Shown here: positions 1 to 38,070 of the stretch, piece by piece
How positions within the stretch are numbered: position 1 is the first letter of the stretch
How the letters are laid out: every line of letters starts with the position of its first letter
DNA from: Dimargaris cristalligena
Taxonomy: Eukaryota
Direction of reading: 5' to 3'
DNA length: 38,070 bases
Assembly: GCA_003614675.1 (NCBI GenBank)
Contig: ML002364.1
Span: 1-38,070 of the forward strand
Position numbers and translations under genes: made by a program
The notes under the pieces: generated by a model
Database searches by the model: none
What the model was told of the DNA's origin: nothing
Seen by the model: only the letters and a program-made list of their open reading frames with translations

Positions 1-6
1 CAGGGG

Positions 7-107
7 CAGGGGCAGGGGCTCATTCACTTGTCAGGGGCGTACTTCCGATAAGTGCGAAAAATAGATAAAAAATAAAAGTAGGTAAAAAATGTGGTAGGTT
101 CACCACA
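7..107. repeat. Left copy of a 101-bp inverted repeat, probably a transposable element terminus
   Basis: Ungapped match to the reverse complement of 37761-37861 at 95/101 positions. Contains CAGGGG units and an inner-edge hairpin TGTGGT-N6-ACCACA (90-107). Confidence 0.9.
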
Positions 108-1500
108 CCAGGCAACATAACCCACCTTTATTTTATGTACATGGCTTTCTATATTTGTTGGATTACCAGAAATTATGTGCTACTTGTGAAGAATGGCAGA
201 ATGCCACTTAAGGTCCTTTTCTTAATAATAGCAGGACAAAATACCAAAATCTGTATGTTGCCTACTTACTCTTACAGACACTACATCCAAGCTCCCTTAA
301 AGGCACATGCTAGTACATTTACTACCCATTACATCCCATTTGTCCATTAAAGTAAAAATAATTAGATGATATTGCCTAGATTAACTACTCTTAGTCCATC
401 AAGAGTCCTAAGGATAGGCTTCTAATGGTAGGTGGGGCTTAGGCTTGGCCAAGCAGTCTACTAGTGCCAGGTACAGGCATGGTACTACTGATAAAGGCTG
501 TGTACAGGTATAGGTAAGGGATGTGTAGTAGGTATACTTACTAGTTAGTATGAAGGGAGTGAGCATATATAGAGGCTATTGGGGGTAAACTAGGGGTAAG
601 AATAAGCTAAGGAATCTAACTAGACCCAATGGGGCCCATTTAGGTATATATGGGGATGACTTTAGATGGTGGTCCCAAGGGAAGGATACTACTAAGACTA
701 AGTTATGGATAAATAGGCTAACTGGATAGCTGTTAGTATCTGGAAGACTCTGATGGTAGCTGGAAGAGTCTTTAGATCAGCACTTGAGTGATTAGTATGA
801 AGTGGTGGAGTCTGGAAGAGGAAAAGTTATATAATATAGGGTGATCCCATAGTACTGGGGGTGACTATGGGAAGGTTATATAGTGCTGAAAGACCTAATG
901 GAGATGGACACTATTGTATCTGGATTAAGTCAGATTAGAAGGTCCAATACTAGGTAACCTTTGTTAAATGAACTGGGTTATTCTCCGGTTAACTCTAGCT
1001 GGCCCACCCAGACTGCTTTTTCATTAGGTAAGGAGGTCATTCTGATGATATGGGTTATCAGTCCCATAGCTGTTGTTTTGCACATATCTGCTAACTTAGC
1101 TATATGTTTTGGCCAAGTAAACTCAGTGGGGGCGGCGTCGTCAGAAAGATTGTTTGGTAAAGGTGTTGTCAGGTCAGGTTTATGCTTGTCAACTTCCCAA
1201 TCCCTCTTCTCAACCCGGGGGCCCAACAAAGAAAAGTAGGCATCCATATATATCAAAGTGTGTATTTCACGATTGCTGCTTCTTAATAAATGTTTATTGG
1301 TTTTGCCAGTCTATCGGAGCACTTCACCACTTGATATTAACCATTGCTGTGTCAACGTCCAACACCAACCGTTGGTTTCAGTGATCCCGAAATTACTCTG
1401 TCTGCATCTTCGACTATCCTCTTACCTGTTTGCTAGGATCTCCTGAATCATCACTAAAGTGTCCATAGAAGGAAGCCGGGTCCATACCCCCAACTGTTAC
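108..1500. other. CpG-depleted, degenerate repeat- or pseudogene-like region of unknown identity
   Basis: I found no CG dinucleotide between 57 and 985, and TAG/CTA are abundant. A minus-strand frame containing ORF 978..1256 is broken by scattered stops. No recognisable domain. The right boundary is approximate. Confidence 0.45.
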
Positions 1501-1784
1501 ATCTAGTGCATCGACGGTGGAGTTTCTCAGTACTATCAATGGTTATATAAATTGGGGGATTTTATTAGCCTAACTCTGAGTCCCTAATTAGTAGTACCGT
1601 ATAATAAAAAATGGGCTTGGAAAGATCGCAGCCACAACTATAATAAGATAACTTATGTGGAAACGCCCAGGTCACTAGGCGGAACCAGACAGGTCTAAGT
1701 AACACCCATAAATACAATGTTGTATAGAAGAATATACGCACGTTATCGGGAAAACAGCCCAATGAGCTTCTCTTATGGATATGT

Positions 1785-3306
1785 TTACGGACCAAGGTAA
1801 GCCAGAGACTCAATAGGATAGTAGTAAGCGGGGTTTGACTGCGTAAATGCCGCCTTGGCGAGATTAGGCGCAAACCTCGCCACATTAAGGCTCACGCCTA
1901 ATTCACCTTGGGATGATAAACGGAGCCAGTCCGACCCCATATTGAGCCCACGACATGCCACATTGCCCGAAACTGACCAGACACTAGCATCGCTAACTAG
2001 ATTGACCAAATAGTTCTCCTGTTTGTGGAGGCCCGATTTCACCAGAAATTTCTTGTAGCAGCTTAGACTTAGGTTGGCCGGACTGGAATTTAACACCTCG
2101 AGGAGCTTAAGCACTAACGTGTCGTTTTCATCTAGCGTAGCGAGAGTTAGGAGCAAGTAAGTGGATTGTAGTCGGCTGGGCTGAAGATCGCTGTCGTATT
2201 CACTCGCTCTCGACTGCGACCCAACAGGAATACCATCGATACCCAGGTACTGGCTGATAGCAGCGTACTGTTCAGTTTGGTAGAGATGTACAATGGCTAA
2301 ATGAATCGATAAATTCACCATCGTTGTGAGGGCGCATTTGGCACCGGTGTAGTATTCGCGCAGAGGCGCCATGTCAAGGTCCAACTCAGTCCCCGTTTGA
2401 TCCGACCAGATCTTGAAAACCTCACTATCACCATGAATTTTTTTGACGAGATTGTAAAGAGTACTCAGCGACTGTAATGTCTCGGTATTGGCATACTGGG
2501 CCACGGCTGAGCCGAAGGCCAGTGGTATGTTGTGCAAAAATCTTGGAGAAATTACCTTCCCATGTTTAAGTGGTCCCTTTTTCCATTGGTTTACATTCAC
2601 GTATTTCCAATTGGCGCTGGACAAGAGCAAATTGCCCCGGTTGGCACCCATGAATGGTTTAAAACATCTATCGGGGTCGGCTTGTTCTTGGAAAGCAGCA
2701 CCCAAACCCTCCCCTTGCATACCATAGCGTTCATACGTGAGTGTTTGTAGAGTCACCTCTGTCAAGGCCGCCGTCGATTCCACCGGAGCTAGTTTGTGCC
2801 ATTGCTTAGCCAAATCCTGGATGGCTCTTGGGTTGGGAGCGGGTTCCTTCAATAACTGACTGGTCTCACCTAAAAATTGATTCAACTAAAGGATATCAGC
2901 CAAAATGCGAATCAATATTAGTAAAAAAAAGTATAGTTGTTTCAACCAGTCGACAAGACCGAAGTCGGCCTTGGAATAAGTCCCTGTTACATGCCCGAAT
3001 TGAATTTATGATACCAATGCTTAGGGGATAATCATGCCGGGACAATAGCTAGCGAATGAATGGTTCAAAAACAGTACTCACCTTGGCGGTAGTCCATTCC
3101 TTTGGTATGTTCCTGGGGCCACCGTAGATGGATGCCATTGACATAAGCCAGTCTGCAAAGTCCAGATAGCCGCCAACATGAGCTATAAGTTCAGAGGGCA
3201 ATGTTTGACCCAGTTTACTGAGAGATTGGCGTTGAGGGTCTTTAGTGGCGGCCAAGGGATTGGTAAAAAGCACCAGTATCGCAGGGACTAAAACGGTGGC
3301 TTTCAT
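1785..3306 (-). CDS. Orphan protein of about 441 aa with predicted signal peptide and F-box-like motif (2 exons)
   Basis: Exon 1 is 3306-3082 (MKATVLVPAILVLFTNPLAA...WTTAK, 75 aa). Intron 3081-2886 has a GTGAGT donor, TACTAAT branch and TTTAG acceptor. The phase-0 join leads into the 366-aa ORF 2885-1785. Motif LPSELIAHVGGYLDFADWL lies at aa 36-54. Confidence 0.75.
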
Positions 3307-4996
3307 CTTTGGGTTTACTGGATAACGAATGAATGAACTGGAGAGGGGGATGTACAAAGAGCAGGTTTTGGTAATCGGGATATAGAGCGTTAGCATTACA
3401 TCCTGGAGCTAAACAGTAGACAGGTACGGGAGAACATTAGAAATATAGGCATGGGCGGATAATACAGCGGGACTTACCAAGCGCGGTGAATAAACTGGGA
3501 GAAAGAATTAGTGGAAATAGAGCGAAGAAGGCGGTAGGTGAGGAGGCTGCTAAATATTAGGGGGGCAGGCGGTCGGTATTAATCCATTTCTGCCTCATTT
3601 TTGTGCAGGGCATTGGTAACGATGCATTAAATTATATGTGAATATCTACCTTATTATATAGGGTTTATAGTGAAATGTAAACAATGGTATAGGTGGGACA
3701 TGTATTATAAACAAGTGCTACCTGTCTTACCAAACGAGCCATTTGGCTTACAACAGGGCCGCCCCATTATCACATTGCATCGTATTGGGGCGTTGGGATA
3801 AAGGGAAAACAATTTGCCGTTTTCAATCGATTAATAGGGAAAATACCAATAGTGGTTTATGGACTACAATTGTCTACCCCTCTTTCTAGAGACTTGCAAA
3901 ACCATTTGAATGGAAGAATTCGTTGGCGACTATAATTGGATTATAGTATTTAGTAGGGAGGACAGTGCAACCTCGGGTGACCCAAATGCATCCATCCCTC
4001 CAGCGGAATTAAACCAAAGGCAGCGTTTATATGGACATTGCTGGAGCAAGGGGTTTGGGGGAACTGCACCGTAGCCGCAAATATGGCGTACATTTGACTC
4101 CCTCTGCGGTGCCTGGTTTCTGATAATGATAACGTCTCTGTATTATAACATTTACTAAGAAATACTTACCCAGCAAAGTAATACATTCTTTAACCTACGA
4201 TATGACTTTAGGGACATCTGCTATAGTTGTGACTAGGGGTAGCGGTTAGGTTGAGCTAAACGAGGCTTGTCAGATCTACAGAGATGCCATTGAAACAGTG
4301 GCCAATAAATCGTATTATTATAATTTTCAAGTAATGAAATGGTCAGATACGGCGTTTTTCAACGAAGGAACCAAACATTTAAACTGAGCCAATTGCAAAT
4401 AGTGTAATGTACTATTATTGCAATCTATGGCTTAGATAAACCTACTCAAAAAGCCCGGGGTGAGATCCATATCTAAATAATCCGCCTGAGATCATATCCC
4501 TAAAGATAAGTCGGTGTTTGGCCGATAAACAGATAACCCACACTGGTTAATCCGTATTGAATCCATCCATCTATCTATATATACCGGTTATATATTTTAG
4601 CTTCTTTAAGTTGTAGGCATCGTAGTTTCCATTATTCAAAGACCTCTAATATATGTTGGAGTCGATCGTGGCCACATATTCTATTGCTGCGCGAGTATAT
4701 ACAGTGGGGCCAATCAACTATCGCTGAGCTACTTACTGGTCCTCGGAAAGCTTCGGAAGGAGCAGTCCAAATTGGGGGCTAGAATAACTCTCAGTCTACA
4801 TTGAGGCCATAAACTGGCCCTTGGCTTTACCTGCATTAACGGCCTATTTCCTGGGCTCTCAATTCAAACCCCTCTCCCCATTAGGCGATTCAAGAGTCTG
4901 GGCCAATTCGACTATTTTCCCTAACATTCGTCCGATCCAACCATTGTAACCGACAGACAATCCATATTACTCGCCAATACACCACCTTTTCATACC

Positions 4997-7240
4997 ATGA
5001 TGTTCCGAAATCTTAATTCGAGTCTAACTTCTACCCGTAAGTAAAGCGCTGTATAAGCAAATGAGCCCCATCGCATTCTGCATTACCACACACATGTGAA
5101 GTTACCCGAGGCCTCCCAGGTCTAGAAGGTTTATGCTCGTCCGTCTCGCGAGCCATTAGCTGGCCAAACTCTCTTAGGTTAACCTACTCTATTGTACCAA
5201 CGCGACCTCCCCCTCTATTCACATTGGTATCCACCGTGGATAGGCTATGCGTTAGCTCGGAGACTCGGGTTCCGGTCAACCCCCAGGAGTGTTCCATTCC
5301 AATGGACCTTACGCACCTTCCACCTGTCCGCTTACCTGGCCGCAGCGCAGCAACCTCCCACGGCCCATTCAAACCACGAAGCACCGAGCCAACTCAAGCC
5401 CCACTTTGATTTTCGGGCCATCCGGGACCGGGTCGATGCCATCGCCGCTAATGCTGAGCGCCGCAATTTTCACGATGTGGACGTGCGGGCGATTGTGGCC
5501 CAGTTCGAAAAAACCAACGAAATACTCCATGATTTAAACCAACAGCGGAATCTCCGAAACGACCTTGGCCGGCAAATCGGTCAATTAAAACGGGCAGCTA
5601 AAGGGGCTCCGGCGAAGGCTGCCCAAGAGAATGACGCTGATCAGCTTGCGCAGGAGGCCCGGGTGGTGCGGGACCGGTGTGCCGCATTGGAGGCAGATCA
5701 CGCCGAGCAGTATCATCGACTTATTCAGGAGACCCTCAAATTACCCAATGATACCCACCCTACCACTCCCGAAGGGGATGAAAACCAGGCCACCATAGTG
5801 AAAATGGTGGGTAAACCTCGTACGGTCTTGGTTACCCCATCGAATGAAGCACCGAACCCTATTCCCTATCGGGACCATCTCACCCTGTGCCAGGAACTCG
5901 ATCTGGTGGATTTCCAAGCCGCGGCGACGGTAACTGGGTCTAGTTTCTATTACCTCAAACGCGAGGCCGCCCTCCTGGAACTGGCCTTGGTTCAATACGC
6001 TATGCAGAAAGCCGTCGCCCGGGGCTTCATTCCGGTCCTGGCCCCGGATCTAGTCCGCCAGGATATCATGCACGGCTGTGGGTTCCGTCCCCGTAACGAC
6101 GAGGCCAATCAAACTTACTTTGTATCAGCGGTTCCTCCATCTCAGCCCGGTCGGGATACTAACGCCATTTCCACTTCGGACTCGCCCAGTGGCTCGTCGT
6201 CCTCGGCCCCGGCGAATGCCCCACCGCCGCTCTGTCTTACTGCCACGGCCGAAATTCCCCTGGCCGGACTATTCACCCACAAGCGGGTAGAACTTCGATC
6301 GCTGCCTCAGAAACTGGTGGCTTTCGGGCACTGTTTCCGGGCCGAGGCTGGCGCCCGGGGGGCCGAAACTCGGGGGTTATATCGCGTTCACCAATTCAGT
6401 AAAGTAGAATTATTTATGGTGTCCGATCCTCAGCACAGTGACCGGGCCTTGGAAGAAATCCGGGAACTGCAGGAAGACATTATAGGCAGTCTGGGAATTT
6501 GTTATAGGTCAGTGTACTTTTTGATTTTATTTAGAGGGACCATTCTGTTTTGCCACCGACGAACAGTAGAGGTGGTCTTTAGTATCAAACTACTTCATTG
6601 ACATGTATGTTCGTTGGATACATGACCAGGCCAGTTATGTCTAACCCGCTCTTTATTGCCCTTTATTATTTATTTCCTGTATGGTAGAGTTCTGGATATG
6701 CCTACGTTTGAATTGGGTGCCAGTGCTTACAAAAAATACGACATTGAGGCCTGGATGCCTGGTCGGCAGGCTTGGGGAGAGGTAAGTAGTTTCGGTCCTT
6801 TTCCTAATCTATCCGTAGCATACGAGGCATTGTGACTATCGAGCGATTTATACACACCATTCTGTATCTGCCATATTGAATCGTCCATTCCGGCCAGGTG
6901 GGTTATTATTATTTACACCGTAAGGTTGAACGGCCCTCTTAACATCTACACGGTTCGTTTAATCTACCCTTTCCCCTTGCTCAACTCGCAGATTTCAAGT
7001 GCCTCCAACTGCACCGACTACCAATCCCGACGACTTAATATCCGTTTTCACCCCACCCCAGATGCCAAAGCGCCTAATTTTGCGCACACCCTGAATGGCA
7101 CGGCCTGTGCGGTGCCTCGGTTAATTATCGCGATTTTGGAGACTTTCCAAACCCCTTCCGGGGAGGTGATAATACCGGAACCCCTCCGACCCTGGATGAT
7201 GGGTATTAGCAAAATCAGCCCCATTCGACCCAGTCCATAG
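4997..7240 (+). CDS. DIA4: Mitochondrial seryl-tRNA synthetase (DIA4/SARS2 type), about 548 aa, 4 exons
   Basis: Exons 4997-5036, 5244-6507, 6688-6781 and 6992-7240 with consistent phases (an alternative in-frame acceptor at 5255 is possible). SerRS motifs: [67 protein letters not shown]. The N-terminus is R/S/L-rich and acid-free, like a presequence. Confidence 0.93.
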
Positions 7241-7639
7241 TGGGGGAGGGGATTCGGACTATATGGGTGAAACAGCCGATTCCACGTTTAGTTCTGTAGC
7301 TGTTCAGTGCCTCTCGGTCGCTTTAATTATAAAAACCTAATAAATATCATTCAAAAAATACATCAGGCCTAATCTGGATGGAAGTTGGACAGTAAAAATA
7401 GAGAGACAGATTGCATTACAGGCACAATTTTATTTAAGCTGAATCGGAAATTTATCTTGATGTGGGTGGAATTTTCCGTGAAATAGCTGGTATAGGAGGG
7501 AGAGTTTCAAGAAAAATGGAGCTATAGTCATATATTGAAGACCGATTCGCAGGAAACTCTCCATTATTACATTTCGCTTGTTGTTGGAGAAGCTACTTTC
7601 CCTTCCCTCCTTGAATTCCTCTATTTTTTTCTATTCAAT

Positions 7640-10183
7640 ATGTCCAGCCAATCCCTACAAGCCTTGGAATCTCTGGCTGACCTTACCCACATCCGCATTC
7701 CAGATGATGACCTGGCTTTCGAAGACGACATTGTCCGGAATCCGAACACCCTACGCTGCTGGCTTCGTTATCTCGATCACAAAGCCGATGCCCCAATTTC
7801 CCATCGCGTGTTTCTGTACGAACGAGCCGTACATGAACTGCCGGGCTCCTACAAGCTCTGGAAGGCCTACCTAGACTTGCGGGTAAGCCTGGTGCGCGGC
7901 TGGAATCCCGTGGTGTACGCCGACCATTACAAACGCGTCAATCTTTGTTTCGAACGGGCCCTCATTCTGCTGCACAAGATGCCCCGTCTATGGCTGGACT
8001 ACACCGCTCTGTTGGCGAAACAACGCCTAGTGACCCAAACGCGACGCACCTTTGACCGGGCCCTGCGGTCGTTGCCCATCACCCAACACGACCGGATCTG
8101 GCAGTCCTACATTCGGTTCGCCGACCACACGGGGGGTGAAACCGCCCTCCGGGCTTACCGCCGCTACATTAAATTAGAGCCCCAGGCCATGGAGGTATAC
8201 ATTGCGCTCCTCAAGGAACTCCGGCACTACGACGAAGCGGCCGTACGTCTCGTGGAAATCATCGAGAATGAACGATTCGTGTCCCCCCAAGGAACCTCCC
8301 GTTACCAACTGTGGACCCAGCTGTGTGGGTTGTTGTGCGACCACCCCCGCGCGATTCGGTCCATCCGGGCCGAACCTATTATTCGATCAGGGATCCGCCG
8401 GTTCGCGGACCAGGCCGGGGCCCTATGGGCGGATTTGGCCCGCTATTGGATTCTCCTGGACCAACCCGAACGCGCCCGGGACGTATTCGAAGAAGGTATC
8501 CGGACCGCCATGACCGTACGTGACTTTGGGCAGGTGTTCGAAGCTTACCAAACGTTTCTGACCGTCACGGCGGAAGCGGCGTTGGCCGCGGCGGCTAGGC
8601 GAGAGGAAGAGGCGGCGGTGGAGCAGGGGGGAGCCCAGGGCTCCGCGGGGGCGGACTTGGACCTCGACCTTTTACTGTTGCGCCTCGAGGATTTGGCCTC
8701 TCGTCGCCCTTTTTTGGTCAACGACGTTGTGCTTCGTCAGAACCCCCATAATGTGCTGGAATGGCTCAACCGAGTGGATTTATGGGCCTCCGTCGATGAA
8801 TCCAAGGTGGTACCTACCTATACTGATGCGGTGGCCGCCATTCATCCCAAAAAGGCCGTCGGCAAACTTCACGACCTCTGGATTCGGTTTGCGCGCTACT
8901 TTGAGGATCACCAACAGCCGGAGGAGGCCCGGGAGGTCTGGGAACGCGCCGTCCGGGTCGATTACAAGAGCGTCAACGACTTGGCCGAGGTATGGTGTGC
9001 TTACGCGGATATGGAAGTCCGCTTGGGCGAATTCGACCGGGCCCTGGCGGTGCTTGGCCGGGCAACGGCGCCACCGGTCCAATGGCAGAAGGTGAAGTTC
9101 CACGACGACTCGGTACCTACCCAAAAGCGGGTCTTCAAGTCGATTCGCTTATGGACGCACTACCTGGATCTGGAGGAAAGTCTGGGCACCATGGAGGCCA
9201 CCAAGGCAGCCTACGACCAGGTCATGAGTCTCAAGATTGCCACCCCGCAAATTATAGTCAATTACGCCCAGTTCCTACAGGAGCGGAACTACTTCGAAGA
9301 AAGCTTTAAAGTGTACGAGCGGGGGGTGGACCAGTTCGGCTACCCCGTGGCCTTTGAGCTCTGGAATCTCTACTTAACCCAGTTTACCAAACGGTTCGGT
9401 GGGACTAAACTGGAACGTACGCGGGATTTATTTGAACAGGCACTCGTCAACTGCCCCCCGGAGTACGCCAAACCCCTATACCTCCTCTACGGCGAAATGG
9501 AGGAAACCCACGGCTCCAGCCGCCACGCGATGCGTATTTACGAGCGGGCCACCCAGGCCGTGACCGACGGCGATCGCTTGGCCATGTTCCAGTTTTACAT
9601 TGCCAAAACCAGTCAGCTGTTCGGAATCGTGGCCACCCGGGAAATTTACGAACGGGCTCTGGAGGTGCTCCCGGATACCCTGGCCCGTGAGATGGGACAG
9701 CAGTACGCGGAAGTGGAACTCAAACTGGGTGAAATTGACCGGGCTCGGGCCCTGTACGGTTACACCTCGCAGCTTTGTGAACCCCGGACCTGTCCGGCCT
9801 TCTGGAAGACCTGGCACGAGTTTGAGGTGAAGCACGGTAATGAGGAAACATTCAAGGAAATGATGCGGGTGAAACGTAGTGTGACGGCTAAGTATAATAC
9901 CGATTCTAATTATGTGGCGGCCCGGGTGGCTAACTCGCGACAGGCGAAGCCGGCCGCTGCCGCTAGTGCCGGGAGTGGTGGTTCGGGGGAGACCCTGACT
10001 GGGCCGCCCGCCCTGACCGAGACCAAGTCCCGGTCCCTTAAATTTGTGCCCAGCTCCACCTCGGTACCGTCACTGTCGGCGCCTCCCCAGCCGGCGGTTA
10101 AGAATCCCAATGAGCTCGCCGTTGATATTGACGATGACGATGATGATGATGATAATGATAATGATAATGCCGGTGATAAATAG
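7640..10183 (+). CDS. SYF1: Pre-mRNA splicing factor SYF1/XAB2 (HAT repeats), intronless, about 847 aa
   Basis: Motifs YERAVHELPGSYKLW, LRQNPHNVLEW, LKIATPQIIVNYA, KLERTRDLFEQAL, FEVKHGNEETFKEMMRVKRSV, plus an acidic tail. First in-frame ATG is at 7640. Confidence 0.96.
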   Translation: MSSQSLQALESLADLTHIRIPDDDLAFEDDIVRNPNTLRCWLRYLDHKADAPISHRVFLYERAVHELPGSYKLWKAYLDLRVSLVRGWNPVVYADHYKRVNLCFERALILLHKMPRLWLDYTALLAKQRLVTQTRRTFDRALRSLPITQHDRIWQSYIRFADHTGGETALRAYRRYIKLEPQAMEVYIALLKELRHYDEAAVRLVEIIENERFVSPQGTSRYQLWTQLCGLLCDHPRAIRSIRAEPIIRSGIRRFADQAGALWADLARYWILLDQPERARDVFEEGIRTAMTVRDFGQVFEAYQTFLTVTAEAALAAAARREEEAAVEQGGAQGSAGADLDLDLLLLRLEDLASRRPFLVNDVVLRQNPHNVLEWLNRVDLWASVDESKVVPTYTDAVAAIHPKKAVGKLHDLWIRFARYFEDHQQPEEAREVWERAVRVDYKSVNDLAEVWCAYADMEVRLGEFDRALAVLGRATAPPVQWQKVKFHDDSVPTQKRVFKSIRLWTHYLDLEESLGTMEATKAAYDQVMSLKIATPQIIVNYAQFLQERNYFEESFKVYERGVDQFGYPVAFELWNLYLTQFTKRFGGTKLERTRDLFEQALVNCPPEYAKPLYLLYGEMEETHGSSRHAMRIYERATQAVTDGDRLAMFQFYIAKTSQLFGIVATREIYERALEVLPDTLAREMGQQYAEVELKLGEIDRARALYGYTSQLCEPRTCPAFWKTWHEFEVKHGNEETFKEMMRVKRSVTAKYNTDSNYVAARVANSRQAKPAAAASAGSGGSGETLTGPPALTETKSRSLKFVPSSTSVPSLSAPPQPAVKNPNELAVDIDDDDDDDDNDNDNAGDK

Positions 10184-11332
10184 AGAATATTGATAGCAAT
10201 ACTAGCCTGAAAGCCTTTGGGGCTGTATTCAACTCTGACTTCCGCCGAGGTCACTGCGATTATAACAAGGATAGTGCATTGCACCAATAAATCATCTTAA
10301 TTATTTCATACTCCCCTACCTCATTTCCTGTTTGCATCGCTTTAGGGCCATGTAGTGCTATGGACAAGCTTAAATACCTTGGAGCTGTAGGGACACTATT
10401 ATTTAAACCAGTATTTACTGGCGCAAAAAAATTAATGATTATCGTAATCTATTATTACATGTCCGATAGCATAACGGAATCCCAGGCTGAATTACGGCGT
10501 ACACACTATATTTTGAATCAGGCTTCTTATGCGATTAGGCAGGCAATAGTTAACAGTCGCCTATCCATTTACCTTCAAGCTAGACTTACATTAATAGGAG
10601 TTTCGGCAAGAATTCGCTGATGAATTGCCCCCGAAGGCCCATCTTAATACATGTAGGATGGCCTAGAATATACTGTTCATAAACAGCGGTTATTGAAACA
10701 ATCCTATCCGAGGGCACTCTCGACTGTCCGGGCTGCTTGCCAAGCTGTGCCGCACCCATCAGTTGACCAGTGCCAAGTCCCCACTAGTCGGAAGACTGGA
10801 CCCACACCGGAGAAGAATAAACTGGCGACAGTCAGTTTCATTCGGACAGGAAATATTCACTCACCCACGTCATCATTTCACTAATAAAAATTGGATCATG
10901 TAGGATTCGACACATACGTTTACTCGCATTCTAGACACTCCCCAGCTTGTCAGGTAAATAGAGAGGACACCCAAGCCTACAAGGGCAAATCGAGAGTCAT
11001 TTTGGCTACTGACCAGCACATGTTTTAGTATGTGGTACTACAGGTTGGTTGGCGGGGTTTCCTTGTGAGACCTCTTGGCGTGCCTCGGCAGGTGAGGAAA
11101 GGTTCCAGCAAGTCTCAAGGTCTGGTAGGTGGGCGGGAGAGCTCTACAAACGAAAGGGGCAACGCATCACTTACGTCGTCTTACCCACCCCTTTCCATTC
11201 TATTGTTCTATTTTCCCATATATGCCTGAATCCCTTTCGCCCTGCCTGTCCCTCAACGTCTCTCTTTCTAAGCGCCCTTCCCATTCTTAAATTACATTTT
11301 CTTCACCCTTTGTCTGAAACGTCACTTCTCCC

Positions 11333-14300
11333 ATGAATAGCGGTTCCTTCTCTCTGCGTGCCGTGGACCGGGAAAAGGCCGAACGGGAACTGGCCATGCA
11401 CATCGCCAAGGCCTGTTCCGAGGTCGAAACCGCCCCGAAACAGAAGCATGTGCGGGCCATCACAATCTACACCTGGGACTACAAGACCTCGACATCCATC
11501 TGGTCCGGTCTCAAGGCCCAGCCCCTGCTGGCCGATGAGGTCAAGTGTTTCAAGGCGCTCATCTGCATCCACAAATTCATTCGTAGCGGCCACCCCGTGG
11601 CCATCAAGGAAGCCATTCGGGAAATGCCCTTTTTGGAAACCCTGGGTCGCCAGGCCATGAACGACGGCTGGCGCGGTTACGGTAACCTTATCCGGGGCTA
11701 CATTAACTTCCTCCTCGCCAAGCTGGAATACCACCGCCTGCACCCGGAGTTCCGGGGAGACTTTGATTACGACGACTACACTAGTTTGAAGGAAACTAAT
11801 GACCCCAACGAGGGCTACGAAACCATTTCTGACTTGCTGAGTCTCCAGGACCGTCTGGACCAGTTCCAGAAGCACGTTTTCAAGGCGTTCCGAACCACCT
11901 CCAACAACGAGTGCCGTATTTCCTCTCTCGTGCCCCTGGTGGAGGAGAGCTACGGTATTTACAAGTTTGCCACTCGGATGCTGATTGCCATGCACAAGCG
12001 GGTGGATATGAGCGATGCCCTAGCCCCCCTGCGGGCCCGCTTCAATACCCAGCATTATAATTTGCGCCGCTTCTACTACGAATGTTCCAATCTCCGCTAC
12101 CTGACTAGTCTCATTACCGTGCCCAAATTGCCCCAGGACCCGCCCAACCTGTTCGGGGAGGAAGAGGACCCCAACGCCCCTCGCCTCCCCGCCCGGGCGC
12201 AGATTGAACCCTCCCCCCAGCCCCGCTCGCCCCCACCGCCCGAACCCGCGGTCGACGCTGATCTAATCGCCCGCCAGGAAGCCGAGCTGCTGCGCCTCCA
12301 ACAGGAGGAAATGCAGCGCCAGCTATTGCTCAAACAGCAAATGGAACAGGAACAGTTGCAGCAGCAGCGGGAGTACGAAGAGCAGCAGCGTATGATGATG
12401 GAACAGCAACGGATGGCGCAGGAACAGCTTCTGCAGCAGCAAATGCAGCAGCAGGTTCAGGGTCGCATCGCGGAAATGGAGCGTGAACTGCTCAACTGGA
12501 AGGGCCAGCACGAGCGGGATCAAATGACCATCTCCCAGTATGATAAGGTAAGTGAAGGGAGGTGAAGTGTAGTGGGGGGCACCATGTATTCGGGGGGTTT
12601 CCTTCTTGGATAGGGGCGTTTCTATTGGTGACCAATCACTGGGAAATTAGCTGGTCATTGGCCCAACCCGAAAAAGCCAGCCGGCTTATTAGAAGGCAAT
12701 CACGATGCCAGTCCGATGGACGGACGTGACCAGTGGTCTCATATTCTGCGATCTCCGGAGTAGTATTGGTACAGACTCCGATATGAATTTGCCGGCCGAG
12801 TGCCCATATGATTACTAACACCCCCTTTCTTTAATTTGATGTATGTACAATTGGGACCACTCCATTCCATCTTCATCTTGGTCATATCCCACAGCGTGTC
12901 AAGGCACTGGAAGAGCAGCTTATGCAATTCAATATAAATAGCCAGCAGCGGGATCAAGCCAAGGACGATATGATCCGGGCCCTGCAGGACCAGGTGAACA
13001 TGTGGAAACAAAAATACGAGGCATTGGCCAAGATGTATGCTGAGCTTCGGCGCGAACACTTGGCCCTACTCAACCGCTTCAAGGAAGTCAGCGCCCGGGC
13101 CAATGCCGCCGCCGACGCCACCGCCAAAATGGAGAAGATGCAGAAGGACATGCGAGCCAAGAACCTCGAACTGGCTGATATGATCCGCGAACGGGACCGG
13201 GCCCAAAATGAACTGACCCGGTTCCGCGAGTCCCAGGAGGACGAACTCGACCGTCTGCGCCGCGATCTGGCCGAATCCAACGCCCGCATCAACGAACTGG
13301 GGCGCAACAAGGGGGCCGAAGTCGAATCCCTGCTGAGCCAGTTCAGTCTGGAAAAAGACGAGCTCAACCAGGAGATCTCGGCCCGCCAACGCGAGTTGGA
13401 TGAGCTGCGTCGCCAGCTGGATATCCTGCGTGGGGAAATGGAGCGGGAGCGCCAGCACAAGGATGATGAAATTGCGGTCCTCCAGGCCGGTATGGACCAG
13501 AGTATTATGGCGCTGGCCGAACTGCAGAACTCCACCCGGGGGGCCGAGAGCGACCTCGAGCGCCGTCTCAACAGCGCCCAGCTCGAACACGCCAGTAAGC
13601 TGCGCAAGATTCTGGACAGCGTGCTCCAGACGTGCGTCTCCAAAGTGGACGAGTCGGTCTTTGAGCTGCAGTCGTCGGCCCACCAGGGCAACCAGACCGC
13701 TACCCCGGAATACGCACTAGCCATGGTTGAGAAAGTATCGACCGCCTCCCAGGACTTCGCCTCGGCCTTCAATCGGCATTTGGCCAGTCAGGATGACCAC
13801 ACGACGGTGATTTACACCGCCACGGACCTGGCCCAGGCTATTTCGCAGCTGCTCATCAACACCAAGGGAGTATCTCGCTTGGCTACGGATGACCTGGCCG
13901 ACGAGCTGACCCAGTCGGCCCACGGTTCGGCCCTGTGTGCGCGCCGGTTCTTCGTGAACCTGCAGTCCTTCCAGCTCGAACGGGTGCTTTCATCCCAGCG
14001 GCCCGACGTGGCCCGTACCGCCAATGGCGAACTCCAGGAATCCCTCGGCAAGATCACGGCCCTGACGGAGTCCCTAGTTGCCCAGGATGGCTCCAAGGTC
14101 AGTGTGGCCACTTCGGGCAACATCGGCGATATGGTGGAACAGGCCATGTTGGACGCCTCCCAGGCCATTAGCGATGCCACCGCCCGATTGGCCAGTCTGT
14201 CGGCCCGTCAGCCGGATGCGAATGTGAGCGCGAGCGACCTGAAGGTCCACGCCGCTATTTTGGAGTCGGCCATGGCGATGATGAACGCTATTGCCCAGCT

Positions 14301-14844
14301 CATTAAATGTGCCACCGAGTCGCAACAGGAGATTGTGGCGCAGGGCCGCGGCACCAGCAGTACCCACGCGTTCTACAAGAAGAACAACCGCTGGACCGAA
14401 GGTTTGATTTCGGCGGCGCGGGCCGTGGCCTGGGCCACCCGGCTGTTGGTGGACACGGCGGACGGCGTCATCCAGAAGACGCACAGTTTCGAACAGCTCA
14501 TTGTTGCTTCTAATGAAGTGGCGGCGGCCACGGCCCAACTGGTCGCGGCGTCCCGGGTCAAATCGCAGCAGTATTCCAAGACCCAGGAGCGTTTGGAAAT
14601 GGCGGCCAAGGCGGTTACCGAGGCGGCCAAGAATTTGGTCAAGGCTGTCAAAGCCATTGCGGCCCGGCAGCTCGAAGAGAACGAAAAGAAGGTGAATTAC
14701 ACGGAACTTAGCAATACCGAGTTCAAAACCAAGGAAATGGAACAGCAGGTGGAAATCCAGAAACTCGATAAACAACTCATTCTGGCCCGACGTCGACTGG
14801 CGGAGATGCGGCGCTACGGTTACCATACGGACGAAACTAACTAA
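11333..14844 (+). CDS. SLA2: Sla2/End4 (HIP1R family) endocytic adaptor with ANTH, coiled coil and I/LWEQ domains, about 1054 aa
   Basis: Exons 11333-12547 and 12895-14844 (GTAAGT...ACAG, phase 0). ANTH motifs ETAPKQKHVR and DPNEGYETISDL; I/LWEQ motifs FYKKNNRWTEGLISAA and AATAQLVAASRVK. Confidence 0.96.
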
Positions 14845-16529
14845 TATCGACCATGTGGGGACCAGTGCTGTTTTTTATTTCATTTTTCATGTTTTTTTAA
14901 CTATGGTTTCGTAAATGTTTACCAACTTGACTATATATATATATAATTTGTTGGGCCTTTAGCTTTGTTTTTTATATACATATATACACAAAAAGATATA
15001 TTTTTTATCTTTTTGTTATTTTCAATAATACCCCATCTTTTTACATTCCGGTTAATACTCCCAGCGCTTTACTATAATACCCGATTAGTTAGTTCTGGAA
15101 TAGAATTGAAACATAGACTATGGCCCGAATCCGGGTGAATTCGACAAGGTGGTATAGCAAGATGAAGGAATTGGGAAGAGTTGGCTAGGGAGAGCAGCTC
15201 CGGTAGAAGCCAGGGAGGACTACTTTCAGGCACAGTCAGTGGTGGTTTGTTGTATAGTCTGGACAAAACAGTAGCATAGGGTTCTGTGACAGTAATTGGT
15301 ATAATGCCTTACATTTTGATATTCTTCTCATTCGCCTCCATCGCAAGTCCAGCCACATGCATCTGGTATACTTAAGTGGCTGATGTTGCCTTTATGGATA
15401 TGACAGTCATTGTAATTCCCTACGGTTTGCCTGAGCCAACTACTAGGCCGGGATGGATATACTACTAATCTGTTACCTTCTATATTACTAGACAGTCTGT
15501 TGGCAGCTTACAGGATCCTCTGACGTTAAAAGAGCTTGGTCCAGTGCGATTGTACCCACCTCATAGAGCCGGGTATATAGATTGATAGCTGCTAGTAACT
15601 CGAACTAAGCAACTGTAGTAAAGGTATGGTAAATATTTACACATAGCCTAGGCAAGTGCCTCTATACTGGCCATCCCGGCCGAGGTGAAGCCACATATTC
15701 CCATTATTGTGCGAAGCTAACCCGTCTACCTGAAAAGGGGACTTGGTGGTGACTCAGTCTATGATGACTAATAATGGTAGGTACTACTGGGCCAGTTCCG
15801 CAATTCTTGTCATGGGTGGTGGTTGTATTTTGACATGTTCAGTGTGCTTCCGTACTGCAGCCGAGAGTAATACAAAATGGAGAATACTAACTCGTTTTAG
15901 AAAGTAGTAGCGGTTACGATACCCGGATGTCGATACCGATATGCCGTGTGATTTGATGCCCATTTTCGCATCACTTGTATTATTTATACATTGGAAAATG
16001 CAAAGTAATCATCGACCGGTTGATCGGTTTTTTACTATTGATACGCGGCCGAAGACGAGGCGACGAGGCACACTTGGCCGGGTGATTTTATTGAACAAGT
16101 ATACTTGGATCCTCTCCCTGGTCCAGTAACTCGGTAGTAGTTCCCCCCTGTACTATCCCACGGCCAAAAGCGCATTCTTGGTTCTTTGGTGAGCCTACCA
16201 AACCGAACCAGTAGGAACAGAGCTGATCGTGTGCCCTACAGGTCATTCCCCTTACTGCGTATATTACTTAAGTAGCTTATTAACCACCACTTATTTACTA
16301 TCCGCACAGCCCCTTACTTAACGGTTCGATCCCTATTCCAAAGACTCTCTCGAGTTCGAGACAGACCCTTTCTCCTTCTGGTTTACTACTTCCCCCCTTT
16401 GGCTCGGTCCGTAAGTTTCCTCCAGTTTCCGTTCATTTCGATTGCGGTCGTTTCTTTTCACCTACAATTCTACATTCTCTCCTGGTTTCTTCCAGTTAGT
16501 TTTTTTCTGCTCTCGTGAATCCACCCGAC

Positions 16530-18620
16530 ATGCCCGAAAACCAACCCATAACCATCGGAGCTCAGCCCGTGCAACTCGACCGGGAATTAACCAGAAAGCT
16601 CGATCAATACGATGAAGTAGGCCACGATTTCCTCGTCGTGCCCATCAGCAACGACCATTTTAGGAAGCGCATGCAAAAAGCCCTAGCCGAGGCCAGCGAA
16701 ACTACTACCACTACCACTACTACTGCTTCCGAGGCGGACCCTTCTGCGACACCGTCCCTCGCCCCGGAAGAACGCGATCGGCTATTCCAGGCCCCTTTTG
16801 ATGTGACGGATCTGTACATCCGCACGGCCGAAAGCTGCGAGCGTTTAGTGGGTCTATCCGCGGCTTGGACCCATCTGGATGCCGAGTCGAGCGCCGAACG
16901 GTACTTGGCCGAAAAGGTCCTGGAAAAGGAACTGTCGTGGGCCGCCCATATCGGGGTGTCGGCCATTATCCTGCCCGAACTGGCTTTGCACTCGGACCGG
17001 TTTATTAATTACGCCCGTTTGATTTGCCGGGCCATTCACGAGTTTTCGTTTCTCCAGATTTGGTTGCGGGTCGCCGTCGGCGGGGGTGGTGGACCTTCCT
17101 CCTCCTCTGGATCGGACCCCCAGAAGGCCTGGAAAAACTGGACTACCCTGAAACAAATGTGCGGTCACTCGGCCCGGCTACAGGTAACCCTCATTCTCGG
17201 CGCCGACTTGCCCAACGGAGCCCTGCTGAACCAGTGGTTTGCGGAGCCCCTCAAATGCGTCGTGGTCCCCACCTCGACCTTCACGACCAACTCCAAGGGC
17301 TACCCGGTGCTTAGCAAGGCCCACCAGCATCTGGTGCGCCGGCTCCTCAATTTCACCCATTATTTCGTGATTGAAGAAACCGCCGCCGAAGGACCGACGG
17401 GCCTAACGGGGCACCACCAGAAATTCCTGCGGTACTTGGCTGCGGAGAACCCCGAGATGAGTACGTTGGAGAAGTTTGCCGCCGGTTACAAGGACTACCT
17501 GCAGTCGCCGCTGCAGCCCCTCATGGATCACTTGGAGTCCGCCACGTACGCCACGTTTGAACAGGATCCGGTGAAGTACCAGCAGTACGAACGGGCCATT
17601 TATGAAGCCCTACTGGACCGGTTCCCGCCGGCCGATTGTAGTAATACTGTCCCGGCCGAGGAGGCCCGGAACTGTGTCATTTTTGTCGTGGGTGCCGGTC
17701 GGGGCCCTTTGGTCGACCGGAGTCTGGCGGCCGCGGACCAAGCCCGGCGGCGGGTCAAAATATACGCCCTGGAGAAGAATCCCAATGCGTACGTGACCTT
17801 ACAACGCAAACAAAGTACCACCTGGAAGGAACGCGTCACGGTAGTCTTCGGCGATATGCGGTACTGGCAGCCCCCGGAACGGGCCGATATCCTCGTCTCC
17901 GAACTACTCGGCTCATTCGGCGATAACGAACTATCCCCGGAATGCCTCGACGGGGCCCAGCGCCTCCTCAAACCCGAGGGCATCTCCATTCCGTCGTCCT
18001 ACAGCTCCTACCTGGCCCCCCTCTCCTCGTCCAAATTATACAACCAAGTGGCGGCCCTGAACGGTATCGCTCACTTCCAAACACCGTTTGTGGTCCTCTT
18101 TGACGCCGTCGATTGTCTGTACCCGCCCCAGCAGGTATGGCAATTCCACCACCCCAACCCCACCGTTCCGTCGGACGCCACGGCCCTGGCCCGCATTGAT
18201 AACCACCATAATACCCGGTACTCCGTGAACCACTTCCAAAGCACCAACTCCGCCCTGGTCCACGGCCTAGCCGGCTACTTTGACGCAGTGCTCTACAAGA
18301 ACGTTACCCTCAGTATTCACCCGGACTCGCACACCCCCGGCATGTTCAGCTGGTTCCCCATTTACTTCCCCTTGAAAACCCCCATTTTGGTGCCGGAAGG
18401 AGCCGTCATTGAAACCCACTTGTGGCGTCTGACGTCGGCTTCGAAGGTGTGGTATGAGTGGTGTCTGACGACCGAGGTCGCGACCACCGTAACCAATGAT
18501 GATACCCAGGAAGATGGGCAATCCGCCGACTCGGACCATACTCCCACTAAACCCCATACCAATGTCTTTTCCACGACAATTCATAATTTGAACGGTAGCT
18601 CCTACTGGATTGGCCTCTAA
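16530..18620 (+). CDS. PRMT5: Protein arginine N-methyltransferase 5 (Skb1/Hsl7), intronless, about 696 aa
   Basis: Motifs YLQSPLQPLMDHLES, VVGAGRGPLV (SAM binding), DILVSELLGSFGDNELSPECLDG (double-E loop) and GMFSWFP. First ATG is at 16530. Confidence 0.96.
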   Translation: MPENQPITIGAQPVQLDRELTRKLDQYDEVGHDFLVVPISNDHFRKRMQKALAEASETTTTTTTTASEADPSATPSLAPEERDRLFQAPFDVTDLYIRTAESCERLVGLSAAWTHLDAESSAERYLAEKVLEKELSWAAHIGVSAIILPELALHSDRFINYARLICRAIHEFSFLQIWLRVAVGGGGGPSSSSGSDPQKAWKNWTTLKQMCGHSARLQVTLILGADLPNGALLNQWFAEPLKCVVVPTSTFTTNSKGYPVLSKAHQHLVRRLLNFTHYFVIEETAAEGPTGLTGHHQKFLRYLAAENPEMSTLEKFAAGYKDYLQSPLQPLMDHLESATYATFEQDPVKYQQYERAIYEALLDRFPPADCSNTVPAEEARNCVIFVVGAGRGPLVDRSLAAADQARRRVKIYALEKNPNAYVTLQRKQSTTWKERVTVVFGDMRYWQPPERADILVSELLGSFGDNELSPECLDGAQRLLKPEGISIPSSYSSYLAPLSSSKLYNQVAALNGIAHFQTPFVVLFDAVDCLYPPQQVWQFHHPNPTVPSDATALARIDNHHNTRYSVNHFQSTNSALVHGLAGYFDAVLYKNVTLSIHPDSHTPGMFSWFPIYFPLKTPILVPEGAVIETHLWRLTSASKVWYEWCLTTEVATTVTNDDTQEDGQSADSDHTPTKPHTNVFSTTIHNLNGSSYWIGL

Positions 18621-20371
18621 ATACCATCGTTTTGAATCCGGTGGCTTCTTGGCGTAAATTTTGCATATTTTCTTATTACCAGTTTTTTTTTCATCTCGCT
18701 TTTTTATTCCCTTTTCTTCCCCCCTCCTAGCCCTCTGCGGCTTTGTTTTTGCTCCCCCCATTCTTCACAATTGCGTAAGCAGTACCATAATAATACTACA
18801 CTCTAATATAGCCTATACGTATCTGTTTTTGGAAATATGTGTCTCTGGTCTCATTTTTCCAATGGTTTTGTTCGACTATCCACGGATATTATAGGGGATT
18901 TTGAAAAACGGCACTATGTGAATCAGACTAGACAGAGTCTTGGTGGAATAAATAGAATGTGGAGTATCCTGATGTGAAGTCCTTTTAAAGACAAGAAATA
19001 CCGCAGTTCTAAGGAATTGTATGAAGGGCGTGCCTGCTGCTGAAATGGTGAGAAGGTGGAATTCTTTATAGGTCATCTAAAAAGCGTTTGAACTATCGTA
19101 GTCAGATGTATAGCCCTAGATTAACGGCATTATAGATCGATCAGATAGCATCGGACTCTGTTTTCCCTTTAACTCCTTAACATAATATGGGTGTGGTTGG
19201 TAGCCAAGTGATATTATAATGTCGAGTCTGTTGGGTTGGGTTTGTTGGGTATGGTTAATTTGAAGGAATACGAAGCTTCAAGAGCTATGAAGCACCAATT
19301 GTCACGTATCCAGCCAAGACACCCTTCTCGTGTTGATCCAACGCACAGACCCAACTCTACATATTGGCCAAACTGTATATTACAAATTGATGTGCACCAG
19401 CCAAAAATATAGTATTGCCAGTAAGTTTGAGAATAGGGTGAAGTCGCTTTTTTTTGCGGCTCAAAGTGTGGGGATGTCATACATGATGAATCGCTGCTAT
19501 GACTCGTTAAACTGTGGTTTTAAGTAACCTGTCGGTCCGGAAAATTACCGACTGCAGGGGGAAGGGCAATGGATCAATACGCCGACTTTGGGGAATTCGA
19601 TCAACCCCCTCCCCCTTTGCCTTGCTAGACTGGTATAATCCGATAGATCCACCGTCGATCCGAACCGAAGGGTTCCATAGTTGATAACCTACATATATGG
19701 ATGTATTTCAACGAGTGGGCCCGACTGCAAAGGCATTTTGCACTTTTATCTAAATACACAGCCCACCTTTTCTATTGAAGTGTATTCCTTCTGCCCTTAA
19801 GTCTGGATGAAAATGGCTCACTTACCTTGTAAATATATCTGGCGAGGATACTGTGGTACCTGTTGGGATCGGCAAATCATGACATGTGTTGTTGTCCATC
19901 AATGTGGGCTGGGTTTTGTGCGCCGCTACTATATTCTCTATACATCCTGTATTTTCCCCCACATTACTAGCGAGTGAACAGCTGGAGGGGGGCGGGGATA
20001 TACCATGTAAAGCGCAGCGCCCTAAATCTCTAATACCTGGAAGAAAAGGGCAGGGAAGTAAAGAAAGACCGAAAGGGTCAGCCCCGCGATCCTTTTATGT
20101 GCCCTCTCTCCCCCACCCCCGCCGCCATACGCCCGTAGTAGGGCTTAGTGGTCAACTAGGGGCTGGGCTAACCAGCGCAGTCTCTCTCCCTTTCTCTTCT
20201 TCTCTGCCATTCTATTTCGGCTCTTTCTTGGTTGCGCATTGTCCCATTGGCTCTTGTCATCTCTAGCCCGATTGAGTCCATTCCCCCTTTTTTATATATA
20301 GATATCTAGAAAAAATAGACCCTGTCGTATCTATCTAGATACCTCTCAGCACGCATTGTCAGTCTACTCAC

Positions 20372-23300
20372 ATGCTCGACCTGAAAGAATGCCTACGCGA
20401 CACTCCGGCCTACCGCCAGGGGCTCGGAGAAAAAGAGGATTTCGTGGCCCAGTACGAAACCGCCGTGCGTAACCTAACCAAACTGAACAAAACCGCCGCT
20501 GACATTTCCCGAGGTAACCGTCCATTCTTAATGAGGAAGGGGGGTAGCCTAGGCGAGAACTCCCGCCCCCCCCTCGCCTCTCGACCATTAACCATATTGG
20601 CGGGTTTATTTTCTGGGTCTTTTTGTTCAAGTATAGCTTCTTTGCCCATTGCAAATGCTTGGTATCACTCCGGGCCCCATCCTCTAACTTCCCCCTCTGA
20701 AACGCTCTCGTGCTGCCTTCTCCTATTTCTTACTCCCCTCTACAATACCCCCTTCGCCCTCCACTGTCACTTAGACTTAAGCGTTAAACATACCCAATTT
20801 ACCGATGAGGTTAATCAGTTTGTGAAGGGGTCGTTCGCAGATACCGGGACTATTGGTAAGCGGTGACAATTCGTTTGAAATAATGGTGCATAGTGGTACC
20901 TGTATCCCTATTCAATCATACAAACATGTCCCTTTATTTTAGCCCAATGTCCGTGTGCCTTATAATAAGACATCTCTCTCCGCTAACCGTTACATATATA
21001 TATATATATACCTATAACTTCGGGTCGTAGCAACTACGGTCGAGAGATTCTGTCGTACTATTCGGGAAATCGAGCGCAACCGGGCCATGCAGGTAAGTCT
21101 GCGAACCCTTATCGGAACTATCACTCTCTAGATATATATATATATATATATATCTTCCATACTACGAACAATGGTCAGAAAATCCGTTACTAAATCACTC
21201 GATTCTGGGAGGTGTTAATTTTTGGTACATTGCCGTATCTGTGCCGTGGGAATGGGGGGCTGCCGTGATATAAATGGGGGAAAACGCATATAGGCTGCTC
21301 AAATGATGGATGTGTTCGTTCATCCCCTCGAGGAATTTGTCAAGAATGAACTTCAGCCGATCAAAGACACCAGAAAACGTTTCGAAAAGGCCAGCGACGA
21401 CTATGACTATTTACTCAATAAGTCTATGGGTAAGCGCCCCAAGGACCCGAGCATTCCGGACGTAAGTAAAGTTCGCTATAATCCAAGCGGGCTATTTTAC
21501 AATTCCCTAAACCGCCAATGCTATCCCCAAAAACGCTCCATATCCTTAAACTGCACTCGACGTATAACGACTAAACAATTAGCTCCAATCTACTACCACC
21601 CTGCATTGATGACCCACCTATTTGATGCGCTAGTGCGACCGGGATGTAAAAGAGAGCAAATCGAACTTTTACGAAAAATCAATGGACTACTCGATCACTC
21701 TTCTCGACGCCAGTTCCGTGAAACGACTGGAATTCATTGAACATGTAAGTCTAACCCCTGCTTACATACTGGAATATTTGGAAATCGCATGTCCTTTAAT
21801 GACAGCACACAAAGCAGTTTAATCAAGTCCGAAGGTTACGCACGGTACTGACCCTCTTGTTCTTTGCCTATTCACCGTCACTGCCAAACTCGTTACGTCA
21901 ATTAGGTGCTAGCTTTTATGTTTACTCAGTATACATTTTTTCACCAAGGCTACGAAATGCTCAAAGAGCTGGACCCACTGATGCGGGAACTCACAGGTAA
22001 TGTGTAGTTATTTTAAAAAGCAGTATATATATATATATTCAGATGTAGGCGACGGCCGGTTTTAAGTAGGGCGTTCCCATTAGAGACTTGGTCTGTACTT
22101 TCTTGTCGAGTCGAATACTATCAACTTCAATAATGTGTAATAGCTAATAATGACTATACTGTAGAATGTGCTTCTATTTGAATTCGGGAATACTCGTGTC
22201 ACTCTCTTACTCCTATCTGACAGACCAACTTCATAACGTAAGATTCCGCTATCAAGAATTGTTAACATATCCGCTTAAACTATATTTCACTTCAATAAGA
22301 ATGAGTGTAATTATCTAGTGCATTCGGGATGGCTGAACTAATGTAACACCCTATTTGCATCGTACGTTCATCACGATCCCTATGCTTTTCCGACTACAAC
22401 AGATGCGTGCCGAGTACAGTAAAGTGATTTCGGAAGCCCGGGAGGAGAAAAGTCGGTTGGCTACAGTAGGTTTTCTTTTAACGTTGACTGTATCGAGATT
22501 CGGAATAATATAAAAAGAGAGATGCTGAGTGTATATATGTATAGGTAAGTATGCCTATCCTTGTAGGTCACCAATTGACCAGTTACTTCCCCATATCTAT
22601 TTGGCCCTAACCAATCCAAACTGCAACCCTTGTTACATCATTTCTTGGATTTGATTTTCCTTCACTCTCTCACTATTCCGAAATCTTCTAATGTTCGGTA
22701 GGAAATCGTGGCCAACCCCGACTCATCCGAGTTCTTGAGCCAGAAAATCGAGCCCAAAGAGTTTTTAGATAAGTCGCAACCTATTGTTCCTATTCGCAAA
22801 TGCGGGTACTTATTTTTGCGGACTAACTATACGTTGATGGCCAGTTGGAACCGCCGGTATTTTGAACTACAAGGGGACGCCTTGGTTCATTGTGATCGGA
22901 ATAAGGTGAGCTTTCTTCTACTACGTATATATATATATGTGTGTGTTCGGCTATTGGAGCTAGTAAGCCTTATAATTTAATATCTGATAGACTTAGTTTT
23001 AAATTACATGTGCTGATATTGCGATTATTACTAATTAGACCCTGTGGTTCTATCGACTGTGTAAATTATACAAACAATGGAATACGTTTATAAAAACTAG
23101 GATAAAGAAGCCGAATCAATCAACCTTCATGTTTCGACCGTCAAGCCATCGACACAAGCTGAGCGGCGTTTCTGTTTCGAAATTATTTCACCTACAAAGT
23201 AAGTTGCCCTCCTCCTCTCCTCTTTCATATTGGATCTGATTGCGTTGGTATATTTGGGAGAAATTCAACTCGACTTTTTAGGGAGTTGCCAGATAGAATA

Positions 23301-25104
23301 CGGTGTAGTTGGTTTGACTTCGAAATACCCTGATCTAGCCTGTGGGCTTTTTGCTACCGGTATACGCCTATCTTATACCTGCTTATATATATATACTACA
23401 TGCAGTTGGCGATGGCGGGTGACCCATGTGCTAATTATCAGTGATATTTTACTTTGCTATTTTTTAGAACGTTTATTCTTCAGGCCCCTTCAGCAGCGGA
23501 TATGAAAGACTGGATCACCTGTATCCAGTGTGCAATTGAGCAGTCCTATTTCTCGGGTCATCCTGCACCAAATCGCGCGGCTAAGTCCGTGTCCATTTCC
23601 CCCGGCCAACATGTAAGTTTTATCCACTTTGGCCAATCGGCTCCTGTTCGCCTAATTTATTTATGTTATTATTTTACGATTGGCAACCGGGCTAGCGAAT
23701 GTCTATTGAGAACTAACAAACCAGCCTTGTTTGTATTTATTTATGACAATTGGATGGTTCAAACCCCGGTGTTCAGTCAATTGGGAGCTACACCCAACTG
23801 GGTAACGCTGACGATGACGACGACCCTATCCCCGATAGTGCGGCCATCTCACGCCGCGAAACGATCGAGCAAATCAAAGCGGTACCCAGCAACAACCAAT
23901 GTGTGGACTGCGGGGCCCCCGACCCCACTTGGGCCAGCATCAACATGGGTTCCCTCCTATGTATTGACTGCTCCGGGATCCACCGGAGTCTAGGTGTGCA
24001 TATTTCCAAAGTACGCTCCCTGGAGTTGGACAACTGGGAACCTGAGCAAGTGGAAATCATGCTCCGCCTAGGTAATAAGGTCGTAAACGATATTTACGAG
24101 AGTGCGCTGCGCACGGAGGCCCCTCCCCTAGCGGTGGAAGACGATCCTTCCCAACCACCCCCGAGGAGAATTACGGCCGACATGGAAAGAATCGAGAAGG
24201 CGGCCTGGATTAAATCAAAGTACATTGAGCGGGCGTTCATTGACGGCAGTGGGGCGATGGGGGGTGACGAAGTGGGCAGCGACGGCCTATCCCGATACAA
24301 CGACCAAATGTGGCTAGCCGCCCAGGAGGGTAATTTGGCGGGAGTATTGCGCTGCATCGCGCAGGGCGCTGACGTCAACTACCGTAACGACGCCGAAAAC
24401 TGTAAAACCGCCTTACATTTGGCAGCCCTGCAGAGCAATTACGTGTCGGTGGAGTTCTTGCTCCATTGGTTCGCGGATATTAATGCGGTCGATGGCGATG
24501 GGCGGACGTGCTTACATTATGCGGCGGCGGTGGATGATGCTTCGTTTGTGTGGTTTTTGCTCAAGAAAAACGCGCAGTGGGATGTTATGGACAAGGATGG
24601 AGTGGTGAGTTTGGGCTGTAGTGCTATATTGTCATTGGTATTATTATTATTATCAATAGTAGGGTTATTTGGTAGATGGATCTACATATCTATATCGAAC
24701 TATCCCAGGTCTTACCGTTTGTTGAAATTGGATCAGATGTGCCTATTCCATGGCATCTGGTCTATCTAGACCAACTGGATACATAATGAATGATTACGGA
24801 CTAACCTCATTTTTATTTATATCTATATATTGGTTTTTATCAATCGGTTTCGACTTTGTCCGGACATATCCAGCAACCCCTCGATATGGCTCTGGAAGCG
24901 GCCCACGTACAGGTGGTAATGGCCCTGCGCTATGCCACATTCCTCCGGGAAACCGCCGACCCGGGCCAGGCCCTTTCCCGGGACAACAATTTCGAATTCC
25001 AGCAAAGTCTGCAGCCTAACCATTTGCTCCAGAAATTGGGCAAACCGCGGTCGGTTAGCGAAGTGATTCCTAAACGCCCCATCAATGATATATTTAACCA
25101 TTGA
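20372..25104 (+). CDS. ACAP/centaurin-beta-like BAR-PH-ArfGAP-ankyrin protein, about 745 aa, 13 exons
   Basis: Exons 20372-20513, 20775-20855, 21031-21092, 21294-21461, 21634-21744, 21906-21996, 22224-22237, 22403-22465, 22702-22905, 23101-23198, 23468-23612, 23777-24604 and 24874-25104, all GT-AG and phase-consistent. BAR (DTPAYR, FFHQGYE), PH (KCGYL..WNRRYF, RRFCFEI), ArfGAP (CVDC-x16[21 protein letters not shown]) and ankyrin (TALHLAA, TCLHYAA) motifs. Confidence 0.9.
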
Positions 25105-25902
25105 CGCATGGGTAAGAAGAGGGGGGGTGGTTTTAAGTTGAGAGGGGTTGTTGCTCGTTTGTTGTTTCCCCCTCTTTTTGTCTCGCTTTTTTTGCCTGCT
25201 CTCACTCACTTACACACACACATTCTCTCTCTCCCTCTCTCTCCAATTATACGCTAACCTATTCGGCCTTCCATTGTCGGCTACTACTCCAATTCCTGTC
25301 ACCTTTGCACACATTGCCACTGCCATGTATCTCCTCTTCGTACCTTATATATTACTATGTGGGGTTCTCAATAAACCCCTTCTGATTCGTGGCAGAAATT
25401 GGTGTAGTGAGATATATAGTAATATTGTATATATAAGTCTGGGTGGACTAGGCATAATGTGCACAATGTTGGTGAGAGATGTGACTGTGTTACAAGGCGA
25501 GGGAAATGCACTAAATTCCTTGCATTAAATAACATCGCTTTATCTTGCCAAAAATATTTGATCAATCCATTGGCTCTTTGACCATCGCTCCCCCTTACTC
25601 ATGCAGCTCTGCCTACTGTACCACATGGCTGAATTCTCTGTTGGTTGACTCATGGCTGGGCTGCCTTATTGACTCACAGCCGAGAAAAGGGGGGAGAGGG
25701 CTCTTGACCAGTGGTGGCTACTCCTACTCCTACTCCTTCTAACATAGCCCCATTAGTTAGTCCTTTTCTTTGTGCGCTCCCTCCCTCCATTTCCTCCTCC
25801 ATTGACTCCAAACTTCGTCCCACCCCTGTACTTTATATTTACTTTTATTGTATTTTCCGGTACCCTTCTTCCCTCCCATACACCACCACCGCCACCACCA
25901 CC

Positions 25903-26754
25903 ATGTTGGCCCCGAAACCCTTAGTTAAAATCTGCGGCATACGCCACCTGGAAGACCTCCAAATGGCCACCGAGGCCGGGGCTGATTTCCTGGGCATTAT
26001 CCTCGCTAATTCCAAACGCCGGGTAGACCTCGAGACGGCCCAGGCCATGGCCAGTTGGCTGCGAAAATACCGAGAGGACCGGGAGCAGGGTAGTACCCCC
26101 GTTACTACCGAAGTCTCGCCGGATCCACCCACCCCCACCCCCCCCCCCCCCCCCACTACCACTACCACTACCACTACTACTACTAATACAAACCACATCG
26201 ACCCGGACTGGTTCCATTCTAATGCCCGGCGCCTGGCCCAGGGCCCGCGTCCTCTCCTGGTCGGGGTATTTCTCAACCAACCGCTCGCAGAGATCCTCGA
26301 CCTTGCGGAGCGCATTCCGCTCGATATGGTCCAACTCCACGGTACGCAAGAACCGGCCCACTGGTGCCTTCGAATCCCCCGACCGGTGATCCGGGTCTTC
26401 CATGTGGACGCGAACTTCACGGACTATGACCCTATTGCGCGGCCGGGGTTTTACCAAGTCGCTTTGTTGGACGCTAAAGTGGCCGGAGTGGCCGCGGGCG
26501 ACCAAGGGGGGCGGGGGGTGGCGTTTGACTGGGAATTGACCCGGCCGGTAATGGAATCCAAACAGCCGTACGGGCTGGCCGGTGGTTTGAACCCGGATAA
26601 TGTCGCGGCGGCGGTCCGGATGTGCCGGCCGTGGCTGGTGGATGTGTCGAGCGGCGTCGAACGGGGTGCCGGGGAACTGAGGAAGGATGCCGAAAAAGTT
26701 CGGCGGTTTGTGGCGGAGGCTAAGGGTACTTCCACCACTCCTGGTCCGCTGTAG
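25903..26754 (+). CDS. TRP1: Stand-alone phosphoribosylanthranilate isomerase (TrpF), 283 aa
   Basis: Motifs LVKICGI, GADFLG, PLLVGVF, VQLHG, LLD..GGRGVAFDW, LAGGLNPDNV and DVSSGVE. ATG at 25903 in ACCATG context. No TrpG or TrpC coding sequence is visible upstream. Confidence 0.93.
   Translation: MLAPKPLVKICGIRHLEDLQMATEAGADFLGIILANSKRRVDLETAQAMASWLRKYREDREQGSTPVTTEVSPDPPTPTPPPPPTTTTTTTTTTNTNHIDPDWFHSNARRLAQGPRPLLVGVFLNQPLAEILDLAERIPLDMVQLHGTQEPAHWCLRIPRPVIRVFHVDANFTDYDPIARPGFYQVALLDAKVAGVAAGDQGGRGVAFDWELTRPVMESKQPYGLAGGLNPDNVAAAVRMCRPWLVDVSSGVERGAGELRKDAEKVRRFVAEAKGTSTTPGPL
26138..26186 (+). repeat. C17 homopolymer followed by an (ACY)n tract inside the TrpF CDS (poly-Pro, poly-Thr)
   Basis: C run at 26138-26154, then ACT/ACC codons. 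Confidence 0.85.
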
Positions 26755-27768
26755 ATGGAACGTATTAAAACGAAAGCAGGAAGGAAGGCGGGTGCCCTGT
26801 CCCGGCTAATCCTCCGAGACCCTTTAAATAAATTAGATTTAGATTGATATACATTTATCGACATTTACGATATGCCTCGGCTACTATTTGTGTTTGCTTG
26901 CGGTATGGACTATGGCGTGGTATGGCTTCAGCTACAATCAAATCCAATGGGCGAATTTACCTTGGATATATTAATGTTGACTGCCAAACTTGTTGGTTTT
27001 TTTCGCTACAGTGGCCTCCAGAGCTCTACTAGTTTGAAACCAGGGGTGGGGTCAGAGTAACCACCATCATTTTCACTACTGGACCAGTCAGTTACACACT
27101 GAATATTGATGGTATAGTCCGCCGAGTCGGTTTCCAAGAGGCTGTATTATGAATATTAGTCAGGGGCACGGGTGTGTCTTCCCATCCTCCCGCTAGTCTT
27201 TACTTTAAAACATCCATAAATAGACTTACATACACATCATATACATTTGTACGCGGTAGGCCAGAGCAGAGTGGAATTAAGCCCGGTGGCAATCCGACCG
27301 TTGCGGCCAGTGATGGGGGGGGAGGATATTGGGTAGGGCTTGGCTTTTTCAGAACCCCACTCAGGCATTGTTCTAGACATGGAGGGAGAGTGTATGTATA
27401 TGGGCAACTTAATATACGCAACGGGCTTGGCACCCTCTTATGTGTATTCCCGCCCATATGCGGGAAGTATGTAAATGTATGGGCGGTGGGTGGGGAGGGG
27501 GGGACCCGTGCCCTAAGAGCCGAGTGACTAATCCCCCCCCCCCTCTCGTCGTCTCCCCTCTCTCCTCCACTCTTCGGTTTTCAGGACTATTTATTTATCT
27601 ATATGCCCACAGAGTTCCCCCCCCCCTTTCCCTCTCTTTATACATATTATCCTTCTCTCATCCCCCCCTCCCTACTCGACTGACTGCCTCGTTGAATTCC
27701 CCGTTTCCTTCTCGTCCTTACTTCCCTTTCTCCTCGCCATATCCCTCCGCCCTCCCCCCCCCATTCGG

Positions 27769-29781
27769 ATGCCATCCGCCCACCTTTCTAGCGCCTACCG
27801 CTCGGTAGCCGACGTCCCTTTTGGGGTACACTTAGGCTTTGAACTTCCGTCCCCGGTAGCTTTACCTTTTGACTACATTATGGTCACCGATTCCGTCTCG
27901 GCCATCCCCAAATACGATTTCGCTCTCGAAAAGAAAATCCTCGAGGAAGTCGAGGAGCGCCGCAAAACGGAACAGCTCCAGGCCTTGACCCAGGCCGAAC
28001 AGAAACGCATGACCCTGATGTTGGCCCACGCTTCGCTGGGCGTGGGCAGTTCGACGGGGGCTAGCTCCAACTCCACTATCGCTGCTTCGGCTATGGTTTC
28101 TTCAGCGTCGGCTTCCGTAGCAGCGCTGGCCCAAGTTCCCAGTCAAGTTATGACAGCCCCGGCCGCTAGTCCAGCGGCGGGAAGGAATTCCATGGTTTCA
28201 CCAGTTCCCACTACAACCACCACCACCACCACTACTACTACTACCATACCTACAACTGCGACGAACGAGGCGGCTTTCCAGGGTCCCCCAACATCCCTAC
28301 CACCCAACAACACCAGTACCACTTTTGGTTCTAATGCTTCCATGTACATGACTCCTTCCAGCCAGTTCCAGCCCCAGTCTCATCCACCGCACTCCATGGC
28401 CAGCCCTCCCCACATGGCATCCCCTCCAGCGGTTGAAACAGCCACTCCCAATACCAATCCCAATACGACGGCTACGACTACAGTCTCTGCCGCCGCCTAC
28501 TCGTCGTCCTACTCAGCGTATGCTAATACTGGGCCAAACGGCGGGAGCTACTATCCCCCGGCCACCTCCCAGCAGCCCCCCACCAAACCCCAATACCAGC
28601 ACCAATCCCAACCTGAATACCAATACCAATACCAGAATACGTATCAGAGTCAGCCCCCACAATCGCAATCACAGCCACAGCTACCACCACCACAACAGCA
28701 ACAACAGCAGGCACAACCACAATCAAGACCGCAACCTCCCGCTCCGACGAACTATATGCCCAACAACTCCCCTCCTGCTCTGCCCACCAAGCCGGCTTCC
28801 AGTCCCGGTTACATGTCCAATGCTCCCTCCGACTACGGCGGTGGTTCCCCCTATACCAACAGTCCCGGCTCCTCAAGCACCGCCCCTCCCCCCATTCCCC
28901 CCCGCCTCCCGAAACGGCCCGCTAATAATTCGTTCATCACTCCCGTCGGTCCCTATGCCTCCTCCCCTTCTCTTAATACGTCGTCGGTCAACGGTACCCC
29001 CACGATGCCCTCAATATCCCCCGGCCAACGGCCCCCTATTCCACATTACGGTCAGCCAAACCAGTCCCAATCCCAATCCCAATCCCAATCCCAGTATCAA
29101 AACCTAAACCAAAACCAATATCAACAGCCACCCCAGTCCCCGACCTATAACAATACCAATGCCAATACCCATAACTATGGCGGGGGAGCCCCCCCACCAC
29201 CACCCCCGCCCGTACCTCCGAAATCATTCATCCTAAGTGATTACGATTATATCCAATCGGCCCACGTCAATACCCTTCTCCCCCCGCCCCAGTCTTCTTC
29301 TACCCCGTACCAATCCCAGTCGGCTACCTCAGATTATAATCCCTACGGTAACACCACCATGCCCTCGGGAGGGAACTCCCAGCAGTACTCACACCTGGCT
29401 TCGTCCCATGGCGGCGGCGGTGGTGGTGGCCCATCCTCCAGTGGTGGTGATTATCCACCTTATTCATCATCCTACCACAACAACTCTTCCACGTCCATGG
29501 GGGGCCTCCCTTCCGGATCAGGCGTCGGTGCCGGGTCGAGTAGTAGTAGTAGTAGTATGCCCCATCCTAATCAGTCGTCCGGTTATCCGTCCTCCCACCA
29601 CTACCACCACCATACTTCGCAATCCCCCTACCCGTTCCAAGATGATAATGATCCCAATACCGTCGAACAGGTCCGTGACCTGATGGCAATGGGCTTCTCC
29701 CGCCATCAGGCCGTACACGCCCTGGAAGCCTTTGACTATGATTTAACCAAGGCGACCAATTATCTTTTGGACCAATCTTAA
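27769..29781 (+). CDS. UBAP1-like protein with N-terminal UMA domain, P/Q/S-rich linker and C-terminal UBA domain, 670 aa
   Basis: VADVPFGVHLGFELPSPVALP...YDFALEKKILEE resembles the UMA domain. VRDLMAMGFSRHQAVHALEAFDYDLTKATNYLL is a UBA (MGF) signature. Confidence 0.8.
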   Translation: MPSAHLSSAYRSVADVPFGVHLGFELPSPVALPFDYIMVTDSVSAIPKYDFALEKKILEEVEERRKTEQLQALTQAEQKRMTLMLAHASLGVGSSTGASSNSTIAASAMVSSASASVAALAQVPSQVMTAPAASPAAGRNSMVSPVPTTTTTTTTTTTTIPTTATNEAAFQGPPTSLPPNNTSTTFGSNASMYMTPSSQFQPQSHPPHSMASPPHMASPPAVETATPNTNPNTTATTTVSAAAYSSSYSAYANTGPNGGSYYPPATSQQPPTKPQYQHQSQPEYQYQYQNTYQSQPPQSQSQPQLPPPQQQQQQAQPQSRPQPPAPTNYMPNNSPPALPTKPASSPGYMSNAPSDYGGGSPYTNSPGSSSTAPPPIPPRLPKRPANNSFITPVGPYASSPSLNTSSVNGTPTMPSISPGQRPPIPHYGQPNQSQSQSQSQSQYQNLNQNQYQQPPQSPTYNNTNANTHNYGGGAPPPPPPPVPPKSFILSDYDYIQSAHVNTLLPPPQSSSTPYQSQSATSDYNPYGNTTMPSGGNSQQYSHLASSHGGGGGGGPSSSGGDYPPYSSSYHNNSSTSMGGLPSGSGVGAGSSSSSSSMPHPNQSSGYPSSHHYHHHTSQSPYPFQDDNDPNTVEQVRDLMAMGFSRHQAVHALEAFDYDLTKATNYLLDQS

Positions 29782-29876
29782 GCTTTCCTTTTATATATTT
29801 GCAAATATATATATACAAAATTGTGTGCGTATATGTGTGCGTCTGTGTGTTAGAGACATTTTCTTTAATGTGTAAG

Positions 29877-29902
29877 TATATATATATATATATATATATA
29901 TA
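29877..29902. repeat. (TA)13 microsatellite
   Basis: Read directly. Shorter (TA)n tracts occur in introns near 21000, 21140, 22030 and 35370. Confidence 0.9.
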
Positions 29903-30777
29903 ACTCTCTCGGTTTTTATATTCTCAAATAATAATAGAGTGGTTGGAATCCAACAAAACACAAAAACAAAGCAGAGTTGAACAGTGTGGGTGATCAGAAA
30001 CAAAATGGAAAAGAAGGGTCGAAGAAAAATACCGTAAATGATGGTTTAAAATATTAGACGACGACTATGGGGGAATATAGATATAAGTCAGGGGATTTGG
30101 TAACAAATCAAAATAAAAAGATGAAATAATAGTAATATGGGGATGGAGAAGGCGGGATATTGAGATAGAGGTAGGTAGAATGACAAAGGGCGAAAATAAG
30201 AAAGAAATGATAACCAGAGCAATACTAATAAATAAATAAAAAGAAAGTGGGAGATGGAAGGGGTATAATGTATAATAGTTAAAATAGCACAATTAGACCA
30301 AAGTGGCTGGTAAAAGAGAGGTTGGGGGCAAAATAGATTGAACTATATAAATTTATACGACATAATCAGTGAACGGGCCAAAAAAAATAAAAAGAGGAAG
30401 AATGCTCGATTTGCAAAGGTGGTTGAGAGAATGAAGGACTCAACAATTTAAAAACAGGGATTGAGTCGTAAAAGATCAACCCATAAGAGTACAAGGTGTA
30501 CACTGGGAGGATGGTAGGTGCCTCTACTACCACACCATTTTCACAGCCAAATCGAACACAATAAGAGAGAAGAAATACTAGTCAACAAATGCAGCTAAGG
30601 GGAAGAAAGGAAGGAGGAGGGAGGGCGAGTTGGAGAATAAATAAAGTCGGAGAAGAGGGAGAGGGGAATCAACCGTATATTTAATCATTATTATTACTTT
30701 TCCATAAAAGCAAAAATAAAATATGCACCAAGTGAAGAGAGCCAGTTATACTACTACTACTACTACTACTACTGCTA

Positions 30778-33700
30778 TTACTTGCGGGCCATCGGCTGTC
30801 TATCCGACGGAAGGGCCGGTAGCGGATGTCCCCCTAGCCCGCCTCCCCCACTCATATTGGCACCGGTGGGAGATAAAGGCGAATTGGTCGAGCTCATAGC
30901 CTTATCCATCCAGGCTTGGAGTAGTTTATCGGCGATCCCCGGCACTTCCAATTCCGCCCGGTGGAACGCCTCCGCCAGGGCTTTGAGGGCGTTCCGTGCA
31001 GGCAGGTGCGGGGTACGCAGTTGGAGTTGCCGAATGACAGGGTCGATGATTTGGCGGTGGGTGGTGTGCGGGGACGTAAAGGCGAACGTGACACGAGATG
31101 AGTTTTTAGCTTGGGACCCCCCGGGGCTTGCCGAAGGGGAAGCCGGGATCCCACTGGGGCCGGGGGGCGTCGTCGAGGATAGGGAGAGGCCCGCCAAATT
31201 AGGGGGCTTGGGCGGAACCATGAGCGGTGATTTGAGCCCGCTGGCCCCCCCGGAGGCGCCGTGTCCATTCCCATAGTGACTACCGGCGGTCCGGGGCGAT
31301 GGGAGGTGAGTCGACCCTGGGTTATGCTGCCCGTTCAATTTAGCCGAACTGGCCGAGGCCATACCGCTCCCACTACTACTACTACTACTATTTCCACTAT
31401 GCAACCCGTTGCGAGTGGGCAAGGCATGCATCCCGAGCGGGTTAGTCACCTTACGCAGTTGGGGAGTAAAATCATGACCACCACTGGTCGTCGAAGTTGA
31501 CGTGGTGGTAGTCGACGACACCGTGGCAAGCGAGGCCGTTGATGCCGTTGGCGACAGCAGTCCCGAAGAATTGGACTTGATGGCCGAGTCATTCTGCAAT
31601 CCCGTTGAAGAAGTCGTAGAAGAGGACGATAGGGCCGTTTCATGGGATAGCTCACTCGACGGTGTACCCCGACGGAGGTAATTCTTGATGAACAAATTCT
31701 CGTTCAGCCCCTGGCCCGTGAGTTTCGGGGGTGGGTTGGCCGCCGCACCGGAAACTCCCGCAGGGTTATCCGTAGAGGATCGGTGGGTCAAGATCCCGCC
31801 CCCATAAGGTGAGCGGAACTCGGTGCTGTGGCCGTTGTTTGAGTTGGAATGGTCGTTCAGGCCGGAGTCCGTACTAAACTCCGATCGTAAGGCGGAGGTG
31901 GAGGCTCGGGGGCGCGCCTGGCCCGCGGCGGGAATGTTACTTCCACCTGTGGCTGTCGACCCTACATTGGTGGCGGCATTCGAGGTACCCAGAGCATCCT
32001 TAGCGCGCTGAAGAGCAGTAGCTGCCGAGGCTCTTAGCTGCTGCAGCGAAGGCGGACGATTCGGAGTGGAAGGCGATGGACTATTCCGACTTTGGTTAGT
32101 ATTGTTCATATCCGAGCCGCCGAAGGAGGAGGAGGATGGCACGGGAGAGGCCGGCTGCGATGAATGAAGGCGTTCGTAGGCCGCGGGCATCACCGGATTC
32201 GAGTAGGAGTTAGCACTGCTTCCAGCATTGCTGGATGGCGGTGTGGAATCGCGGGACCCCACAAGCTGGCTATGTCCCAAACCCTGACCGTATCCATGGC
32301 CGTGGCCACCGAATGCGGGAGCCGGCACGGCCGATGCAGCGCGGGGTCGAGATGAACCGGGAGAATTGTTAATCGAGACGGAGGAGGCGGTGGATTTGGT
32401 CGGCGAACCTGGATAGCCACTAACATTGGGCCTGACGGGGGATGGGGCAATTAATTGCTGGGGCGAAGCGGTGCCCGTGCGCTTGGTAGGTGTAGTGGGC
32501 TGCGGGGGTAACGGGGCGTTCGGGACATGCCGTTGCTGCACCGTACCGAAATCCCAATCATCGCCACCGCCACCGCTACCGGAACCCGATTCGTCATCAG
32601 CCACGGCTTCGGACATGCGGCGGCCACCCCCGGCTGCAGGGGCGGCAGCGTCACCTCCACCTTCTTTACCGTCCTTACCTTTATTGGGCTGCCGATTAAT
32701 TCCCAACTGAGCCAGACTCTGTCCCCCTCTCGCCAGTAAATGCCGATCCCGCCGTTCAATCAAGTCGGTTAAATACGACGTTTTTCGGGCATTCCGAATA
32801 AAGCGATGTTTCAGCAAATCTTTGGCCGTGGGTCGTAAAGCAGGATCCTTGTTCAAACACAAGCTGACGAACTCTTTGAACGGCTTCGTGAACTCACCCG
32901 TTAGGACCGGGGGTTCATTTTTAGGGATGAGGAACAGGACCTTCATGGGGTGTAGTTCAGCGTAGGGGGGTTGCCCCTTCGCCATTTCTATAGCAGTAAT
33001 GCCGAGCGACCAGATGTCGGCTTTGGGCCCATAGCCCGATTGTTTGATGACCTCCGGGGCCATCCAAAAGGGGGTCCCCACGAATGTATTCTTCTTGGTC
33101 ATGGTTGCCGACAATTGACCTGACACGCCGAAATCGGCCAGTTTAATATCGCCTGATGCTGAAAGGAGGATGTTGGCGGCCTTGATGTCGCGGTGCAACT
33201 TACGCTCGTTATGGAGGTAATCAAGGCCTTTAATGATCTCGCGCATGATAATGGCGATGTAGAGTTCGGGGATCAGGCCTGGTTTCATTAGATCGGCGCA
33301 GGACCCACCTGCACAGTATTCCATCACAATCCAGAGATTGGAGCCTTTGAGGTAGGAACCGAAGTAACGAGTAACGAAGGGAGAATCCATTTGGGCAAGA
33401 ATTTGGATCTCGAGCTGGATGTCTTCTATTTCATCTTCGGCACTTTCGAGGTCGATGATCTTGATGGCGACGGGACGTTTGTTGGCACGATCGAACCTAG
33501 AGGGGATTATGCGTGGATATGGGTATGGATGTAATGTAATAAATACATCGTATATATAATCGAATGGGTCAGAAGAGAGTATAGACATAATAAATCAGAT
33601 AGGTCATATCTATGGTGGTCAGGATGAATATACTATCACTGGATATGGCAGGGAAGTGTAAAGTTGGCTTACCCTTTGTAGACTTCGCCAAAGGACCCTT

Positions 33701-34172
33701 TGCCTGGTGATTCGAGGCAAGTAAGGAATGGATTCGCAGAGTGCAGGCAATGTAAAAACGGCATGGTTTATAGATGAGTTTAGTTACAGTTGTTTAGTCC
33801 GACGTATGCCGCATACAATACTACATGAGCTGACACCGATACTTGTAGAGGAGTCTTGGAAATAGATAATAGTGTCCTTAGCAAGGTAGTCTTCAGAGAT
33901 ATTCAGGTATATATATAGGATTTACTAACCGATTTTTTGCTGGCGCACATAGAGCTCCTCTGGGTCGACGGCAGTCAAGCCCTGGGCGGCCTGACGTAAC
34001 TAGTGAAGGGTTAGAGGGGAAGGGGGACATGCATATAGACCGGGGTAATAAGGGTCAGTGTTGACGCTGGTATTATTATGAGGGAGGGCTGGCTTGGGCG
34101 GACTGACGAAATATAGGCCTTGCAGGCGTTCTGTGGTTCAACAAGACTAGACTGGGCGGGAATACTTACCAT
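30778..34172 (-). CDS. GCKIII (STK24/STK25/MST4-like) STE20 family kinase, about 940 aa, 4 coding exons
   Basis: Exons 34172-34170 (ATG only), 33999-33930, 33703-33673 and 33496-30778. Motifs [53 protein letters not shown] and [14 protein letters not shown]-terminal helical segment [20 protein letters not shown]. Confidence 0.92.
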
Positions 34173-35316
34173 AGCGGATTAAGGAGTGGGCGGAAGACTA
34201 CTAGGTTATGACGGCCAGCGGCTGAGAAGGACGGATGGGGGCAGTCGGGGGAGGTGGTACCACAAACGATAGCGGAGTGGAGTGACGATTAGCCGAGTTT
34301 TCAGTGGTCGGGTGGTTACCGAACGAAGTCGGAGTTTCAACAGTAGAATCAGAATAGACTAGGGGAGGTTTGATAAGTCGAGTACAAACGAGTGTGGATA
34401 ACACCCGCAGAGCTAAAGACCCTTCGAATGGTGGTGGGGACTTTGGAACGGGTCGATAATAGGGGAATACGAAAGTAGAAAGCGAGTGAAAGAAAGAGAG
34501 AAAGAGAAAGGGAGGAGGATAAGGAGGGCCAGGGACAGTAGTAACACCCATGTACGTAGCATATACAGGGGGAACCAGTTAAGAAGACTTTCATAAACAG
34601 ACGCATACACATACACAGATATACACATACACACTTACAAGCCGAAGCCCCCGCGACTAGTAAATCCTTGGCATCGCTACGCGCTGCTTTGTTTTGCCTC
34701 CGGTTATTCCATTGCACGCGAAGGGAAAATGGGTTAGATTCCTTCTATAATTACGATTCGGCGTCCAAATACATTAAGAGACCGGCAAGTAGTTGCTTCG
34801 TTTGTTGTGATCTCCAGGCCACGCCAGATGGAAACAAAACAAACGGAGCCGGGGAGGTCACCTGACCGGGGAAAGGCCCTCTTTCTCATTTACGGTTTAT
34901 AGGGCCAAGGCCGTCAGCTATTTCAGCTCCTCCCAATCCCAGTCCTGCCCCTATATAACCTTAATAAACTATTATTCCCATATTTCCCCACCACCACACC
35001 CACCTTTTCCTCAGTCTTCCTTCTACCAACATTGACCAGCCCTCACTTAGTAAAGGGTGGGTAAAAGAAGCCGTCATGACCGAGCCATTTTATTCCCTCC
35101 ACTCCCAAGCCCACTGATTTCACCCACACTCTCACTATTCTTATCGCCAGCACTATTGGACACGGTCAGCTGTACACCTCCCTCTCTTCTTAGTACACTC
35201 ACTATACATAGTCCCTATTCTATACTAGTCTATTACATACACCCTTATCCCCGCCATTGGTCTATCCTTGTAAAGCATTCCACTTTCTTCTTAATTTACT
35301 TTCTTTAGTCGAAACC

Positions 35317-36347
35317 ATGGCCGCCACTCTCCCAAAGCGCATCACCAAGGTATATTCTTACATATATATATATATATATCTACTCACTAAGTCCGCTGGT
35401 TCGGCCCAGGCTATAGCACTTTCTCTGTATCTCCTGCCATCTCCGCTCCACCTCCCGCCAGTCAACCTTGGCCTCCCGCATACAGTCCCACCTGACCATT
35501 TACTAAGTTGTACCCCTACACAAAAACACATCTCCCCTTCTGCCCATCCGATAAACCCCCCGGTAACATATATTCTAGGAAATTGAACGCCTGGTCAAGG
35601 ATCCCGTGCCAGGAATCGTCGCACAGCCCCATGAGGACAACTTAAGGCACTTCAACGTCCAAATGGCCGGCCCCACTCAATCTCCTTTCGAAGGTAAGCA
35701 AGAGCCTAAACCGGTCACTACTTTAAAGGTGGGGGAGCGCACACACCGCCTTAGTAGCAATAGTAGTGGTATTTCAATTGGTCCATCAGCCTCTAAGCCA
35801 ATCGTATACAACGGTATATGTACACCCTGTTTCCCCCCTTTCGCTCCTTAAGATGCCCCTCGGCACACATACTATCACTACCACTCTACCACTGTCACTT
35901 ACCCCGGCCCAACCCACTACCATTCCCCGAGTTTACTGTGCACTACAGCGGCACTTTCACATAAATTAATCTCTTTACATCATATGCCGCTACCCTTCCA
36001 TTGATCACCACCCTCCTCCCTTTTGGCCAGGTGGCGAATTCCGACTGGAGCTCTTTTTGCCCGAGGGTTACCCCATGGAGCCCCCCATGGTTCGTTTCCT
36101 GACCCGCATCTACCATCCCAACATTGACAAGCTCGGCCGTATCTGTCTCGACATCCTCAAGGACAAATGGTCGCCCGCCCTGCAGATCCGGACCGTCCTG
36201 CTCTCGATACAGGCGCTCCTTTCCGCCCCTAACCCCGACGATCCCCTGGATAACGGTGTTGCCCAGCACTGGAAGGATAATGAAAAGGATGCTATTGCTA
36301 CCGCCACCGCCTGGACTAAACAGTACGCCCAGCCGGCCCCCCAGTAA
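35317..36347 (+). CDS. UBC13: Ubiquitin-conjugating enzyme E2 N (Ubc13), 154 aa, 3 exons
   Basis: Exons 35317-35349, 35579-35693 and 36031-36347. Motifs [16 protein letters not shown] and [37 protein letters not shown]. Confidence 0.97.
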
Positions 36348-36929
36348 TTGCCTTGGAGTCAGATATTGGTACGGAAACCCTCCCCCACTCCATATGTGGC
36401 TGTGAGGTACTAGTCTATATTCTTCATCCAGGTATATATATATAAATATATGGTCTGTAATCATTGCAAACCAAGCAAGTATGTCGTTCGTGGGTTCATT
36501 GTTATCTTTTTTCAATATTAATAGCTTTGTTTGCCTGTTACCATGGTCCATTTACCCTTATCCTGCTGTTTGGTTTCAACTGCATTTACCACATCCCTAG
36601 CTTCGTATGTTCTATAAGCATCATCCACTAGGTTAGGATCGTCTATAAAAATATACTGTTATTTGAAGACCCGGACACAAATTGCACAGATTGGTAGCAA
36701 TGGTCTAAAATGTGGTATATAGTAGTTAAATAATTGAGTAATCAAGGGTACTGGCACACTAAAATATTTGCCCACTATATTCCCCGGTGGCGATATGCTT
36801 GCCTTGATGAAATATAGCACGACCAGGGACAGGGAAGTGTGTGATTGCTATCCATTTGGGTCACTCACATTGTAGTCCTTCAATATAAGGTATGTTTGGA
36901 AAACAGTGATTTACATATTAGAGGGTAGA

Positions 36930-37760
36930 TACACGGTCTAACCCAAAAGTTTTGTCACTAGTGCTCTAAAATAAAAACATTTTAAAATATTTACATTTTT
37001 TTTCTGTTTATTCAAAATAAGATCCTTTTTCATCAATACACTGTTGGAATCACCTAAACAATGAGTGGAAGCAGCCTAGAAACCCATCCTCCAAGATGCC
37101 CTTTATGATGCCAGTTATAGCATCTTAGATGTCCTGTATGGAGCTGCAATGCTCCTCTTTTATAGCCAGCTTAAGTTTTGGGAATAGCCAGAAGTCAGTT
37201 AGGGCTAGATCAGGGGAATACAGTGGGTAGTCAAGTACTACCACACCTCTTTTAGCCAAATATGCCCAGATAATTTTGTACTTATATACAGGTGCACTAT
37301 CATGGAGGAAACTCCAGGATCATTACTTCTTGTACTCTGGCCTTACATAGTTAATCTTTGCCAGTAGGTATATCTAGACTCCCAGGTAGTAATGCCCAGT
37401 GACTATTTAGCCTTGGGGAGTGAATTCCTGGTAGATAATCCCTTTGGAGTTGAAGAAAATAGTGAGCAAAGTCTTGATTTAGCTCAGCTAAAGGTGTGAT
37501 TTCTTTAGTCTTAGATCTTCAGAACCTACCTACTCAGAGCTATTACATTGTATTAATAGCTCATATTGGAAGCACCAAGTCTCATTACTAGTAATAATAC
37601 TTCCAGTAAAGCTTTGGTTATTTTTGCCTATTTTCTGTATGTCTAAGCTGTAGTCCACTCTAGATATCATTTAGTCATTAGTTAGCTGGTGGGGGATAAA
37701 CTGGGTGCAGATCTTTTTTAGATGTAAATCCTTAAGCAGAATCCTATTGATAGTAGACCT
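36930..37760 (-). mobile_element. 5'-truncated mariner (DD34D) DNA transposon relic
   Basis: A dead transposase frame lies at 37760-37008. A candidate TA target plus terminal repeat TA|CACGGTCTAACCCAAAAGTTTTGTCACT lies at 36930-36959, about 50 bp past the stop. The CpG-free tract starts immediately inside it. The partner TIR is not visible in the window. Confidence 0.85.
37008..37760 (-). pseudogene. Mariner transposase pseudogene (250 codons, 10 internal stops, no frameshift)
   Basis: Manual translation gives FIPHQLT (WVPHEL motif), IITSNETW (ITGDETW), FFNSKGII, FLHDSAP, YSPDLALTDFWLFPKLK and CIDEKGSYFE*. There are 34 residues between the 2nd and 3rd catalytic Asp. Confidence 0.93.
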
Positions 37761-37861
37761 TGTGGTGAACTTACCACATTTTTTACCTACTTTTATTTTT
37801 AATCCATTTTTCACACTTATCAGAAGTATGCCCCTGACAAGTGAATGAGCCCCTGCCCCTG
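37761..37861. repeat. Right copy of the 101-bp inverted repeat; TGT-starting element end abutting the broken mariner ORF
   Basis: Its reverse complement matches 7-107 at 95/101 positions. The match ends exactly where the recognisable mariner coding sequence begins (37760). Confidence 0.9.
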
Positions 37862-38070
37862 ACCAGATGGTACCGCTGCACCCACACTACCCCTGGCCCA
37901 ACTGTGTCCCTGTTAAAATAATAGCTAACAATAACTTTCTCCCTTTCTTTTTTCCCCTTCTATTATTTCACATTAAATTTATTGGTTACCCAAGTATTAC
38001 CTATCCTTTGTGATTACTAATATGATTATCTGGGAACTCCCTTCCCTTTCCCTTTGCTTAGTCATCCAAT

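Follow-up and report, generated by a model that had tools for sequence, protein, structure and literature searches.

The question raised by this locus was whether a gene lying close to a scaffold end of Dimargaris cristalligena encodes an exported effector and whether such an effector would act as an F-box protein inside a host cell, as proposed in a preliminary description of the DNA. The window, meaning the whole stretch of DNA analysed (contig ML002364.1), spans 38,070 nucleotides, and the gene occupies positions 3306-1785 of it on the minus strand, where exon 1 and exon 2, once spliced, yield a protein of 441 aa. Exon 1 (3082..3306, minus strand; translated as P0001) comprises 75 codons beginning with the ATG at 3306, whereas exon 2 (1785..2885, minus strand) contributes 366 codons plus a TAA (1787-1785) and encodes the predicted all-alpha body, which belongs to no known family. 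The intron between them (2886..3081, minus strand) is 196 nt long, of the GT-AG type (GTGAGT...TACTAAT...TTTAG) and in phase 0; exon 1 ends in AAG|GTGAGT at 3082/3081, and a CTAAT branch-like site is located 31 nt ahead of the TTTAG acceptor. Retention of the intron would lead to an in-frame stop after 10 more codons.

The joining of these two open reading frames into one 441-aa protein, as previously described, was confirmed from two sides. Residues 1-439 of the spliced product, and with them the whole of exon 1, were letter-for-letter identical to a public 478-aa model from D. cristalligena (P0011, RKP38465.1), so the junction had already been annotated publicly. Furthermore, the junction was independently supported by homology, because the paralogue P0005 was colinear across it (...IPK|LNSFL versus ...TAK|LNQFL); exon 1 and the first 69 residues of P0005 were identical at 30 of 69 positions (E 2e-17). 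The gene is real and is already catalogued publicly as a hypothetical protein.

The two ends of the model were also considered. An in-frame ATG at 3396 opens a 5' extension (3307..3396, minus strand) of 30 codons, with no stop before 3306, which would add 30 residues if used; this extension was absent from the public model and unmatched by the paralogue starts. At the other end, the sole difference between the public model and the spliced product is that P0011 splices past the TAA into two more small exons, adding 39 residues which found no support among the paralogues. Directly behind the stop lies an in-frame remnant (1720..1784, minus strand; …LAYLGP*TYP*EKLIGLFSR*). The stop at 1785 was preferred over the public extension because the paralogues have longer C-terminal ends (…LAKFEPKQSLLKEIGNFFTQR…) that resemble this remnant, and the preferred reading is that this copy would have lost about 20 C-terminal residues relative to its paralogues.

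The gene had been described as an orphan. Database searches showed that it is not alone, being one of five paralogues of a single species, and all the relatives found were named D. cristalligena. The other four were represented by P0004/P0005 (BJ085DRAFT_30030 / H4R33_001991), P0006/P0009 (30029 / 001990), P0007/P0010 (H4R33_002106 / 33775) and P0008 (28507). Two of them are in tandem, since they bear consecutive locus tags on one contig (30029/30030; 001990/001991). Full-length identity to the window protein was 41-51% for the close pair and about 21-22% for the two distant members. When 1,835,955,588 representative proteins were searched exhaustively with an HMMER profile, five matches at E<=0.001 were returned, all from D. 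cristalligena, and the word-based searches gave three and two matches, exclusively from the same species. When aa 30-80 were used in the word-based search, no candidate sharing three words was obtained, and no further paralogue was detected by tblastn inside the 38,070-nt window (next best E 0.065). The restriction to one species may reflect a sampling gap, the coverage of other Dimargaritales in the protein libraries being uncertain; further assemblies from this order are reported in the accessible text of PMC9866270.

The N-terminus was then inspected by eye and by hydropathy. Residues 1-21 (3244..3306, minus strand) read MK / ATVLVPAILVLF / TNPLAA|T, in which the n-, h- and c-regions of a signal peptide could be recognised: a positive n-region, an h-region within the 7-15 residue range, a polar c-region and small residues before the putative cut. 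The 11-residue hydropathy rose to 2.8 and fell below 0 by residue 14. A similar start, consisting of MK, a hydrophobic core of 11-13 residues and a polar c-region, was present in four of the five paralogues, and the fifth (P0010) had a weaker one, MHLKDLLCPLVASKLTAF. In P0008 the core is FGIALFALLAG, 11 residues flanked by N and R; such a core is too short for a membrane span. Given this core length of 11-13 residues, and one too short for the bilayer in P0008, a cleaved signal was favoured over an anchor. To judge by the sequences, the N-terminus has the look of a signal peptide that could be cleaved, and it is conserved in the family. Outside the N-terminus the best 19-residue hydropathy of the window protein was 1.43, with no second clear membrane span; an internal stretch of P0009 reached 1.95 over 19 residues, which allows for a membrane topology. 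Two minor features of this region were noted. A KR site of the Kex2 type, behind the putative signal peptide, occurred in only two of the five paralogues and was absent from this copy. Additionally, the residues QRQ[ST]L just past the predicted cut may resemble the motif that sorts yeast carboxypeptidase Y to the vacuole.

The approximately 370 residues beyond the F-box-like motif had been called unrecognisable, and they remained so: no Pfam family was matched. The structure prediction obtained with AlphaFold2 for exon 2 and three sequences was unusable (pLDDT 33.2). When the 478-aa public model was predicted from six family sequences, a pTM of 0.62 and a mean pLDDT of 55.3 were reached, with core blocks of pLDDT 72-88 at aa 71-110, 201-290 and 311-340 and blocks of 44-68 over aa 31-70. 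This model was all-helical, with the motif helices at 38-45 and 50-61, a following helix at 69-88, about 15 more helices, and two short strands near 396-406. A Foldseek search of the PDB with the whole 478-aa model gave no match at E<=0.001 (best 0.39). Among 48,161 chains compared by VIA-align, also with the whole model, the highest Z was 6.7; 37 chains lay at Z>=5 and none at Z>=8, and the tool itself notes such values as common for helical models. The long VIA-align matches were to generic helical repeats (symplekin, CLASP TOG, importins) and ran from model residues ~36-40 to 380-388; since they start at residue ~36-40, these helical-repeat alignments include the motif. According to this model, the body is all-alpha and has no recognised relative. 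No LRR, WD40 or ankyrin module of the kind carried by known F-box effectors was found in the body, either by Pfam in all six members searched or by comparison of the model.

Two cysteines of the body, C351 (2060-2058) and C386 (1955-1953), delimit a stretch at 1953..2060 (minus strand). Both were found in all five paralogues, at spacings of 35, 35, 35, 31 and 31 residues, and to judge by this conservation the pair probably forms a disulfide in an exported protein.

Taken together, the favoured explanation, to which we give a probability of roughly 0.5, is that the gene product is an all-alpha protein of the secretory pathway, probably exported and from a five-gene family confined to D. cristalligena, which would be an effector candidate and would not act through Skp1. 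Entry into the ER would be directed by a cleavable signal peptide comprising residues 1 to roughly 21. The mature protein of approximately 420 aa would form a single continuous all-alpha body, the first helix pair of which would be the LPxEL...L segment, probably with a disulfide bond between the cysteines conserved in the family, and it would be exported to the fungal surface or to the host-fungus interface. On this view, the F-box resemblance would come from an amphipathic helix and would not go beyond the level of a motif. The protein shows the features by which effector candidates are usually chosen: it belongs to a parasite, its distribution is lineage-restricted, and it carries a predicted signal peptide but neither a further membrane span nor a known domain. 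We infer from the sequence that it is expressed and exported. The organism was correctly taken for a parasitic fungus: D. cristalligena is a haustorial mycoparasite, and the accessible text of PMC9866270 describes the Dimargaritales as parasites of other fungi which operate by means of an appressorium and a haustorium.

Some observations run against this explanation. With 441 aa and 4 Cys, the protein does not look like the classic small cysteine-rich effectors, being large and poor in cysteine, and the confidence of the AlphaFold2 model was middling.

The central claim of the preliminary description was more specific, that of a secreted F-box mimic. In its fuller form, the protein would leave the haustorium, its N-terminal helix pair would dock on host Skp1 and its all-alpha body would recruit host proteins for SCF-dependent ubiquitination. 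The lifestyle of the organism and the signal-peptide-like start in four of five paralogues are as this proposal would have them, and the pattern on which it was built is present: LPSELIAHVGGYLDFADWL, at aa 36-54 (3145..3201, minus strand), resembles the first half of an F-box in a sub-threshold Pfam match, in the alignment of the paralogues and in a language-model search. The F-box-like family PF12937 was the sole Pfam family matched by exon 1 alone (E 0.21). A proline followed by hydrophobic residues at +3, +4, +7 and +11 was kept in all five paralogues; LPxE[LI] was found in three of them, the fourth having IPNEI and the fifth SPL-LI. As a functional motif would, this LP...hydrophobic pattern persisted even between paralogues whose N-terminal segments have an identity of only 15-20%. 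In the language-model search with aa 28-95, an F-box cluster came first among the named clusters at 0.88 (others 0.82 and 0.81) and the F-box family made up nine of the ten best named matches. Furthermore, F-box proteins usually carry the F-box at their N-terminus, ahead of a body that is helical or a solenoid. The sole Pfam match, the first rank in the language-model search and the family-wide pattern likewise count against a reading in which the F-box plays no part.

Each of these leads was set against further results. The Pfam match amounted to 11.8 bits against a cut-off of 24.3, that is, 12.5 bits below the curated threshold for F-box membership and half of it, and it aligned aa 35-54 with profile positions 3-22 of 47 only (20 positions). 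The other four paralogue N-termini matched no Pfam family at E<=10, which leaves the F-box-like match in one of five, P0004 and P0005 gave no Pfam F-box match, and none of the six full-length models matched any Pfam family at E<=10. The third helix of an F-box has the consensus V-x-K/R-x-W, with a conserved Trp. At the position of this helix the paralogues carry IYGGP, IHGGL, IHGSV, LPGEPG and LQGAGP, a Gly-rich turn (I-[YH]-G-[GS] or P-G-E-P-G), and W71 is unique to the window copy; hence, a whole three-helix module of about 45 residues was not found, its third helix being replaced by the turn. Regarding the language-model search, the score of 0.88 lay below the tool's own bar of 0.9, and 84 of 256 features were in common, compared with usually at least 170 for kin. 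With the whole protein the best ESM Atlas score was 0.80, a level reached by shuffled proteins, and the F-box cluster ranked 16th at 0.75. Moreover, the copy of the gene in a second data set (run X5) carries a replacement, S38F, that falls within the motif.

Sequences and folds in the PDB were compared as well. No F-box chain was retrieved when PDB sequences were searched with the profile of the family, that of the N-termini or exon 1 alone: the whole-family profile matched a spidroin only (E 0.56) and the N-terminal profile only cystathionine gamma-lyases (E 0.54-0.79). No F-box protein was among the best 50 matches listed by Foldseek and by VIA-align each, the motif region being modelled at pLDDT 44-68. 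The best PDB match of exon 1 was E. coli Grx1 (17.4 bits, E 0.046, aa 20-55, H[VI]GGYxDFAxW[LV]). A glutaredoxin was rejected, as the GG and its flanks vary among the paralogues and nothing like an active-site region lies ahead of them. This evidently accidental likeness outscores the F-box-like match and shows the chance level for the aa 20-55 stretch. As for the partner, Pfam Skp1 (PF01466) gave no match in one record and 14 control genomes.

Of the F-box proposal, the pattern stands and the domain assignment was not supported. A search for paralogues of the same architecture had been suggested; the start is similar in four of five and the hydrophobic pattern is shared by all five, whereas the F-box-like Pfam match is limited to one. 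A true F-box-type module, judged on sequence, is doubtful and would be a minority outcome, and the recruitment of host Skp1, with a sub-threshold profile, a Gly-rich turn and no F-box in the PDB searches, was unsupported as a central claim. The F-box likeness is too weak for a claim of host protein-degradation hijack. Nevertheless, since the F-box clusters rank first for aa 28-95, the F-box idea was kept as a live lead rather than refuted. That the family would consist of divergent, half-length F-box mimics, exported by a mycoparasite along the classical secretory pathway into the host fungus to dock on its Skp1 and retarget SCF ubiquitin ligases, is clearly improbable, as is the secreted mimic as a whole.

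Secreted or injected F-box effectors are represented by Agrobacterium VirF and Legionella AnkB, and to our knowledge the hijacking of SCF has so far been described from bacteria and a gall midge. Non-fungal precedents favour the mimic to this extent: Ralstonia RipG/GALA and Hessian-fly SSGP-71 share with the proposed architecture an export signal, an N-terminal F-box-type motif and a repeat or helical body, and for RipG7/GALA7 and SSGP-71, according to PMC4617103, an interaction with Skp1 has been shown, their F-boxes being clear and their bodies made of LRRs. F-boxes that profiles recognise, bodies of LRR or ankyrin type and a demonstrated Skp1/ASK interaction mark the known effectors of this kind; the window protein differs from them in having no LRR, no ankyrin and no significant F-box. 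Compared with the F-box families PF00646/PF12937, it resembles them in having L-P-x-E-[LI]-[LI]-x-x-[VI]-x-x-x-L close to its N-terminus and a large helical body behind it, but it has a preceding signal peptide, by prediction, which cytosolic F-box proteins do not, and no match extends into the second half of the domain, where the Gly-rich turn is found instead. In a literature search that was not exhaustive, no secreted F-box effector of a fungus was found. The accessible passages of PMC8146833 call a direct link of the F-box domain to eukaryotic pathogenicity unclear, with little supporting material, and in those of PMC13382533 the F-box term occurs in the reference list alone.

Should the mimic prove true, no fungus would have provided a secreted F-box effector before it, and no effector mechanism would have been described earlier for a haustorial parasite that is a fungus living on fungi; if the F-box likeness were functional, SCF hijacking would extend to fungi. 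On present evidence, the gene encodes one more uncharacterised candidate secreted protein. We know of almost no information on how haustorial mycoparasites like Dimargaris manipulate their fungal hosts, and the five species-restricted genes, export-tagged by prediction, constitute a short, concrete list of candidates for studies of mycoparasitism.

The favoured explanation, an exported all-alpha protein acting otherwise than through Skp1, can be compared with other known systems. Rusts and powdery mildews are haustorial fungi with lineage-specific candidate secreted effector proteins, which the window protein resembles in its predicted signal peptide, in the lack of a known domain, in being limited to a single lineage, in belonging to a small paralogous family that includes a tandem pair, and in having repeats nearby; it differs from them in being far larger and cysteine-poor, and in that the host is another fungus. 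The likeness to alpha-solenoids (HEAT/ARM/TOG-like; symplekin 3o2q, CLASP2 TOG 3woz), which gave the best long alignments with about 190-213 model residues, was accompanied by Z values of 6.3-6.6 and an rmsd of 5.4-8.8 A, a range common for helical models, and by no sequence relation.

The F-box leads, both from Pfam and from the language-model search, would apply equally to an ordinary endogenous F-box protein or another cytosolic protein whose hydrophobic start is left uncleaved, either as an N-terminal anchor with a cytosolic body or, by way of the ATG at 3396, as an internal segment. Membrane-tethered F-box proteins exist. The 19-residue hydropathy of aa 3-21 was 1.76, and 2.32 in P0009, inside the membrane-span range; the frame upstream of 3306 is open, as described above; and basic residues come after the hydrophobic stretch (K22, R26 and K31, with KR in two paralogues). 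Nevertheless, a core of 11-13 residues succeeded by T-N-P, T-D-S or G-R-Q fits a signal peptide better, and P0005 has H and D inside its hydrophobic stretch. Four of the five paralogue models, as well as the public model, begin at MK, the conserved cysteine pair fits an oxidising compartment, and the F-box evidence is as weak here as it is for the secreted mimic. An endogenous protein that is anchored in a membrane or otherwise not secreted was regarded as unlikely, to about the same degree as the mimic, and a cleaved signal leading to export continued to be preferred.

Finally, the surroundings of the gene were analysed by placing contigs from three runs on window positions 1-8000. The first bases of the scaffold (1..900) consist of high-copy DNA made of short boxes, as seen from contig depth, including (CAGGGG)x3.2 at 1-19. 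In run X5, which comes from a different study, 2,174 contig pieces were placed, with many joints between short boxes, and the summed depth of the first four bins was 234,994, 101,367, 21,727 and 17,743, compared with 194.9 in the unique part. Unique contigs began at 849, 857 and 919. Because bases 1 to ~900 are very high-copy and unique contigs start only from 849, the repeat DNA is real and marks the scaffold terminus. The repeat-rich edge from which an effector setting had been argued is therefore present, about 0.9 kb past the gene's stop, but a single gene adjoining a single repeat block is no evidence for an effector compartment.

That the gene is a decaying or silent paralogue, out of use beside the repeats, is very improbable: its frame ends about 20 residues early relative to the paralogues, its tail remnant lies behind two stop codons and it sits at the scaffold edge next to high-copy DNA, yet it retains 441 open codons, an intact GT-AG intron and every position invariant in the family, the loss of 20 C-terminal residues may be harmless, and in run X5 the frame was intact, with three synonymous changes (codons 295, 390 and 398) against two replacements (A91T and S38F) and one intron change. 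Upstream of the gene, 1.9 kb of non-coding DNA is followed by a seryl-tRNA synthetase gene in divergent orientation, and the rest of the window is occupied by housekeeping genes, encoding Syf1, an ANTH + I/LWEQ protein, PRMT5, an ArfGAP-ankyrin protein, a PRA isomerase, a UBA protein and a kinase.

Past the TAA stop codon of this copy, the same frame continued on the minus strand (1720-1790) as TYP*EKLIGLFSR*, a remnant similar to the C-terminal tails found in the paralogues (KEIGNFFTQR). Judging from the sequence, about 20 terminal residues of this copy seem to have been lost through the stop codon. In the public 478-aa model of the same gene, RKP38465.1, whose first 439 residues are identical to the spliced product, this stop was bypassed (1414-1792, minus strand) via a weak splice donor that led to an ORF at 1414-1539 and then to a final three-codon exon. 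The resulting extension of 39 residues, with a counterpart in none of the paralogues, is probably an annotation artefact.

On the 5' side, an in-frame ATG was located at 3396 on the minus strand, upstream of the accepted start, and opened a run of 30 codons that reaches it (3307-3396). A mini-ORF of only two codons, ATG-TAA (3401-3396, minus strand), was present just upstream of this ATG and overlapped it.

At the N-terminus of the protein, a family-conserved P-Q-R-Q-[ST]-[LP] stretch was found directly behind the predicted signal cut (aa 23-31; 3214-3240, minus strand). In this region, every paralogue carried [RG]-Q-T except this copy, which had R-Q-S, and two paralogues additionally contained G-K-R, which would be a possible processing site of the Kex2 type. 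The conserved stretch may represent a propeptide or a sorting signal. When residues 20-55 (3142-3249, minus strand) were compared with the PDB, twelve residues also resembled the region of the C-terminal GG motif in E. coli glutaredoxin 1 (E 0.046; HVGGYLDFADWL versus HIGGYTDFAAWV); since this likeness was not conserved in the paralogues, it was attributed to chance.

The second data set carrying the intact gene, run X5, from a different study, showed a G to A change at position 3194 that gives rise to the substitution S38F; residue 38 occupies the variable x position in LPxEL. The gene also differed in this run by A91T and three synonymous changes.

Elsewhere in the window, a long ORF with a UBA domain at its end was observed on the plus strand (27532-29781), in which several arrays of CCAATC/CCAATA hexamers (28442-29173) gave low-complexity repeats in the protein. 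On the minus strand, a 938-aa ORF for a protein kinase was present (30781-33594), whose C-terminal part weakly matched the dimerisation domain of PDCD10, with 20.8 bits versus a cut-off of 19.8 (E 0.0003). The scaffold was terminated by very high-copy DNA (1-900), starting with 3.2 copies of CAGGGG (1-19) and made up of short boxes of approximately 75-120 bases, which were linked in many differing orders (thousands of contig pieces, with many joints).

Follow-up and report, generated by a model that had tools for sequence, protein, structure and literature searches.

Repeat-induced point mutation (RIP) is considered characteristic of ascomycetes, and some basidiomycetes have analogues of the CpG type. 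It targets duplicated sequence before meiosis, requires a RID/Masc1-type (or DIM-2) cytosine methyltransferase, and leaves hits of one kind in every copy of sufficient length and similarity. Within the Pezizomycotina, RIP in Neurospora crassa prefers CpA, and in Aspergillus and Penicillium it acts on CpG plus CpA. Horns et al. reportedly described, in 2012, a CpG-focused hypermutation of transposons in the Basidiomycota. CpG methylation in that phylum is attributed to DNMT1-RFD plus DNMT5 in the available portions of two reviews (PMC7862722, PMC13297926), and a kingdom-wide k-mer screen, as far as its accessible text goes, recovered strong repeat-directed signatures in four ascomycete classes only (PMC12543289). 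The sole prior hint in the Zoopagomycota, in the accessible part of the source, is a composition index that its authors qualify with caveats of their own: a positive composite RIP index in the Entomophthorales, reaching 24.2% of windows in Zoophthora radicans (Stajich et al. 2024, PMC11105155). Among the papers listed in our literature searches, none described RIP or cytosine methylation for the Dimargaritales or Kickxellomycotina, and none dealt with a DNA methyltransferase in Dimargaris.

The locus described here is a dead mariner transposon whose lesions resemble Pezizomycotina RIP in several respects. Almost all of its single-base changes are C:G>T:A (48/59), the preference concerns the 3' neighbour with CpA as a main target, both strands were hit, and a repeated transposon was targeted while nearby unique DNA appears to have been spared. 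In contrast to Pezizomycotina RIP, the host lineage is the Kickxellomycotina, in which RIP is not established; moreover, CpG suffered no less than CpA, and the relic misses the (CpA+TpG)/(ApC+GpT) index of classical RIP. With the CpG hypermutation or 5mC decay of Basidiomycota it shares the complete loss of CpG in repeats and the retention of CpG in genes and unique DNA. Unlike in Basidiomycota, however, there is a second target, CpA, which was hit at 30/66 opportunities and 5–7 times as heavily as CpT and CpC, so that CpG-only methylation is no explanation. The Entomophthorales belong to the same phylum and likewise suggest RIP-like mutation outside the Dikarya; that suggestion comes from composition only, with major caveats by the authors, whereas the relic provides a polarised, context-resolved spectrum, from a single element in a different subphylum. 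With a C>T spectrum of this kind from a transposon of the Dimargaritales, the question of RIP outside the Dikarya becomes testable on public data. Its answer matters for dating the origin of mutagenic genome defence, and for understanding why the genomes of some early-diverging fungi stay small and poor in repeats.

We placed the window, that is, the whole stretch of 38,070 nucleotides that was analysed, by means of its SYF1 gene. In a quick-mode tree the window fell inside the Dimargaritales (SH-aLRT 100), and the Ascomycota formed a separate clade (100). The best SYF1 matches were from Tieghemiomyces, Dimargaris xerosporica and Dispira, at 59–65% identity. The host is thus a non-Dikarya fungus of the Dimargaritales (Kickxellomycotina, Zoopagomycota), and the non-Dikarya origin that had been proposed from the letters alone was borne out. 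An Rfam search of the whole window returned 0 matches.

The mariner relic is truncated at its 5' end and occupies 36932–37760 on the minus strand (~830 bases). The dinucleotide TA at 36930–36931, read from the sequence just outside the element's 3' end, is presumably the target-site duplication, as in mariner insertions; it adjoins the start of similarity to other copies, and the element's 5' end and second terminal inverted repeat are missing. Similarity to other genomic contigs, which starts at window positions 36929–36951, defined the 3' untranslated end with the presumed terminal inverted repeat (36932–37007, minus strand). Contig depth was 85–245 in the single-copy flank up to about 36929–36951 and greater beyond. 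The natural transposase stop, TAA, lies at 37008–37010 (minus strand) after the residues GSYFE, the column at which all four homologues end. The transposase remnant itself (37011–37760, minus strand, 250 codons) was recognised by a Pfam Transposase_1 match (PF01359, E 3e-6, 27.4 bits against a cut-off of 24) and by gapless alignment to the homologues P0124–P0127. It corresponds approximately to residues 129–372 of the intact, 372-amino-acid P0124, and the alignment showed the first ~128 codons to be absent. Identity was 68% to P0124, which carries PF17906, PF01359 and PF13358, and 45–68% across intact transposases of 349–372 amino acids.

Read by eye from the alignment, and with the catalytic positions taken from Mos1, the first catalytic D has become N (TSNETW), and the other two, in LHDS and LTDFW, are retained. 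By a hand count, 34 residues separate the second D of P0124 from the third, which would be DD34D spacing. The Transposase_1 match, this apparent DD34D in the closest homologue and the 3' TA are features of mariner/Mos1/SETMAR-type elements (HTH_48, Transposase_1, DDE_3); unlike an intact member, the relic is without the first codons and 5' end, bears ten premature stops and has undergone the D>N change. The nearest named relatives were arthropod mariners, including a Uloborus GVQW3-like protein, Acromyrmex MOS1T and SETMAR-named proteins. Within the genome there are 5–18 other copies of the element, differing from the window copy by 12–19%. With P0124 as query, none of the shorter, decayed-copy proteins exceeded 62% identity among the best 120 of 1111 matches, so that none could serve as a copy from this genome, and a metagenome scan gave a single, uninformative locus at 34% identity.

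The minus-strand frame running from 37874 to 36933 has 314 codons and 12 stops, and the remnant is formed by codons 39–288 of that frame (37760 down to 37011). Its 250 codons contain no gap or frameshift and 10 premature stops (37673–71, 37532–30, 37490–88, 37481–79, 37409–07, 37376–74, 37325–23, 37322–20, 37127–25 and 37052–50, all on the minus strand), with one more stop in the 3' tail. Shuffled sequence of the same composition had 16.5 ± 3.8 stops per 250 codons versus the 10 in the remnant. The reading frame is badly broken, yet it is recognisable as a gene. The initial annotation had reported 250 codons with ten stops and no frameshift, and the homologue-aligned remnant has exactly these; the lesions named there were likewise all present when set against real homologues. 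The list drawn up against the homologues has Q>TAA at KK* as well as at LTND*, PQG* and DI*; Q>TAG; W>TAG at SSE*; R>TGA; five H>Y changes, including those in DYPLYSPDL and GIIYQEF; TGD>TSN and FFD>FFN; and R>Y at YVRP, where CGT>TAT matches the proposed CG>TA double hit of RVRP to YVRP. Two of the 10 stops arose via transversion (L>TAG and G>TGA), and a third, R>TAA, requires two steps. Four changes were of the two-step kind (CGC>TAC, CGT>TAT, CGA or AGA>TAA, and CCG>TTG). At 37349 the order of the steps is visible: where the homologues have R, the remaining copies in the genome read CAT and the window reads TAT.

We polarised the changes by taking ancestral residues from the intact homologues and cross-checking them against the other genomic copies. 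This left 207 columns with a supported ancestral residue, and all of the polarised evidence is borne by the single copy of ~830 bases. The 59 unambiguous single-step changes comprised 30 G>A, 18 C>T, 5 A>G, 0 T>C and 6 transversions, the last out of 1043 possible changes. Per site, transitions from GC to AT were ~11 times as frequent as the reverse (48/189 versus 5/220). Among non-synonymous opportunities, CpG was hit at 10 of 20 sites, with all 13 restored CpG dinucleotides gone, and CpA at 30 of 66 (45%). The corresponding values were 3/50 (6%) for CpT, 5/53 (9%) for CpC and 5/220 (2.3%) for A>G or T>C. A Fisher test of CpA against CpT plus CpC gave an odds ratio of 9.9 (p = 2.4e-8), and the excess persisted when two or three outgroups had to agree (p = 5e-8 and 1e-5, respectively). 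In 500 context-free simulations passed through this pipeline the ratio of the CpA rate to that of CpT plus CpC was 1.13 ± 0.40, with a maximum of 3.6, versus the 5.6 observed.

Premature stops had been used as an argument for CpA targeting, and this part of the claim is weak: TAA and TAG made by transition can arise only from CAA, CAG and TGG, which are CpA/TpG contexts, so the genetic code forces the result. The targeting itself held in the opportunity-corrected, polarised test described above. The cleanest subset was the middle base of NCN codons, at which every C>T alters the residue and no stop-codon bias enters; here NCA was hit at 7/15, NCG at 2/2, NCC at 0/8 and NCT at 0/21. The base 5' to CpA had no clear effect (ACA 8/13, CCA 12/33, GCA 4/16, TCA 6/19). 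A runs test for strand-wise clustering was non-significant (19 runs versus 23.5 ± 3.2 expected, z = −1.4), and thus nothing shows strand-wise bursts.

The other copies of the element provided a comparison at the DNA level. The 28 best-supported places at which the window differs from the rest included 7 transversions and 4–5 A>G. At 18 of the 28, the letters of the other copies restored the residue common to the homologues (12 C>T/G>A, 4 transversions and 2 A>G), and at 2 more they restored the residue of P0124 alone. Because the other copies restore ancestral residues, the hits arose in this genome after the copies had separated. Fourteen best-supported places had T or A in the window versus C or G in nearly all other copies, and 12 of the 14 are the C>T/G>A places restored to the homologues' residue; 10 of the 14 were CpA-type, 4 CpT-type and 0 CpC-type, against an expected CpA share of 0.34 (binomial p = 0.004). 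Over the entire length compared in run X1, 315 of the 411 variable places were transitions, not an extreme share. As a control, the same pipeline was applied to the unique gene SYF1, which yielded 55 changes (14 C>T/G>A, 13 A>G/T>C and 28 transversions) and CpA-type hits at 0 of 112; SYF1 is under selection, and the control therefore checks the pipeline, not a neutral spectrum.

No CpG occurs from 36935 to 37873, in agreement with the initial annotation, which had noted its absence from 36936 to 37873 beside CpG-rich exons; long-ORF DNA has a CpG observed/expected ratio (o/e) of 0.91. Unique DNA without long ORFs (10,191 bases) has a CpG o/e of 0.75 and a TpA/ApT of 1.01, and unique non-coding DNA is 42% GC. 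The mariner part contains 1 CpG, at 36934 in its terminal bases. Its base composition would predict ~29, and the CpG density of unique non-coding DNA would predict 22 (Poisson P = 6e-9). Both the CpG void and the broken mariner frame are real. The annotation had also extended the mariner to 37873, an assignment that we revise: 37761–37873 belongs to another, hugely abundant repeat, which cuts off the mariner's 5' part and runs to the contig end (37761–38070). Summed contig depth in 37761–38070 was 1.3e5–1.2e6 (69,000–160,000 in the bin 37860–37919), versus 85–245 for single-copy DNA, and many loose ends lie at 37759–37761. Positions 37761–37864 are an inverted copy (I1), 93% identical, of window positions 4–107, and a second copy of the abundant repeat stands at the opposite contig end (1–107, by pairwise alignment). 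We found no further internal repeats in the window besides this 104-base inverted pair. The two copies have 7 differences in 104 bases, and 3 of these are CpG versus TpG/CpA: the copy at 1–107 keeps three CpGs that are TpG or CpA in the copy at 37761–37864.

Classical RIP is indicated by TpA/ApT above ~0.89 together with (CpA+TpG)/(ApC+GpT) below ~1.03. When we computed these indices, which had been suggested as a check on RIP, the mariner part failed the second, at 1.19, and its TpA/ApT of 1.21 barely exceeds the background of 1.01. The value of 1.19 can be explained by the ~30 lost CpGs, which replenish CpA and TpG; even so, it does not count as a positive result. The CpA bias may be restricted to repeats: unique DNA has a TpA/ApT of 1.01, and SYF1, a gene under selection, had CpA-type hits at 0/112.

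In one copy the bias is shown in its direction, its context and its size; it is absent from the unique SYF1, and both CpG-free tracts lie on repeat-bearing contig ends. The reading put forward at the outset, a RIP-like mutagenesis or dense non-CG methylation, is supported. Our tentative preference, held with less than even confidence, is for a RIP-like genome defence, that is, an enzyme-driven and probably cytosine-methyltransferase-dependent deamination aimed at repeats. A mariner copy would have separated from the 5–18 others in the genome and then been mutated by a process whose changes are almost exclusively C:G>T:A, with a strong preference for C before G or A, and which spares nearby unique DNA. 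Duplication may be the trigger, an enzyme and not slow chemistry may carry out the deamination, and the process may act genome-wide. It is also conceivable, at a somewhat lower probability, that the repeats were densely methylated at CpG and CpA by DNMT1- or DIM-2-type enzymes, and that 5mC then deaminated spontaneously and was poorly repaired. Total loss of CpG with partial loss of CpA (30/66) and little elsewhere, in repeats only, fits such slow chemistry, as do the non-significant clustering (z = −1.4) and the abundant repeat, one copy of which keeps CpGs lost in the other as in a gradual process. The available text of the two reviews (PMC7862722, PMC13297926) credits early-diverging fungi with enzymes of the DIM-2 and DNMT1 classes; the review text also describes such fungi as having near-undetectable 5mC, and DIM-2 as having a preference for CpT. 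CpA-type sites were, however, mutated at ~20 times the rate of A>G/T>C sites and at 5–7 times that of the remaining non-CpG cytosines, so slow chemistry would need heavy CpA-specific methylation; the low background divergence (transversions 6/1043) would also leave little time for slow decay.

A very improbable reading is that ordinary decay, by CpG-only methylation loss plus AT-biased drift, produced the relic and that the CpA excess is an artefact of inferring the changes from amino acids. CpG-only decay was suggested by the composition indices alone, and we dropped it after the polarised test, which largely refuted it. Stop codons do report CpA/TpG events only, and the mariner composition is unremarkable (CpA o/e 1.12, TpA o/e 1.07). 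Against this stand the opportunity-corrected test (5.6 versus a simulated maximum of 3.6), the NCN test, which is free of stop-codon bias (7/15 versus 0/29), the SYF1 control (0/112), the comparison with other copies (10/14, p = 0.004) and a GC>AT to AT>GC ratio of ~11 while unique non-coding DNA is at 42% GC. Hardly more probable is the view that the mutations were made in a donor host before arrival, or by an APOBEC-like deaminase acting on a transposition intermediate. Horizontal arrival is plausible because the closest named relatives are arthropod mariners, and Tc1/mariner elements are, according to the accessible part of a preprint (10.1101/2025.06.16.659975), those most often transferred in fungi. 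At the tested places, though, other copies in the same genome carry unmutated letters, and the hits therefore post-date the split of copies within this genome. Editing fits poorly with hits on both strands (30 G>A, 18 C>T) and with a cut-and-paste DNA transposon, which is without a reverse-transcribed single strand. In addition, APOBEC-type editing depends on the 5' neighbour, whereas here the 3' neighbour sets the preference and the base on the 5' side has no clear influence. As to the favoured RIP-like defence, its extension to a duplication-triggered, RIP-type system of the Kickxellomycotina, either a RIP that predates the Dikarya (in the ancestor of terrestrial fungi) or an independently evolved, non-RID enzyme with the same CpA/CpG-directed deamination, is rather doubtful.

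CpG-free tracts of at least 300 bases occur at only two places in the 38 kb, 56–985 and 36935–37873, both on contig ends that bear repeats. The former includes a TpA-rich tract at 108–980, defined by composition, which has 0 CpG versus 24.6 expected at unique non-coding density (P = 2e-11). A Pfam search of the six frames of 108–1100 gave only a chance-level match to PsaF (E 0.08, 13 bits against a cut-off of 27). With a TpA o/e of 1.38, a TpA/ApT of 1.40 and a (CpA+TpG)/(ApC+GpT) of 0.98, tract 108–980 satisfies both RIP indices, and it is probably another decayed repeat.

The minus-strand frame from 37874 to 36933 comprised 314 codons with 12 stops; the Pfam model it matched was that of the mariner family, Transposase_1 (27.4 bits for a cut-off of 24, E = 3e-6). 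Eight relatives were found among 5.8 billion proteins searched. The closest, P0124, is an intact transposase of 372 aa present in public assemblies (domains HTH_48, Transposase_1 and DDE_3; 68% identity), followed by the intact homologues P0125, P0126 and P0127 at 53, 48 and 45% identity. In the alignment to these homologues, the window copy lacked its first ~128 codons, began with ...RSTINRIL at window 37760, and continued for 250 codons with zero gaps or frameshifts up to the natural stop after GSYFE (37010–37008). The reading of 250 codons with 10 stops and no frameshift in the initial annotation was thus borne out. The 10 premature stops comprised four Q>TAA, single cases of Q>TAG, W>TAG and R>TGA, one R>TAA that needed two steps, and two made by transversion, L>TAG and G>TGA. 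The catalytic residues of Mos1 served as background. The nearest named kin came from arthropods: GVQW3-like in a spider, MOS1T in an ant, and SETMAR-named proteins (41–61% identical to P0124), which makes a horizontal arrival of the mariner possible.

We placed contigs from four of five public runs (one organism) containing the window on 36300–38070 at ≥80% likeness. The DNA was single-copy (depth 85–245) until about 36929–36951; from there to 37760, each listed place carried 2 to 18 additional contigs per run, the longest listed of which diverged from the window by ~12–19%. An abrupt change occurred at 37761, where summed depth reached 1.3e5–1.2e6 and many contigs stopped with unrelated flanks. 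Because of this jump and these flanks, 37761–38070 is a separate, extremely abundant repeat and not mariner. That is, the element first delimited as 36932..37873 is mariner to 37760, and 37761–37873 belongs to the other repeat, which either truncated the mariner or inserted into it. The first 104 bases of the abundant repeat recur inverted at window 4–107 with 93% identity; the window is the entire contig, with this repeat at both ends.

Several minor observations concern the abundant repeat (37761–38070 and 1–107), for which Rfam returned zero matches. Its copy number is suggested to be in the thousands, and its terminus is sharp at 37760/37761, where contigs are flanked differently. It looks composite, since summed depth dips to 69,000–160,000 in the 37860–37919 bin. 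The two in-window copies showed seven differences (13 and 38–54 versus 37815–37830); three were CpG in the start copy versus TpG or CpA in the end copy, and one was TpA versus TpG. CpG loss is unequal among copies of this family.

The reported absence of CpG held, with zero CpG from 36935 to 37873. The sole CpG left in the mariner lay in its terminal bases (36934), against ~22 expected at unique non-coding density (P = 6e-9). In the 10,191 bases of unique DNA that lack long ORFs (42% GC), CpG observed/expected was 0.75, compared with 0.91 in long-ORF DNA of the window. The only other CpG-free tract of at least 300 bases in the window was 56–985, at the opposite repeat-bearing end; within the window, loss of CpG goes with repeats. 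Tract 108–980 was also TpA-rich (TpA observed/expected 1.38, TpA/ApT 1.40, (CpA+TpG)/(ApC+GpT) 0.98), had 212 G versus 135 C, and fitted the classical RIP indices more closely than the mariner did. A six-frame protein-family search of this tract gave no match.

The initial annotation had argued, in part from stop codons, that CpA was hit besides CpG. This evidence could not settle the matter, because transition-made TAA and TAG arise only from CAA, CAG or TGG, so that stops report CpA/TpG events by construction. Read against RIP index thresholds, the plain indices of the mariner (CpA observed/expected 1.12, TpA 1.07, (CpA+TpG)/(ApC+GpT) 1.19) were unlike CpA-type RIP, and the proposed composition check gave the claim no support. 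Decay at CpG only was favoured at first from these indices, but the polarised spectrum argues against it.

We treated the P0124 residue as ancestral in columns where one or more of P0125–P0127 concurred (207 of 250 columns), and counted only codons one unambiguous base change away from it. The 59 polarised changes were 30 G>A, 18 C>T, 5 A>G, 0 T>C and 6 transversions. As hits per non-synonymous opportunity in those columns, rates were 30/66 (45%) at CpA, 3/50 (6%) at CpT, 5/53 (9%) at CpC and 10/20 sites at CpG, with all 13 restored CpG dinucleotides lost; A>G or T>C changes numbered 5/220 (2.3%) and transversions 6/1043 possible changes. CpA exceeded CpT+CpC with an odds ratio of 9.9 (p = 2.4e-8), and the excess persisted when two or three outgroups were required (p = 5e-8 and 1e-5). 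The CpA claim is accordingly upheld, and not from stops alone. For the middle base of NCN codons, where C>T always changes the residue and the third base is irrelevant, hits were 7/15 in NCA, 2/2 in NCG, 0/8 in NCC and 0/21 in NCT. The CpA/(CpT+CpC) rate ratio was 5.6, versus 1.13 ± 0.40 (maximum 3.6) in 500 context-free simulations through the same pipeline. An effect of the 5' neighbour was not clear (ACA 8/13, CCA 12/33, GCA 4/16, TCA 6/19), and strand-wise clustering of hits was not significant (19 runs versus 23.5 ± 3.2 expected). Four codons had taken two steps (CGC>TAC, CGT>TAT, CGA or AGA>TAA, CCG>TTG); CGT>TAT is the double hit suggested earlier at YVRP.

The same pipeline was applied to the single-exon SYF1, a unique gene of the window, with ancestral residues from Tieghemiomyces plus Dimargaris xerosporica or Dispira support. 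Of its 55 changes, 28 were transversions, 14 were C>T or G>A and 13 were A>G or T>C, and no CpA-type opportunity was hit (0/112). The signal was thus not created by the pipeline, although this gene is under selection and so is no neutral control. CpA in the repeat copy was hit ~20 times harder than the A>G background, and the nearby unique gene was untouched.

Other genomic copies gave a polarity check. Among the 40 listed of 526 variant places, 28 lay in the mariner, with nearly all other copies differing from the window; this sample is biased to sites where other copies agree, and disfavours hot sites. The window had T/A versus C/G in the others at 14 of the 28 (CpA-type 10, CpT-type 4, CpC-type 0; expected CpA share 0.34, binomial p = 0.004). 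At 12 of the 14, the other copies' letter restored a residue common to P0124 and at least one more homologue; restored residues at such places included L>P, Y>C, Y>H, K>R, I>V, *>Q and N>D. At two further places, 37513 and 37111, the letter of the other copies restored the residue of P0124 only. The window copy also showed 4–5 true A>G changes, two of them at places where a homologue-shared residue was restored, and seven transversions, four of which did likewise (*>G, *>L, Q>K, I>L). Because other copies restore ancestral residues, the mutations belong to the window copy alone and date from after the separation of the copies within this genome. Three states were seen at 37349, R in the homologues, CAT in other copies and TAT in the window, which is a change first at CpG and then at CpA. 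Run X2, from a second study and isolate, had other letters than the window at four single-copy flank positions (36488, 36559, 36641 and 36731, with CpG>CpA at 36641). Among the contigs listed, one from X2 (37403–37653) matched the mutated copy with one letter different, so the mutated state is older than the split of the two isolates.

The host had been taken to lie outside Dikarya, and SYF1 agreed. Its top matches outside the window were Tieghemiomyces parasiticus (64%), Dimargaris xerosporica (65%) and Dispira simplex (59%), with other zygomycetes at 55–60% and ascomycetes at about 50–53%. A quick maximum-likelihood tree of 27 rows placed the window within Dimargaritales (SH-aLRT 100), beside Tieghemiomyces (96), grouped Dimargaritales with Kickxellales (97), and set Ascomycota apart as a separate clade (100). 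On this phylogeny, an ascomycete with ordinary RIP is excluded as host.

The process converts C:G to T:A in this repeat copy, preferring C before G or A. In Neurospora the order of RIP targets is CpA > CpT > CpG > CpC, and Aspergillus and Penicillium show a CpG-plus-CpA pattern. We tentatively favour a RIP-like process, because CpA is what RIP classically targets, the copy shows little background divergence, and the per-site ratio of GC>AT to AT>GC transitions is ~11 with unique non-coding DNA at 42% GC. Such a process may be aimed at repeats because they are repeats, and would be driven by an enzyme. The main rival, in which repeats are densely methylated at CpG and CpA and then slowly deaminated, also fits the data and is somewhat less probable. 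Ordinary decay fits the spectrum poorly and is very improbable. Mutation before arrival or APOBEC-like editing is also a poor fit and improbable; the changes specific to the window copy arose in this genome. The mutational signature and the taxonomy of the RIP-like interpretation stood; for RIP proper, two defining features were found and one composition index departed from expectation, leaving the copy a candidate member.

So strong a signal was unexpected in this lineage; it comes from one ~830-base copy. In the relevant passages of Badet and Croll (2025, PMC12543289), strong repeat-directed signatures occur only in dothideomycetes, eurotiomycetes, leotiomycetes and sordariomycetes. Passages of Stajich et al. 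(PMC11105155) describe the composite RIP index as positive in Entomophthorales, in 24.2% of Zoophthora radicans windows, with major caveats by the authors. Parts of PMC13297926 and PMC7862722 assign RID and DIM-2 to ascomycetes, CpG-type methylation via DNMT1-RFD and DNMT5 to basidiomycetes, and very low 5mC to early-diverging fungi. Among the papers listed by our searches, no report of RIP or cytosine methylation in Dimargaritales was found.

Elsewhere in the window, low-complexity ACT/ACC triplet runs and a poly-C tract were located in or near long ORFs (26128–26197, 28198–28261, 30741–30786 and 31354–31399).
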